Source: Desulfobacterales bacterium (GTDB lineage Bacteria > Desulfobacterota > Desulfobacteria > Desulfobacterales > UBA5852). From it: a stretch of 64,000 bases of DNA. The notes below the pieces were generated by a model. The model did not search any database. It saw nothing but the letters and a program-made list of their open reading frames with translations, and was not told where the DNA came from. Positions 1 through 64,000 of this stretch are shown in pieces; the first letter of the stretch is position 1; each line of letters starts with the position of its first letter. Made by a program: the position numbers and the translations under genes. The stretch is taken from positions 512,001-576,000 of the forward strand of contig CAXXVS010000003.1 in assembly GCA_963674755.2 (NCBI GenBank), read 5' to 3'.

Positions 1-645
1 ATCCGGCGGGGGGCATCAGGCCTCACCCTGTCGTCGAGCCATGTGGGCAGCATGGGCGGGCTGATGGCCATCAAACGCGGGGTTTGTCACCTCGCCGGAT
101 CCCATTTGCTCGACACCGATGATGGCTCTTACAACAGCTCCTATATTCGCAAATATCTGCCGGGAAGGGACGTCCGTCTGGTGCATCTGGTCATGCGGGA
201 TCAGGGGCTTATTCTGCCGAAGGGCAACCCCAAAGGCATCGCCGGCCTGGAAGATCTCGTGCGGTCGGAAGTGCGCTTCATCAATCGGCAGAACGGGGCG
301 GGAACCCGCATCCTGCTGGACTTCCAACTGAAAGCGCTGGGGATCGATCCCGCGGTTATCAACGGGTATGCCGACGAGGAATTTACCCACATGGCCGTGG
401 CCGTGGCCGTGCTCAGCGGTACGGCCGATGTCGGCCTGGGCATCCAGGCGGCGGCCCAAGCCCTGGCGTTGGACTTTATTCCGGTGGTTACCGAGCAATA
501 CGATCTGGTAATCCCGGGAGAATTCTTTGATGATGCCGGTATCCAGGTTCTTTTGGAAACCATCCGCAGTGACCGCTTCAAGCAGCGCGTTCAGGCGCTG
601 GGAGGGTATGGGACCGAGAGGACGGGGCAAATCCTGGAGGTGTGA
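1..645 (+). CDS. 5'-truncated C-terminal PBP (LysR substrate-binding-like) domain of a MoeA-type molybdopterin biosynthesis protein
   Basis: Frame open from base 1; motifs GSMGGL..HLAGSHLLD, FINRQNGAGTRILLD, EEFTHMAVA, ADVGLGI, EQYDLV typical of MoeA-PBP fusions. Confidence 0.8.
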   Translation: MRRGASGLTLSSSHVGSMGGLMAIKRGVCHLAGSHLLDTDDGSYNSSYIRKYLPGRDVRLVHLVMRDQGLILPKGNPKGIAGLEDLVRSEVRFINRQNGAGTRILLDFQLKALGIDPAVINGYADEEFTHMAVAVAVLSGTADVGLGIQAAAQALALDFIPVVTEQYDLVIPGEFFDDAGIQVLLETIRSDRFKQRVQALGGYGTERTGQILEV

Positions 646-649
646 GGCC

Positions 650-1012
650 TCAGTTAAGATCTTCTTCCGCAATACCGGCCGGTGCGGATTTGGCCACCTT
701 CAAGGGTTGCGCGCCTGGGCAGCGGTAGGCCTGGGCCGCGGCGGCCACACTATAGGTGTGCAGCCAAACGAGGTGGGTGGCGCCCGCCATCGCGGCCCGC
801 TGCATGACCCGCTGTTTAACGCCGGTGGTGTCGGCATAGTGCTTGAGGACACCACCGTCTTCCCGACCGGGGTTGGATGTTTCGGCGAAGGTGCCGATGC
901 ACTCACACTCCGACATCAGGGCGGCATCGGTTTCTACTAGCCCATAAAAGCGGGCACAGCCGGTCAGGACCATGAATGCGGCCGCAAGGGCCGCTAACGC
1001 AAAGCGGAGCAT
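650..1012 (-). CDS. Hypothetical lipoprotein
   Basis: MLRFALAALAAAFMVLTG-C signal peptide with lipobox; fills the gap between neighbours; start taken at the internal Met. Confidence 0.65.
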   Translation of the reverse strand: MLRFALAALAAAFMVLTGCARFYGLVETDAALMSECECIGTFAETSNPGREDGGVLKHYADTTGVKQRVMQRAAMAGATHLVWLHTYSVAAAAQAYRCPGAQPLKVAKSAPAGIAEEDLN

Positions 1013-1107
1013 TCTCTTTTCCTTTCCAATCCTTATAAACATTGCGAACGCATGGGACCTTCATGGATTATCGGCAGCTGGCCGCCAAACTTTAATCTTG
1101 GAGTGCC

Positions 1108-1701
1108 ATGGAAGGAACACGGCCATTGAATATTTTGAATACCCGCAAACTGACGGACTTACCTTTTCTTAACCTTTTCCGCACCCGTTACGAAGATCGC
1201 CACGGCGATCCGAAGGCCTGGATTTTTGCTTCCCGGCAGGACCCCCCGCGCCTTGTATCCGAAGAATGGTATGTTCCGGATGCGGTGGTCATCGTCCCCT
1301 ATCACGTCGCCCGGCGCAACATGGTGATTATCGAGGAGTTTCGTGTGGCGATAGGGGGTTACCAATACGGGTTCCCGGCCGGTCTGGTGGATGCCGGCGA
1401 AACGATCGAGACCACCTGCCGCCGTGAGCTTTTGGAGGAGACCGGCCTTACGCTTGGCCGCATCCTGCGGCAGAGCCCGCCGGTGCTGTCATCGTCCGGG
1501 ATTACGGACGAAACCGTCGCCATGGTGTTCGTGGAGTGCGACGGCACACCGAGCAATCGGGCCAACGAAGGATCCGAGGATATTCGCACACTGTTCGTTG
1601 GGCGGCAGGAAGCCCAAACCATCTGTGCGGCGGCGGATCGACGTATGGACGTCAAGACCTGGATCGTGCTGTCGGCCTATGCCCAGTTCGGGGTCATCTG
1701 A
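1108..1701 (+). CDS. NUDIX hydrolase (ADP-ribose pyrophosphatase-like)
   Basis: Nudix box GLVDAGETIETTCRRELLEETG; FPAG and SSGITDE motifs. Confidence 0.9.
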   Translation: MEGTRPLNILNTRKLTDLPFLNLFRTRYEDRHGDPKAWIFASRQDPPRLVSEEWYVPDAVVIVPYHVARRNMVIIEEFRVAIGGYQYGFPAGLVDAGETIETTCRRELLEETGLTLGRILRQSPPVLSSSGITDETVAMVFVECDGTPSNRANEGSEDIRTLFVGRQEAQTICAAADRRMDVKTWIVLSAYAQFGVI

Positions 1702-1823
1702 ACGGTTGGCCGTCGATTCCTGCTCCGGTTGACTTTTCACAGGGGGCAGTTATTATTCCATCAATGCGGGCAACGCTGGTTGTTCGGCCGTTAAAAAGTC
1801 ATGGCATGGGTTCTGCGAGGCGT

Positions 1824-2585
1824 ATGCGTTTTCTCCTTTATAATATTCGATATGGCGCCGGTACCGGCTGGAAAATTCATTTTCCGGTGCCTTTCAGCGG
1901 CTATCTCCGGCATACGAGTGATAATTTCCGCCAGATCACCGAGTTTATCCGGTCGGTCAACCCGGACATTACCGGCCTGATCGAGGTGGACAGCGGGTCT
2001 TTTCGATCCCATCGCAACAATCAGGCCCGGCTGGTGGCCGAAGAAATTCAGCACCATCACGTCTTCGGCAACAAATACAGCGGGCGCTCCATGGTGCGCA
2101 AACTGCCTTTGTTCAATAAACAGGGCAACGCCTTCCTGACCAATCAAGATGTCCGCAACTTGCGTTTTCATTATTTCAACCGCGGTTTCAAGCGCCTGGT
2201 TATCGAGGCCGAACTGGAGGAGTTCACCACCTTTGTGGTGCATCTCTCCCTGCATTACCGCCATCGCCAGGAGCAATTGCGGGATCTCTATCAATTGGTT
2301 CGCCGGTCCGGCAAACCGGTGATTGTGGCGGGGGATTTCAATGTGTTCCGCGGAGAAAGCGAGCTCACCCACTTTTTAGGGGCGAGCGGCCTGCTGAACG
2401 CCAACGCCGCCGGTCACCCCTCCCATCCCAGTCGGGCGCCGCGACGTCAATTGGATTTCATCTTGCACAGTCCGGGGATCGAGGCCCATGGATTCGAGGC
2501 GCCCCAGGTCCCCTTTTCCGATCATATCCCATTGATCTGGGATTTTGAAATTCGCCATTACAGCGGTATCGCCCGTGCGGCTTAG
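1824..2585 (+). CDS. Endonuclease/exonuclease/phosphatase (EEP) family protein
   Basis: MRFLLYNI start, GLIEVD, HL, VAGDFN, LDFI, SDHIP motifs; the extension to 1536 overlaps the NUDIX gene and is rejected. Confidence 0.88.
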   Translation: MRFLLYNIRYGAGTGWKIHFPVPFSGYLRHTSDNFRQITEFIRSVNPDITGLIEVDSGSFRSHRNNQARLVAEEIQHHHVFGNKYSGRSMVRKLPLFNKQGNAFLTNQDVRNLRFHYFNRGFKRLVIEAELEEFTTFVVHLSLHYRHRQEQLRDLYQLVRRSGKPVIVAGDFNVFRGESELTHFLGASGLLNANAAGHPSHPSRAPRRQLDFILHSPGIEAHGFEAPQVPFSDHIPLIWDFEIRHYSGIARAA

Positions 2586-2642
2586 GCCACAAGGTGTTCC
2601 CTGTGAGCGGGAATCCACCCGCAATATATAAGGAGGTTGGCC

Positions 2643-3206
2643 ATGGGAGCACAGATTCGTTGCCGCCGGTTAGGGCGTGTGGCCGGGATTGCCGCGGGGC
2701 TGTTCTTTATGGGGTGGGCCATGCTCGGCTGTGCTTCCGGTGTGTCGGAGGCCTCCCGCGCCATGGTGACTTACAAGGGGTCTTTTCAGGAATTGCAGGC
2801 CGCACCGGACCAGCATCGCGGTCAGGTTGTCATGTTTGGCGGACGGATTGTGGAAACAGCCCCCTCGAAGACCGGGACCGAGATCACGGTTCTTCAGTTG
2901 CCCCTGGGAATCTCGGATAAGCCCGCCCTCGACAAGCCTTCGGAAGGACGGTTTCTCATTGCGTCACCGGAATTTCTCGACCCGGCCGCCTATCCGAAAC
3001 TGACCCTCATTACCGTCGTCGGCGAGGTCACCGGTCATACGGTTCGGCCGGTGGGGGAGTATCCCTATGACCTGCCTGTTCTTCGGCCCATCGAAATCAA
3101 GCAATGGACAAGCAGTGATTGGGGAGGCGGTGGCGGGCCGGCGGTGAATGTGGGCATTGGCGCCGGCAGCCATGGCGGCGGCGCGGGCTTCGGCATTTCG
3201 TTCTAG
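2643..3206 (+). CDS. Slp family outer-membrane lipoprotein
   Basis: AGGAGG RBS; lipobox MLGC; VMFGGRIV, SEGRFL, FLDPAAY, ITVVGEV motifs; Gly-rich tail ending in F. Confidence 0.85.
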   Translation: MGAQIRCRRLGRVAGIAAGLFFMGWAMLGCASGVSEASRAMVTYKGSFQELQAAPDQHRGQVVMFGGRIVETAPSKTGTEITVLQLPLGISDKPALDKPSEGRFLIASPEFLDPAAYPKLTLITVVGEVTGHTVRPVGEYPYDLPVLRPIEIKQWTSSDWGGGGGPAVNVGIGAGSHGGGAGFGISF

Positions 3207-3221
3207 ACTTGAAGCCTTGAG

Positions 3222-3518
3222 CTAATCAGCGTCGGAGCCGTTGTTGATGCGATCCCGTAGCGCTTTGCCGACTTTAAAATTCGGCAGCCGTTTGGGCGAA
3301 ACGGACACCGCGGCACCGGTTTTCGGGTTGCGGCCGGTATAGCCGTCGTAGCGTTTGACTTTGAATGTACCGAAACCACGGATATCGACGCGATCGTCGC
3401 TTGCCAGTGACTCCGACATACTCTCAAAGATGACGTCCACGACTTGCTTGGCTTTTTTTTGGGACAAGCCCTCTTCCTGAGCGATAAGTCGGTTCAGTTG
3501 CTCACCCGTCAACTGCAT
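3222..3518 (-). CDS. HU/IHF family DNA-binding protein (IHF-beta-like)
   Basis: IRGFGTF..GRNPKTG..PNFKVGKALR signature; GGAGG RBS. Confidence 0.9.
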   Translation of the reverse strand: MQLTGEQLNRLIAQEEGLSQKKAKQVVDVIFESMSESLASDDRVDIRGFGTFKVKRYDGYTGRNPKTGAAVSVSPKRLPNFKVGKALRDRINNGSDAD

Positions 3519-3738
3519 TTCTCATTCCTCCAACCTGATCTGCGCTTTTGGCCTGGCTGCCATTCCGGCAACGGAATTATCGAATAATGCCTGTCAGTAA
3601 CGATAATTGTTAATCGAATCGAAGGAGGATTACAATACGGTAAAATAAAGGTCATAATACGTAGTTAAATAGAGTATTGAGGCCGATACAAATGGGGATC
3701 GGGCGCTGATCGATTTTCAGCCCGCCGGAGGGAACAGC

Positions 3739-3783
3739 AAAAAAGAAGGGCAGCCGCCTAAAGAACAGCGGCTACCCTTCTTT
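3739..3783 (-). terminator. Intrinsic terminator after glnA
   Basis: Minus strand AAGAAGGGTAGCCGC-loop-GCGGCTGCCCTTCTT followed by a T-run. Confidence 0.85.
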
Positions 3784-3832
3784 CCGGGGAGAAGCGGTCT
3801 GCGATATGGGATCGCAGACCACCTTGGGTTGT

Positions 3833-5245
3833 TTAGATATCGAAATACAGGAAGAACTCGTGGGGATGCGGTCTCAGGTTGACATCGTTGACCTCGTTGG
3901 CCGTTTTATATTCGATCCAGGTATCGATGACGTCCTGGGTGAACACATCGCCTTTGAGCAGGAAGGCATGGTCATCGGCCAGCGCGGCCAGGGCTTCCTG
4001 CAGTGATCCCGGCGCGGAAGGCACGTCGGCCAATTCTTCAGGCGACATGCCGTAGATGTCCTTGTCCAGGGGGTCACCGGGGTGGAGTTTGTTTTCGATG
4101 CCGTCCAGGGCCGCCATGAGCATGGCCGAGAACGCCAGGTAGCCGTTGCAGGACGGATCAGGTGTACGGAATTCGATGCGTTTGGCCTTGGGCGAGGCGG
4201 AATACATCGGGATACGGACCGAAGCACTGCGGTTGCGGCTGGAGTAGGCTAGGTTCACCGGCGCCTCGAAGCCGGGCACGAGCCGCTTGTAGGAGTTGGT
4301 GGTGGGGTTGGTAAACGCGCACAGGGCCCGGGCATGTTTCAGGATGCCGCCGATGGCGTAAAGGGCGGTATCGGAAACGCCGGCATAGCCGTCACCGGCA
4401 AAGGTGGGTTCGCCATCCTTCCAAATGCTGAGGTGGGTGTGCATGCCGGTGCCGTTGTCTTCAAAAAGCGGTTTGGGCATGAAGGTCACCGTATACCCGT
4501 TGCGGGTCGCCACGTTTTTCAGAACATACTTGAACCACATGAGTTGGTCGCCCATTAGCAGCAGCGGCTGGAAGCGCATGTCGATTTCCGATTGCCCGGC
4601 GGTAGCAACTTCATGGTGCTGGCATTCCACGGCAATGCCGAGTTCTTCCAAAACCAGCAGCATCTCGGTCCGTAGGTCCTGGAACTTATCCATTGGCGGA
4701 ACGGGAAAATAACCCTGTTTGTGGCGGGGCTTGTAACCCAGGTTAGGGCCCTCGTCACGGCCGGTGTTCCAGATGCCCTCAATCGAGTCGATTTCGTAGA
4801 AGGACCGGTGGCGGGAAGATTCGAAGCGAATTTCATCGAAAATGAAAAATTCCGCTTCCGGTCCAATAAAAGCCGTGTCGCCGATGCCAGTGCTCTTGAG
4901 GTAGGCTTCGGCCTTTTGGGCGATGTAGCGCGGATCCCGGGTGTAGGATTCCCGCGTCACAGGATCGACGATGTTCCCGATCAGGACAAGAGTCTCCGCC
5001 TCGAAAAAGGGATCCATTTTGGCCGTGGTCGGATCGGGAATGACAAGCATATCGCTGGCGTTGATAGGCTGCCAGCCGCGGATGCTGGAACCGTCAAAAC
5101 CGAACCCGTCCTCGAAGCTGGACTCGTCCAGTTCACACATAGGGACCGTAAAATGCTGCCACACGCCCGGGAAATCCAGAAAGCGGATATCCACAACCTT
5201 GGCGCCCTTTTCCTTTGCAAAAGCCAATACTTCTTTGGGTGTCAT
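3833..5245 (-). CDS. glnA: Glutamine synthetase type I (adenylylatable)
   Basis: [45 protein letters not shown]; adenylylation Tyr in DKDIY. Confidence 0.98.
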
Positions 5246-5356
5246 AATGCTCCTCCTTGTTGAGTCATAAAGTGTAAACTTGCTTCACATGCGGCAAACC
5301 TAAACCCATCAATGATGAAAATCGAATATCGCGAAGCACCTGATACAAACAACATC

Positions 5357-5713
<357 letters not shown>

Positions 5714-5720
5714 TCAGTTG

Positions 5721-5742
5721 GACCGGCCGGATTCGGCCGGTC
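5721..5742. other. Intergenic hairpin between amt and P-II
   Basis: GACCGGCCG-GATT-CGGCCGGTC, perfect 9-bp stem, no U-tract. Confidence 0.5.
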
Positions 5743-5748
5743 GAAGCG

Positions 5749-7044
5749 TTAGACATTTTGAATTTCAAAGGCGCGCTCGCCATGCTGGGCATTGTCCAAG
5801 CCGGCCACCTCCTCGTCCTGATCAACGCGCAAGCCCCCGGTAATCAGTTTTGTAAGATAGGCGACGATCAATGTTCCCACGGCGGAAAAGGCAGCCGTAC
5901 CGAGGATCGAAAGAAATTGTACCCACAATTGTCCGGGGTTGCCGTAAAACAGGCCTTGGGCGCCCTCGGTGACGGCAGGATTGGCAAACAGGCCGGTGGC
6001 CAAAGCCCCCCATATGCCGCATAACCCATGGACGCCGAAGGCATCCAGAGAATCATCATAGCCCAGCATGTTTTTAAGTTTGGAAACACTGATATAGCCG
6101 AGCAGCCCGGCCAGAAGACCGATCAGGAGCGATGCCGGCATGTTTACAAAACCGGCCGCCGGTGTAATGGCCACCAATCCGGCCACGACACCGGAGGCCA
6201 GACCGAGCACCGTCGGTTTGCGCGTGACAAACCATTCCGCCCCCATCCAGGCCAGGGCTCCCATGGCGGCGGAAGTGTTGGTGACCAGAAAGGCCGAGCC
6301 TGCTACGCCGTCGGCGGCCAGTTCGCTGCCGGCGTTAAAGCCGAACCATCCGAACCAGAGCAAGGCCGCGCCCAGGGCCGTGAGGGAGATGCTGGAAGGA
6401 AACATGGCTTCCTTACCATATCCAATGCGTTTACCCACCACAAGGGAGAGTACCAGGCCGGCGACGCCGGCATTGATGTGGACCACGGTGCCGCCGGCAA
6501 AATCCAGGGCTCCCATGGCACCCATCCAGCCGCCGCCCCAGGCCCAATGGGCAACAGGCGAATAAACGAAGGTCAGCCATAGGGCTGCAAAAACGATCCA
6601 GGACGAAAATTTCATCCGGTCGACGATGGAGCCCAGCACCAAGGCTACCGTGATGCCGGCAAAGGTCATCTGGAAGAGCAGAAAAACATAGGTCGGAATG
6701 GTGCCCGAAAGGCTTTCCGCGCCAATGCCGTTGAGAAAGAGAAAGTCCAGACCGCCCACCAGCCCGGCCTGGCTGGGGCCGAAGGCCAGGGTATAACCCC
6801 ACATGACCCAGATGACGCTTCCCAGGCAATAGGCCACCATGGTCATGGCAATGGTATTGAGCAGGTTTTTGTAGCGGGACATGCCGCCATAGAAAAGCGC
6901 CAGTCCGGCCGGGGTCATCATCATGACCAGGGCCGTGGCAACGATCATCCAGGCGGTATCCCCGGTGTCGAGGCCGTCGGCGGCCAGCGCCGCCGCAGGT
7001 GCGGCCAATACGATAGCAAGAGCACTAAGCAGTTTTCTTGTCAT
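5749..7044 (-). CDS. amtB: Ammonium transporter, AmtB type
   Basis: Signal peptide; MMTPAGLALFYGG, DFAGGTVVH, WFGWFGFNAGS, DDSLDAFGVHG; start at MTRKLL overlapping the glnD end. Confidence 0.95.
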   Translation of the reverse strand: MTRKLLSALAIVLAAPAAALAADGLDTGDTAWMIVATALVMMMTPAGLALFYGGMSRYKNLLNTIAMTMVAYCLGSVIWVMWGYTLAFGPSQAGLVGGLDFLFLNGIGAESLSGTIPTYVFLLFQMTFAGITVALVLGSIVDRMKFSSWIVFAALWLTFVYSPVAHWAWGGGWMGAMGALDFAGGTVVHINAGVAGLVLSLVVGKRIGYGKEAMFPSSISLTALGAALLWFGWFGFNAGSELAADGVAGSAFLVTNTSAAMGALAWMGAEWFVTRKPTVLGLASGVVAGLVAITPAAGFVNMPASLLIGLLAGLLGYISVSKLKNMLGYDDSLDAFGVHGLCGIWGALATGLFANPAVTEGAQGLFYGNPGQLWVQFLSILGTAAFSAVGTLIVAYLTKLITGGLRVDQDEEVAGLDNAQHGERAFEIQNV

Positions 7045-9694
7045 GGGTTTCACGTTCCTCTCCGCGGTTGTCGGTGTCCGTATCGTTTTCAGGCGGCAGG
7101 GCCGCCTGAATGGTCGTTTTAATGCGTTCCACCTGCCGGGGGTCGTCGACTTTCTGGCCGTCGAAATCCCGAACGTAGAAAACGTCCACCACCTGATCGA
7201 CGTTGGTGGCAATCTTGGCCACCCATACGTCGAGTTGGCAGCGAAACAGGGCATCCGTAATGCGAAAGAGCAGGCCGGGAAAATCTTCCGCAAAGACTTC
7301 GACGATGGTGAAAAAGCTGGAAGTGGTATTGTCGATTTTGATGCGCTGCGGGCGGTCCATGGCGGCCGGCCGCGGTGAGCGGTAGGCCCTCATGCGGGAC
7401 TGTAGCCGTGCGGACAAATCCAGCTCACCTTCCAGAGCCCGGAGCAGATGCTGGTGGGTGCGGTCCCATTTATCCGTTTCAAAAATCGGGTCGGGAGGCG
7501 GTTGCACCTTGAAAATATCCAGGGCGATATTGTTGCGCCAGGTAAAGATCTGGGCATCCAGGATGTTGATCTTGTTCAGCGTAAACACGCCTGCAATACG
7601 CGAGAAAAGACCCGGCTGGTCTTTGGCGCACAAAGTAACGATGCGCGTATTGGAGGTCATGGAAGGTTCGATTTCCCAGACAAAGCGTTCTTCGCCCAAG
7701 GTCCGATAGAGCCGGATATGCTCCTGAATGACCTCCGGCGGAACATTCTGCAGGTAACGCGGCGAGAGAATACTAAAAAGGGCTTCCACCTCCTTTTGCC
7801 GGCGCTTGGGGGTATGGGCCAGCAGGGCCTCGTGTTTGCGCTCCAAATCGGCAACGGCCTCACGCGAAGCCAGTTCGCCCTTTTCAAGCAAGTTGAGCAC
7901 TTTCAGGAAAAGGTCTTTCAACAGGGCCGCCGACCAGCTGTTCCAGGCCTTGGGGCCGGTGGCCATGGAATCGGCCACCGTGAGCAGGTAGAGCATCTTG
8001 AGGCGATCGACGTCGTTGATGCGGCGGGCGCAGTAAAGCGCTGTTTCTTCGTCGTTGATGTCGCGCCGGGCAGCGGTCTTGGCCAGCAGCAGATGCTCCC
8101 GCACCAGGAAGGCCGCGGTATCGACCGCCGCCGGCGGATAGCCTTTTTCGGTCAGAATGCTCTTTGCGAGGACTTCGCCCTTCTCGGAATGATGGCCCCC
8201 GGGTTGACCCTTGCCGATGTCATGCAGAAGCGCTGCCCAGAGCAATAGTTTGCGCTGTTTGAGGTCGTCATAGATCCGGCAAGCCAGATCGTCTGACCGG
8301 TCGTCGGAGGCGTCCGCAAATTGTTTAAGGGTTTTTACGGTGCGCAACAGGTGCCGATCGACAGGGTAAATGTGATATTCATCATATTGAATGCAGTTGA
8401 TGACGGCGTGGAATTCGGGGATGAAGCGCTCCAGAAGCCCGGCTTGAAGCATGGCATTGAGCACGTTGAAGGTCGGCGCCGGCGCCTGGAGAATTTTTTC
8501 GAAGGATTTCACGGCAACGCGCGAGTTGCGCAATTCTGCGTCGCAAAGATGTCCGAACTCGCGCACGATGCGAAGGGCTTCCACCCCCAAGGGCAGGCGC
8601 AGTCGGGCGCTTTCCTCGAAAATTTGCATCAACAGCAGGGGGAATTCCGACACGAGGCGTGCGGATTCAAACTGCAACGCATCCTTCACGATGACAATGC
8701 CGTCGATTTTGGTAACTTTGGCACGGCGTCGGAAGCGGCGTATCCGTTTCTCATACCCCTGTTCAAACAGGAACATGAGGTGCTGCTGCTTGATGAATTC
8801 CATCTGGCCGTGGAGATCCCCCAGGAAGCATTCCACCGGCTGTTGGCCATTCACCTTGCGGTAGCCCAGTGCTTTGGCGAGTTTGAGCTGATTCTCAAAA
8901 TGCAGCTGGTCGTATTTGCGGCCGTTGAGCAGGTGCAGCCGATTGCGCACATTGTTGATAAAGGCCAGGGCGTCCTCCAACTGGCCGTATTCCTCGTGGG
9001 ACAGGAAACCGAGATATTCCAGATCGCGGGCCTGGGTCAGGCCGGCCTTGATGCGGGCGATCCAGAGCATGGTATGGTAATCGCGCAGCCCCCCCTGGCC
9101 CTCCTTGAGATTGGGTTCCAGGAGATAGGCTGAATCGCCGAACCGTTCGTGGCGGGCCTGGTTGGACTCCACCAGCCAGTCGACCACCTTGCGGGCATGC
9201 CGCAGGACCACTTTCTGGCGCAGCTGTTGGGTGAGGGACGTATAGAGCCGGGACATGCCGCAAACAAAGCGGGCGTCGAGCAGCGGTGTCATAATTTCAT
9301 AATCTTTACCGGCCAGAGAAAGACATTCTTTCAATGATCGGGTGGCGTGTCCCACATCCAGGCCGATGTCCCACAGAGGATAGACAATTTCCCGGATTAG
9401 CCCCTCGGCGGCATCCGGGACCCGTTTTTCAAACAGAATCAACAGGTCCACATCGGAGTGCACGCACTGGTCGCTGCGGCCATACCCGCCCAGAGCGATA
9501 ATGGCATAGGGATTGCGGGTGATGTTCATGCGCGGGCCGATGGCGCTGGTTTCGAAGCTGGTGCGGAAGTACTCGTCCACAAGCCCCGCCATGGCATGCA
9601 TGAACGCCGGCGCAGCCGTTCGCGGTAGTTCGCGGATCAGGCGGTTGCGGCCCGTTTCGAGAACTTTGGCCGCATTTGGTTCGGAATTTGCCAT
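7025..9694 (-). CDS. glnD: [Protein-PII] uridylyltransferase/uridylyl-removing enzyme
   Basis: ALGGYGR..SDVDLL, EPNLKEGQGGLRD, HD domain (LLHDIGKG), two C-terminal ACT domains; start moved to 9694 because the ATG at 9757 lies in the sigma54 promoter. Confidence 0.95.
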   Translation of the reverse strand: MANSEPNAAKVLETGRNRLIRELPRTAAPAFMHAMAGLVDEYFRTSFETSAIGPRMNITRNPYAIIALGGYGRSDQCVHSDVDLLILFEKRVPDAAEGLIREIVYPLWDIGLDVGHATRSLKECLSLAGKDYEIMTPLLDARFVCGMSRLYTSLTQQLRQKVVLRHARKVVDWLVESNQARHERFGDSAYLLEPNLKEGQGGLRDYHTMLWIARIKAGLTQARDLEYLGFLSHEEYGQLEDALAFINNVRNRLHLLNGRKYDQLHFENQLKLAKALGYRKVNGQQPVECFLGDLHGQMEFIKQQHLMFLFEQGYEKRIRRFRRRAKVTKIDGIVIVKDALQFESARLVSEFPLLLMQIFEESARLRLPLGVEALRIVREFGHLCDAELRNSRVAVKSFEKILQAPAPTFNVLNAMLQAGLLERFIPEFHAVINCIQYDEYHIYPVDRHLLRTVKTLKQFADASDDRSDDLACRIYDDLKQRKLLLWAALLHDIGKGQPGGHHSEKGEVLAKSILTEKGYPPAAVDTAAFLVREHLLLAKTAARRDINDEETALYCARRINDVDRLKMLYLLTVADSMATGPKAWNSWSAALLKDLFLKVLNLLEKGELASREAVADLERKHEALLAHTPKRRQKEVEALFSILSPRYLQNVPPEVIQEHIRLYRTLGEERFVWEIEPSMTSNTRIVTLCAKDQPGLFSRIAGVFTLNKINILDAQIFTWRNNIALDIFKVQPPPDPIFETDKWDRTHQHLLRALEGELDLSARLQSRMRAYRSPRPAAMDRPQRIKIDNTTSSFFTIVEVFAEDFPGLLFRITDALFRCQLDVWVAKIATNVDQVVDVFYVRDFDGQKVDDPRQVERIKTTIQAALPPENDTDTDNRGEERETHDKKTA

Positions 9695-9740
9695 TTTTAC
9701 CTTTGGAGGTCTTATCGTGATAGACTGTATGTGGGCTTTG

Positions 9741-9756
9741 AGCAATTGTTGTGCCA
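9741..9756 (-). promoter_or_regulatory. sigma54 (-24/-12) promoter of glnD-amtB-glnB-glnA
   Basis: Minus strand TGGCAC-AACAA-TTGCT, exact consensus spacing. Confidence 0.85.
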
Positions 9757-9834
9757 TGGGCCGCTGTAGTCAACTATAATAATAATTACAGGCAGATATG
9801 ATGATAAGCCACAATACGTTAAAAACCTTCAAAT

Positions 9835-9878
9835 TACATTTATGTCTCGAAACGGCCCCATCAAATTACAAAAATGTA
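9835..9878. promoter_or_regulatory. Tandem palindromic putative activator sites
   Basis: TACATTTATGTC (9835-9846) and TACAAAAATGTA (9867-9878), 32 bp apart. Confidence 0.7.
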
Positions 9879-10023
9879 TCCTTCTTCCTTAATTAAACGG
9901 TTTTTTCGGTGTGCCGTGAGGTGTGTGACGGGGAGCGCCCGGCTGGAGCCGCACGCGGGGAGTAAAGGTGTTAAGGCGGCCAGGCCCTTGTTTCGCAGGT
10001 GAGCGCGGGCCTGGTAAGAAAGG

Positions 10024-11358
10024 CTATCGTTTTGCCTCGACGGCCTGGATAGACGCTCTTAAAATGGAGACCATTTCGTCAATCTGTCCCTCGTCAATGG
10101 TGAACGGCGGGGCCAGCAGGATGTGGTCCCCGTGGATGCCGTCCACGCCGCCGTTACCCGGATAGGTGATAAGGCCCCGTTCGAAAGCCTGGCCGGCGAC
10201 CTTGATGTTCATCTGGCGATCGCGATCAAACCAGGCCCGGGTGGCTTTGTCCCGGACCAGCTCGATGCCGGCGAAAAGGCCCAGTCCCCGGATTTCCCCT
10301 ACGATGTCCAGGTTTTCAAGCTCGCCCAGTTTTTGGAGCAGATAGGCCCCCATTCGGCGGGAGCGTGCTATCAAGTCGTTTTCCTGAATATAGCGCAGCA
10401 CGGCAGCGCCAATGGCCGTGGACAGGGGGTTCTGCCCGTAGGTGTGGCCATGCACGAATACCCCCGATCCGTTTTTAATGGTGGTGTGAATGTCGTCTTT
10501 CACCATGACCGCCCCCAGGGGGGTGTAGCCCGAACTCAGCCCCTTGGCCATCACGATCAGGTCGGGGACGACCCCCCAGTTGTCAATGCCGAAATTGGTG
10601 CCGCAACGCCCGATCCCGGTCATGACTTCATCCGCAATGAGCTTGATGTCATATTCGTCACAAATTTGTCGGATGCGCTGCCAATAGCCATCCTTGGGAA
10701 CGACTGCCCCGGCCGTGGCCCCCACCACCGGCTCGGCGATGAAGGCGCACACCGATTCGGGCCCTTCGTGCTTGATGCAGCGTTCGAGTTCATCGGCGCA
10801 CTGCAGGTCGCAGGTTTCGGGCTTGGCCTTGAAGCTGCATCGATAACAATAGGCCGGTTCAATGTGCGGCGTGTGCTGAAAGATAGGCAGATAGTGGCTG
10901 CGCCGTACGGTATGGCCGCCCAGGGCCAGGGCGCCGGTGGTATTGCCGTGAAAGCTCGACCAGCGGGAGATAATCTTGTACTTGTCGGGCTGGCCGGCCT
11001 CCCGCCAGTACTGGCGCACCAGTTTGACGGCCGATTCCACGGCCTCGGAACCGCCGGACAGGAAATAGGTGCGCGTCAGGGATTTGTCGGGGGCGATCTG
11101 GTGGAGTAACTCCCCCAGCTCACAGGCGGCCGGGTTGGTAAAGTGGCTGCTGTGGACAAAGGGGACTTTTTGGAACTGGGTCTGCATGGCTTCCAGAATT
11201 TCGGGAACACAATGACCGATGCTGACCACGCAGGCGCCGCCGGAGCCGTCGATGTAGCGCTTGCCCGCCGTGTCCCAGATGTAAACGCCCTCCGCCCGGT
11301 CGGCCACAGGGTAAATCTTCTTCAAATTCCGGTAAAAGACATGATCGCAAGGTTTCAT
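10024..11358 (-). CDS. Class III PLP-dependent aminotransferase
   Basis: YIDGSGGA, SGGSEAVESA, SFHGNT, IAEPVVGA, IADEVMTGIGR, MAKGLSSGY, HGHTY. Confidence 0.92.
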   Translation of the reverse strand: MKPCDHVFYRNLKKIYPVADRAEGVYIWDTAGKRYIDGSGGACVVSIGHCVPEILEAMQTQFQKVPFVHSSHFTNPAACELGELLHQIAPDKSLTRTYFLSGGSEAVESAVKLVRQYWREAGQPDKYKIISRWSSFHGNTTGALALGGHTVRRSHYLPIFQHTPHIEPAYCYRCSFKAKPETCDLQCADELERCIKHEGPESVCAFIAEPVVGATAGAVVPKDGYWQRIRQICDEYDIKLIADEVMTGIGRCGTNFGIDNWGVVPDLIVMAKGLSSGYTPLGAVMVKDDIHTTIKNGSGVFVHGHTYGQNPLSTAIGAAVLRYIQENDLIARSRRMGAYLLQKLGELENLDIVGEIRGLGLFAGIELVRDKATRAWFDRDRQMNIKVAGQAFERGLITYPGNGGVDGIHGDHILLAPPFTIDEGQIDEMVSILRASIQAVEAKR

Positions 11359-11464
11359 TTTTGTCCTCTTTGCAGCGCTATGCTGAAAGCAGTGTTCCAC
11401 TGCCGCCCCTGTTCGTCGACCCAAAGGTCATATCGGCCGCGACCCTGTAGCAGGTCGCGAGTGG

Positions 11465-12313
11465 TCAATCGATTTGCGCCAAAATGCGATCCTTATGATT
11501 CGGATTCAGCGCGAGGATCCGCCGGGCGTCCTCCGGGGATGCGATCTCACGCCCCATCAAGCGGGCGATAGCGGCGACCTTTTCCACCAATTGGGCGTTG
11601 GTGGCCAGGGTTCCGTCAGGCAGCTGCAAGTTGTCTTCGATACCGACGCGGACATGGCCGCCCATGGCAATGGCCGCCGTCGCCAATGGCAGTTCGGCCT
11701 GGCCGATGCCAGCCACCGTCCAAGTGGAATCCGGCGGCAGGGAATCCGCCAGGAAAACCAGGTTTCTGACCGTGCCCGGCATGGAACCGGGTGCGCCCAG
11801 CACAAAATCAAAGTGCAGGGGGAGCGCCAGAAACCCTTTTTTAACTAGGTGCAGAGCATTGCTGATCATACCGGTTTCGAATACCTCGATTTCCGGTTTG
11901 ACGCCGGTATCGCGGAATACGCCAGCCAGAAAGGTAATGAAATCCGGCGCATTTTCATAGACGACGCCCGGCAGGTTATTGGAGCCTGTGGTAAACGAGG
12001 CCATTTCGGGTAACAGCCGCACCGGGTTGGCGCGCGCCTCCCAATCCTTTCCGGCCCGGGCGCCGGTGGACAGCTGGATGATCACATCTGGTGTGCGCGC
12101 CTTGATTCGGCGCACCGTATCCTTGAAAACCCTCAAATCAAGCGTCGGTTTTCCCAGGTGATCCCGTGCATGGACATGGAAAACGCTGGCTCCGGCCGCA
12201 ACGCAGCGGTTTACGTCGGCCGCAATTTCTTCCGATGTGACGGGCACATGAGGCGTTTGCTCCCTTGTCGGTACATTGCCCGTCAAGGCCACGGTAATGA
12301 TCAGCTTTTCCAT
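11465..12313 (-). CDS. Beta-keto acid cleavage enzyme (BKACE/Kce, DUF849 family)
   Basis: IITVALTG, HVHAR (Zn), QLSTG, KPEIEVFE, GGHVRVGIEDN, ASPEDARRIL. Confidence 0.9.
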   Translation of the reverse strand: MEKLIITVALTGNVPTREQTPHVPVTSEEIAADVNRCVAAGASVFHVHARDHLGKPTLDLRVFKDTVRRIKARTPDVIIQLSTGARAGKDWEARANPVRLLPEMASFTTGSNNLPGVVYENAPDFITFLAGVFRDTGVKPEIEVFETGMISNALHLVKKGFLALPLHFDFVLGAPGSMPGTVRNLVFLADSLPPDSTWTVAGIGQAELPLATAAIAMGGHVRVGIEDNLQLPDGTLATNAQLVEKVAAIARLMGREIASPEDARRILALNPNHKDRILAQID

Positions 12314-12505
12314 AGGCCGTCTAATTGTCTATCCGGTAAGGATTGTCAACCTGAAATCAGGTTGCCGACAGGGGGGCTACGCCATTGGCCTTGACGGATA
12401 CCGGTTTGGGCCGGGTGAAAAGAGCCGGGGTCCGGGAGGCGTGCAAGGCGCTCCCCGCGAGTGGCGTTGGGAAGATGGAGATTAACGGGCCACGGATGAT
12501 TTTAA

Positions 12506-12540
12506 TGAAATAAGGACGCCCGCAACCGCGGGCGTCCTTT
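12506..12540 (-). terminator. Intrinsic terminator after the second amt gene
   Basis: AAGGACGCCCGC-AACC-GCGGGCGTCCTT perfect 12-bp stem, followed on the minus strand by TTATTTC. Confidence 0.8.
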
Positions 12541-12628
12541 CAGGGAGGATCGGGCCGGAGTGCTGGGATCAGGTTCCGGCCCCTGGCTTCGAATGAACGC
12601 TTGGGAGGCTCATTCATTCAGGCATATC

Positions 12629-13960
12629 TCAACTCTGGGCATAAGTAGAAGTCTCGAAGTCCGGGTAGGCGCTACCCCCGTGTTCAATGACGTCCAGGCC
12701 CTCGGTTTCCTCTTCGGGCGAAACTCGCAGGCCGATGGTGGCCGTTATGATTTTGAACATGATAAAAGCAATCCCAAAGGTATAGACAAAGCAGGCGGCG
12801 ATACCGATCAGCTGAACGCCGATGATGGTAGCGGTGGTGCCGCCGATGTTGAAGATGCCGGCCGCCAGGGTGCCCCAGGCGCCGTTGACGCCGTGAACCG
12901 AAACAGCGCCTACCGGATCGTCGATCTTGATTTTATCGATGAAGAGCACCGAGATCACCACGAGAACACCGGCGATGGCGCCGATGATGATCGCACTGGC
13001 AGGGGAGACGTTGGCGCAGCCTGCGGTGATGGCTACCAGACCGGCCAGGGCGCCGTTGAGGGTCATGCCCACTTCAGGCTTGCCGAACTTGATCCAGGAG
13101 GTGATCAAGGCTGTACACGCCCCGGCGGCAGCAGCCAGGTTGGTGTTGACGAAGATCATGGCGATGCTTTTGTCGGCGGTTGTGGTGGAGCCGGGGTTGA
13201 AACCGAACCAGCCTAGCCACAGAATGAAGACACCCAGGGCCGCCAGGGGCATGTTATGGCCCATAATGGCGCGGGGTTTGCCGTCCGGCCCGTATTTGCC
13301 GATGCGCGGACCCAGCACGATGGCGCCGGCCAGAGCGGCCCAGCCACCCACGGAGTGCACCACGGTGGAGCCGGCAAAATCGATGAAGCCCAGCCCTTCC
13401 AGCCAGCCGTTGCCATGGTACAGGCTGCCCCAGGCCCAACTGCCGAAGACCGGATAAATGACCGTACTGACGATGGCGCTATAGATCAGATAGCTGACAA
13501 ATTTGGTGCGTTCCGCCATGGCGCCGGAAACGATGGTGGCGGCCGTGGCGGCGAAAACCACCTGGAACATCCAGAAGGCCAGCACCCACGGATCACCGCC
13601 GGGCGTAAAATCACTGAGAAAAAATCCATCGGTGCCGAACCACCCGGTAGTGGTGGTACCGAACATGATACCGAAACCCACCGCCCAGTAGACGATGGAA
13701 CCCACGGAAAAATCCATGAGGTTTTTCATCAGGATGTTGATGGCATTCTTGGCGCGCGTAAAGCCGGTTTCCACCATGGCGAAGCCGGCCTGCATGAAAA
13801 AGACCAGGGCTGCAGCGATCAGAGTCCAGAGATAGTTGGCATGGGTCTGCACCAGGTCGATGGCCTCCTTATTGCTCAAAGCGGTCGGCACTTCATCCCC
13901 TGCCCAGGCACTGCCGGCTGTTGCCGCGATCAGTACGAGAATAAATATCAATCTCCTCAC
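12629..13960 (-). CDS. amt: Ammonium transporter (second, divergent paralog)
   Basis: FFMQAGFAMVETG, IVSGAMAER, DFAGSTVVH, GWFGFNPGS, DDPVGAVSVHG; GTG start with AAGGAG. Confidence 0.95.
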   Translation of the reverse strand: MRRLIFILVLIAATAGSAWAGDEVPTALSNKEAIDLVQTHANYLWTLIAAALVFFMQAGFAMVETGFTRAKNAINILMKNLMDFSVGSIVYWAVGFGIMFGTTTTGWFGTDGFFLSDFTPGGDPWVLAFWMFQVVFAATAATIVSGAMAERTKFVSYLIYSAIVSTVIYPVFGSWAWGSLYHGNGWLEGLGFIDFAGSTVVHSVGGWAALAGAIVLGPRIGKYGPDGKPRAIMGHNMPLAALGVFILWLGWFGFNPGSTTTADKSIAMIFVNTNLAAAAGACTALITSWIKFGKPEVGMTLNGALAGLVAITAGCANVSPASAIIIGAIAGVLVVISVLFIDKIKIDDPVGAVSVHGVNGAWGTLAAGIFNIGGTTATIIGVQLIGIAACFVYTFGIAFIMFKIITATIGLRVSPEEETEGLDVIEHGGSAYPDFETSTYAQS

Positions 13961-14009
13961 GATGGCTCTCCTTATCTACTGTAGGTTGCTGTGCGTTGGC
14001 ACGAATTGA

Positions 14010-14378
<369 letters not shown>

Positions 14379-14420
14379 TCAGTGCGCGCAGCCGTTGAAT
14401 TGCTTTTGAGAGGGGTTTAA

Positions 14421-14436
14421 AGCATAGGCTGTGCCA
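14421..14436 (-). promoter_or_regulatory. sigma54 promoter of glnK-amt
   Basis: Minus strand TGGCAC-AGCCT-ATGCT, conserved GG-N10-GC. Confidence 0.8.
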
Positions 14437-14527
14437 GATGAAATTGTGCGACCGAAAAAGAGTTTATGATATTGAATAAACAGCATAATTTAAATTTTAA
14501 GCGCTTAAGGGAAAAAGGGCTTTAAAT

Positions 14528-14599
14528 GACAATTATGTATATAATAGATATATTAATTACATTTTTGGCATTTTAAGTGGGGAAACATACAATATCGTT
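14528..14599. promoter_or_regulatory. Phased palindromic putative activator sites
   Basis: GACAATTATGTA (14528), TACATTTTTGGC (14558), TACAATATCGTT (14588, weak); 30-bp period in an AT-rich tract. Confidence 0.65.
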
Positions 14600-14613
14600 G
14601 ATTGCGAGGTGGA

Positions 14614-17523
14614 TTAAGGCAAGCTGTGGGCTTCCAGGAAATGCGTCCAGGCGTGGGTGACAGACTCCCGTTGGGCGGCAAAGCGGTCGATAGGCAGGAT
14701 CGGGGGTTGGTTTTGCAAATTGAGACGGTGAACGGCGGCCCGGTAAGTCAGATAGGCTTCCCGCAGGCGGTAGGCGGTGGCGTGGTCGATCTGCCCGCTG
14801 TCGATCAGGGTGACCAGCAGGCGGACATTGTCGGTCCAGTCGGTGAGGTTCGGATGCTGGTGGGAATAGGCTAGAACCAAATACTGAACGATGAACTCGA
14901 TGTCCACAATGCCGCCCCGGCCCTGTTTGACATCGAAGGCGGCCGCCTCGTTCAAACCTTTTTCTTTCAGCAGGCGCAGGCGCATATCGAGGACATCGTG
15001 TCTGAGCTGCTCCCGGTCGCGCGGCTGGGCCAGGATGTCACGACGGATACGGTGAAAGCGCGCCCTGAGCTGCGGATCGCCGCACAGGGCGCGGGCCCTG
15101 ATCAGGGCCTGATGCTCCCAGGTCCAGGCGCTTTCCCGCTGGTATTTTGCAAAGGCATCGATGTGGCTGACAAGGGGGCCGGAACTGCCGCTGGGCCGCA
15201 GGCGCATGTCGGTTTCGTAGATGCGGCCCGCCCGGGTGTGGCTCGTCAAAATGTGGATGACCCGTTGCCCCAGGCGGGCGAAAAACTGGGTGTTGTCGAT
15301 AGGTCGTACACCGCCCGTGGTTTGACCCGGGGCGGCGGCATGCAGGAAGACCAGGTCCAGATCGGAGCCATAGCCCAGTTCGAACCCCCCCAGTTTGCCG
15401 TAGGCTACGATGGCAAATCCATTTTCACAGGCGGTCCCCTCCAGATGGCAGGCGGGCCGCCCGTGTTTGGCGCTTAGTTCACGCCAGACCGTCTGCACCA
15501 CCGCATCCAGGATCACTTCCGCCAGGTCGGAGAGGTGGTCGCTGACCTTCATCAGGGGCAGGACTCCGGTAACATCAGCGGCAGCGACGCGCAGGGTGTT
15601 TACCTGTTGAAAGACGCACAGGGACTCGATGAAAAATTCCACTTCGTCCGGCGGTATGTTTTCCCGCAGGCGGGCCAGCTCTTCTTCCATTTCCCGGCGT
15701 CCCGGCGGTCTGAAAAGCGTACGAGGGTCGATGAGTTCGTCGAGCAGCACCGGGTGGCGGGCCAGGAAGGTGGCGATGAAGTGGCTTGCCCCGGTCAGTC
15801 GTACGAGGTGCTGCAGCACGGTGGGATTTTCCGCCAGCAGGGAAAGATAGGTGGTGCGCCGGCCGATGTTGGCCAGGATGTCGAGGATTCGGCCCAGGGT
15901 CATATCCGGCGCTTCGCTGCGGCTGGTTTCCAGCAGAAAGAGGGGGATGAGCCGCTCCAGACGCTGCTGCCCCTCCCGGCTGATTTTCTGCTTTCCCGCC
16001 TGGCGGTGCAGATAATCCAGACGGCTTAAAATGTCTTGGGGGTCGGAAAAGCCGGCCTCCGTTAGAATAGCGTAGGCTTGGTCCGGTTCCACCGAAGCAA
16101 ACCAGACGGCCGACAAGGATTCGATCAACCGGGCGTCTTCGGATTCCCCGGGCTTTTCAGCGACGGGTTCCAGTAGGGTGGCAAACTGCCGGTGGACGAG
16201 GCGCCGATGCTCTTCCAGAGCCGTCTGGAAAGTGGTTTTGTCGGAATAGCCCATGGCCCAGGCCAGGCGTAGGCGCGCCACCGGATCATCGGGTATGTCG
16301 TGGGTCTGCTGATCCCGGTAGGCTTGCAGCCGGTGTTCCACCCGCCGCAAGAAGCAGTAGGCGGCTTGGAGGGCGGCTCCGATGTCCGGCGCGACCATAT
16401 CGTGGCGAACCAAGAGAGCCAGCACGCGCAGGATGCGCCTCTCTTGAAGATCAGGCTCGATACCCCCCCGGATGAGCTGGAAGATCTGACCGAAGAACTC
16501 CACCTCGCGGATGCCCCCGGCGCCTATCTTAATGTTTTTTTCGATGCCCCGCCGTTTCACCTCCATGGCGATCTTTTGCTTCATTTCCCGCAGGGATTCA
16601 AAGACGCCATAGTCCAGATAGCGGCGGTAGACAAAGGGGTGCAGCATGTCCAGCAAGTCGCGGCCGGCCCGGTTGTCGCCGGCCACCACCCGGGCCTTGA
16701 TCCAGGCATAGCGCTCCCATTCCCGGCCCTGGGCCTGGTAGTAGCTTTCCAGAGCGGCAAAACTCATCACCAGAGGACCGCTTTCACCGTAAGGACGCAG
16801 GTTGGTGTCGATGCGGAAAACAAACCCTTCCTCGGTGACCTGCCCTAACACGCGGACCAGGCGGCGACAGAGTTGCAGGAAAAACTCATCGTTGGAAATG
16901 GCCGTTGCGGCACCTTGGGTGTGGCCGGACTCAGGAAAGGCGAAGATCAGATCGACGTCGGAGGAGAAATTGAGCTCGCCAGCCCCCAGTTTGCCCATCC
17001 CGACCACCACGAGTTCCTGGACGCTGCCTGTGGTGCCGGTGGGGGTGCCCAACTGCCGGCATAGTCCTTTGTAGAGGATGTCCAGGGCGGCCCCGATGCA
17101 GGCATCCGCCAGCGCGGTCAGATTTTCGATGGTCTCCCCAAGATCGGCACGGCCGGCGAGATCCCGCCAGGCGATCCGGACCATTTCGCGGCGGCGCTGT
17201 TGGCGCAGTTCACGGCCCAGGGCTTTCTCCAGGGCCGTGAAATCATTTTCGGGTACCTGGGCCAGGACGGCTTGCAGGCTGTTCCGGTAGGCTTCTTCAG
17301 GATAGCTGCGTAGCAGGTCGCCACTTTCCAGGAGGTCACCCAAGACCTGGGGATGGCGCTGGCCGGTACGGGCAATAAAGTCACTGCACGCTAAAACTCC
17401 CAGGATCTCTTCAGTCAGGTCGTCGGGGACGTGGAGGCTAACGCCGGCCCTGCGGGCCGCAGCGAAAAGGGATTCCAGTTTGTCCCGGGCTTCCTGGGCC
17501 AGGGGGGCGGGCAGCGGTTGCAT
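14614..17523 (-). CDS. glnE: Glutamine synthetase adenylyltransferase/adenylyl-removing enzyme
   Basis: Two NTase domains: GMGKLGAGELNFSSDVDL and AYGKLGGFELGYGSDLDL; DMRLRPSG; WTWEHQAL. Confidence 0.97.
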   Translation of the reverse strand: MQPLPAPLAQEARDKLESLFAAARRAGVSLHVPDDLTEEILGVLACSDFIARTGQRHPQVLGDLLESGDLLRSYPEEAYRNSLQAVLAQVPENDFTALEKALGRELRQQRRREMVRIAWRDLAGRADLGETIENLTALADACIGAALDILYKGLCRQLGTPTGTTGSVQELVVVGMGKLGAGELNFSSDVDLIFAFPESGHTQGAATAISNDEFFLQLCRRLVRVLGQVTEEGFVFRIDTNLRPYGESGPLVMSFAALESYYQAQGREWERYAWIKARVVAGDNRAGRDLLDMLHPFVYRRYLDYGVFESLREMKQKIAMEVKRRGIEKNIKIGAGGIREVEFFGQIFQLIRGGIEPDLQERRILRVLALLVRHDMVAPDIGAALQAAYCFLRRVEHRLQAYRDQQTHDIPDDPVARLRLAWAMGYSDKTTFQTALEEHRRLVHRQFATLLEPVAEKPGESEDARLIESLSAVWFASVEPDQAYAILTEAGFSDPQDILSRLDYLHRQAGKQKISREGQQRLERLIPLFLLETSRSEAPDMTLGRILDILANIGRRTTYLSLLAENPTVLQHLVRLTGASHFIATFLARHPVLLDELIDPRTLFRPPGRREMEEELARLRENIPPDEVEFFIESLCVFQQVNTLRVAAADVTGVLPLMKVSDHLSDLAEVILDAVVQTVWRELSAKHGRPACHLEGTACENGFAIVAYGKLGGFELGYGSDLDLVFLHAAAPGQTTGGVRPIDNTQFFARLGQRVIHILTSHTRAGRIYETDMRLRPSGSSGPLVSHIDAFAKYQRESAWTWEHQALIRARALCGDPQLRARFHRIRRDILAQPRDREQLRHDVLDMRLRLLKEKGLNEAAAFDVKQGRGGIVDIEFIVQYLVLAYSHQHPNLTDWTDNVRLLVTLIDSGQIDHATAYRLREAYLTYRAAVHRLNLQNQPPILPIDRFAAQRESVTHAWTHFLEAHSLP

Positions 17524-17558
17524 GGGATCCTCTATCGATCAGGAGATGGAAAGCGTCG

Positions 17559-18896
17559 TCATTGGCGCAGATAGCCCCACTGGACCAGCCGTTGGTAGGC
17601 ATGCTGGGCCTGGGGACCCTGCTGGACGACCTTTAAGTAGTCGGCATAATAGCGGGCCGCTTCCTTTTGCCGCTGGGCCCCTTCCTGGGCGTAGCCTTTA
17701 TAAAATAGGATTTCCGGGTTGTTTGGAAGGCGCACATCATAGGCCTCGAAATCCCGGAAAGCGGCATTGAAACGGCGCGTTTGCAAACGTGCAAATCCGG
17801 CCACCAGGTAGCTCTGGGCTTCGCCCGGGTAGGTCTGCTGGGCGGCCACGGCGTAGCGTTCGGCCTCTTCAAAGCGTTTTTGGGCATAGCGGCACTTGGC
17901 CATCATGAGGTTGGCCGCATAGTCCTGGGGCGCGATCCGGAGAGCCTGCTGAAATTGGGCGGCGGCCCCGTCGAAATTTTCCCGGCCCATTTCCTTCTCG
18001 CCGTTTTGCATGGCTTCGATGGCCCCCTGGATCCTGCGCAGCCCGGCGGTTTGATCCATATAGCGCTCGCGGTAAAGGGCGCCCGTGTCCTGGGCGTAGC
18101 GGGTGCGGACCGCTTTAACGGCGGTTTGATAGCGCTCGTCGCTCATGGGGTGGGTGGCAAACAGCGTCTGCACGGCATTGGGATTCTGGCTGTTGAGGCT
18201 GCGCAGCATTTCCATCAGCTCCACAAAACCCTGGGGAGCGTAGCCGGCGGCGGCCATGTAGCGCAGTCCCAGATCGTCGGCCTCTCGCTCGTTGTCCCGG
18301 CTGTAAGAGGCCAGCAGGGCGCCGGCCCCGATGCTGCCCAATTGCGCCGTCAGGTCGCCCAGGGTGCTGCCCTGGGTGCCGACGATGGCCGCCGCTCCGC
18401 CCACGAGGGTTTGGGTGAGCATGGCCTGGGACATTTGATGGGCGGTGTGCCGGGCATTGACGTGACCCAGTTCATGCCCCAGAAGGGAGGCCAGTTCAGC
18501 TTCGTCGTTGAGCTTGAGCAAAATGCCGCGGGTTGCGGAGATGGTGCCGCCGGGGAAAGCATAGGCGTTGATGTAGGTCGCGTTGACCACGTCGAAGCGG
18601 TAGGGCATGCGGGGGCGGTGGCTGACAGCGGCCAGCCGCTGGCCCACCTGGCCCACGTAGGTTTCGAGGCTTCGATCCTGGGTGAGGCCATAATCAGAGG
18701 ATATCTGGTAGGGGGAATTCTGGCGGTCGAGCTGGATTTCCTCCTGTTCGGACATCAGCATCAGCTGGCTGCGGCCGGTTACCGGGTTGGTGGCGCATCC
18801 ACTTAAAAAGCCGGCCGCCGCCAGCGCGCTTAAGCGCATAAAATCCCGCCTGTTCATGCCGCGAGCCGTCAACCATTTATGTGTCGGGAGGGACAT
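17559..18896 (-). CDS. M48 family zinc metalloprotease with C-terminal TPRs; Tat-type lipoprotein signal
   Basis: NRRDFM twin-arginine plus LSGC lipobox; INAYAFPGG, HELGH, NEREAD, ATHP; AAGGAGG RBS before 18896. Confidence 0.9.
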   Translation of the reverse strand: MSLPTHKWLTARGMNRRDFMRLSALAAAGFLSGCATNPVTGRSQLMLMSEQEEIQLDRQNSPYQISSDYGLTQDRSLETYVGQVGQRLAAVSHRPRMPYRFDVVNATYINAYAFPGGTISATRGILLKLNDEAELASLLGHELGHVNARHTAHQMSQAMLTQTLVGGAAAIVGTQGSTLGDLTAQLGSIGAGALLASYSRDNEREADDLGLRYMAAAGYAPQGFVELMEMLRSLNSQNPNAVQTLFATHPMSDERYQTAVKAVRTRYAQDTGALYRERYMDQTAGLRRIQGAIEAMQNGEKEMGRENFDGAAAQFQQALRIAPQDYAANLMMAKCRYAQKRFEEAERYAVAAQQTYPGEAQSYLVAGFARLQTRRFNAAFRDFEAYDVRLPNNPEILFYKGYAQEGAQRQKEAARYYADYLKVVQQGPQAQHAYQRLVQWGYLRQ

Positions 18897-19110
18897 GGGA
18901 ATCCTCCTTTTCATCAAATTATTTATATCGATAGCGCCCGTCTCCGCGTGGCATCAGAGGCGACTGCAGTGGATATACTGAAAAAACAGGGCAAGATCAA
19001 ATACGCCTTGATTCTTTTGGGAAAGATCAGCTATGGTAACGGTTCGCCTTTGCCCCAGGCTGACGGCATCTTCCTGATAATTCATTGGAAATTGGGGGAT
19101 TGTGAAAACA

Positions 19111-19153
19111 GACAAATTTGTCGATGTTTTTCCAGGTTAGCGACAATTTTGTT
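19111..19153. promoter_or_regulatory. Tandem palindromic putative activator sites
   Basis: GACAAATTTGTC (19111-19122, perfect palindrome) and GACAATTTTGTT (19142-19153), 31 bp apart. Confidence 0.72.
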
Positions 19154-19240
19154 GTTGATAGACCGTCCTGCATGCGCCGGTTTCATTTGGTTCCCATCCA
19201 ACCTGTTGGTAACAAACAAGAATTCGGTGACGACGGTTCG

Positions 19241-19256
19241 TGGCACGGCCGTTGCT
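19241..19256 (+). promoter_or_regulatory. sigma54 promoter of the glutamate synthase operon
   Basis: TGGCACGGCCGTTGCT, full match to TGGCACG-N4-TTGCW. Confidence 0.9.
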
Positions 19257-19440
19257 TAGTACGCTAAGGCGCTTCGCTAAAATCGTATTCCCCTGACCGC
19301 CAGGCGGGTTTGCCTCAGGATGCGTTTTGCGGACGCCGCGTGGGCAATAGGTGCCTGATTTGCATGGAAAACAAATTATATAGTTATTTCGAAAAGTAAT
19401 CGGTCTCAGGAATCATTTCTGGCAAGGAGGATCGATCGTT

Positions 19441-20571
19441 ATGTGCCGTTTATTTGCCATCACCAGTGAAGATGCCCTCTCGCCCATGGTGGCGCTCCAG
19501 GCACTGGACGTCATGCGGGAAGGGCATGACGGGTCCGGTGTGGGGCTGTTTCTGCGCGATCTGGGCGGGCCCTTCGAGGAGATCAAGGATGCTCCCGTCC
19601 TGTCAGGCATTTTTAGCGAAGCCGGCTTGAAGCGCCTGGATACCTATATGATGAACCTGGGGTTCATGACCAAATACAAGCTTTCCATCAAGGTGCCGAA
19701 ATCACCGCCACCGGGGGTGCCCCGGCGGGATATTTACCTGGTGCGGGCTTACGAATATCCCGAGCAGTGGGACGGACTGTCCCAGAGCGAATTATACAGC
19801 CGGCTGCTGGAGACCCGCCTCATCCTGCGGGCCATGGGCGAAGAGACCGGTGATATGATCGTGTTTTCCTTCTGGCCCGATGTCATCATGATCAAGGAGA
19901 TCGGGGATCCTATGGGGGTGGCCAAGTACCTGCAATTGGACCGCAAGGAGCTGCGGGCCCGGGTGATCATGGCCCAGGGACGCCAGAACACCAATTACGC
20001 CATCAATCTCTACGCCTGCCATCCTTTTTTCATCCAGGGCTATTCCACCATGACCAACGGTGAAAATACGGCCTTCATCCCAATCCGGGATTATCTCTCT
20101 TCGCGGGGGTTCCCGGGCTATGTGGGCTATCAGTCCGATTCGGAGGTGTTCACCCACATATTGCATTTTGCCGTCAACCGCCTGGGGCTGGGGGTGGAGG
20201 CTTACAAGCACATCATTACGCCGCTCCAGAACGACGATCTCCTCCGGCACCCCAACCAGGAGCTGCTCAAGGGCCTCAAACAGACTTGCCGCAAACTGAT
20301 CATCGACGGCCCCAATTGCGTGATCGGATCGCTGCCGGATCACAGCCTGTTCATGGTCCAGGACCGCAAGAAGCTGCGGCCCGGGGTGGTGGGCGGGCGC
20401 CCCGGCCGTTATGCCTTTTCCTCGGAATTGTGCGGTTTGGACGCCGCTATTCCGGAGCGCGACAAGTCCCAGGATTTCCAACCCATGCATTTGGATACCG
20501 CCATCGTGAACGCGGATCGTCGGGAGGTTAAGATATGCAGCCAGAAGGACCCATTGCACCTTTCTCACTGA
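19441..20571 (+). CDS. Glutamate synthase, stand-alone class II glutamine amidotransferase subunit
   Basis: N-terminal catalytic Cys (MCRLF), GRQNTN, ACHPF, NGEN, SDSEV, DRKKLRP, SSE. Confidence 0.88.
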   Translation: MCRLFAITSEDALSPMVALQALDVMREGHDGSGVGLFLRDLGGPFEEIKDAPVLSGIFSEAGLKRLDTYMMNLGFMTKYKLSIKVPKSPPPGVPRRDIYLVRAYEYPEQWDGLSQSELYSRLLETRLILRAMGEETGDMIVFSFWPDVIMIKEIGDPMGVAKYLQLDRKELRARVIMAQGRQNTNYAINLYACHPFFIQGYSTMTNGENTAFIPIRDYLSSRGFPGYVGYQSDSEVFTHILHFAVNRLGLGVEAYKHIITPLQNDDLLRHPNQELLKGLKQTCRKLIIDGPNCVIGSLPDHSLFMVQDRKKLRPGVVGGRPGRYAFSSELCGLDAAIPERDKSQDFQPMHLDTAIVNADRREVKICSQKDPLHLSH

Positions 20572-22169
20572 GCATCAAAGACTTGCCCTGGCAGATCGCC
20601 TGGGACAAGGACAAATGCACCCTTTGCGGCCGCTGCACCGCCACCTGCCCGGTCAACGCCATTGAACTCGGGGTCTTCCGCAAGCGGCTGGTGGCCCCGG
20701 CGGTGGGCATTCTGGAAGCCCCCGAAAACGAGTACAAACTTTACTACGGGATTCGCCAGAAAACCGATCCAGCCTATGCCTGTGTGGGGTGCGCCATGTG
20801 CAACATGGTCTGCCCCAACGACGCTATCATCCCCATGCACGGCGATGAGATCGACAAACTGCGCATGCATAACAACCGGGGCGGCCAGGCCCGGAGACGC
20901 GGCGGCCGGCGCAACGATCCCGGCAGTCTGCTGGACCAGATCAAGTTTATCCGCATCTCCATGCTGACCGACCCGGCCCTGGATGCCGGCCGGCATGAAT
21001 TCGAGCTGCGCACCCTCCTGGGCCGTGTTCTGCCCCCGGAACAAAGCCTCAAGTTCATGGCGGAAAACGGCTGGACGCCTCCCGTGCGGGAAATTTATCC
21101 TCTCATGATCGGGGGCATGTCGTTCGGGGCCCTCTCGCCCAACATGTGGGAAGGCTTGCAGATGGGCGTGGCCTATCTGAACGAAGAGCTCGGGATGCCG
21201 GTGCGCATGTGCACCGGTGAGGGCGGCTGCCCGCCGCGCCTGCTGCGCTCACGCTTCCTCAAATATGTGATTTTGCAAATCGCCAGCGGCTATTTCGGCT
21301 GGGATGAAATCATCCATGCTCTCCCTGAAATGAAGGAAGACCCCTGCGCCGTGGAGATCAAATACGGCCAGGGCGCCAAGCCGGGGGATGGCGGTCTGCT
21401 CATGTGGTACAAGGTCAACAAGCTGATCGCCGCCATTCGCGGCGTTCCCGAGGGTGTCAGCCTGCCCAGTCCGCCGACGCACCAGACCCAGTATTCCATT
21501 GAAGAATCCGTGGCCAAGATGATTCAGTCCATGTACATGGCCTGGGGCTTCCGGGTGCCGGTCTATCCCAAGATTTCGGCCACCACCACCTCTCTGGCCG
21601 TATTGAACAATCTGACGCGCAACCCCTATGCAGGCGGCCTGGCGATCGATGGCGAAGACGGCGGCACCGGGGCGGCCTACAATGTTTCCATGAACCACAT
21701 GGGCCACCCCATCGCCAGCAACATCCGCGATTGCTACCTCAACCTGGCCAAGATCGGCATGCAGAACGAAATTCCGATTATTGCCGGCGGCGGGATCGGC
21801 AAGACCGGCAACCTGGCCGCCAACGCCGCCTCCCTGATCATGCTGGGCGCCAGCGCCGTGCAGACGGGGAAATACATCATGCAGGCGGCAGCCGGGTGCC
21901 TGGGATCGGAAAGCGACCGCTGCAACATCTGCAACATCGGCTTGTGCCCTAAAGGGATCACTTCCCAGGATCCGCGACTCTACCGTCGTCTGGACGTGGA
22001 GCAGGTGGCGGAGCGGGTGGTGGATGTCTTCCTGACCTTCGATACCGAATTGCGGAAGATCCTGGCCCCGTTGGGGCGCTCGACCGCCCTGCCCATCGGC
22101 ATGTCCGATGCCTTGGGGATTGCCGACAAGAATGCGGCCGAGCGGCTGCACATCAACTATGTGGTCTGA
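20535..22169 (+). CDS. Glutamate synthase FMN-binding subunit with N-terminal 2x[4Fe-4S] domain
   Basis: Two CxxCxxCxxxCP; MSFGALS, TGEGG, QIASGYFG, EIKYGQGAKPGDGG, DGEDGGTGAA, CPKGITSQD. Confidence 0.92.
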   Translation: MQPEGPIAPFSLSIKDLPWQIAWDKDKCTLCGRCTATCPVNAIELGVFRKRLVAPAVGILEAPENEYKLYYGIRQKTDPAYACVGCAMCNMVCPNDAIIPMHGDEIDKLRMHNNRGGQARRRGGRRNDPGSLLDQIKFIRISMLTDPALDAGRHEFELRTLLGRVLPPEQSLKFMAENGWTPPVREIYPLMIGGMSFGALSPNMWEGLQMGVAYLNEELGMPVRMCTGEGGCPPRLLRSRFLKYVILQIASGYFGWDEIIHALPEMKEDPCAVEIKYGQGAKPGDGGLLMWYKVNKLIAAIRGVPEGVSLPSPPTHQTQYSIEESVAKMIQSMYMAWGFRVPVYPKISATTTSLAVLNNLTRNPYAGGLAIDGEDGGTGAAYNVSMNHMGHPIASNIRDCYLNLAKIGMQNEIPIIAGGGIGKTGNLAANAASLIMLGASAVQTGKYIMQAAAGCLGSESDRCNICNIGLCPKGITSQDPRLYRRLDVEQVAERVVDVFLTFDTELRKILAPLGRSTALPIGMSDALGIADKNAAERLHINYVV

Positions 22170-22220
22170 TCGCACGAGGGCCGGAGCAGGGCGACATTTC
22201 AACGCCAGTGGAGATGTTTC

Positions 22221-24569
22221 ATGAGCAGTGACGCCAATCAAAAACAGAACGTCTATCATATTATCAGCGGCCAGGAAAACGGCGAGCGCATCGAGTCGCG
22301 GGTGCTGGAAGAAAAGATTCAGGAGGCGGTGGCCAGCGGCGAGCGGAACCTGAAGATTCTGGCCTTTGGCCAGCACGGCATCGGCGGCCGGTTGTGGAAG
22401 GCGGGCGGCGAGAAGGTGCATATCCGCATCGAGGGCCCGCCGGGCCAGCGGCTGGGTTCCCTGGGCTTTGACAACACCACCATCGAGGTGCATGGTCCGG
22501 CCTCGGACGATACCGGCTGGCTCAATGCCGGGGCTGAAATCATCGTCCATGGCAATGCCGGCAACGGCACCTGCAACGCCATGGCCCAAGGGGCTGTGCG
22601 GGTGGCCGGCAATATCGGTGCCCGCGGCATGACCATGACCAAAAGCAACCCGCGCTTCGCCCCACCCGAACTCTGGGTGCTGGGCTCGGTGGGGGATTAT
22701 TTTGGCGAGTTCATGGCGGGTGGCATTGCCGTCGTCTGCGGCGTGAATCCCCAGGATCCCGAGAATGTGCTCGGCTATCGTCCCTTCGTGGGAATGGTGG
22801 GCGGCAAGGCCTTTTTCCGCGGACCCCACGGCGGCTACAGCCAGGGCGACGCCAAGCTGGCCCCCATCGATGATGACGACTGGCAATGGCTGGCGGACAA
22901 CCTGAACGTTTTTCTGCAGCGCATCCAACATGAGGAGCTGCTCGAGACGCTGTCGGACCGCACCCAGTGGCAGTTGATCGTGTCCCGGGGACCCCATGAA
23001 AAAAAGACCCTGCGCACCCGGTCGATGCAGGCGTTCCATCGGGATGTCTGGGATAAGGAACTGGGCCGGGGCGGCATCATCGGCGACCTCAGCGACCAGG
23101 ACCGCAATCAGATTCCGGTGGTAACGACGGGCGAGCTGCGGCGTTTCGTACCGGTCTGGGAGAACCGCAAATATGCGGCCCCCTGCGAATCTTCCTGCCC
23201 CACCGGGATACCGGTGCAGGAGCGTTGGCGGCTGGTGCGCCAGGGGCGTATGGACGAGGCCGTGGATCTGGCCTTGAGCTATACCCCTTTTCCGGCCACG
23301 GTGTGCGGCTATCTGTGTCCCAACCTGTGCATGAGCAGCTGCACGCGCCAATCGGCCTTCATGGCACCGGTGGATATCCGGGGGCTGGGTAAGGCCAGCA
23401 TCAACGCGGCCGTGGGGGAGCTGCCGCCCTTGAGCGGCCGCAAGGTGGCTGTCATCGGCGGCGGGCCGGGGGGGATTTCCGTGGCCTGGCAGCTGCGCCG
23501 CAACGGGCATGAAGCCACGGTTTACGACACCTCGGCCACCCTGGGCGGCAAGATCGCTTCGGCCATCCCCAGCAGCCGGATTCCCGCGGAAGTGGTGACG
23601 GCCGAACTGGAGCGGGTGCGGGAGATTATTCCCCATGTCCACCTCCAGCAGGAAGTCAGCCAGAAGGACATCGCTCAATTGCGCGAAGATTACGATTTTG
23701 TAGTGCTGGCCACCGGCGCCCAAACGCCCCGGGTGGTGCCGGTGCCGGGCAAGGAACACCTCATCACGGCCCTGGATTTTCTGCGGGATGCCAAGGTGGG
23801 ACGGGCCCGGGTGGGTAAACGGGTCATCATCATCGGCGCCGGCAACGTGGGTTGCGACGTGGCCACGGAAGCCCACCGGCTGGGCGCCGAGGACATCACC
23901 CTGATCGATATCCAGGAGCCCCTCTCTTTTGGTAAGGAACGGGAAGAAGCCGAGAAAGCGGGAGCCAAATTCCGCTATCCCTGCTTCACCAAAGAAATCA
24001 CAGAGGCGGGCGTGGTGCTGCAGGACGGTGAACTGCTGCCGGCGGATACGGTCTTTATCTCCATCGGCGATGCGCCGGATTTGAGTTTCATCCCCGAGGA
24101 TATCGCCACCGAGCGGGGCTTTGTGGTGGTCAACGACCATTTCCAGACCACGGACGCCCGGGTGTTTGCCATCGGTGACCTGGTCAAACCGGGGCTTTTG
24201 ACCGATGCCATTGGGGCTGGCCGCAAAGCCGCCGGCGCCATCGTGGAAATCCTGGCCGGTCAGCGTCCGGTCAGCGACACCCGCCAGATGATCGACAAGA
24301 AGCGTGTGTCGCTGGAGTATTTCGATCCCCGCATCCTGGACTACGAGGACATCGACCACTGCGGTTCCCAGTGTTCCTCCTGCGGCGCCTGCCGGGACTG
24401 CGGCATCTGTGCGGCGGTTTGCCCTTACAGCGCCATCAGCCGGATGGAAGGCGCCGACGAGAGCTACGAATACGTGGTGGACCCCGAGCGCTGCATCGGC
24501 TGCGGGTTCTGCGCCGGGGCCTGTCCCTGCGGGATCTGGGACCTGGTGGAGAACACGCCCCTAAGTTGA
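22221..24569 (+). CDS. Glutamate synthase subunit fusing a GXGXG domain, a GltD-like FAD/NAD(P)H oxidoreductase and a ferredoxin domain
   Basis: GQHGIGG/GQRLGS/GDYFGEFMAGG repeats; PCESSCP, VCGYLCP..C; VIGGGPGG, IIGAGNVG, FAIGD; two C-terminal CxxCxxCxxxCP. Confidence 0.9.
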   Translation: MSSDANQKQNVYHIISGQENGERIESRVLEEKIQEAVASGERNLKILAFGQHGIGGRLWKAGGEKVHIRIEGPPGQRLGSLGFDNTTIEVHGPASDDTGWLNAGAEIIVHGNAGNGTCNAMAQGAVRVAGNIGARGMTMTKSNPRFAPPELWVLGSVGDYFGEFMAGGIAVVCGVNPQDPENVLGYRPFVGMVGGKAFFRGPHGGYSQGDAKLAPIDDDDWQWLADNLNVFLQRIQHEELLETLSDRTQWQLIVSRGPHEKKTLRTRSMQAFHRDVWDKELGRGGIIGDLSDQDRNQIPVVTTGELRRFVPVWENRKYAAPCESSCPTGIPVQERWRLVRQGRMDEAVDLALSYTPFPATVCGYLCPNLCMSSCTRQSAFMAPVDIRGLGKASINAAVGELPPLSGRKVAVIGGGPGGISVAWQLRRNGHEATVYDTSATLGGKIASAIPSSRIPAEVVTAELERVREIIPHVHLQQEVSQKDIAQLREDYDFVVLATGAQTPRVVPVPGKEHLITALDFLRDAKVGRARVGKRVIIIGAGNVGCDVATEAHRLGAEDITLIDIQEPLSFGKEREEAEKAGAKFRYPCFTKEITEAGVVLQDGELLPADTVFISIGDAPDLSFIPEDIATERGFVVVNDHFQTTDARVFAIGDLVKPGLLTDAIGAGRKAAGAIVEILAGQRPVSDTRQMIDKKRVSLEYFDPRILDYEDIDHCGSQCSSCGACRDCGICAAVCPYSAISRMEGADESYEYVVDPERCIGCGFCAGACPCGIWDLVENTPLS

Positions 24570-24595
24570 TGACGGCGGACTGTTTTGCTAAAGCG

Positions 24596-24633
24596 CGGCC
24601 CCGGTCCCGTGCGTTCGCGGCGGGGCCGGTTTT
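24596..24633 (+). terminator. Probable intrinsic terminator after the glutamate synthase operon
   Basis: CGGCCCCG...CGGGGCCG followed by GTTTTC. Confidence 0.5.
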
Positions 24634-24734
24634 CTATTGCTAAATCGCCCCAAGTTCATTACTAAATACAATTTTTAAAACCCATTCGACCGGTTGCCCA
24701 TGGCACCCGGCCTCTGCATAACGGATAGGGCACC

Positions 24735-25904
24735 ATGAAAGCACTCCTTGCATTGGAAGACGGGCGAACCTTCAAATGCCGTTCGTATACCGGCCCGGGG
24801 GAAGCTCAGGGCGAAGTGGTGTTCAACACCAGCATGACCGGCTACCAGGAAATCTTGACGGATCCTTCCTACAGCGGCCAGCTGGTCACCATGACCTACC
24901 CCCTGGTGGGCAATTACGGCATCAACCCGGAAGACGTGGAGTCGGCCCGCATCCAGGTGGCGGCCTTTATTATAAAGGAATACCAGCCCTTTTACAGCAA
25001 CTACCGGGCAACGCAATCCCTGGCGGACTACCTCAAGTCCCAGGGAGTAATGGGGGTCGAAGATCTGGACACCCGGGCCTTGACCCGTCATATCCGCAAG
25101 ACCGGCGCCATGCGCGCCTTTCTATCCACATCGATTCTCGATGCTGAAGCCGCCGTGGCCAAAGCAAGGGCCATACCCTGCATGGCGGGCCTGGACCTGG
25201 CCAGCGGCGTCAGCACCGAGCTGCCCTACCGCTGGGAAAATAATCGGCCGCTACCGCTGGAAACCGACGGCACGGGGGCACCCCGTCTCGATGAGACCGT
25301 CTGGCGCATGCGCGGCCAAAAGCATTCCGTGGTGGCCATCGACTACGGCATCAAGTACAACATCCTGCGCTGTCTGACCCAGGCCGGTTTTGAGGTGGTG
25401 GTGGTGCCGGCCACAACGCCGCCCGAAACTATCCGGACCATGGCGCCCAGCGGCATTTTTCTGGCCAACGGACCGGGGGACCCCGAGCCGGTGCGCTATG
25501 CCATTGATGCCATCCGGGATCTGATCGGCTACCGTCCCATGTTCGGCATCTGCCTCGGCCATCAACTGATGGGCCTGGCGTTGGGGGGCAAGACCTACAA
25601 GCTCAAGTTCGGCCACCGGGGGGCCAACCAGCCGGTCAAGCACCTGCCCAGCGGCCGCATCGAGATTACCTCGCAAAATCATGGCTTTGCGGTGGATCCC
25701 GACTCTTTGAAGGACAAAGACGTCGAGATCACCCATATCAACCTCAACGACAACACCCTCGAGGGCTTCCGCAGCCTCCGCTACCCGGTCTTTGCAGTGC
25801 AATACCACCCGGAAGCCTCGCCGGGACCCCACGATGCCCGTTATCTGTTCGATGAGTTTGCACGCTTGATGGATGAGAATACGCCCTTGAAGGATAAGAA
25901 ATAG
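24735..25904 (+). CDS. carA: Carbamoyl-phosphate synthase small subunit
   Basis: GEVVFNTSMTGYQEILTDPSY, NGPGDP, GICLGHQ, SQNHGF, QYHPEASPGP. Confidence 0.98.
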   Translation: MKALLALEDGRTFKCRSYTGPGEAQGEVVFNTSMTGYQEILTDPSYSGQLVTMTYPLVGNYGINPEDVESARIQVAAFIIKEYQPFYSNYRATQSLADYLKSQGVMGVEDLDTRALTRHIRKTGAMRAFLSTSILDAEAAVAKARAIPCMAGLDLASGVSTELPYRWENNRPLPLETDGTGAPRLDETVWRMRGQKHSVVAIDYGIKYNILRCLTQAGFEVVVVPATTPPETIRTMAPSGIFLANGPGDPEPVRYAIDAIRDLIGYRPMFGICLGHQLMGLALGGKTYKLKFGHRGANQPVKHLPSGRIEITSQNHGFAVDPDSLKDKDVEITHINLNDNTLEGFRSLRYPVFAVQYHPEASPGPHDARYLFDEFARLMDENTPLKDKK

Positions 25905-25970
25905 ACGACGGCCGCGGCCTCTTGACACCATCCGCCAGTGCGCCGCTGAACCCGACAGAGATCTGAACCC

Positions 25971-29231
<3,261 letters not shown>

Positions 29232-29261
29232 TTCACCAGCATTCCCGGGAGAATCCTATCG

Positions 29262-30677
29262 ATGATGATTTTTGACGAAAGACCTCGCGAGGCTTGCGGC
29301 CTTTTCGGTATTCACGGTCACCATGATGCTTCCAAGTTGACCTACTTCGGGCTCTACGCTTTGCAGCACCGGGGTCAGGAAAGTGCCGGTATCGCTGTCT
29401 GCCAGGATAAAACCATCGTGGGGCACAAAGGGATGGGGCTGGTTTCGGACGTCTTCGACATGACCCACTTGGAGGAGCTGAGCGGCACCAGCGCGGTGGG
29501 ACATGTTCGCTATTCCACTACCGGCAGCTCCATCCTCGGCAACGCCCAGCCCTTTTTCGTGCGCCATCAGCACCGCTCCTACGCCCTGGCCCACAATGGC
29601 AATCTCGTCAATGCCCATATCCTCAAGGACGAGCTGGAGCGTTCCGGTTCCATTTTCCAGACCACCATGGACAGCGAGGTGTTTCTGCACCTGTTCGTCA
29701 AGAACCTGAAGTATGGCTTCGAGGGCGCACTGGTGGAGACCGTCAAACGCCTCAAGGGCGCCTACTCTTTCGTGCTCCTGACCAGCGAAGGCGAAGTGAT
29801 CGGGATCAAGGACCCCACCGGGTTCAGGCCCTTGTGCCTGGGAAAGCTCAACGGCAGTTACGTTCTGGCATCGGAGACCTGTGCCCTGGATCTGGTGGAG
29901 GCCGAGTTCGTACGGGAGCTGGATCCGGGCGAAATCGTGATCATCGGCGAGAAGGGTGTCAAAAGCATCCGGACCCAGCCGGAAGGCGCCAAACGCACGT
30001 TCTGCATCTTTGAATACATTTATTTTGCCCGACCGGACAGCACGATCTACGGCAAGAACGTCTACCTGACCCGCAAGGCCCACGGACGTGAATTGGCCAA
30101 GGAATCCCGGGTGGATGCCGACTTCGTCATGCCCTTTCCGGATTCGGGCACTTACGCCGCTTTGGGGTTTTCGGAAGCCTCGGGTATCCCGTTCGAAATG
30201 GGAATGATCCGCAACCACTATGTGGGTCGGACCTTTATCCAGCCCACCCAGAGCATGCGCGATTTCGGCGTGCGGGTCAAACTCAACCCGGTCAAGGAGC
30301 TCCTGCAAGGTAAGGACATCATCATCATCGAGGATTCCATCATTCGCGGCACCACGGCCAAGACCCGTGTCAAAGCATTGCGCGAGCTCGGTGTACGCCG
30401 GGTCCATTTAAGGGTCAGCGGACCGCCCCACCGGTTTCCCTGCCATTACGGCATTGATTTTTCAACCAAAGGCGAGTTGATTGCGGCCAGCATGTCCGTG
30501 GAAGCCCTGGGGCGTTATTTGGGGTTGGACTCCCTGGCCTACCTCAGCCTTCCGGGATTGCTGTCCTCCACAGGGGTCGAAGACCCTGAAGGCCATTTCT
30601 GCAAAGCGTGCTTCGACGGCTGCTATCCGGTCGATTTCGACGGAGAGCTTTCCAAAAACTGTATGGAAATGCTATAA
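29262..30677 (+). CDS. purF: Amidophosphoribosyltransferase (propeptide, [4Fe-4S] type)
   Basis: REA-CGLFG, LQHRGQESAG, GHVRYSTTG, FEYIYFARPDS, DSIIRGTT, PCHYGID, CKACF. Confidence 0.97.
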   Translation: MMIFDERPREACGLFGIHGHHDASKLTYFGLYALQHRGQESAGIAVCQDKTIVGHKGMGLVSDVFDMTHLEELSGTSAVGHVRYSTTGSSILGNAQPFFVRHQHRSYALAHNGNLVNAHILKDELERSGSIFQTTMDSEVFLHLFVKNLKYGFEGALVETVKRLKGAYSFVLLTSEGEVIGIKDPTGFRPLCLGKLNGSYVLASETCALDLVEAEFVRELDPGEIVIIGEKGVKSIRTQPEGAKRTFCIFEYIYFARPDSTIYGKNVYLTRKAHGRELAKESRVDADFVMPFPDSGTYAALGFSEASGIPFEMGMIRNHYVGRTFIQPTQSMRDFGVRVKLNPVKELLQGKDIIIIEDSIIRGTTAKTRVKALRELGVRRVHLRVSGPPHRFPCHYGIDFSTKGELIAASMSVEALGRYLGLDSLAYLSLPGLLSSTGVEDPEGHFCKACFDGCYPVDFDGELSKNCMEML

Positions 30678-30715
30678 TTCGTATCAAAACCCCATCCTAG
30701 CGATACGGAGACCCC

Positions 30716-31216
30716 ATGCAGGAGTCGCGCTACCTCAAGGACAACTTGGAAAACATCCAGCGGCTCATGTCCATCCCAGCCCTGCGCAATTTCGAGACCA
30801 GCAACCTCAGCCGGCTGCTGCACTTGAGCAAGATGCGCGAATACGAAACCGGTGAGACCATCATCCAGGAGGGGGATGAGGACCCCTGGCTCTATTTTCT
30901 GCTGGAGGGCCAGGTGCGCGTCACCAAAAAGGATGTGGAGATCGGGGTGATCCGCGAAGTGGGGGACGTCTTTGGCGAGATGCGCATCATCGACAGCCAG
31001 AGCCGCTCCGCTACGGTGGTGGCCCTGGAGCCGACGGTTTGCCTGGCGGTCAACACCACGGCCAAAGACCGCATGTCAGGCACCGGGGATCGTGACGAAC
31101 AACTCGATTTCCTGCTTCTGCTGTACCGGATTTTTGCAGAATTTCTTTCCCTGCGCCTGCGCCTGACCAACGAGGAGTTGATCAAGGCCAACAAAATCCT
31201 CAAGGCCCTGGCCTAA
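30716..31216 (+). CDS. Stand-alone cyclic-nucleotide-binding domain protein
   Basis: IIQEGDE..LYFLLEGQVRV..GDVFGEM..RSATVVA; no HTH. Confidence 0.85.
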   Translation: MQESRYLKDNLENIQRLMSIPALRNFETSNLSRLLHLSKMREYETGETIIQEGDEDPWLYFLLEGQVRVTKKDVEIGVIREVGDVFGEMRIIDSQSRSATVVALEPTVCLAVNTTAKDRMSGTGDRDEQLDFLLLLYRIFAEFLSLRLRLTNEELIKANKILKALA

Positions 31217-31220
31217 ACCC

Positions 31221-32240
31221 ATGACCCGCAAGCGTACCGTCGCCTTTTCCGCCCAGGCCGCCAACCTCTTTTTCCACCTTCTGACCCGCTGCAATCTGAA
31301 CTGCCGCCATTGCTACATCAACCCGGCGCAGCACGGCACGGCGACGCTGCCGCTGGCCATCATCCAGCGCTGGCTCAAGATTTTTGCCGATTTGGACAAA
31401 CCGGCCAATCTGGTTCTTCTGGGGGGCGAGCCGACCCTGCACCCGGACCTGGCCGAGGTGGTCCGAACGGCCCGCCGTCTGGGCTTTGCCTCCATCACCA
31501 TCGATACCAACGGCTACCTGTTCCACGACATTCTGGACCGTATCACCCCGGACGACCTCGACTACTTCAGTTTCAGCCTGGACGGGGCCACAGAAAAGGT
31601 CAATGATGCTCTGCGGGGAAAAGGATCCTACGCGGCCTGCCTGGATGGCATTCGGCGCGCGGTGGCCAGGGGCTTCAGCACCAGCCTGATCTACACCGTG
31701 AGCGCGGCCAATATCCATGAACTGGCGCAGATGGGCCCGCTGCTGGAAACGCTCGGCGTGGAGCGGTTTTTCATCCAAGTGCTGGGGATCCGGGGCAACC
31801 CCGCACGGCTGGCCGAATGCGCGGCATCTGACCGGCCGCTGCAGGTGGATCGCGATAGGTGGCTGGCGAAGATTCCGGCGGCCGCTGCCACGATCGCTGA
31901 TCGCGGGCTTACGGTGACCTATCCCAAGGTTTTTCTCGAGGCCGGTGAGGTCTTCGACTGTGCCGCCCGGGTGGCGGATAATTACTTTGTCTTCCCCAAC
32001 GGCCGCGTCTACCGCTGTCCCCTGTGCGAAGATTTTCCCCTTCACAGCTATACCTTGGAAAACGACCGGCTCGACCCCATGCCGGCCATTAACGAAAAAG
32101 ACCTCTTTGCCCTGGATATCCCGGAAGGCTGCGTCATGAATAAACTGGTGCAGCCCGGCAACCTCGTTTACGGCGAAGACGGCCGGCCGGCCTACCGGAT
32201 CGCCTGTTGCATGCTGAAGGAAGAAATTCTACCGCTTTGA
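31221..32240 (+). CDS. Radical SAM protein, function unknown
   Basis: CNLNCRHC, LGGEPTLH, DTNG, FSLDG; Cys-rich C-terminus (C..RCPLC..GC..CC). Confidence 0.9.
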   Translation: MTRKRTVAFSAQAANLFFHLLTRCNLNCRHCYINPAQHGTATLPLAIIQRWLKIFADLDKPANLVLLGGEPTLHPDLAEVVRTARRLGFASITIDTNGYLFHDILDRITPDDLDYFSFSLDGATEKVNDALRGKGSYAACLDGIRRAVARGFSTSLIYTVSAANIHELAQMGPLLETLGVERFFIQVLGIRGNPARLAECAASDRPLQVDRDRWLAKIPAAAATIADRGLTVTYPKVFLEAGEVFDCAARVADNYFVFPNGRVYRCPLCEDFPLHSYTLENDRLDPMPAINEKDLFALDIPEGCVMNKLVQPGNLVYGEDGRPAYRIACCMLKEEILPL

Positions 32241-32250
32241 GGACAACGCC

Positions 32251-32550
32251 ATGGAAAAGGTGAAGGGCCGCCTGACGGTTCGACAACGGATGATCGCCCT
32301 GTTGGAAGATGAAGCATGCGACGTGCGCGATATTTCCAAGGCGCTGCACATTTCCGAAAAAGAGGTGGGAGACCATCTGGAGCATATCCGGCGCAGCTTG
32401 TCCGCTACCCAGCAAAAACTAGAGATCCGACCCGCGGAATGCCTGGCTTGCGGATTCGTTTTCGAGGACCGCAGCCGTTTTTCCCGCCCGGGCCGCTGCC
32501 CTCGCTGCCGGGAGAGCCGCATATCGATGCCGCGTTTTTATATCTGCTGA
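32251..32550 (+). CDS. Small HTH plus Zn-ribbon protein (putative transcriptional regulator)
   Basis: TVRQRMIALL, EKEVGDHLEHI, PAECLACGFVF..PGRCPRC. Confidence 0.8.
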   Translation: MEKVKGRLTVRQRMIALLEDEACDVRDISKALHISEKEVGDHLEHIRRSLSATQQKLEIRPAECLACGFVFEDRSRFSRPGRCPRCRESRISMPRFYIC

Positions 32551-32623
32551 AGCGCCCCTTGGGCTTCACCTTCCCACCTTGCTTCCATACGGCTTTCGCG
32601 TCCCGTCAGTGTGCCTATAACCA

Positions 32624-33550
32624 TTAAGGCCCCACCGCCAACAACCAGATAAGATAGGTCAAGGCCGATGCCAGGGTGCTGGTGGAGATGGCGGCGGCGG
32701 CGAATTCGTCATCACCGTGCATTTCTCTGGCCATGACGTAGGCCACGGTCGCCGTAGGGGTGGCCAGCAGGATCAAACCGGGCAGAAAATCGACGGGTTT
32801 TTGCCCGAAGAGGATGAAGAAGGCCAGGCCGGCCAGTGGCAGGGCGACGATCTTGATGGCGACGGCGCCCAGGACCGAGAAAAGATTCTTGCGCATGACC
32901 TCCAGGGATATCGAGGCGCCGATCAGCATCAGCGACATGGGCGGCGCCAGGCCGCTCAAAATGTCCATGAAACGCAGGATCGGTGGGGGGAGTTCCACCT
33001 GAAAGAACGAGGCCGTCACACCGGCCAGGGCCGATACGATGATGGGATTGCGCCCCAGTTTCTCGGCGATGCCCCGCAGTCTTTTGCGGGGTCCGCCATC
33101 CGCCACGGTGCTGGCCTGCAACGCCAGGACGGAGAGCACATTCTGCAGGATCATCAGAAAACCCGCTATAATACCGGCCTTGGCCAGGCCGCTTTCGCCC
33201 AGGAAGTAAAAGGCCACCGGAAGTCCGATGTAACCGTGGTTGCCATGGGCGGAACACTGGATAAACGTCCCGATGCGTCCTTTGGGCCAACGGGTCGCAT
33301 GCCCGATCAGCCAGGCACTGAAATAGGCCAGAACCGCCGATGACAGGGTAATGATCAGAACCATCATGTTGAACTGCGTATGGAAGGAAGCTCTTAAAAT
33401 GGAGCGGAAGATGAGGGCCGGGATGGCCAGGTAGTAGACCAGCTGATTGGCCGGCCCCAGGAATTCCGGCGGCATGAATCCCCGGCGGCGGGCGAACCAG
33501 CCCAGGATGACGACAGCGAAGATCGGGATGATGGTTGAGAGTACTTGCAT
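32624..33550 (-). CDS. AEC (auxin efflux carrier) family transporter
   Basis: IIPIFAVVILG, AIPALIF, GNHGYIGLP, NPIIVS, ATPTA; about 10 hydrophobic segments. Confidence 0.9.
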   Translation of the reverse strand: MQVLSTIIPIFAVVILGWFARRRGFMPPEFLGPANQLVYYLAIPALIFRSILRASFHTQFNMMVLIITLSSAVLAYFSAWLIGHATRWPKGRIGTFIQCSAHGNHGYIGLPVAFYFLGESGLAKAGIIAGFLMILQNVLSVLALQASTVADGGPRKRLRGIAEKLGRNPIIVSALAGVTASFFQVELPPPILRFMDILSGLAPPMSLMLIGASISLEVMRKNLFSVLGAVAIKIVALPLAGLAFFILFGQKPVDFLPGLILLATPTATVAYVMAREMHGDDEFAAAAISTSTLASALTYLIWLLAVGP

Positions 33551-33562
33551 GAACCGGCCGGG

Positions 33563-34546
33563 TCAGATATCCACCAGGGTTTTGATACGTTCGGGTGATG
33601 AGAAGGCCCCCAGAAATTGATCGAGTTCCGTCAGCGTTATCCGGCCGGTCGTCAAGGGGCCGGTTTGGATCTGCCCTTTTTCCAGGCATTCAATCGCTTC
33701 GGGAAACTCATTTGTATAGATCAAAGAGCCCCGGATCGTCAATTCCTTGCGGACCACCATGTCGATGGGAATGGTATGATCCTTCCCCGGCAAGCTCAGG
33801 ACAACGATTTTCCCCAGTGGTGCGGCCAATCGAATGACGCGGTCCAGCGCCATCGGCACGCCGCTGGTCTCATAGATGACATCGAACGTATTGGTGAAAT
33901 CCTCATAGGAGGCGTCAGGTCCGATAATTTCCCCTGCGCCGAGTTGTTCGGCCAGCGACAGCCGTTTTTCAGAAAGATCGCAAGCGCTGACCCTGGCACC
34001 CTTGCGCGCGGCAAGCTGCATGACGAGCAGCCCCATGATGCCTGCACCGAAGATGAGGACCCTGTCCCCGGGATTCGGCGCCGTGATGCGCATGGCATGA
34101 ACCCCCACGGACAGCGGTTCCGTAAAGACGGCTACCTCGTCGGGGAGCGCATCCGGGATTTCCCAGACATAGCGTGCCGGCACTTTGACAAATTCGGCGA
34201 AAACACCATCGGTATCCACGCCCAGCCGGATTTTGGACGGGCAGGTGTTGCCGTGGCCCGATGTACACAAGGGGCATTGGCCGCAAGAAAAGTTGGGTTG
34301 GATCGTGACCCGCTGGCCGGGTTCCAGCCCGGTCACCCTCTCCCCCGTCGCCTCGACGATGCCGACGGCTTCGTGGCCGGGTATGACCGGCAGGGGAACG
34401 CCAAACCGGCCGTGATAAAGGGTATGGTCGGAGCCGCAGATGCCCCCCAGCTTCACCCGTATCAGGACTTCGTCCCGGCCGCATACCGGCATGCCGGCGT
34501 CGGCGACGATAAGTCTGCCGACTTCGGTCAATATGGCAGCTTTCAT
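33563..34546 (-). CDS. Zn-dependent medium-chain alcohol/polyol dehydrogenase
   Basis: GICGSD, GHEAVG, CGQCPLC..C, TEPLSVG, IFGAGIMG; start at MKAAIL with AAGGGA RBS. Confidence 0.92.
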   Translation of the reverse strand: MKAAILTEVGRLIVADAGMPVCGRDEVLIRVKLGGICGSDHTLYHGRFGVPLPVIPGHEAVGIVEATGERVTGLEPGQRVTIQPNFSCGQCPLCTSGHGNTCPSKIRLGVDTDGVFAEFVKVPARYVWEIPDALPDEVAVFTEPLSVGVHAMRITAPNPGDRVLIFGAGIMGLLVMQLAARKGARVSACDLSEKRLSLAEQLGAGEIIGPDASYEDFTNTFDVIYETSGVPMALDRVIRLAAPLGKIVVLSLPGKDHTIPIDMVVRKELTIRGSLIYTNEFPEAIECLEKGQIQTGPLTTGRITLTELDQFLGAFSSPERIKTLVDI

Positions 34547-34646
34547 GCTTCCCTTATCTCCTAAAAGAGCTTTTGTCCGGCATCGGCGGCCTCCCCAGGG
34601 AACTTCAACGGAGACGCCGTGGCAATTAATTATTGTGGCACGCGGC

Positions 34647-35918
34647 TCAGAAGCCGAACAGGTGCGGCAGTCCAAGAACCGTTACCGGAACGAACGAAAT
34701 AATGATCAGCACGAGCAGTTCGACGAAAAAGAGCGGCACGATTTGGCGCGTCAGGCGGCCAAGGCCGACATTGGCCACGGAATCCGCCACGAAAAGGCAC
34801 AGACCCATGGGCGGGGTGATCAGGCCGATCATAAGATTGAAGACCACCAGAATACCGAAATGGGTCGGGTCGACCCCCATGCTGACGGCGATAGGATGCA
34901 GGATGGGCACCAGGACCAGCATTGCGGCGATACCTTCCAAAAACAGCCCGATGAAGAGGAACAGGATCATCGAAGACACCAGGAACATCCATTTGGCCGT
35001 CATGAACGTCAAGGCAAAATCGGTGATGATGTTGGGGATGCGGTTGTAGGTCATGAGCCAGTTGGCGGCCGAGACCGTGGCCATGACGATCATGATGACG
35101 GCACTGTCGCGCATGGAATTGGCAAAGATCTTGGGGAGGTCGGACCATTTAAGCTCCCGGAACAGAAACAGGCCGACCACCAGGGCGTAGGCCACCGCAA
35201 AGCTGGCCGCCTCGGTAGGGGTAACGATACCAAAGAGAATGCTGCCCACCACAAAGATCGGCATCAGCAGCGGAATAATGCCCTGGATGAGAATGGTGCG
35301 CTTGCCACCGGCGGTGGCCTGAGGGTCGGGTTTTTCATAGTCGCCGGCAAAGACCATGACGTAGCCCGACAGAAAAATGGCCAGCAGGATCCCCGGCACC
35401 ACACCACCCAGAAACATGCCCGGCACGGACACCCCTGTCACGATCAGGGCATAGATGATGACCGGGATGCTCGGGGGGATGATCGGGCCGATCACCGATG
35501 ATGCGGCGGTAATGGCCGCCGCAAAGTCGCGCGGATAGCCCCGCTTTTCCATTTCGGGAATGAAGACCCGGCCGATGGCGGAAGTGTCGGCCACTGCCGA
35601 GCCGGACAGGCCGGCAAAAATGACCGACGCCCAGATATTGACCAGGGCCAGGCCGGCCCGCAAGCGTCCGACCATAATCGTGGTAAAAGCGATAATGCGG
35701 CTGGTGATGCCGGATTCGTTCATCAGTTCGCCGGCCAGGATAAAGAGGGGGATGGCCAGCAGCGGATAGGATTCCAAGCCGCCGAACATCTGGGTGGCAA
35801 CGATGCGTACATTGTAGGGAAAGGCCCCGATCGCCATGAAATACATCAGGGCTGCCACAATGGAGAAGGCCACCGGTACGCCGATGATCAGGCAGACAAT
35901 CAGGATTGCATAAACCAT
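34647..35918 (-). CDS. TRAP transporter large permease (DctM family)
   Basis: LAIPLFILAG, SGSAVAD, GPIIPPS, TPTEAA, DPTHFG, GLITPPMG. Confidence 0.95.
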   Translation of the reverse strand: MVYAILIVCLIIGVPVAFSIVAALMYFMAIGAFPYNVRIVATQMFGGLESYPLLAIPLFILAGELMNESGITSRIIAFTTIMVGRLRAGLALVNIWASVIFAGLSGSAVADTSAIGRVFIPEMEKRGYPRDFAAAITAASSVIGPIIPPSIPVIIYALIVTGVSVPGMFLGGVVPGILLAIFLSGYVMVFAGDYEKPDPQATAGGKRTILIQGIIPLLMPIFVVGSILFGIVTPTEAASFAVAYALVVGLFLFRELKWSDLPKIFANSMRDSAVIMIVMATVSAANWLMTYNRIPNIITDFALTFMTAKWMFLVSSMILFLFIGLFLEGIAAMLVLVPILHPIAVSMGVDPTHFGILVVFNLMIGLITPPMGLCLFVADSVANVGLGRLTRQIVPLFFVELLVLIIISFVPVTVLGLPHLFGF

Positions 35919-35922
35919 GGGA

Positions 35923-36477
35923 TTACCCTCCGGTCGTTTCGGTGGTGGGTTTCTCCGTAAGGCGCATCACCAATTTCAGCAGGGCCGCGATCGTCAGAGT
36001 AACGCCACCGACGACGATGGCCGCCTGATAGGGATACATGTGCCCGATCCAGATCATCCCGTCCCATCCGGTCAGGGCCTTGAGCCATTTGGCCAGATTG
36101 ATGATGCCGGGAGATTCCAGGCGGCCCCGTTTGATCACAAACATCCAGCCGGAATAGGTTAACATGATGCCGTTGAGCACCATGATCAGATCCACGAGGA
36201 TGTAGAGTTTGCGGGTCATGGATTCCGACAGGAAGTGGACCAGCATGGTGAAACGGATGTGCCGATCCTGCAGATAGGCCCAGGCCACCCCGAACATGAC
36301 GCCGTAAATGGCGATGAAGACCGGCAGCTCCTCACCCCACTCGAGGGATTTCCCGATGGCATAGCGGCGGAGGGAATTGACGAAGACAATTAAAAAGAGC
36401 AGCGACATGGACAGGGATGCGCCTCCGGCAGCCAGTTGCGAAAAGCGGCGGGATACGCTTGCAATGATTTTCGACAT
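35923..36477 (-). CDS. TRAP transporter small permease (DctQ family)
   Basis: Four TM segments; WGEEL, HIR motif; between DctP and DctM. Confidence 0.9.
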   Translation of the reverse strand: MSKIIASVSRRFSQLAAGGASLSMSLLFLIVFVNSLRRYAIGKSLEWGEELPVFIAIYGVMFGVAWAYLQDRHIRFTMLVHFLSESMTRKLYILVDLIMVLNGIMLTYSGWMFVIKRGRLESPGIINLAKWLKALTGWDGMIWIGHMYPYQAAIVVGGVTLTIAALLKLVMRLTEKPTTETTGG

Positions 36478-36543
36478 GGCGGTGGCTCTTCCCCTAAACA
36501 CAAAAATGGTGAATAGATGACGTCATCCTTATGGGTACAGGAG

Positions 36544-36578
36544 GGCGCCGGGAAGCGCAAGGTGCGCTTCCCGGCGCC
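36544..36578. other. Perfect 16-bp hairpin after dctP (mRNA stability or polarity element)
   Basis: GGCGCCGGGAAGCGCA-AGG-TGCGCTTCCCGGCGCC, no U-tract. Confidence 0.7.
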
Positions 36579-36593
36579 GCGGAGGGCAGACCG

Positions 36594-37607
36594 TTACTCG
36601 GACTTGGACGCGGCCGAGACCGCATCGTCAAGCTTTTTGATCCAAACGGCATCCGCCCCGAGTTCTCCGGCCAGCCATTTCTTGACGGCCGGCTGGGCCA
36701 AGGCCTGGAACTGGGCCAGGTCCTCTTCGGTCGGAGAATAGACCTGCATACCGGCGGCCGCCACCTTAGTCACGCCCTCCGCGGTGTTGAACTCCTGGAT
36801 GGCGCGTCCCATGGTGCCGGCAATGCGGGCGGCCTTCTTGATGATGGCCTGGTCTTTGGCCGGCAGGGACTGGAAGAACTCATCGCTGATGATGATGAAG
36901 TCGGCGCCGTAGACGTGGCCGTCCAGCGTCAGGTATTTTTGCAGCTTGTACAATTGGTTGTTGTAGATGACGCCGACCGGGTTTTCCTGTCCGTCCACGA
37001 CACCGGTGGCCAGGGCATTGGGCAGCTCGGACCAGGCGATGGGGGTCGGCTCCCCGCCCAGACCTTTCACCATCTCGACATAAAGGGGAATGGGCTGAAC
37101 ACGGAACTTGAGGCCCTTCATGTCGGCCGGCGTCCGGATTTCATGCACGTTGTTGGTGAAGTCGCGGAAACCGGTTTCGCCATAGGCCAGCGTGCGCAGC
37201 CCGGTCTTCTGCAGGCAATGCTCGGCCAGCTCCTGGCCGAAAGGACCGTCCAGCACATCCCAAGCCACCGGGGCGGATGGAAACACATAGGGGATGTTCA
37301 GCACGTCGGCTGTCTTGCACACCGTCGACATGGCGCCGGATACAATGGCCATCTGGGTGGTGCCTTCCATCACCTGCTGAACCAGACTGTTTTCGTCGCC
37401 CAGGGATTTGGCCGGGAACAGCTCGACCGTGATGTTGGTTTCCCCTTCGACGATGTTCTTGAATATGACGCTGGCCGCCCCTTTTTTGGAGCTCGTCCAT
37501 TCGGCAGGGTCGACGTGCCCCAGTTTGATGATGGGTTCCGCCATGGCAGCTGTAGCAAAAACGAGCGTGAACACAACTATACTCCATACTTTGATTGAAC
37601 GGAACAT
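36594..37607 (-). CDS. TRAP substrate-binding protein (DctP family)
   Basis: Signal peptide; GFRDF, DMKGLKFRV (carboxylate-binding Arg), GVVDGQENP. Confidence 0.95.
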   Translation of the reverse strand: MFRSIKVWSIVVFTLVFATAAMAEPIIKLGHVDPAEWTSSKKGAASVIFKNIVEGETNITVELFPAKSLGDENSLVQQVMEGTTQMAIVSGAMSTVCKTADVLNIPYVFPSAPVAWDVLDGPFGQELAEHCLQKTGLRTLAYGETGFRDFTNNVHEIRTPADMKGLKFRVQPIPLYVEMVKGLGGEPTPIAWSELPNALATGVVDGQENPVGVIYNNQLYKLQKYLTLDGHVYGADFIIISDEFFQSLPAKDQAIIKKAARIAGTMGRAIQEFNTAEGVTKVAAAGMQVYSPTEEDLAQFQALAQPAVKKWLAGELGADAVWIKKLDDAVSAASKSE

Positions 37608-37716
37608 GTTGCCCTCCTTTGGTTTGATGGCATTTGGGGAACCATCGGTTGTCGGACGCTCTTACGGCATACATTGCCCAAGGGATCATGCCTTCATTGC
37701 TTTGAAGAAGGCATCC

Positions 37717-38538
37717 TCATGGCTTCAATGTCGGCTCTCTTTCCAAAAATCGCTCGGCGGCGCGAATGGCGCGACGGGCGAACTCTTCCGGCCCCAGCGC
37801 TTTCATCAGGACCTCGTTGGGGATTTCAAGCGAATAGGGCGCGGTGGGCATACACTCCAGGATTTCGTGAAGTTTTATTCCGCCCTCGCCCGGAAATAAG
37901 CGCCCGGCGCGGGCCGTGTAAACGATCGCGTCCTCTGTGGTCGGGATCTCTTGCGGCGCATCGCAGAGATGGATGAAATGAAACCATTCCCGGGGGACAT
38001 TGCGCAGGTCCTCCAGGCGTGACCGGGAGCGGTCGAAATGGAGGGTGTCCACCAGCAGGCCCGCGTTAGGTTTGTCCACCGCTTCGATTACGGCAGTCGC
38101 GGCTTTCAGGTCCGGGGTGTCGGTCCACGAGGGAAACTCGAGATCGACCGTAAGCCCGAAGGGTTGGGCCAGTTCACAAAGTCGGCCGAAGCGATCGGTA
38201 GCCCGTGCCCGGTCGGGGTCGGGGAGTTGGGCGATGACGGCGCGGGCCCCGAGTTCGGCCCCCGCCTCCAGAAACGTGAGATAGGCCTCGGGTTCCGTCC
38301 GGGGATCCATGCGGGCCAGTTCGATGTCGAGCACGCCCACACCCGTATCCGCCATGCGCGCCTTGGTTTCCTTCATCAGGGTGCGGTCGTCCATAAGGGG
38401 GTAGGTTTTCTCGTTGGGTGTGACAGATGTCATTCGCAGACTGACGTACTGGTAGCCGGCTTTAGCGGCGATGGCCACCATCTCCGGCGGGGAACACTGC
38501 AAAACGGTCAGATGAGCGAGTGAAAATTCATGCGCCAT
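37717..38538 (-). CDS. Xylose isomerase-like TIM barrel protein (sugar-phosphate isomerase/epimerase/dehydratase family)
   Basis: LEF, VDTLHF, HLCDA, RLFPGEG, SLEIP metal-binding pattern. Confidence 0.85.
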   Translation of the reverse strand: MAHEFSLAHLTVLQCSPPEMVAIAAKAGYQYVSLRMTSVTPNEKTYPLMDDRTLMKETKARMADTGVGVLDIELARMDPRTEPEAYLTFLEAGAELGARAVIAQLPDPDRARATDRFGRLCELAQPFGLTVDLEFPSWTDTPDLKAATAVIEAVDKPNAGLLVDTLHFDRSRSRLEDLRNVPREWFHFIHLCDAPQEIPTTEDAIVYTARAGRLFPGEGGIKLHEILECMPTAPYSLEIPNEVLMKALGPEEFARRAIRAAERFLEREPTLKP

Positions 38539-38605
38539 TTGATGTTTTCTCCTTAAAATCCTGCTTGCGGGGTTTTAAATATGGCACCATCCGCCCATGT
38601 ATCCC

Positions 38606-40366
38606 TCAGTCTGTGCTGACATGGGATATTTTCTTGCCGGGGGAGTAGATGTCCAGAATGTTCCAGTGTCCGGCAGTGGGCACCGGGTTGTTGATCATGG
38701 CCACGTCCAGAACCACCGGGCGGTTGGATGCGATGGCCTTTTCGAGAGCCGGCTTGAATTGGGCGGCCGCGGTAATTTTGACCCCATCCACGCCATAGGC
38801 TTGGGCCACTGCAGCATAATCGGGCGATGTGAACTGGCCGTCCCTTTCGAAAACGGTGCCGAAGGTGGTGCCATAGTGGGCCTTCTGCAGCCCGGCGATG
38901 GTGCCGAAGGCGTCGTTATTCATGATCACGAACACCACGGCCACGTTTTCCGCCCGGGCCGTGGCCAATTGGGCCGGGTTCTGGCCGAACCCGCCATCGC
39001 CGATCAGCGCTACCACGACCTTGTCGGGACAGGCCAGTTTGGCGCCGATGGCCGCCGGGCCCCCAAAGCCCATGGTGGCGTAGCCGCCCGGTATGAGAAT
39101 GCTTCCCGGTGTGTAGATGGGGAATTGCTGGCCCACGCCGTTCTTGTTCCAGCCCACATCCGTAGTGATGATGGCATCCCGCGGAAGCACCTCGCGTACT
39201 TCGGCCAGGATACGTTCGGGCATCATGGGGAAGGCATCGCTCTGCTCCATGGCGACGTTGGTCTTTTTGAAGTCTTCCCGATAGGCGGCGATCTTTCCAA
39301 TCAGCTCTTGGTGCTGAATCCCGTTGGGGAAAAGATCCCTGGCCACATGGGTCAGAACCTTTAGGGCCTGCTTCAAATCGGCCACCGCCCCAATTTCCAC
39401 CGGATAATTGCGCCCGATTTCGCTGGGCTCGATGTCGATCTGCATCAATCGGCTGGGGGGAATGGCGAAGGTATATTCCGGGTACCAGGAACTGCAGTCC
39501 GCTTCCTTGAAGCGAGTGCCCAGGCCCAGGATCACATCGGCCTCCCGGCAGGCCTCATTGATGAATTGGGTGCCCCAGAAGCCGGTCATACCAAGGGTCA
39601 AGGGGTGATCGTCCGGCAGGGCGCCCTTGCCCATGAGGCTGTGGGCCACCGGGATGTTCATGTGATTCACGAAGGCCTTTAGTTCGTCCGCCGCTGCCGC
39701 AAGAAGGACGCCGCCTCCAGCATAGATAACGGGCTTTTCCGCATCGGCAAGGGCTTGCACGATTTCCCTTGCGGTATCCTGGTCCAGGGACGGTTGGCGG
39801 AGCACGCGGGTGTTGGATTTAACCCGATCGAAAAGGACAGTGTCCACCTCTTTGGAAAAGATATCCATGGGCACGTCCACCAGCACCGGCCCGGGTTGTC
39901 CGTTTTCAGCCAGTTGAAAGGCCTTGTCAATGATTTCAGGAAAGAGCTCCGGGCGCTCCACCCGCCAAGCGCGTTTTACAAAGGGGCGGTAAATCTCGTA
40001 TTGATCCCCGTCGGCATGGAGGTTCACTTCCTGGTGGGGGTGTTTGCCGTAGTAGTGGCTGGGAACATCGCCTGCGATCACCACCATGGGAATACAGTCC
40101 AGGGCGGCATTGGCGACGCCTGTAGCGGCATTGGTCATGCCGGGCCCCAGATGGGTCAAAACCACGGCGGCCCTGCCTGTGACGCGCGCATAGCCGTCGG
40201 CCGCGTGGGCGGCAATCTGTTCATGCCGCACGTTGATGAAATCGATGGTGCTGTTTTCCAGGGCGGACAAAACAGCGATATTCGTGTGTCCGCAAAGACC
40301 GAAGATGTGTTTCAGGCCTCGATCTTCCAAATAGTCGACCAATTGATGTGCGACGAGAGCTTTCAT
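38606..40366 (-). CDS. Thiamine-diphosphate-dependent enzyme (acetolactate synthase superfamily, probably catabolic)
   Basis: FGLCGHT, RHEQ, GPGMTN, GPVLVDVP, ATMGFG, GDGGF..NN ThDP motif; no ilvN/ilvH nearby. Confidence 0.9.
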   Translation of the reverse strand: MKALVAHQLVDYLEDRGLKHIFGLCGHTNIAVLSALENSTIDFINVRHEQIAAHAADGYARVTGRAAVVLTHLGPGMTNAATGVANAALDCIPMVVIAGDVPSHYYGKHPHQEVNLHADGDQYEIYRPFVKRAWRVERPELFPEIIDKAFQLAENGQPGPVLVDVPMDIFSKEVDTVLFDRVKSNTRVLRQPSLDQDTAREIVQALADAEKPVIYAGGGVLLAAAADELKAFVNHMNIPVAHSLMGKGALPDDHPLTLGMTGFWGTQFINEACREADVILGLGTRFKEADCSSWYPEYTFAIPPSRLMQIDIEPSEIGRNYPVEIGAVADLKQALKVLTHVARDLFPNGIQHQELIGKIAAYREDFKKTNVAMEQSDAFPMMPERILAEVREVLPRDAIITTDVGWNKNGVGQQFPIYTPGSILIPGGYATMGFGGPAAIGAKLACPDKVVVALIGDGGFGQNPAQLATARAENVAVVFVIMNNDAFGTIAGLQKAHYGTTFGTVFERDGQFTSPDYAAVAQAYGVDGVKITAAAQFKPALEKAIASNRPVVLDVAMINNPVPTAGHWNILDIYSPGKKISHVSTD

Positions 40367-40438
40367 GCAATCCTCCTGCAATAAAATCATTGGCCGCCGC
40401 AGCGGCGTGCTTCGATTCTGCCAAATCGGTTATCAAGC

Positions 40439-41656
40439 CTATCCTAATTGGGCCTTTTCCGGTTCGTACCGCACGGAAAAGATCAACAACAAACTGGCGG
40501 TCATGACCAGCCCGGCTAAGGCAAAGCCCTGGTCAAACATCCCCTTGTCGCCGAACATACCGATCACGGTGGGGAAAGCGCCGCCTCCGATCAGCATGGA
40601 AACGGGCATGATCAGGGCGATCACCAGGTTGCGGAGCCCGCTCGCCACCATGCCCGTCAGGACGGCGTAAGCCGGCGGAAAGAACGCGGCGGCAAAAAGC
40701 GGCTGCAATAGCAGCGGCAGCCACAACCAATTGTTGTCGGCCAGACCTATCATAATGGTTGCCAGACCGCTCAGCAGGGCCGCGGCGGCCATCACCGATC
40801 GCGGATCCCAACGGGCGGACAACCAGCCCGCCGCCAACGGCGACACCATGGCGGCCACGCGGGAGGCCGACATGATGAAGTTGGTGAAGGTCTGCCCCAT
40901 CCCCCTTTCGGTTTGCAGATAGAGGGGGATCATGGAAAACACCCCTACGTTGGCGGCCACACCGAGGGCGAAGACAATCAGCATGGCCCAGAAGGTCCAC
41001 CGGGAGAGCACCTGGTGCATGTTTTTCCAGGTGGGGGGATCGCCCCTGTAGTCCCCGGTCGGTCGTTTGAAGGCGTAGTAAAGCCCGGTGACGATCAATC
41101 CCATGGCAATCGGCCATACGACGCTCCGCCAGCTGCCCCATCCTATTACCGCTTCGGCCAGCAGGGGGGCGGCGATAAAGCCAAGACTGGGTGAGATTTC
41201 GTGGATTGAAAAGGCCTTGCCGAAATCCCTGGAGGCCAGTCCATAGGTCAGGCTGGCGATCCCCGCCGGAAGATAGAAACCGGCCGTAACGCCGATGAGG
41301 ACCAGCGCCACTCTGAGAAAAGGCAGGGAGGTTCCCATGGCCGCTCCGACCAAAGCCAGCCCGCAGGAGAGGCTCGACAGGGTGATGGTCTTTTGATGGT
41401 TCAGCCGGGAAGAGAGATACCCTGAGCTCAGGACGCCGAAAAAATAACCGGCCGTAATAAAGAGAAACAATGCGCCGGCCCCGGTGTGGGTAATGCCCAG
41501 ATCGGCTTCGATGTTGACCAGCAGCGGCCCCCAGATAAAGCGCGCCAGAAAATTGAAAAAGAAGAGGACCGCCAGCAGGGCGATAGCCGAGAAGCGGGCC
41601 CGGAAGGGCAAGATTCGAGAGGATGGCAAAGGGTAAGAGGGACGGTCGGTTTGCAT
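40439..41656 (-). CDS. MFS transporter
   Basis: About 12 TM segments, GYLSSRLNHQK motif-A-like loop; start uncertain. Confidence 0.85.
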   Translation of the reverse strand: MQTDRPSYPLPSSRILPFRARFSAIALLAVLFFFNFLARFIWGPLLVNIEADLGITHTGAGALFLFITAGYFFGVLSSGYLSSRLNHQKTITLSSLSCGLALVGAAMGTSLPFLRVALVLIGVTAGFYLPAGIASLTYGLASRDFGKAFSIHEISPSLGFIAAPLLAEAVIGWGSWRSVVWPIAMGLIVTGLYYAFKRPTGDYRGDPPTWKNMHQVLSRWTFWAMLIVFALGVAANVGVFSMIPLYLQTERGMGQTFTNFIMSASRVAAMVSPLAAGWLSARWDPRSVMAAAALLSGLATIMIGLADNNWLWLPLLLQPLFAAAFFPPAYAVLTGMVASGLRNLVIALIMPVSMLIGGGAFPTVIGMFGDKGMFDQGFALAGLVMTASLLLIFSVRYEPEKAQLG

Positions 41657-41700
41657 GATGCCAATCAGACGGGGCCTTTGGTTTCGCCCCCGAGCAAAGA

Positions 41701-42789
41701 TCAATGGTCGGCCAATTCATTGCCCAAATCCAAAGCCACCGGTTGCCCGCTGGCGCCGGAATCCAAGACGGCACGGATCACCGTAAGGGTGCGCAGCGCG
41801 TCCTCGCCGCTGGTGCGAGGGGCTTTCTCCCCCAGGATAACAGCACAAAAATGCTCGATCTGACGCTCCAGAGGGTCTTGTCCATGCACGGAAATTTCCG
41901 TTGTTTCCAGCGGCTCCAGCCAGCCTGCGGCGGATGGCGATGGGTAATGGACGAGTTTCATGCTCGGAAAAGCGAGGGTGCCTTCGGTGCCGAAGAACAG
42001 ATAGCAGTCCTCGTGAGTGCGAAAATAATCCGGGTTTTCACCGGTGGTGGCTTCGTAGGACCAGCCAGAGGGCACACAGTCGGAGGTTACGATTGTTCCT
42101 AACGCCCCGCTGCGGAATCGCAGGGTCGCACAGGCCGTGTCTTCCACCTCAAAACCCCGTGCAGCCGAACTTACCTCGGCATATACGTTTTGGATTTCAC
42201 CGCAGATGTAGCGCAGGTTGTCCACCTCGTGGATCATGTTGATCAGCACGGGACCGCCGCCGGGTTTTCGGCGCCATTGGACGTCGAAATAGTCAGTGGG
42301 TTTAAGCAGGGTCCACAGGACGGAAACGGCTACCAACCGGCCGATTTTACCGGACCGGACGACCTCCCGGGCGGCTTCCACCAAGGGGTTGAAGCGTCGG
42401 TGATGCCCCACCAGAAGGTGGATTGGCTGTCGTTTGGCACAGTCGATCAAGTCGCGGGCCGCCTGAACATCCGAGGCGATGGGCTTTTCCACCAGGAGGT
42501 GCAGTCCCTGTTCGGCGCAGTCGATCCCTACCGAGACATGGCGTTCCGTAGGGGTGGCAATGATGACCCCGTCGAGCTGTTTAGCGGCGAGCATGTCCGG
42601 GTAGTCTTGGTAAAAATCGACGGATAGTGCTTCCGCCAATTGTCGTGCCGCCGGATTCGGGTCGGCGATGCCCACTAGATGGCATCCCGGCATCCCGGCG
42701 GCGATGGCGGCATGTTTAGCGCCGACTAAACCGACGCCGATGACGCCTAATCGAACAAGACGGTGGCTTTCTTTCTGAGGCGTATTCAT
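41701..42789 (-). CDS. Gfo/Idh/MocA family NAD(P)-dependent oxidoreductase
   Basis: GVIGVGLVG, IATPTERH, LVEKPIA, VGHHRRFNP, GGGPVLINMIH. Confidence 0.92.
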   Translation of the reverse strand: MNTPQKESHRLVRLGVIGVGLVGAKHAAIAAGMPGCHLVGIADPNPAARQLAEALSVDFYQDYPDMLAAKQLDGVIIATPTERHVSVGIDCAEQGLHLLVEKPIASDVQAARDLIDCAKRQPIHLLVGHHRRFNPLVEAAREVVRSGKIGRLVAVSVLWTLLKPTDYFDVQWRRKPGGGPVLINMIHEVDNLRYICGEIQNVYAEVSSAARGFEVEDTACATLRFRSGALGTIVTSDCVPSGWSYEATTGENPDYFRTHEDCYLFFGTEGTLAFPSMKLVHYPSPSAAGWLEPLETTEISVHGQDPLERQIEHFCAVILGEKAPRTSGEDALRTLTVIRAVLDSGASGQPVALDLGNELADH

Positions 42790-42891
42790 CAGTTGGCGCT
42801 GTCCCCTTGCGGTTGCACCATATACATATGTTGCAGCTCCTTGTGTTGGTGCTGCGGCGTAGCCTTATCAGGCCCGAGAAGGTTTGGAGCG

Positions 42892-44298
42892 CTAAAACGT
42901 CTCCGAATTGTAAAATTCGCCAAACAGTTCTTCATCCGAAGGCCGATCTTCCGGGATGGGCCGTGCCACCCAGGTGTAATTCAAGTAGTGCTTCAGGTTG
43001 ATGTTCTCGTTGGTGATGTTGCCGGCCCACACGCCGCAACCCATGCTGGACGTCATGGGCATGCCGTTGTTGAACGCGCCCGCATTGGCCTTGGACTGGG
43101 GCTGGCGCACCATCATGCGGCTGACCGGGGCGACCATGGCCAGACGGTGAATATGGTTGTCATCGAAGGAATAAATGCCGCAGGAGTGCCCCTTACCCTG
43201 CACGTCGTAGATCTGCTTGATCATTTCCAGGGCAGTGTCGAAGCCGCTGTATTTGAAGATCGACAGCAGGGTGCCCAGCTTTTCAGTGGAGAAGAGATGT
43301 TCGCGGCCGATTTTGTTTTCTTGGACGATGATGAATTTGCGGTCCTCCGGAATCGTAAAACCGGCCTTCCCGGCAATTCTCTGAGGCGGGCAGGCAATCG
43401 TGTCAAACGTCCGATGTCCCTCGGCATCCCAATAGACGGCCTGGATTTTGACTTTTTCTTCGTCAGACGCCAGGTAGCCGCCTTCTCTCTGAAGCTGGGC
43501 CAAAAATGGGTCGTAAATGCCGGCTTCCACCAGCAGGTTGCCGTCCGCCGAGCAACCGGAGCCGAAATCGGAGGTTTTGCTGAGCATGGTGTTGCGGGCG
43601 GCCTCTTCGATATCGGCGGTTTCGTCGATCACCATGGTGGAGTTGCCCTGGCCGGCGGCATAGGCGGGCTTACCGGATTGGTGGGCGGATTTGGCCATGG
43701 CCGGGCCGCCCGTGGCGATAGTAAGGTCGCAGATTGCCATGATCTCCTGAGCCAGGGGAATACTGGGTTTCTCGACGCAAACGTAGAGATCCTCGGGGAA
43801 ACCAATTTTCTGCAGGGCCGTCCGCATCACCTTCACGGTCTCGAAGGAGGTCTTCTTGGCGCGCGGATGCGGAGAGAATATCACGGCGTTCTTGGCCTTG
43901 AGGGCATAGATCCCCATTCCCGGAGGGGTCAGGGCCGGGTTGGTGGTGGGCACCAGGCCGGCGACGACTCCCACCGGCTTGGCGTATTTGACTAGACCTT
44001 TTTCCGGAATTTCCTCGACGATCCCCATGCTTTTCTGTCGCAGGGCGTCGCGCAGGATGCCCATGATCTTGAAGCGCTTATTGGGGCGTCCCGCCCGGTC
44101 GCCCAGTCCGCTTTCATCCACACCCATCTGGGCCAGGCGGGTAAAGGTTTTTTCGTTGGCCGTGGCCCATCCCACGGCCTGAATGGCCCTGTCGATGGCG
44201 GCCTGATCGTATTCTTGGATTAATTTTTGAGCGGTCCGCGCTCTGGCCAGCAACTCCTGCGCATATTGCTTTTCTTCTTCTGTAATGGGTCTTGCCAA
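42892..44298 (-). CDS. CoA-acylating aldehyde dehydrogenase (AdhE-N/EutE/SauS-like)
   Basis: KPVGVVAGLVPTTNP, FSPHPRA, ATGG, SKTSDFGSGCS, EKL, GHS, SMGCGVW; TTG start with AAGGAGG. Confidence 0.88.
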   Translation of the reverse strand: MARPITEEEKQYAQELLARARTAQKLIQEYDQAAIDRAIQAVGWATANEKTFTRLAQMGVDESGLGDRAGRPNKRFKIMGILRDALRQKSMGIVEEIPEKGLVKYAKPVGVVAGLVPTTNPALTPPGMGIYALKAKNAVIFSPHPRAKKTSFETVKVMRTALQKIGFPEDLYVCVEKPSIPLAQEIMAICDLTIATGGPAMAKSAHQSGKPAYAAGQGNSTMVIDETADIEEAARNTMLSKTSDFGSGCSADGNLLVEAGIYDPFLAQLQREGGYLASDEEKVKIQAVYWDAEGHRTFDTIACPPQRIAGKAGFTIPEDRKFIIVQENKIGREHLFSTEKLGTLLSIFKYSGFDTALEMIKQIYDVQGKGHSCGIYSFDDNHIHRLAMVAPVSRMMVRQPQSKANAGAFNNGMPMTSSMGCGVWAGNITNENINLKHYLNYTWVARPIPEDRPSDEELFGEFYNSETF

Positions 44299-44410
44299 TG
44301 CAACCTCCTTGCCGGTATGACGATTTCACTTCTTTAAATTTTTTGATTGTTCAAAGGGCTGCTTTTTTGCAAAATTTAAGCGACCCGTAAACCTATCCTT
44401 AAGATTTGGC

Positions 44411-45916
44411 CTATTTACTACTGAGACGGTTTTTACGGTTCTTCCATACAGGTGTCTGACTGATCAGCATCCAGATCACCGCGAGGGTCAGAATCAGTGA
44501 AATGGGATTGGTAAACAGTTCTTGGACCGTCAAGCCGATGTCATTGCGGCACGACATCAATGCCCGACGATAAGAGACGTCCATGAGGGGCCCCAGGATT
44601 ACGCCCAGAATGACCGGGCCTACCTGGAAGCCGTACAACTTTAGAAAATATCCGAAGATACCGAAACCCAGCATCCAATAGACGTCGACGATGTTGTTCT
44701 GGATAGTGTAGGTGCCAACTACCGAAAGAACGATAATGATGGGAATGAGGATGCCCTTGGGCAGCTCGACCATCTTGGCAAAGATCCGTATGCCGGTAAG
44801 ACCGAAGATCAGGAGAAATATGTTGGCCAAGGCCAGGTTGCCCACCGTGAACCAGAAGAGGTGCGGCGTATCGATCATCAGCATCGGGCCGGGTTTGAGA
44901 CCGTGGATGAACAACGCGCCAATTATAACGGCCGTCACGGCGTCTCCAGGTATTCCCAGCGTGAGCATGGGGATGTAGGCGCCCCCGATGGCGGCGTTGT
45001 TAGCCGATTCCGGTGCGATCAGACCTTCGTAAGCCCCCTTGCCGAATGGGCGGGATGGTTTTTTCACCGAGCGCCGCGCATGGTCATAGGCCAGCAGTGA
45101 TGCGATGTCGCCACCCGTGCCCGGCAAGGCTCCGATCAGTACGCCGATGAATGATGTCCGGATGGCAAGCGGGAGATATTTCAGGATCACCGACCATGAC
45201 GGCAGGATTTTGGAGACATCCTGTTTGACGGGTTTCAGATCGATCTGATGAATCTGGACCAGAGCTTCGGCAACGCCGAACAGGCCGATCATGGCAATCA
45301 CGAAGTGAACGCCGCCCAAAAGGGCGATCGTGCCGAAAGTAAACCGCCCTTCCGCCGTGAGGGGATCCATTCCCACCAGCCCCACGATGACGCCGAAGGC
45401 GCCGGCGAAGATCCCCTTGGCCATGGATTCGCCTGACAGACTGCCGACCAGGAGCAGTCCCATGACGGCAAGTAGCAGATAGTCCCGGGGGGCAAACTTG
45501 AGGGCCATGTCGGCCACCCAGGGGGCGGCCAGCGCCAGCACGGCGACGCCGATAAATCCACCCACTACAGAAATGACAGTGCTGACGCCGATCGCCCGGC
45601 CCGCTTCTCCCAATTGGGCCAGGGGAAATCCGTCAAAACTCGTGGCGATGGCCGCCGGGGCGCCGGGGATGTTCAGGAGAATGGCAGTTCGCGAACCACC
45701 GTAGACCCCACCGCAGTAGACACCCACCATCAAGGCCAGGGCGTTGTTCACCTCCCATGAAAAGGTGAAGGAGATCAGAATCGAGACCGCCATGGTGACG
45801 GACAGGCCAGGAATGGCTCCGATGTAGATGCCGGCCAGGGTCCCCGCGGCCGTCAATGCCATCAGGGACGGATCGAACCAGCCCATGAAGAAGTATGAAA
45901 ATACCGATTCAGTCAA
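44411..45916 (-). CDS. tctA: Tripartite tricarboxylate transporter large subunit
   Basis: GAIPGLS, YGGSRTAILLNIPG, APESANNA, LTLGIPGD, HGLKPGP. Confidence 0.95.
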   Translation of the reverse strand: MTESVFSYFFMGWFDPSLMALTAAGTLAGIYIGAIPGLSVTMAVSILISFTFSWEVNNALALMVGVYCGGVYGGSRTAILLNIPGAPAAIATSFDGFPLAQLGEAGRAIGVSTVISVVGGFIGVAVLALAAPWVADMALKFAPRDYLLLAVMGLLLVGSLSGESMAKGIFAGAFGVIVGLVGMDPLTAEGRFTFGTIALLGGVHFVIAMIGLFGVAEALVQIHQIDLKPVKQDVSKILPSWSVILKYLPLAIRTSFIGVLIGALPGTGGDIASLLAYDHARRSVKKPSRPFGKGAYEGLIAPESANNAAIGGAYIPMLTLGIPGDAVTAVIIGALFIHGLKPGPMLMIDTPHLFWFTVGNLALANIFLLIFGLTGIRIFAKMVELPKGILIPIIIVLSVVGTYTIQNNIVDVYWMLGFGIFGYFLKLYGFQVGPVILGVILGPLMDVSYRRALMSCRNDIGLTVQELFTNPISLILTLAVIWMLISQTPVWKNRKNRLSSK

Positions 45917-45940
45917 AGCGACACCTCGGTGTTAAAACGT

Positions 45941-46411
45941 TCAGGGCATGATCACTCTGAAGAAGTACTGGAAAATGACGTAGATACAGACCAGTGTGCC
46001 CGCACTGATCAGCAAGGACTTGACCCAGCCGGTTCCCCGGAGGACCACCATCGACACCGCCATGAAAACAAAGGAACTGGGAAGGAAATGGAGCGGCTGG
46101 AGAACGATCATGTAGCCGATGACGATGCCTGTGTAGATGACGAATTCTTTTGGAAAGATTGCTTTTACGGCAATTTTCATCTCGTCTCTAAAGTTTTGCG
46201 CGTCGGGTTTTTCCAGTTTTCGATTGCCCAGCAGGGTAAGTCCCGCAGAGATCACCATGACCGCCCCGGCGGCCATCGGAAAAGCCCCCGGCGAACTGAT
46301 GGATGAAAAACCCGCTATCCGATAGGCCAGAATGAGGATAAACAGACTGAAGGCCATCATCAGGTAAACAAAGACATTTTCTCCAGGGCGGAGTTTTCTG
46401 GTTTTTTTCAT
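45941..46411 (-). CDS. tctB: Tripartite tricarboxylate transporter small subunit
   Basis: SPGAFP, 4-5 TM segments, C-terminal FRVIMP; between tctC and tctA. Confidence 0.88.
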   Translation of the reverse strand: MKKTRKLRPGENVFVYLMMAFSLFILILAYRIAGFSSISSPGAFPMAAGAVMVISAGLTLLGNRKLEKPDAQNFRDEMKIAVKAIFPKEFVIYTGIVIGYMIVLQPLHFLPSSFVFMAVSMVVLRGTGWVKSLLISAGTLVCIYVIFQYFFRVIMP

Positions 46412-46472
46412 GGCCACCCCACGTTATGGCCGGCGGCCCCGGTCGCAGCAGGGGCCGTTGCCGGCTTTGGGT

Positions 46473-47471
46473 TTACGGTTTGGGGATGCCCAGTACCTCG
46501 GGGGAAACCTTGGTAGATCCGGCATCGAAGAGCAGCCAGGTACTGACCGACTGCCATTTCTTAAGGAAAGCGTCGGCCTCGTCGCCGTTGATGTTCATCA
46601 TGACGGCACCGAAATCAGAGACGAACGTCTGAAATTTAGGCTCTGCCGCGCCTTTATGGAAGGCCTCGACCAGTTTCTGCTTGGCGGCCTCGGGCACGTC
46701 CCGTTTGCACCAGATTCCATAAAACGGGCCCCAGGGAAGATACTTGTCGAATTCGGGATAGTCCTGGGTGATGAGGGGCAGGTTTTCGAGCCCGGGGATG
46801 GGGGTATTAGAAACCACGGCCAAGACCTTGACCCGGCCGGCCCGAATTTGTTCGCGCACGGCCGTGAGACCGGCCGGCATGATGTCCACATGGCCGCCCA
46901 TAAGGGCCGTTACACCGGGGCCCTCGCCGTCAAAGGGCACCCGAATGACGTCGAAGCCCGTGACGGCCTGAATCATGGCGCCCACCGTGTAGGGGAGCCC
47001 CCCGGGACCGGTGGACCCCATCTTGATCTGACCCGGGCGCTTCTTGGCATCTTCGATCAGCTCTTTGAAGGAGTTCCACGGGGTGTCGTTGTTGGCGACG
47101 ATAACGCCGACGCCGCGGGCCAGAATATTGACCGGGTAGAAATCCTTGTAGTCCAGTTTGGAGAGTTTGAGCACGCCGTGGAGCTGGGGGTTTTCAGCGC
47201 CGTAGAGCAGAGTGTAACCGTCCGACGGGCGGCTGTAGACGTATTGGGTGGAAATGGCGCCCGTCCCGCCCGGCTTGTTGATCAACACGATCTGCTTACC
47301 GAGATACGGCTCTACGAGCGGTGTGATGGCGCGGGCAACATTATCCGTGGCGCCGCCTGCGCCCCACATGATTATCCCCTGCAGATCTCTGTCGGGGTAG
47401 TCGGCCGCAAAGGCGATTCCCAAACAGCAGACGGCCAGAACCATCGACACTAAAAGCAATCGTTTCATCAT
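46473..47471 (-). CDS. tctC: Tripartite tricarboxylate transporter substrate-binding protein
   Basis: Signal peptide; YP..GAGGATD, NKPGGTG, DGYTLL, VPFDG..LMGGHVD. Confidence 0.95.
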   Translation of the reverse strand: MMKRLLLVSMVLAVCCLGIAFAADYPDRDLQGIIMWGAGGATDNVARAITPLVEPYLGKQIVLINKPGGTGAISTQYVYSRPSDGYTLLYGAENPQLHGVLKLSKLDYKDFYPVNILARGVGVIVANNDTPWNSFKELIEDAKKRPGQIKMGSTGPGGLPYTVGAMIQAVTGFDVIRVPFDGEGPGVTALMGGHVDIMPAGLTAVREQIRAGRVKVLAVVSNTPIPGLENLPLITQDYPEFDKYLPWGPFYGIWCKRDVPEAAKQKLVEAFHKGAAEPKFQTFVSDFGAVMMNINGDEADAFLKKWQSVSTWLLFDAGSTKVSPEVLGIPKP

Positions 47472-47713
47472 TCATCCTCCTATGTTTGGGTTTTGGGGTA
47501 TCGGTCTTGCCGAACGATATTGATGCCGAACAGATGTTTTGCTCGCCTATGCGCGCCTGGTTTCTGGGACTCAGAGAAGAATGGTGACCCAACAGGCAGG
47601 CGCCCCTTGTGCAGCATAACGGCTGGAAGGACCTATTGGAATGTCGCCCGAAGGCGACCCGCCGCATGCCGCCTCCGCAAGTCATTTGCTTTCGAATTCA
47701 GTCCAAAAAAGAC

Positions 47714-47742
47714 TTGCATCGTGCCATATGGGATGATATTCT
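47714..47742 (+). promoter_or_regulatory. Putative sigma70 promoter for the lyase-iclR-aroD-aroE unit
   Basis: TTGCAT-N17-TATTCT with an extended TGn. Confidence 0.55.
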
Positions 47743-47773
47743 AACTAGTAGAATAACCTTCTGCTCCGCAGAA
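47739..47773. promoter_or_regulatory. Two 15-bp palindromic operators TTCT-N7-AGAA (candidate IclR sites)
   Basis: TTCTAACTAGTAGAA (47739-47753) and TTCTGCTCCGCAGAA (47759-47773). Confidence 0.65.
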
Positions 47774-47798
47774 TATACAGATGGGAAACCCCTGTCAA
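47770..47798 (-). promoter_or_regulatory. Putative sigma70 promoter for the tctC-led catabolic operon
   Basis: Minus strand TTGACA-N17-TATTCT. Confidence 0.65.
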
Positions 47799-47930
47799 GT
47801 TCTTTTCATATGCCTTTTCAGATTGTGCCGGAAAAACCACCGGGCATGAGGATACTCCGGATCAACGGTTTGCAGGCCCAGCCCGCGGCGACTCCAAGGG
47901 CCTGCAACAGATAATATGGAGGAAACGCAA

Positions 47931-48851
47931 ATGGGCATGGATGGATCAAGCATGAATTTGCTTATCGAGGATGAAGCGCTTCGGGACGGGCTTCAGATGG
48001 AGGCGCGCATCTTCAGTCTGGATGAGAAACGGCAGATTTTTCATATGCTTCATGAGGCCGGTGTCCATCGCATACAGGTAGGGTCTTTCGTTCACCCGAA
48101 AATCGTACCCCAGATGGCGGATACCGATGCTTTCATCAAGGCCATCCCGGAAACAGAACGACACCTGATCTCTGCCTTGATCCTGAACGAAAAGGGGTTG
48201 GAACGTGCCCTGGCCAGCGGTGTGGGCCATGTGAGCATGTCCGTTTCGGTGAGCGATACCCACAGCCGCAAGAATGCCCGCCGTCCGGCCGCGGAGGCCC
48301 TCGAAGCCATGACGGGTCTCATCCGCACAGCATTGTCCGAGGGGCTCGATGTCCGTGCGGGTCTGCAGTGCGTCTTCGGGTGTGTGTATGAGGGCGCCAT
48401 TGAGGAGGATGCGGTCTTGAAGGCTACCGAAAAGATGGTGCAGACCGGAGCCCGGGAAATCAATCTGGCCGACACCACGGGGATGGCCAACCCCCTGGCC
48501 ATCCGAAACATGGTCCAAAAGGTCCATGAGGCCTTTCCCGATATTCTGATTTCCCTGCATCTGCACGATACCCGGGGGCTTGCCTTGGCCAACATGTTTG
48601 CCGGCTATGAGGCCGGCATCCGCATCTTCGACACCTGCACCGGAGGCCTGGGCGGCTGCCCCTTTGTCAAGGGGGCAGCCGGCAACATCCCCACCGAGGA
48701 TGCCGTTCACATGTTCGAGAGCATGGGGATACCGACCGGCATCGCCATTGAAAAGCTGTGCGACGCCGTGGCATATCTCGAAAACAAGTTGGCGCGTCAA
48801 CTGCCCGGACGCATGAAAAGGGTATTGGACCACCGGAGGAGCTGTGAATAG
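47931..48851 (+). CDS. HMG-CoA lyase-like DRE-TIM metallolyase
   Basis: RDGLQME, GSFVHPK.VPQMAD, LADTTG, LHLHDTRG, GLGGCPF..GNIPTED. Confidence 0.9.
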   Translation: MGMDGSSMNLLIEDEALRDGLQMEARIFSLDEKRQIFHMLHEAGVHRIQVGSFVHPKIVPQMADTDAFIKAIPETERHLISALILNEKGLERALASGVGHVSMSVSVSDTHSRKNARRPAAEALEAMTGLIRTALSEGLDVRAGLQCVFGCVYEGAIEEDAVLKATEKMVQTGAREINLADTTGMANPLAIRNMVQKVHEAFPDILISLHLHDTRGLALANMFAGYEAGIRIFDTCTGGLGGCPFVKGAAGNIPTEDAVHMFESMGIPTGIAIEKLCDAVAYLENKLARQLPGRMKRVLDHRRSCE

Positions 48852-49638
48852 TAATGGCCGCAAGCCCGTCAGGGAATCCGACCGACAAATCGACACCGTT
48901 GCCAAGGCGCTATGCCTTTTGGACTGCTTTACGGACGCCGAGCCCGAACTGACCCTCAAACAGCTCAGCGAAAAAACAGGGCTTTATAAAAGCCGCATTA
49001 TCCGGCTGGGTGGCACCCTTGCAGCCCACGGCTATCTCATTCGCACCCCCATGGCGACCTATAAGCTGGGTCCCAAGCTGATGACGCTGGGCAAGGTCTA
49101 TGAGCGCACCAATCCCCTCACGGCGATAGCCAGGCCTGTTATGAAAGCGCTTTCCGCGCTGACGGGTGAATCCACCAAACTCTTTGTGATCGAAGGCACC
49201 AAGCGGCTCTGTCTTGTCCGGGAGAGAGGCCCCTCACCGCTGCAATACGCCATCAACGAAGGTGAGGTCCAGGAACTCTATGCCGGAGCGGGCGGGAAGC
49301 TGCTGCTAGCCTTTGCTTCAGAACCATTCCAGATAGAAATCATCCAGCGCAAACGCAAAAAATTTACCGATCAAACGATTATCGACCCGGATGCGCTTCT
49401 AAAAGAGCTGAAAATTATAAGGCAGCAGGGGTATGCCTTCAGCAAAGGTGAACTCGTTTCAGAGGTGGCCGGTCTGGCGGCGCCGGTTTATGATTACGAA
49501 GGCCAGGTATGCGCCGCCTTGAACATCGCCGGACCCACGCAACGATTTGGCGCCGAACGCTGCAAAAAGATGCTGGCGCAGTTGCTTGATGCCGCCCAGC
49601 AGCTGTCGTTGCTGCTGGGCAACCGGGCGAGTGCGTGA
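48844..49638 (+). CDS. IclR family transcriptional regulator
   Basis: N-terminal wHTH (KALCLLD..LSEKTGLYKS), YAGAGGKLLLA, IRQQGYA, LAAPV. Confidence 0.93.
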   Translation: MNSNGRKPVRESDRQIDTVAKALCLLDCFTDAEPELTLKQLSEKTGLYKSRIIRLGGTLAAHGYLIRTPMATYKLGPKLMTLGKVYERTNPLTAIARPVMKALSALTGESTKLFVIEGTKRLCLVRERGPSPLQYAINEGEVQELYAGAGGKLLLAFASEPFQIEIIQRKRKKFTDQTIIDPDALLKELKIIRQQGYAFSKGELVSEVAGLAAPVYDYEGQVCAALNIAGPTQRFGAERCKKMLAQLLDAAQQLSLLLGNRASA

Positions 49639-49761
49639 GACCTATGCCGCTGCTGCAATGATTGTGGCCATCGGCTCTCACAAAATATTATAGACCCCAT
49701 CGGCATGACCCTGCACCATGGCGACCATCCCCCATCCGTTTCAACCAAAGGAGAATTAGGC

Positions 49762-50538
49762 ATGCGACTGCAAAGCAAGAAGACCTTGAAGATCCGAGAC
49801 AAGATTCTCGGCGGGCCTTTGCCCCTGATTTGTCTGCCTCTGGTGGCCACCGATCAGACAGCGCTTCTCGCGCAGGCGGAGGAAGTGTGTTCATTCGATC
49901 CGGATGTCATCGAGTGGCGGGTGGACAAGTTGGATACGGTTCTGGATACGGACGCGGTCTTAGCGGCCCTGGGTGCGCTTCGGGAATGCATCGGCAATAT
50001 TCCGATGATCTTTACCTGCCGGGTGATTCATGAGGGAGGGTTCCAGGAAATCGCGGCCGAAGACCGTCTTCTTCTTAACAAGGCCGTCATCGCGTCGGGC
50101 CAGATCGATCTGATTGACACGGAGATATCCAACGGCGAGGCCATGGTGGCCGAAATGAAAGCGGCCTGCCGGAAGGCCGGTTGCCCGTTGATTTTATCCT
50201 ATCACAATTTCGATGAAACCCCGGATGAGGCCTTCATTCTGGATCGCTTGGTCACAGCCGGCAAACTGGGAGCGGATGTCGCCAAGACGGCCGTCATGCC
50301 GAAAACGTATCGAGACGTGCTGACGCTCCTCAGCGCCACCTATACGGCGCGGACCGAACGGCTGGACATCCCCATCATCACCATGGCCATGGGGGAGGAA
50401 GGGGGCATCACGCGGATCGCCGGGGGGTTGTTCGGCTCCGACCTGACCTTTGCGCTGGGCAAAGCCAGCTCGGCCCCGGGGCAGATCCCCATTGCCGATT
50501 TGCGCAAGGCCTGGTCGGCTTTGCCCTTTAATCTCTAA
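49762..50538 (+). CDS. aroD: Type I 3-dehydroquinate dehydratase
   Basis: EWRVD, FTCR..EGG, SYHNF, AKTAVMP, MAMG, SAPGQ. Confidence 0.93.
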   Translation: MRLQSKKTLKIRDKILGGPLPLICLPLVATDQTALLAQAEEVCSFDPDVIEWRVDKLDTVLDTDAVLAALGALRECIGNIPMIFTCRVIHEGGFQEIAAEDRLLLNKAVIASGQIDLIDTEISNGEAMVAEMKAACRKAGCPLILSYHNFDETPDEAFILDRLVTAGKLGADVAKTAVMPKTYRDVLTLLSATYTARTERLDIPIITMAMGEEGGITRIAGGLFGSDLTFALGKASSAPGQIPIADLRKAWSALPFNL

Positions 50539-50590
50539 GGGTCAATTCCCCGCCGCTTGCGGCGGGGTCGTTCATGAGAAAGGAAACACC

Positions 50591-51451
50591 ATGGCCGTAG
50601 TGGATGTCAACACGAAACTGGTCGGGCTGCTGGGCAACCCATTAGGGCACAGCTTTTCGCCGGCCATGCACAACAAGGCCTTTGAGACCCTCGGGCTGAA
50701 TTACTTCTATCTGCCCATCGAAGTGACGGCGGAAGATCTGCCCACCGTGGCGGCCGGCATCGCCAAAATGAACTTTGCGGGCTACAACATCACGATCCCC
50801 CACAAGATCCGCATCATGGACTGTCTGGATGCCATCGACCCCCTGGCCCAGGCCATCGGCGCGGTCAACACCGTCGTTCTGGAAAACGGCCGTGCCACGG
50901 GCTACAACACGGACGGCGAGGGCTTTGTCCGGTCCCTGGAGGCGGAATCCGGGACCAAGGTGGACGGGAAATGCCATTTTATCCTCGGTTGCGGAGGGGC
51001 GGCCCGGGCCATTGCCATGACCCTTGCCGCCAAAGGCGCCCGGAAGATTTTCCTCTGCAACCGCACCGAACAGAAAGCCCATGATTTATCCGCTGAAATC
51101 AACGCCAAGGTCAGCCCCTGCAGCGAGGTGGTACCGGTGGAACCGGCCCGCATCGAGGCGGCCGTCCAACAAGTGGACGTGCTCATCAATACCACCAGCA
51201 TCGGCATGCACCCGGAAGAGGACCGCATACCCATCGACGGCAACCTGATTCCAGGGGGTGTGATCGTAAGCGACATCGTCTATAATCCCGCCCGGACGAA
51301 GCTGCTGCGGGTGGCCCAAGAAAAGGGCTGTCAAACCGTCCCCGGGTTGGGGATGCTGGTCTACCAGGGGGCCGAGGGGTTCCGTAAATGGACAGGAGCC
51401 GAGCCCCCCGTAGAAGTCATGTTCGGGGTCGTTCGGGCGCTGAAAGGATGA
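50591..51451 (+). CDS. aroE: Shikimate (or quinate/shikimate) dehydrogenase
   Basis: HSFSPAMHN, NITIPHK, GAVNT, NTDG, GCGGAARA, NRT, DIVYNP, GMLVYQG. Confidence 0.92.
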   Translation: MAVVDVNTKLVGLLGNPLGHSFSPAMHNKAFETLGLNYFYLPIEVTAEDLPTVAAGIAKMNFAGYNITIPHKIRIMDCLDAIDPLAQAIGAVNTVVLENGRATGYNTDGEGFVRSLEAESGTKVDGKCHFILGCGGAARAIAMTLAAKGARKIFLCNRTEQKAHDLSAEINAKVSPCSEVVPVEPARIEAAVQQVDVLINTTSIGMHPEEDRIPIDGNLIPGGVIVSDIVYNPARTKLLRVAQEKGCQTVPGLGMLVYQGAEGFRKWTGAEPPVEVMFGVVRALKG

Positions 51452-51497
51452 GGGAACAAATCGGCGATTAGACGCTATCCTCGTTGGGCGATTGCGT

Positions 51498-53081
51498 TTA
51501 CGCCTTGAGGTTTTCCAATGTCTCCATCACCTGTTCGCGTTCTACCGTATCGCTCACGAAGACATCGCCGATGGCGCGGAGCAGAATAAATCGTATGCGG
51601 CCCGAGGCCGCCTTTTTGTCCCGCCGCATGGCCTCGTAGACCCGGAACAAATCGATGTGAGCCGGAATGCGAACGGGTAGCCCGGCATCGACCAGAACCG
51701 GCTTTAGGCGCTCCTGTAGCTCCGGCGCGCAATGGCCCAGACGGGCCGACAGACTGGCGGCCGCCACCAGTCCCATGGCCACGGCCTCCCCATGGCGGAT
51801 GGTGTGTTCGCAGACCTGCTCGATGGCGTGGGCGAAGGTGTGCCCCAGGTTGAGCAGGTTGCGGCGTCCGCGGTCAAAGGGGTCTTCTTGCACAATCCTG
51901 ATTTTGACCTGAATGGCTTGGGCTACCAGGGCCTGCAGATCCGGCAGGGGCGGCACCAGGGTCCCGGCTTCCCGGGCCCAGCTGCCGCCCTCGATTTGGG
52001 CGAACAGGGCCGCGTCATCGATCAGACTGTGTTTGATCACTTCCGCCATGCCGGAAGAAAATTCCTCCGGTGAAAGACTTTGCAGGGTGGCCACATCAGC
52101 GATCACCGCGGTGGGCTGCTTGAAGGCGCCCACCAGGTTCTTGCCCTGGGGAAGATTGATGCCGGCCTTGCCGCCGATGCTCGTATCCACCATGGCCAGC
52201 AGGCTTGTGGGGCAATGGACCAGGTCCACCCCCCGCATGTAGACCGCCGCCACGAATCCGGCCAGGCCGCTGATGACCGACCCCCCCAGGCCGATGATGG
52301 TGCCGTTGCGCTCGAAGCCTTTTTCGATCAGCTGTTCGCAGATGGACTGCACCATGGTAAGCGTTTTATGCTGCTGTCCGGGGGGCACTTGGATAACCGC
52401 ATCGACCGGACCGCAGCTTTGTGCGTACAAAGGCCCGGTGTTGGTGTCCGTGATGATCGCCACGGGGCCGGCGATGCCCGCCAGATTCTTCACAAAGGGC
52501 AGCAGGCCGCCGCCGACGATATACTCGTAGTGTTTGCCGGCCCCGGTGATCGACACGCGCTGGTCCGGGTTGGCCTGAAAGAGGCCGATCAGGTTATTGG
52601 TGACCGCGTCGGGCGTTTTTTCGGATGTCACCATCTGGGGGAACTGGCCGTAGTCTTCCTGGCGCTGCTGCATCAGCTCGACGATGCGTTCCATGGGATC
52701 GGGCACTGCCAGCAGGGGCCGCTCATGAGTGGTGTCTCTGGAGACCCTGTCCAGGATTTCTTCCGGGGTGGCCACCAGGCAAAAGACGCGCCCCGTGCGG
52801 CTAAGCGCCGCGGCGTTGCCCGGATCCAGCATCAGGCGCCCGCCGGTGGAGATCACCACTCCCTGCCGGTCGGCCAGTTCGCGGGCCACCGCGCCCTCCA
52901 TTTCGCGGAAGGCCACTTCCCCCATTTCCTGGAAGATTTCCGGAACGGTCTTGCCGGCCCGCTCCTGGATCAGTTCATCCGTATCGACGAAAGCGTAGTC
53001 CAGCTGCTGGGCCAGCTTCTTGCCCACGGTGGTTTTGCCGGTCCCCATGAAGCCGGTCAAAACGATATTGGGTCTGTCCAT
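51498..53081 (-). CDS. Shikimate kinase / 3-dehydroquinate synthase fusion (AroK-AroB)
   Basis: N-terminal GFMGTGKTT, DTD, GEVAFR, STGG, RPLL; C-terminal DTSIGGK, KNLVGAF, NLGHTFAHA, HGEAV, DKK. Confidence 0.9.
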   Translation of the reverse strand: MDRPNIVLTGFMGTGKTTVGKKLAQQLDYAFVDTDELIQERAGKTVPEIFQEMGEVAFREMEGAVARELADRQGVVISTGGRLMLDPGNAAALSRTGRVFCLVATPEEILDRVSRDTTHERPLLAVPDPMERIVELMQQRQEDYGQFPQMVTSEKTPDAVTNNLIGLFQANPDQRVSITGAGKHYEYIVGGGLLPFVKNLAGIAGPVAIITDTNTGPLYAQSCGPVDAVIQVPPGQQHKTLTMVQSICEQLIEKGFERNGTIIGLGGSVISGLAGFVAAVYMRGVDLVHCPTSLLAMVDTSIGGKAGINLPQGKNLVGAFKQPTAVIADVATLQSLSPEEFSSGMAEVIKHSLIDDAALFAQIEGGSWAREAGTLVPPLPDLQALVAQAIQVKIRIVQEDPFDRGRRNLLNLGHTFAHAIEQVCEHTIRHGEAVAMGLVAAASLSARLGHCAPELQERLKPVLVDAGLPVRIPAHIDLFRVYEAMRRDKKAASGRIRFILLRAIGDVFVSDTVEREQVMETLENLKA

Positions 53082-53154
53082 AGCGTTCAATCCCTTCGGG
53101 CCGAATTTGTCAAAGGTGGTCTCCGGGTTTGCTTGGGGAGGGTCGGTCGATACA

Positions 53155-54177
53155 TCAGCATCCCGGCAATTCGCGCAACTCCGCCAGGGGGATGTCGGTG
53201 ACGATGCAATTCCCCAGACCATTCAGCAGCACGAAATGCACGCTCTCCTTTTCCCGCTTTTTGTCTTTGCCCAGGGCTTCCAGAACCGCCTTCTGGTCGA
53301 AGGTTTTGCGCAGCGGCAACCCCAGCTGGGCCAGCAAGTCTTGCAGCCGCTGCTCCTCGTGAGCGGTGATCAGACCGCGCCGCCGGGAAAGACGGGCCGC
53401 CAAGACCATACCGATACTGACCGCCTGGCCGTGGGGCACGCCAGTCACTTTTTCGACGGCATGCCCGAAGGTATGGCCGAAATTGAGTTTGCGGCGCTCC
53501 CCGGCTTCCTTCTCATCGTGGTTGACGATGGTGGACTTGATGACCAGCGAGTCATAGACGAGACGTTCGATAACCTCCCGGTCGAGGGCCAGGGCCAGGG
53601 GGGCGTTTTGCTCCAGATAGGCGAACATGTCGGCGTCGGCAATGGCGGCATGTTTGACAATTTCGGCCAAGCCGCATTGCCGCTGTTCTTCCGGCAGGGA
53701 GGGCAGCATTTCCAGATCGCAGAGGACGAAGTCGGGTTGATTGAACGTGCCCACCATGTTTTTATAGCCGCCGAAGTTCACCCCGTTTTTGCCGCCCACA
53801 CTGGCGTCCACCTGGGCCAGAAGGGTGGTGGCCACAAATCCGAAGCGTACCCCCCGCATGTAGGTCGAGGCCACAAAGCCGGTGATGTCGCAGACGATGC
53901 CGCCTCCGATCCCTACGATGCAGCAGGAGCGGTCGGCCTCAAGCTGCATCAGTTCATCGTAGATCCGAGTCACCGTATCGAGGGTCTTGATCGTCTCCCC
54001 GGAGCCGATGGTGATCACATGGCCGGCAGGGAACTGGTCGGCGTAATGCCGGTGCACGTTTTCATCCGTGATGATGATGGGCGGCCGACTTGGCAGATGA
54101 CGGGATAAATGGCGCAGGGGCTCCCCCACCAATAAGGTGGACGAGCCCGAAGCCCCCTGGATCTGGAGCTGCTTCAT
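53155..54177 (-). CDS. aroB: 3-dehydroquinate synthase
   Basis: GETIK, GGGIVCDITGF, QVDASVGGKNG, KNMVGTF, AEIVK, LNFGHTFGHA, HGQAV. Confidence 0.93.
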   Translation of the reverse strand: MKQLQIQGASGSSTLLVGEPLRHLSRHLPSRPPIIITDENVHRHYADQFPAGHVITIGSGETIKTLDTVTRIYDELMQLEADRSCCIVGIGGGIVCDITGFVASTYMRGVRFGFVATTLLAQVDASVGGKNGVNFGGYKNMVGTFNQPDFVLCDLEMLPSLPEEQRQCGLAEIVKHAAIADADMFAYLEQNAPLALALDREVIERLVYDSLVIKSTIVNHDEKEAGERRKLNFGHTFGHAVEKVTGVPHGQAVSIGMVLAARLSRRRGLITAHEEQRLQDLLAQLGLPLRKTFDQKAVLEALGKDKKREKESVHFVLLNGLGNCIVTDIPLAELRELPGC

Positions 54178-54247
54178 AAGAACGAAACCCTTTTTATCAT
54201 GTGGTCCGGGACGGCGCCCGGCATCGGCGATGAAGAACTTACCGGCA

Positions 54248-55327
54248 TCAGGAGGCCCGGTCGAACTGATCCGCCCGGACCTGCTTGAGCTTGGCATGGG
54301 CGCTGAGCACCAGTTCTTCGGTGCTTTCCCAGGAGATGCATTCGTCGGTGATGGAGACGCCATACTTCAGGGCATCGCGGTCGCCGCTGAATTTCTGATT
54401 GCCTTCGTGCAGATTGCTCTCCAGCATGAGACCGATGAGCGCTTCGCTGCCGTTGACCACCTGATCGATGACATTCCGCCAGACGATGGCCTGGCCCTGA
54501 TATTTCTTGTGACTGTTGGCATGGGAGCAATCCACGATCACCGCTTCGGGCAACCCCTTGGTGATCAGCATCAGGCGCGCTTCTTCGATGCTGATGGGAT
54601 CGTAGTTGGGCCGGCTGCCCCCACGCAATACGATGTGGCCATAAGGGTTGCCGCCGGTCTTGACGATGCAGGTCCGGCCGTCCTGGTCGATGCCCAGAAA
54701 GGTCTGGGCGGCGTGGGCCGCCACGAGTGCGTTGATGGCCGTGGACAGGTTGCCGTCCGTGCCGTTCTTGAAGCCCACCGGCATGGAAAGCCCCGAGGCC
54801 ATTTCCCGGTGGGTCTGGGATTCGGTGGTGCGTGCCCCGATGGCTGACCAGCAGACGACGTCGGCGATGTATTGGGGGATGATCGGTTCCAACATTTCGC
54901 TGGCCGTGGGCAGACCCATTTCCGCGATTTGCATCATCAGGCGGCGGGCCTTGAACAGTCCGGCATTCATGTCGCAGCTGCCGTCCAGCTCGGGGTCGCT
55001 GATCAAACCTTTCCACCCCACCGTGGTGCGGGGCTTTTCGAAATAGACCCGCATGACGAGGAAGAAGGTGTCCCGGACCTTGTCTTTCAGTTCCACCAGA
55101 CGTTGCGCATAGTCCAAGGCGGCCTTCTCGTCGTGGATGGAGCAGGGACCCACGATGGCCAGGAGGCGTTTGTCTTCCCTGTTGATAATGCGCTGGATGG
55201 TTTCACGCCCACCGATAACGGTTTGGCTGGCCTTGGCCGATAACGGCAGCTGTTGTTTGAGTTCCCGCGGGGGCATCAAGGGCAGGTAGTCCCTTACGCG
55301 GACGTCTTCGATGCGTGGCGCTGGCAT
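54248..55327 (-). CDS. DAHP synthase, class I-alpha (AroF/G/H family)
   Basis: VGPCSIHD, MRVYFEKPRTTVGWKG, IGARTTESQTHRE, GFKNGTDG, DCSHANS, GVSITDECI. Confidence 0.96.
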   Translation of the reverse strand: MPAPRIEDVRVRDYLPLMPPRELKQQLPLSAKASQTVIGGRETIQRIINREDKRLLAIVGPCSIHDEKAALDYAQRLVELKDKVRDTFFLVMRVYFEKPRTTVGWKGLISDPELDGSCDMNAGLFKARRLMMQIAEMGLPTASEMLEPIIPQYIADVVCWSAIGARTTESQTHREMASGLSMPVGFKNGTDGNLSTAINALVAAHAAQTFLGIDQDGRTCIVKTGGNPYGHIVLRGGSRPNYDPISIEEARLMLITKGLPEAVIVDCSHANSHKKYQGQAIVWRNVIDQVVNGSEALIGLMLESNLHEGNQKFSGDRDALKYGVSITDECISWESTEELVLSAHAKLKQVRADQFDRAS

Positions 55328-55457
55328 GGCTGGTTTCCTTTCGGGGTGGTTGCCTGGGCAACGGGTAAGAAATAAGGTTTTGTTCATCACCTTGCCGGTT
55401 AACCGCGCGGGACTAAAAAGGCCGTGGAGCGCCTCGATCGCCACGGCCTAATGAAAC

Positions 55458-55493
55458 AAAAAAAACCGCGGCGTTCGGTCCGCCAGCGGTTTT
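55458..55493 (-). terminator. Attenuator terminator hairpin
   Basis: Minus strand AAAACCGCTGGCG-GACCGAA-CGCCGCGG-TTTTTTTT. Confidence 0.88.
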
Positions 55494-55513
55494 GAAAATC
55501 GTATGTCAGGTTT

Positions 55514-55591
55514 TCAGCACACCGCGGGCAGACCGGCGTAAAAATAATAATAGCCGAAATAAAAATAGAATTTGCCCGTTACGTTTTGCAT
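55514..55591 (-). CDS. Phe/Tyr-rich attenuator leader peptide MQNVTGKFYFYFGYYYFYAGLPAVC (25 aa)
   Basis: Hand translation; 10 of 11 consecutive codons are Phe (4) or Tyr (6); lies directly upstream of the terminator and DAHP synthase. Confidence 0.92.
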   Translation of the reverse strand: MQNVTGKFYFYFGYYYFYAGLPAVC

Positions 55592-55618
55592 GCTGGTTTC
55601 CTATGATTGCTTTGGCAT

Positions 55619-55647
55619 ACGATAACGGGGGCGGGATGGATTGTCAA
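55619..55647 (-). promoter_or_regulatory. sigma70 promoter of the aro leader
   Basis: Minus strand TTGACA-N17-TATCGT, 28 nt before the leader ATG. Confidence 0.75.
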
Positions 55648-55710
55648 GGGGCATCTTGGCGTTGGCCTGCAAACGCGCCGATGGCCAATCTCTGGCCGGG
55701 ACCGGGGATG

Positions 55711-56808
55711 CTATAGTTCGCGAATGAGGGCCTTCAACGTTTCGAGCTGCGAGGGCTTCAGATCGTCGAAGGAGACCTCGATGCCTCTGGGGTTGCGGCC
55801 CACGATGATGCCCGACAGCATGAGGGTGGTTTGGGTGCGGGGGTCGGTGATGTTCAGCATCAGCTCTTCGCCCTTGGTGAATGGCTCCGAGGTTTCCAGA
55901 AAGATGCCGTCTATCCGGATAGCACGGCTTGCGGTTGAATAGGAGGCATCTTCGGTGTCGTATTCCACCAACAATTCAGGCCGGGGTTTTTCCGACACGG
56001 TTTCACCTGCCGCGACCATGACGCTGGCCGGTTGATGGGCTTCGATCCCGGGACCGAGCTTGAGAACGATGACGGTGATGTTGTCATCCCCGCCGCGTTC
56101 GTTGGCCATTTCGGTCAGTTTGCGGCAGGATTCTTCAGGCGTGGCGCTGCTATCGACGATTTCATAGATTTCTTCCGGGAAAGCCTTGTCGCTCAGACCG
56201 TCCGAGCAGATGACAAGCACATCTCCTTCCTGGAAAAGGATTTCCGTCGTGTCGGGATTTACCGTTTCGTGGATACCCATGGCCCGTGTAATCATATGGA
56301 GGTATTGCTGGCCGAGTTTGAGACCGCCTTCCGGGGCCAGAGCCTCCTGCTCGGCCATGACCGTGTGCAGGGAGGAAACGATTTCGGCGCGCCCTCCCCG
56401 CACCAGGAAGACCGGGCTGTCGCCCACATTGCTGACAATGGCATGGGTGTCGCTGAAGTAGACCGCCGACACGGTCGATCCCATCCCTTTGCAGCTCTTG
56501 TCATTCTGGGCATATTCATAGGTTTTCAGGTTGGCCCGGCGGATGGCGTAAACCAGCTGGTTGGCCTGGGAGGAGAGGTTGCGGTCGACGCCCACCATCT
56601 GGTCGGGATTTTCGGCCGAGACCAATTTTTGCATGGTCTTGCGGATGGTGTCCACCACCAGGCGGCTGGCGACCTCACCGGCTTTGCGGCCCCCCATTCC
56701 GTCCGCCACCACGTAAAGTTGGAGTTGTTCGTCGATCAGAAAAGCGTCTTCATTGCCCTTCCGTTTTTGGCCCACATCCGTTTGCCCGGCGGCGACAACC
56801 GTTATCAT
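55711..56808 (-). CDS. PP2C-type Ser/Thr phosphatase with C-terminal PilZ-like domain
   Basis: TDVG..NED, VADGMGG, MGST, NVGDS, CSDGL, GGDDNIT; PilZ-like call is weaker. Confidence 0.88.
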   Translation of the reverse strand: MITVVAAGQTDVGQKRKGNEDAFLIDEQLQLYVVADGMGGRKAGEVASRLVVDTIRKTMQKLVSAENPDQMVGVDRNLSSQANQLVYAIRRANLKTYEYAQNDKSCKGMGSTVSAVYFSDTHAIVSNVGDSPVFLVRGGRAEIVSSLHTVMAEQEALAPEGGLKLGQQYLHMITRAMGIHETVNPDTTEILFQEGDVLVICSDGLSDKAFPEEIYEIVDSSATPEESCRKLTEMANERGGDDNITVIVLKLGPGIEAHQPASVMVAAGETVSEKPRPELLVEYDTEDASYSTASRAIRIDGIFLETSEPFTKGEELMLNITDPRTQTTLMLSGIIVGRNPRGIEVSFDDLKPSQLETLKALIREL

Positions 56809-56885
56809 CGGGCGGCCTCATCGGAAATATGAAAGGGGGTATTTCTCTCGGTTGCCGGTTTCCGGAGCATCATCATCCAATCGCC

Positions 56886-58181
56886 TTATCGGGTTTTAGA
56901 TCCGCTTTCGAAAGCCGAACTTTTTTCCAGCCGATAGGAAAGGGTGCGGGCAAAATTCTTGAAAAACAATAGCTGGACTGCCTCCGGGGCTTTGTCCATG
57001 AGGGTGGCGCTGATTTTCATCAGCAGACAATTGGTATGGGCCGTGGCCGAGGCCACCCGTGCCTTGCCGGCAATGTAGGCCATTTCGCCAAAACACTCGC
57101 CGGCTCGGATTTTGGCGATGACCTTGCCATTTTTGCGGATTTTGACCTTGCCGTTGAGCAGGATGTAGAAGGTGTCGTCGATGTCGCCTTCGGTTACGAT
57201 CACTTTGCCTTCCGGCACCTTGATGATGCTGCTGGCAAGCCCCAGGCTCTCGATTTGCTCCCGGGTGAAGTTGTGAAAGAAGGGAACCTGGCAGAGCAGG
57301 TCGATAATGTCCTCGACTTTTTTATCCCCCTTGGGAAGCATGATCCCCCGCAGGGCGACCCGCAGGTCGTAGGCCAGGTCCATACAGGAGGCATAGCGCT
57401 GCTCCAGGCTCTTGGCCAGGGCCCGGCGCATGATTTTATCGAAGATTTCCGGCAGGTCGGGGCGCAGCTCTCTTATGGGCACCGGGTTTTCGCGCGTGAT
57501 TTTGTAGATGATGGCAAAATCGTTCTCACCGCTGAAGGCCCGTTGGCCGGTGAGCAGTTCATACATGACGCAGCCCAGAGAGAAGATATCGCTCTGGTGG
57601 GTGGTGGTTTCTTCCTTGAGCTGCTCCGGCGACATATAGCTGGGGGTTCCCCAGATACCCTTTTCGGGGTCCTGTTTGGAGATGCGGGCGATGCCGAAAT
57701 CGGCCAATTTCGGCGTGCCGTGTTTGTCCAGCATGATATTCGAAGGCTTGATATCCCGGTGAATGACGCCCTGCTGATGGGCATAGTGCAGGGCGCTGGC
57801 GACCTTGAAAATGATCTCGATGCACTGGTCCAGGGGCAGGAGATTTTCGGGGCGGCATCTCCTTTTCAGGGTTTCGCCCTCGACGAACTCCATGATGATG
57901 TAGCAGAATTCCTTGTAGAGGCCGGTATCGTAGATCGCCAGAATGTTGGGGTGGCTGAGGCGTCCGGCCGACTGGGCTTCCAGGAAAAGTTTTTTGCGCG
58001 ACTGGCTGGAAATACCCTGGGAGATCTTGAGGGCCACCTGGCGCTGGATGTAGGCATCGCGGGCCAGGTAGACCACACCGGAGCCGCCCTGCCCGAGCTT
58101 GCGGATAATCTTGTACCGGCCCATGCTCTGGGTGTCCATCAGGCCGGATATGAATTTTTCATGTACCGAGGATTTGGCCAC
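56886..58181 (-). CDS. Hanks-type Ser/Thr kinase with C-terminal cNMP-binding domain
   Basis: GQGGSGVV, VALK, HRDIKPSN, DFG, GTPSYMSPE, DIFSLG; GECFGEM..ARVASA. Confidence 0.93.
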   Translation of the reverse strand: MAKSSVHEKFISGLMDTQSMGRYKIIRKLGQGGSGVVYLARDAYIQRQVALKISQGISSQSRKKLFLEAQSAGRLSHPNILAIYDTGLYKEFCYIIMEFVEGETLKRRCRPENLLPLDQCIEIIFKVASALHYAHQQGVIHRDIKPSNIMLDKHGTPKLADFGIARISKQDPEKGIWGTPSYMSPEQLKEETTTHQSDIFSLGCVMYELLTGQRAFSGENDFAIIYKITRENPVPIRELRPDLPEIFDKIMRRALAKSLEQRYASCMDLAYDLRVALRGIMLPKGDKKVEDIIDLLCQVPFFHNFTREQIESLGLASSIIKVPEGKVIVTEGDIDDTFYILLNGKVKIRKNGKVIAKIRAGECFGEMAYIAGKARVASATAHTNCLLMKISATLMDKAPEAVQLLFFKNFARTLSYRLEKSSAFESGSKTR

Positions 58182-58347
58182 GCTCTGCCTGCCTCTTTAG
58201 CGATCCATGCCGAAAGGTTTCAACATAACTGTATAGCATACCATATTTCATGCATGGCCAACAGCTTTTTGGTGGCTAGGCGGGGCGCTTTTTAGCCGGC
58301 TGGCCGGCCGGCAGGATGGGGAGGGATCGCGGCGGTCGAGACCGCGG

Positions 58348-59385
58348 TTAAACATTGAACCGGAAGTTGATGATATCCCCGTCTTGGACTTCGTATTGCT
58401 TGCCTTCCAGGCGGGTCGTGCCCAGTTTGCGGGCTTCGGCATAGCTGCCGGCGGCCATCAGGTCGTCGTAGGCCAGCACTTCCGCCCGGATGAAACCCTT
58501 CTTGATGTCGGAGTGAATCACTTCGGCCGCGTCCACGGCCGGTGTGGCGCAGCGGATGGTCCAGGCCCGCACCTCGTCTTCGCCCACAGTGAAAAAAGAA
58601 ATCAGACCCAGCAGGGCATAGGAACGTTGGATGATGCGGTCGGCCGCGGCCGCACCCACCCCGAATTCCTCCTGAAATTCGGCCGCCTCCTCGGGGGTCA
58701 TGCGAGCCAGTTCCTGTTCGAGCTTGCCGCGGATGACCATGGTATCGGCCGTTGCCAGCGCCTTGTCGAGCGTGGGCAGTCCGTCGTCTTCGTCGGCGTT
58801 GTTGAACAGGGCCAGCTGGGGCTTGGCGGACAGAAACGCAAAACCCCGCAGTTTGTGGGCCGTGGCAAGCTCGGGGTCTTCCCGCAGGGGGCGCTCGTTT
58901 TCCAGGAGCGCGTGGCAGCGGTTGAGCAGAGCCAGTTCTTCCGGATCGGGTTTCTTGCCCCGTTTCTGATCCAGTTCGAGCCTTTCCAGCCGTTTTTCCA
59001 CCACGATCAGGTCTTCGAAAATCAAATCCTGGTCGATCTTGCGGTAATCCTCGCAGGGGTTGGGCGCCTGGCTGCCGAACAGGTCGAAGTTGCGCACACA
59101 ATGAATCAGGGCATCGCAGTCCCGCACCTGGGTCCAGAAGGGCTGTTCACCGGCACGCTTCTCCCGGCTCTGGGGCTGGCCGGCCGGCAGGAAGTATTCC
59201 ACCTGGGCATAGATGGTCTTGCGGGGGTTGTACATCCCGCTGAGGGTATCCACCCGCTTGTCCGGTACACGGATGGTGCCGATGTGGGGTTCCGTCCGGG
59301 CGCCGGGGTTTAGTTCGGCGCCGGTCAGGGCTTCGAAAACAGTGGCCTTGCCGGCCTGCTCCAGGCCGATGATGCCCAGCTTCAT
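58348..59385 (-). CDS. YchF-like Obg-family NTPase with C-terminal TGS/DUF933 domain; nucleotide motifs atypical
   Basis: VPDKRVD.L, SFFTVGEDEVRAWTI, IHSDIKKGFIRAEV, RLEGKQYEVQDGDII.FRFNV. Confidence 0.85.
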   Translation of the reverse strand: MKLGIIGLEQAGKATVFEALTGAELNPGARTEPHIGTIRVPDKRVDTLSGMYNPRKTIYAQVEYFLPAGQPQSREKRAGEQPFWTQVRDCDALIHCVRNFDLFGSQAPNPCEDYRKIDQDLIFEDLIVVEKRLERLELDQKRGKKPDPEELALLNRCHALLENERPLREDPELATAHKLRGFAFLSAKPQLALFNNADEDDGLPTLDKALATADTMVIRGKLEQELARMTPEEAAEFQEEFGVGAAAADRIIQRSYALLGLISFFTVGEDEVRAWTIRCATPAVDAAEVIHSDIKKGFIRAEVLAYDDLMAAGSYAEARKLGTTRLEGKQYEVQDGDIINFRFNV

Positions 59386-59387
59386 AT

Positions 59388-59526
59388 CGTGTCCTTTTCA
59401 GAAATGGTCTTTGTATCCTGATCGGCGTTCTCCGCGGGTTTTCGGCTGCGGCGGACCTGCGGATGCCTCTCCGTAATTGGGTGGCCTTGATCAGAATCAA
59501 AAATCCTCATTTCTGAAAAGGACACG
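59388..59526 (-). repeat. 19-bp perfect inverted repeat closing a long leader hairpin that covers the YchF-like RBS
   Basis: CGTGTCCTTTTCAGAAATG (59388-59406) and CATTTCTGAAAAGGACACG (59508-59526). Confidence 0.85.
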
Positions 59527-59609
59527 CGCGCGCCCGCTTGATTTAGGGAGGAGCACGCCTTCTGCGGAGGTACGTAAAGGTGGCCTTTTAACGTAATTGT
59601 TGCCGGGGA

Positions 59610-60185
59610 TCAAGATCGAAGCTTGTGCAGCAGCCAGGCCATGTTGCGGCCCAGGGTCTCCATGGTCTGGAGGCCTTCGCTGTCCGCTGCGGCATCGCCC
59701 CGGTCCAGGCCGAAACCGATGTTCCAATAGCTTGCCCCCGGCACGATCATCTGGCCGATGAGGAAGAAGTGGTTCATGCTGTCGAAAGCGTGGATGGCGC
59801 CCGCCCGGCGCACGGCCACCACGGCGGCGCCGACCTTGCGACGGAACATGTCGCCGTTGGCCTTGGCGACCATTCCGGCCCGGTCGATGAGCGCTTTCAT
59901 CTCGGTGCTGACGTCGGCGAAGTAGGTCGGAGAACCCAACAGGATGCCATCGGCAGTCTCCATACGGGCAATGCATTCATTCAGAAAATCCGTGTCCACG
60001 CTGCAGCGGCGATTTTTTTCGCGATGGCATTTCATGCAAGCGATGCAGCCCTGGATGGACTTGCCGGCCAGGTCGATGGTGGAGGTTTGAATGCCTTCCT
60101 GATCGAGAACGTCGGTTACGGTTTTGAGGAGGAGGGCTGTATTGCCCTTGCGGCGGGCGCTGCCGTTAAAGGCGACAACATTCAT
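59610..60185 (-). CDS. Iron-sulfur flavoprotein (Isf / NADPH-dependent FMN reductase family)
   Basis: NGSARRKGNT, CIACMKC..C, LGSPTYF, KALIDR, RRAG. Confidence 0.9.
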   Translation of the reverse strand: MNVVAFNGSARRKGNTALLLKTVTDVLDQEGIQTSTIDLAGKSIQGCIACMKCHREKNRRCSVDTDFLNECIARMETADGILLGSPTYFADVSTEMKALIDRAGMVAKANGDMFRRKVGAAVVAVRRAGAIHAFDSMNHFFLIGQMIVPGASYWNIGFGLDRGDAAADSEGLQTMETLGRNMAWLLHKLRS

Positions 60186-60197
60186 TTTGAGATCCTT

Positions 60198-60713
60198 TCA
60201 GGGTTGCGGGGGTTCGATCAGCTTGAGCAGATCGCCTTCGGAGGTAAAGTTCAGCCGGTTCAGGCCCGGGAGGGCGCCCGCCAGGAACACGCGTCCCGCC
60301 AGGCGGTAGGTCAATTCAAAGTCTTCCGGCGAACGATGGCTGCCGGCCATCAGGCGCACCATCAGAAGGATGAAGTCGCTGGCCGAGGCGTAGATCGTCA
60401 CCGGGTAGACCAGGGTTCCCAGGGCGGGGAGCTCGGCCGCCTGGTTGGAGACCCCCGAAGCGATGGTGCTGTCGTTGATCTCCAGCCGGCAGTCGATCCC
60501 CTTGAGATCGAGGGAGACATCGTTGGGATTGATCAGGCGCAATTCGAGCTGAAAAGCGGTTTCCATATCACTGGACGGCTGCTGGGTCATGCTGATCATG
60601 CTGATCCGGGGCGGCTCCAGCGAGGGGTTCAGGCTGGCGCAGCCCCCCATCAGCAAAAGACTCAGAACGACCGACAAGGCCATGGCGCCGGTCAGCGACC
60701 TCACACTATGCAT
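60198..60713 (-). CDS. LEA type 2 (WHy domain) lipoprotein
   Basis: Lipobox MGGC; LRLINPN motif; IASG. Confidence 0.8.
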   Translation of the reverse strand: MHSVRSLTGAMALSVVLSLLLMGGCASLNPSLEPPRISMISMTQQPSSDMETAFQLELRLINPNDVSLDLKGIDCRLEINDSTIASGVSNQAAELPALGTLVYPVTIYASASDFILLMVRLMAGSHRSPEDFELTYRLAGRVFLAGALPGLNRLNFTSEGDLLKLIEPPQP

Positions 60714-60732
60714 GATGCCATCCTCCCCGTGC

Positions 60733-62751
60733 CTATTGCTGGTTCAAGAGACCCTTCAGCACGCCTTTGGCGGTATCTTCAAGGGGTTTCAGGTCTTTAT
60801 TCTTCTCAAAGACCTTGTCCAACTCCCCGGAGTCGATGAGCTGTTTCTGGATTTGCTCTTTGGCGATGGCCTTCAGATCCGGTGCAAACGTCGGGTTCTG
60901 AAAGCTCCCGCTGATCAGAACAGGGACCTTGATCGCCTTGAGGTCCTCGCTGCTGCGCTGCCCCTTGAGTGTGGCGACATATTCGGGTTCGACCCGAAAA
61001 TCCATCTTTTCGGTCACCAGGTTGGCCTGCCCCTGGGCCTTGACGCCGATCACGGGCGACTTCAGTTCGGTGGCTTCGGTTACAAAGGTGCCGTTGCGCA
61101 GGGTAAAGGGGACATTGAATTCGCTGAACTCGGTTTGGGAGCCGTCGGAGGCGGCTGTTCCACCCTCGCCGAAGGCTGCCTGGACATTGCGCACCATGGC
61201 CCCCAGGTCGATGCCCTTGATGGCGCCATCGCTGAAGTTCAGCTGGCCGCCGCCGTTCAGGGTCTGCTTGATGCGATCCGCGTTGTCACCCTGGAACTGC
61301 AAGCTGACCTGGGAGTTAAGGAGGCCTTCGAGGATATCCTTCTGGGCCACGTCCTTGATCAGAGGGCCGGCGGTGACTTTCTGAAGACTGAGTTTCAGAT
61401 CGGTACGGGGTTGGCTCTGGCTGACATCCATGGTGCCGGTGATATTGGCGGTCCCGCCATACAGGTCGCACGCCAGGGGCTCGATCTGAAAGCGGCCGTT
61501 CCGGGCTGCGATCTGAAAGCGTACGTTTTGCATATGCGCTTTGGCCGCCGTGAGCTTGCCCACCGCCAGGCGGCCATCCAGGATCAGCCGCCGCAGGGGG
61601 GCATAGTCCGTACGCTTGGCTTTCCCGGCGGGTTGGCTGCTCTCGGTTGCCGATTTTTCGCCGGGGGCGGTCTTCGTCTTGGCCGGCAGGTAGCGGTCGA
61701 GATCCAGGGCGTCCATCTTGACGTCAAAGGAGAGGTCGGGCCGCTGGAAATCCTTGGCGGCCAGGGTGAAATCGGTTTGCGTATCGTCCAGCACCAGAAC
61801 GCCGTTTTGCAGACTGACCTGGGTGGCGCTGCCCTTGACGTTGGCTTTAAGGGACACTTTGTTGAGAACAGCGGGGTCGCTGGTCTGCACCGGGAGGGGC
61901 TGTCCGAGACGCTCAAGGAGCTTGCGCGGCGAAAAGGCCGCCACTTCCAGGGCCATGTCAACGGAAGGCTTGCCGGTCAGATCCCGGGCCGTCCCCTTCA
62001 GGTTGGCGTTGATTTCGTCCAGGGCGGAAATCTGCATGTCAAACGCCAGGGGTTGGCTGCCCGGCGGGTTGCCCAGGGGACCGGCCGTGCCTTCGATTTT
62101 CAACGGCTGATTGTTGATGCGGGTGGAAAAGGTCAGCTTGACGGGGCCGTCCAGGGATACATTGGACAGGGCCAGGTTGATCTCCGATACCGTTTCGGTT
62201 TTGCCGGAGGCATGGTCGATATAGGTCAACGTGCCGTTTTGCACGGCGATCTCTTCGGCCGTCAGGGACTGCAGGGCGAACCCCGGGGAGGCGTCGCCGG
62301 TCTTGTTCTTGGTATCCGACGCCGGCGTGGGCGCCGATGGGGTGGCGGCAGCGGATTTGAAGTTCCAGTTGGTGCGGCCATCCTTGTCCTTGACGAGGAC
62401 GATTTGGGGATCCTGCAGAACGATCCGTTTGATTTCCACCTTGCGGGAGAGGAGCGGCAGCAATTTGACCCGGGCTTCGAAATCCCCGACTTTGAGCAGG
62501 TCGGTCTCCTTGAACCCCTGGGGATTGCCGAGTTCCAAATCGCTTAGCGACAGGCCGACCCACGGGAAAACCGACAGCCCGATATCGCCCCCGATCTTGA
62601 AGCTGCGACCGGTGGCCTCTTGAACCTTGGCCTCGATTTGGGGCTTGTAGCTGTTGACGTTCACCAGCAGAGGAATCAGGACGACAGCGGCGACCAGCAG
62701 GATCACCAGGGTACCGCCGCCGATCAACAACCATTTGACAATACGATTCAT
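60733..62751 (-). CDS. AsmA family protein
   Basis: N-terminal TM anchor, YKPQIE..ATGR..IGGDI, LLPLLS, NW, LDLDRYL, LYGG, GAIKGIDL. Confidence 0.9.
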   Translation of the reverse strand: MNRIVKWLLIGGGTLVILLVAAVVLIPLLVNVNSYKPQIEAKVQEATGRSFKIGGDIGLSVFPWVGLSLSDLELGNPQGFKETDLLKVGDFEARVKLLPLLSRKVEIKRIVLQDPQIVLVKDKDGRTNWNFKSAAATPSAPTPASDTKNKTGDASPGFALQSLTAEEIAVQNGTLTYIDHASGKTETVSEINLALSNVSLDGPVKLTFSTRINNQPLKIEGTAGPLGNPPGSQPLAFDMQISALDEINANLKGTARDLTGKPSVDMALEVAAFSPRKLLERLGQPLPVQTSDPAVLNKVSLKANVKGSATQVSLQNGVLVLDDTQTDFTLAAKDFQRPDLSFDVKMDALDLDRYLPAKTKTAPGEKSATESSQPAGKAKRTDYAPLRRLILDGRLAVGKLTAAKAHMQNVRFQIAARNGRFQIEPLACDLYGGTANITGTMDVSQSQPRTDLKLSLQKVTAGPLIKDVAQKDILEGLLNSQVSLQFQGDNADRIKQTLNGGGQLNFSDGAIKGIDLGAMVRNVQAAFGEGGTAASDGSQTEFSEFNVPFTLRNGTFVTEATELKSPVIGVKAQGQANLVTEKMDFRVEPEYVATLKGQRSSEDLKAIKVPVLISGSFQNPTFAPDLKAIAKEQIQKQLIDSGELDKVFEKNKDLKPLEDTAKGVLKGLLNQQ

Positions 62752-63261
62752 GGTCGGCTCCTTTCAGCCGTAGGATGGGCAGGGGCCCTCATGCCCCGCG
62801 TCATTTTGTGACATAATCAAAATGGGTGGTTTGTCGGCCGGATTTCAAGACGGGTGAAGGTTCGGAACCGACAACCGTTCAGTTGCATAGGAGACACTGT
62901 CGCGCAAAGAACGCTTGGTTTGCATGAATGGCGGTTAGAGGCGCGTTGTCGTTTCCGTTCCATGGGCTCATGGTACCTGTTCCGGCGGGTGACACGGACG
63001 CCCGCTCAAAGGCGCGCAACATGCATCAGGCAGACACGTCATCGCGTCGTGTCCATCCAGAAATGGCATCTTTCGGCCTTTGGCGGCGTTCTCGCCTGTT
63101 TTCAATCCTTGAAATAGTGAACTATTCCTCCGGTTTAAACCACGCGCGGGTTTTGCCAGAAACCAAAATCGACCATTTATGAGCGGACTCTAAATAGGGA
63201 AAACTAGGGATAGGTCATGGCAGTGTCAAGATGGTGTGCGGCCTGTCTTGGGCGTCGGTGG

Positions 63262-63771
63262 TCAGGCATAGTGGCCCAGGATCATCTCCCGGGCCCGGGC
63301 CCATTCGCTTTCCGTATTGAACATGTAGCGGGCGAACCCGATGGCTTCCGCCTTCTTGACGATGGCGATCAGTCCGCCGACCTCGATCACCCGGTCGAAG
63401 CGCTCCCATGGAATAGTTTTCCGGTCAGTTCCCCGTTTCAGGTGGATGCCGTCCTTTTTAAGAAGGCCGTTGCGCTGAATGCAGGCTTGCTCGTAGAGTT
63501 TCTGCTGCGATCGGCGGGCCGCGGAATTCATCAGGTGATACCCGACGGCCATGAACGTCCCCAGGAAGGCCAGCAGAAGAAAGGCCGGGACCATGGCGAC
63601 GCGCATTTGTGAGAGTGCCAGGGCCACCGCGCCCAGTATGGCCGCTGTCACGAGCACGGCGGGCGGCACCCGGCGGGGCTTGACGACCCGCTGTACCTTG
63701 AGGCTGTCCTCGAAAGTGAGGTAGCCTTTGAATCGGATTGCCTGTTCCGTCATGTTGCCGTCTTTTTTCAT
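63262..63771 (-). CDS. Two-TM membrane protein with YcxB-like C-terminal domain
   Basis: Two hydrophobic helices followed by GIHL..IPWERF; family call tentative; start may be 63753. Confidence 0.6.
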   Translation of the reverse strand: MKKDGNMTEQAIRFKGYLTFEDSLKVQRVVKPRRVPPAVLVTAAILGAVALALSQMRVAMVPAFLLLAFLGTFMAVGYHLMNSAARRSQQKLYEQACIQRNGLLKKDGIHLKRGTDRKTIPWERFDRVIEVGGLIAIVKKAEAIGFARYMFNTESEWARAREMILGHYA

Positions 63772-63789
63772 GAAGCCCCGTCCCGTTGC

Positions 63790-63999
63790 TTAGGATGTTG
63801 CGGATGGATCGACAGGCCGGAAGCGCCCTCCGGCCCGGCTTCTGGCCGCCTCCCATTTGATTTTCAGGAAGATATACAACAGCAGGAGGTTTTCGAAGCG
63901 CTGGATCTTGATCTTCCGGCCGTCGGTCGTCTGGATCTTGATGCACAAATAGGCCGTGTGCTGGTCGCCGTGGAGATCGAAAACCAGCTTGTGAATACG
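63790..63999 (-). CDS. 3' end of a hypothetical protein entering from beyond the window
   Basis: 69 open codons (RIHKLVFDLH...PSATS) ending at TAA just before the next gene; GC3-rich. Confidence 0.55.
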   Translation of the reverse strand, partial: RIHKLVFDLHGDQHTAYLCIKIQTTDGRKIKIQRFENLLLLYIFLKIKWEAARSRAGGRFRPVDPSATS

Positions 64000-64000
64000 G

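Follow-up and report, generated by a model that had tools for sequence, protein, structure and literature searches.

A putative Phe/Tyr attenuator with two predicted serial terminators upstream of an aroF-aroB-aroK/aroB operon in a Desulfobacterales bacterium

Results

Genes and features of the locus

The window, by which we mean the whole stretch of 64,000 nucleotides that was analysed, carries on its minus strand an operon of three genes (Table 1): a DAHP synthase gene resembling aroF, aroB, and a gene in which a shikimate kinase-like domain is fused to a second AroB domain. In the fusion, TIGR01357 scored above cut-off and the kinase models below. The two adjacent AroB copies are 37% identical. 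On the plus strand, aroD and aroE (window 49705-51451), placed behind the gene of an IclR-family regulator, converge on the operon (51498-55327). A GTG start of aroF at 55444 was rejected, as it lies inside the hairpin called T2 below and the ATG at 55327 is conserved and has a ribosome binding site (RBS).

Upstream of aroF, an earlier note on this DNA had proposed a sigma70 promoter, a leader peptide with a Phe/Tyr cluster and a terminator with a U8 tail, and all three were found. The promoter is a weak match when taken alone (1 match, against a shuffle mean of 0.5); a TTGAC(A) box was seen by eye upstream of most leaders among 20 relatives. With 10 Phe/Tyr per 11 codons, the leader ORF is the maximum of the genome over 99,515 short-ORF ATG starts, the runner-up having 7. 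The terminator, T1 (stem 55490-55465, U8 at 55465-55458), folds at -18.3 kcal/mol (z -3.7), and none of 200 shuffles was equally stable. An Rfam search of 55200-55800 gave three chance-level matches (E 0.95-4.2) and no leader family. Of seven sequencing runs listed, one is RNA, and the four that were placed on the locus, this one included, consist of contigs. From the RNA run, a 91-base piece with 9 differences lies over 55382-55473; it leaves the leader uncovered, and informs neither on ends nor on expression.

Table 1. Features of the locus and of related leaders elsewhere in the genome (positions without prefix are those of the window)
Feature	Position	Strand	Basis or remark
Sigma70-type promoter, TTGACA-17-TATCGT	55619..55647	-	sequence match
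Leader RBS, AGGAAA	55597..55602	-	sequence
Leader ORF, 25 aa, MQNVTGKFYFYFGYYYFYAGLPAVC	55514..55591	-	genome-wide outlier; conserved
Control codons 8-18, 4 Phe + 6 Tyr	55538..55570	-	predicted effective sensors: codons 8-15/16
Segment 1, codons 5-7; with segment 2, protector helix 1:2	55573..55578	-
Segment 2, antiterminator strand, partner of 1 or 3	55521..55535	-
Segment 3, T1 5' arm + loop	55476..55493	-
Segment 4, T1 3' arm + U8 tail; alternative partner of segment 5	55458..55473	-
Segment 5, T2 5' arm; 11-bp relay helix 4:5	55439..55449	-	folding, -17.5 kcal/mol, z -4.0
Segment 6, T2 3' arm + U5 tail	55415..55431	-	folding, T2 -17.1 kcal/mol, z -2.4
aroF RBS	55340-55334	-
Class I-alpha DAHP synthase, aroF-like	54248..55327	-	NCBIfam TIGR00034 + NF009395 above cut-off
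aroB, 3-dehydroquinate synthase	53155..54177	-	TIGR01357 above cut-off
Shikimate kinase-like domain fused to second AroB domain (aroK/aroB)	51498..53087	-
L268:173-345, Phe-only leader, DAHP synthase-pheA operon	G000:C2:661272 onward	+
L147, Trp-rich leader, two hairpins, before class I-beta DAHP synthase	G000:C2
L145, Trp-rich leader, two hairpins, before trp operon	G000:C2
L146, FGYYW leader, T1 only, before aroA	G000:C2:1046331-1046481	-
L148, Ala-rich leader MTTLMLTSAAAAAAG..., two hairpins, before AlaC-like aminotransferase	G000:C3:1399680-1399848	-

Six segments and two terminator-like hairpins

The earlier note had also announced an antiterminator of 15 nt, interrupted by a single G-U pair and a single mismatch, and our pairing check agrees exactly: segments 2 and 3 (55535-55521 with 55490-55476) form 14 pairs including one G-U (55530/55481), plus one C-U mismatch (55526/55485), at -31.1 kcal/mol (z -5.5). 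The attenuator had been called complete; in fact segment 1 had been missed, and so had a second hairpin, T2 (55449-55415), which lies beyond the stretch claimed at the time. T2 directly follows the T1 tail and ends in a U5 tail; the terminator scan did not pick it out. From folding and pairing, the six segments can adopt either 1:2 + 3:4 + 5:6 (OFF) or 2:3 + 4:5 (ON).

Folding with the RNA masked by a ribosome at successive positions predicts 1:2, T1 and T2 when no ribosome is present, 2:3 and 4:5 when the A site is at codons 6-15/16, and T1 and T2 from codon 19 onward. Phe and Tyr codons, the YYY run included, both fall within this predicted sensing window. For this leader, the folding of alternative structures suggested earlier as a check thus has both hairpins predicted off with the ribosome stalled at codons 8-15/16.

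A leader family in the order

In 61 genomes of the order, thirty DAHP synthase loci were selected on the basis of the protein, without regard to any leader. Phe/Tyr-rich leaders, which the earlier note had suggested looking for upstream of orthologs, were present at 20 of the 30, counting this locus and one apparently frameshifted copy; two of the ten loci without a leader appear operon-internal. Scanning species genomes with a sequence pattern returned 113 matches, 22 of which were removed because they lacked a start codon or had fewer than five aromatic residues. The remaining 91 have a start codon and an aromatic cluster, and 84 of them belong, by a hand count of their names, to Desulfobacterales, delta-proteobacteria or Thermodesulfobacteriota; 12 duplicates were also removed.

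Behind 99 unique leaders, the next gene, as annotated on one representative per cluster, was DAHP synthase in 41 cases, the ADH synthase gene aroA' in 45 and chorismate mutase/pheA in 7, so that three unrelated aromatic genes share the leader family. Leader L014 is apparently frameshifted, with an early stop among its control codons, and is either an assembly error or a decayed copy. Phe and Tyr occur together in every one of the 98 intact leaders (family codon totals, Tyr 437 and Phe 298), and 51 contain Trp as well. The earlier proposal that the system ignores Trp therefore stands for the leader studied here, not for the family, nor for the genome, where another DAHP synthase has a Trp-rich leader. 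The Trp codon lies mostly 6-7 codons before segment 2, within the predicted sensing window. At this position an NGG codon is frequent, and it may pair with the CC before segment 2. A GLP-x-V-[RC] motif at the tail of the peptide is kept across the order.

Pairing and folding across the family

Alignment A1 contains 95 leaders (L014, L083, L088 and L128 were left out). Over these, pairing was 88% for 1:2, 94% for T1, 92% for T2, 90.6% for 2:3 and 94.5% for 4:5, against 31-52% in slid controls. Column conservation in segment 2 is partly built in, because the search pattern fixed part of this segment; segments 1 and 3-6 lay outside the pattern. Compensatory changes were found in the leader helices, 3 of the 8 pairs of 1:2 having two-sided changes. 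In tree-aware sign tests, among the pairs listed, 1-4 pairs were supported and none significantly, the tests being underpowered because independent pairs were scarce. Changes of a partner in the wrong direction were very rare among these pairs.

T2 had at least 7 of its 8 pairs in 79 of the 95 leaders and fewer in 16, frequencies that are inflated because part of segment 2 was set by the search pattern and because model R1 rewards two hairpins. In the protein-picked subset, which is free of this bias, it was intact in 13 of 19. Where T2 is present, helix 4:5 has all 8 pairs in 66 of the 79 leaders and 7 pairs in 11, and the T2 tail has at least 5 U per 8 bases in 73. One 4:5 position reads A-U in 34 leaders, G-C in 29, G-U in 21 and A-C in none.

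Folding the full-length leaders to equilibrium with a stalled ribosome favoured 4:5 in 24 of 94 cases, and went against the relay in 70. In staged folding, 2:3 formed first in 94 of 95 leaders and 4:5 in 79 of 79; T1 was still the winner at equilibrium in 53 of the 95 leaders, and T2 in 44 of the 79. Since the two hairpins often end up more stable than 2:3 and 4:5, most members of the family would need kinetic trapping. We judged staged folding more relevant than full-length equilibrium folding.

In summary, ribosome-mediated attenuation as first proposed is well supported by conservation, covariation and masked folding, and the architecture of four segments with one terminator gave way to six segments with two terminator-like hairpins.

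The module in the phylum and elsewhere in the genome

A covariance model was run on 151 genomes, 150 from the Desulfobacterota phylum plus this one, and matched 103 of them at E ≤0.01. The 93 loci examined, the best-scoring ones together with four matches of our own genome, have attenuator-like leaders whose control codons match the next gene. Phe/Tyr leaders precede aroA', both DAHP synthase classes, aminotransferases and shikimate kinase; Trp leaders precede trpE and trpB-like genes; Leu leaders precede leuA and leuB, and Ile/Val/Leu leaders ilvB. Two further leaders (L174, L218), with 5-8 Tyr and no other control residue, precede acetate-CoA ligase alpha-like genes, possibly for scavenging of aryl acids for Tyr. 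Three others (L153, L178, L195) are Phe-rich without Tyr runs and precede secreted-looking proteins with no NCBIfam match; by eye these resemble ABC substrate-binding proteins, and are candidate Phe transporters.

T2 was seen in 80 of the 92 sense rows of the phylum set, with a model that favours it. In these 80 rows, 600 of 640 4:5 cells were paired, against a shuffle maximum of 579, and one 4:5 pair was C-G in 48, U-A in 23, U-G in 4 and C-A in 2; a tally with 12 antisense matches included agrees with the sense-only tally (A2). By hand count, the U-A class occurs in 14 family codes. T1 stands alone at 12 loci. At six (L161, L165, L169, L180, L179, L206), the U-tract of T1 is lost and that of T2 kept, so that in these T2 must be the terminator. 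The segment 2 motif was present in 44 aromatic leaders phylum-wide, where each of the three reading frames is used (in 22, 13 and 9 leaders), which indicates a constraint on the RNA rather than on the peptide.

Our genome has three DAHP synthases, each behind a leader with two hairpins: the Phe/Tyr leader, the Trp-rich WFWW leader (L147) and the Phe-only FFFSF leader (L268). As the other two DAHP synthases carry Trp-rich and Phe-only leaders of their own, the Phe/Tyr leader can lack Trp codons. L268 has a weak T1 tail, a U9 T2 tail and another stem sequence class, with 4:5 complementarity kept as judged by eye; its fold gave T2 when segment 6 was included. Matching leaders were also found at the trp operon, the aroA operon, a CoA-ligase gene and the AlaC-like aminotransferase gene. 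At the aroA operon, the annotation covers aroA, and the genes behind it look like aroC, an aminotransferase and tyrA. The Ala run of the AlaC-like aminotransferase leader (at least 5 Ala per 10 codons) recurs in 12 of 18 orthologs (≥65% identity) and 0 of 12 paralogs (about 50%). A single tblastn query for AroA' gave no match in this genome.

Discussion

The classical features of an attenuator are present: a leader ORF with an RBS and codons for the products of the pathway, a predicted terminator, and a conserved, mutually exclusive antiterminator with its 1:2 helix. Judging from sequence and modelling, the element as a whole is real and very probably functions as an attenuator. We consider it likely that the Phe/Tyr leader, the six-segment cascade and the two predicted serial terminators form a ribosome-mediated attenuator of aroF-aroB-aroK/aroB. 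With plentiful charged Phe- and Tyr-tRNA, the ribosome would reach the stop codon and cover segment 2, T1 (3:4) would form, and a polymerase leaking past T1 would then meet T2 (5:6). Helix 1:2 would yield the same state when the leader is not translated. A ribosome stalled at codons 8-15/16 would instead cover segment 1, letting 2:3 form; segment 4, thus freed, would take up segment 5 ahead of the synthesis of segment 6, which would disable T1 and T2 alike. Coupling of transcription and translation is assumed for this phylum. Under this scheme, shortage of either Phe or Tyr would probably induce the operon, and there is good reason to expect that the second terminator would lower the basal leak.

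Dual sensing of Phe and Tyr is the step that we infer, because the known Phe/Tyr case, aroR of Corynebacterium, responds to Phe only. The attenuator might thus be real and report only or mainly Phe, the Tyr codons being passengers. In C. glutamicum, Tyr availability is described as having no effect on the aroF operon even though its aroR leader contains Phe-Tyr-Phe (Neshat 2014, as reported in the accessible part of PMC11802643). Tyr is served by two tRNA genes in our genome and Phe by one, with a single anticodon type per amino acid, and the U-rich codons may partly serve structure: control codons in A1 end mostly in U (TTT 278 to TTC 64, TAT 369 to TAC 80), whereas downstream genes are near parity (TAT 219 to TAC 244). 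Against this, 6 of the 10 control codons are Tyr and the YYY run lies where stalling is predicted to be sensed. A separate Phe-only leader serves the DAHP synthase-pheA operon here, and Tyr-only leaders exist elsewhere, which suggests that codon identity is tuned. We thus regard a Phe-only response as unlikely, and keep the Phe/Tyr attenuator as our reading.

It is likewise improbable that T1 is the sole regulated terminator, with T2 either copied from T1 or serving in pausing, processing or stabilisation, and with 4:5 arising as a by-product of the likeness of the stems. T2 does resemble T1 in sequence and ends in a U5 tail; the 16 leaders mentioned above have it in weak form or lack it, it often beats 4:5 at equilibrium, and the tree-aware tests reached no significance among the pairs listed. 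However, the T2 tail is U-rich in nearly all leaders that have T2, the deviations from pairing in 4:5 are in most cases G-U wobbles and not A-C mismatches, the stem sequence classes of T1 and T2 change together, also within this genome, and variants exist with a U-tract on T2 alone.

TnaC is an arrest peptide that senses a free amino acid. That the present leader is a TnaC-like arrest peptide sensing free aromatic amino acids through its GLPxVR tail is very improbable: the motif is kept across the order, but its nucleotides are read in all three frames, as counted above, and pair with segments 1 and 3. Least probable of all is a constitutive terminator next to a chance U-rich ORF, which the near-chance promoter match would allow and which conservation already contradicts, given the outlier composition of the leader, its conserved start, stop and spacing, and codons that match the downstream pathway across genes.

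The two-terminator attenuator that we favour has several known relatives, which were compared through the accessible parts of the papers cited. A Phe/Tyr leader on DAHP synthase is already known, and the attenuation mechanism is textbook. As is proposed for the system described here, aroR-aroF of C. glutamicum, whose leader was first noted in PMC4046766, combines a leader with Phe and Tyr codons, a DAHP synthase operon and ribosome stalling. It has three control codons, against ten here, is reported to respond to Phe and not to Tyr, and belongs to another phylum; in what was available of PMC11802643 and PMC4046766 no second terminator was seen, the comparison being made by description. With E. 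coli pheL-pheA and trpL, the leader shares control codons in a short leader, helices 1:2, 2:3 and 3:4 and a U-tail (PMC11802643, PMC4615214); as described there, those have four segments, one terminator and one amino acid, and neither gave an Rfam match here. In Acholeplasma, a uORF with Phe codons and a terminator is predicted before aroF (uORFC-13-1; PMC8632094), but this motif is from another phylum, with 24 representatives, Phe only, and one terminator in the description available.

The closest layout is that of the his operon attenuator of E. coli and Salmonella, where AB, CD and EF are the OFF helices and BC and DE the ON helices (PMC10989985, in the part available), i.e. the six-segment arrangement met here. 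In a model of that leader, as far as the accessible text of PMC1183508 goes, the extra hairpin is predicted to cut basal read-through. The his system senses other amino acids, and no Rfam His_leader match was obtained here. Its U-run is described on EF alone, whereas here the middle hairpin also has a U8 tail, which makes two predicted serial terminators; variants L161, L165, L169 and L180 have, as in his, the U-tract on the last hairpin only. Judged from sequence, what differs from his is thus a middle hairpin that is itself terminator-like, in a two-terminator layout conserved across the Desulfobacterota phylum. Lopatovskaya et al. (2010) reportedly predict attenuators in delta-proteobacteria, and may list some members of the family. 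A description of the leader family was not found in the accessible parts of the literature searched, including PMC545781, PMC2965389, PMC2659441, PMC4833913, PMC11109978 and PMC4615214; the supplements of PMC2965389, PMC4833913 and PMC11109978 could list members.

For the phylum as a whole, a broader reading may be proposed. E. coli is known for a three-isozyme DAHP synthase logic. The Desulfobacterota may use one portable double-terminator relay, chained through 4:5, with swapped sensors (Phe/Tyr, Trp, Phe, Tyr, Leu, Ile/Val, Ala), which in our genome would give an RNA-only version of the three-isozyme logic, with the present leader as a Phe-OR-Tyr gate, the variants illustrating a step from four to six segments; we see as much chance of this being right as wrong.

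The leader offers a direct way to ask if two aromatic amino acids can be sensed through a single leader, and if the basal leak falls when a second terminator is chained to the first, as predicted by the his model. A tight two-terminator switch of this kind could become a Phe/Tyr biosensor part. For the phylum, the family annotates function by regulon, its leaders standing before aroA', aminotransferases, transporter-like proteins and CoA ligases.
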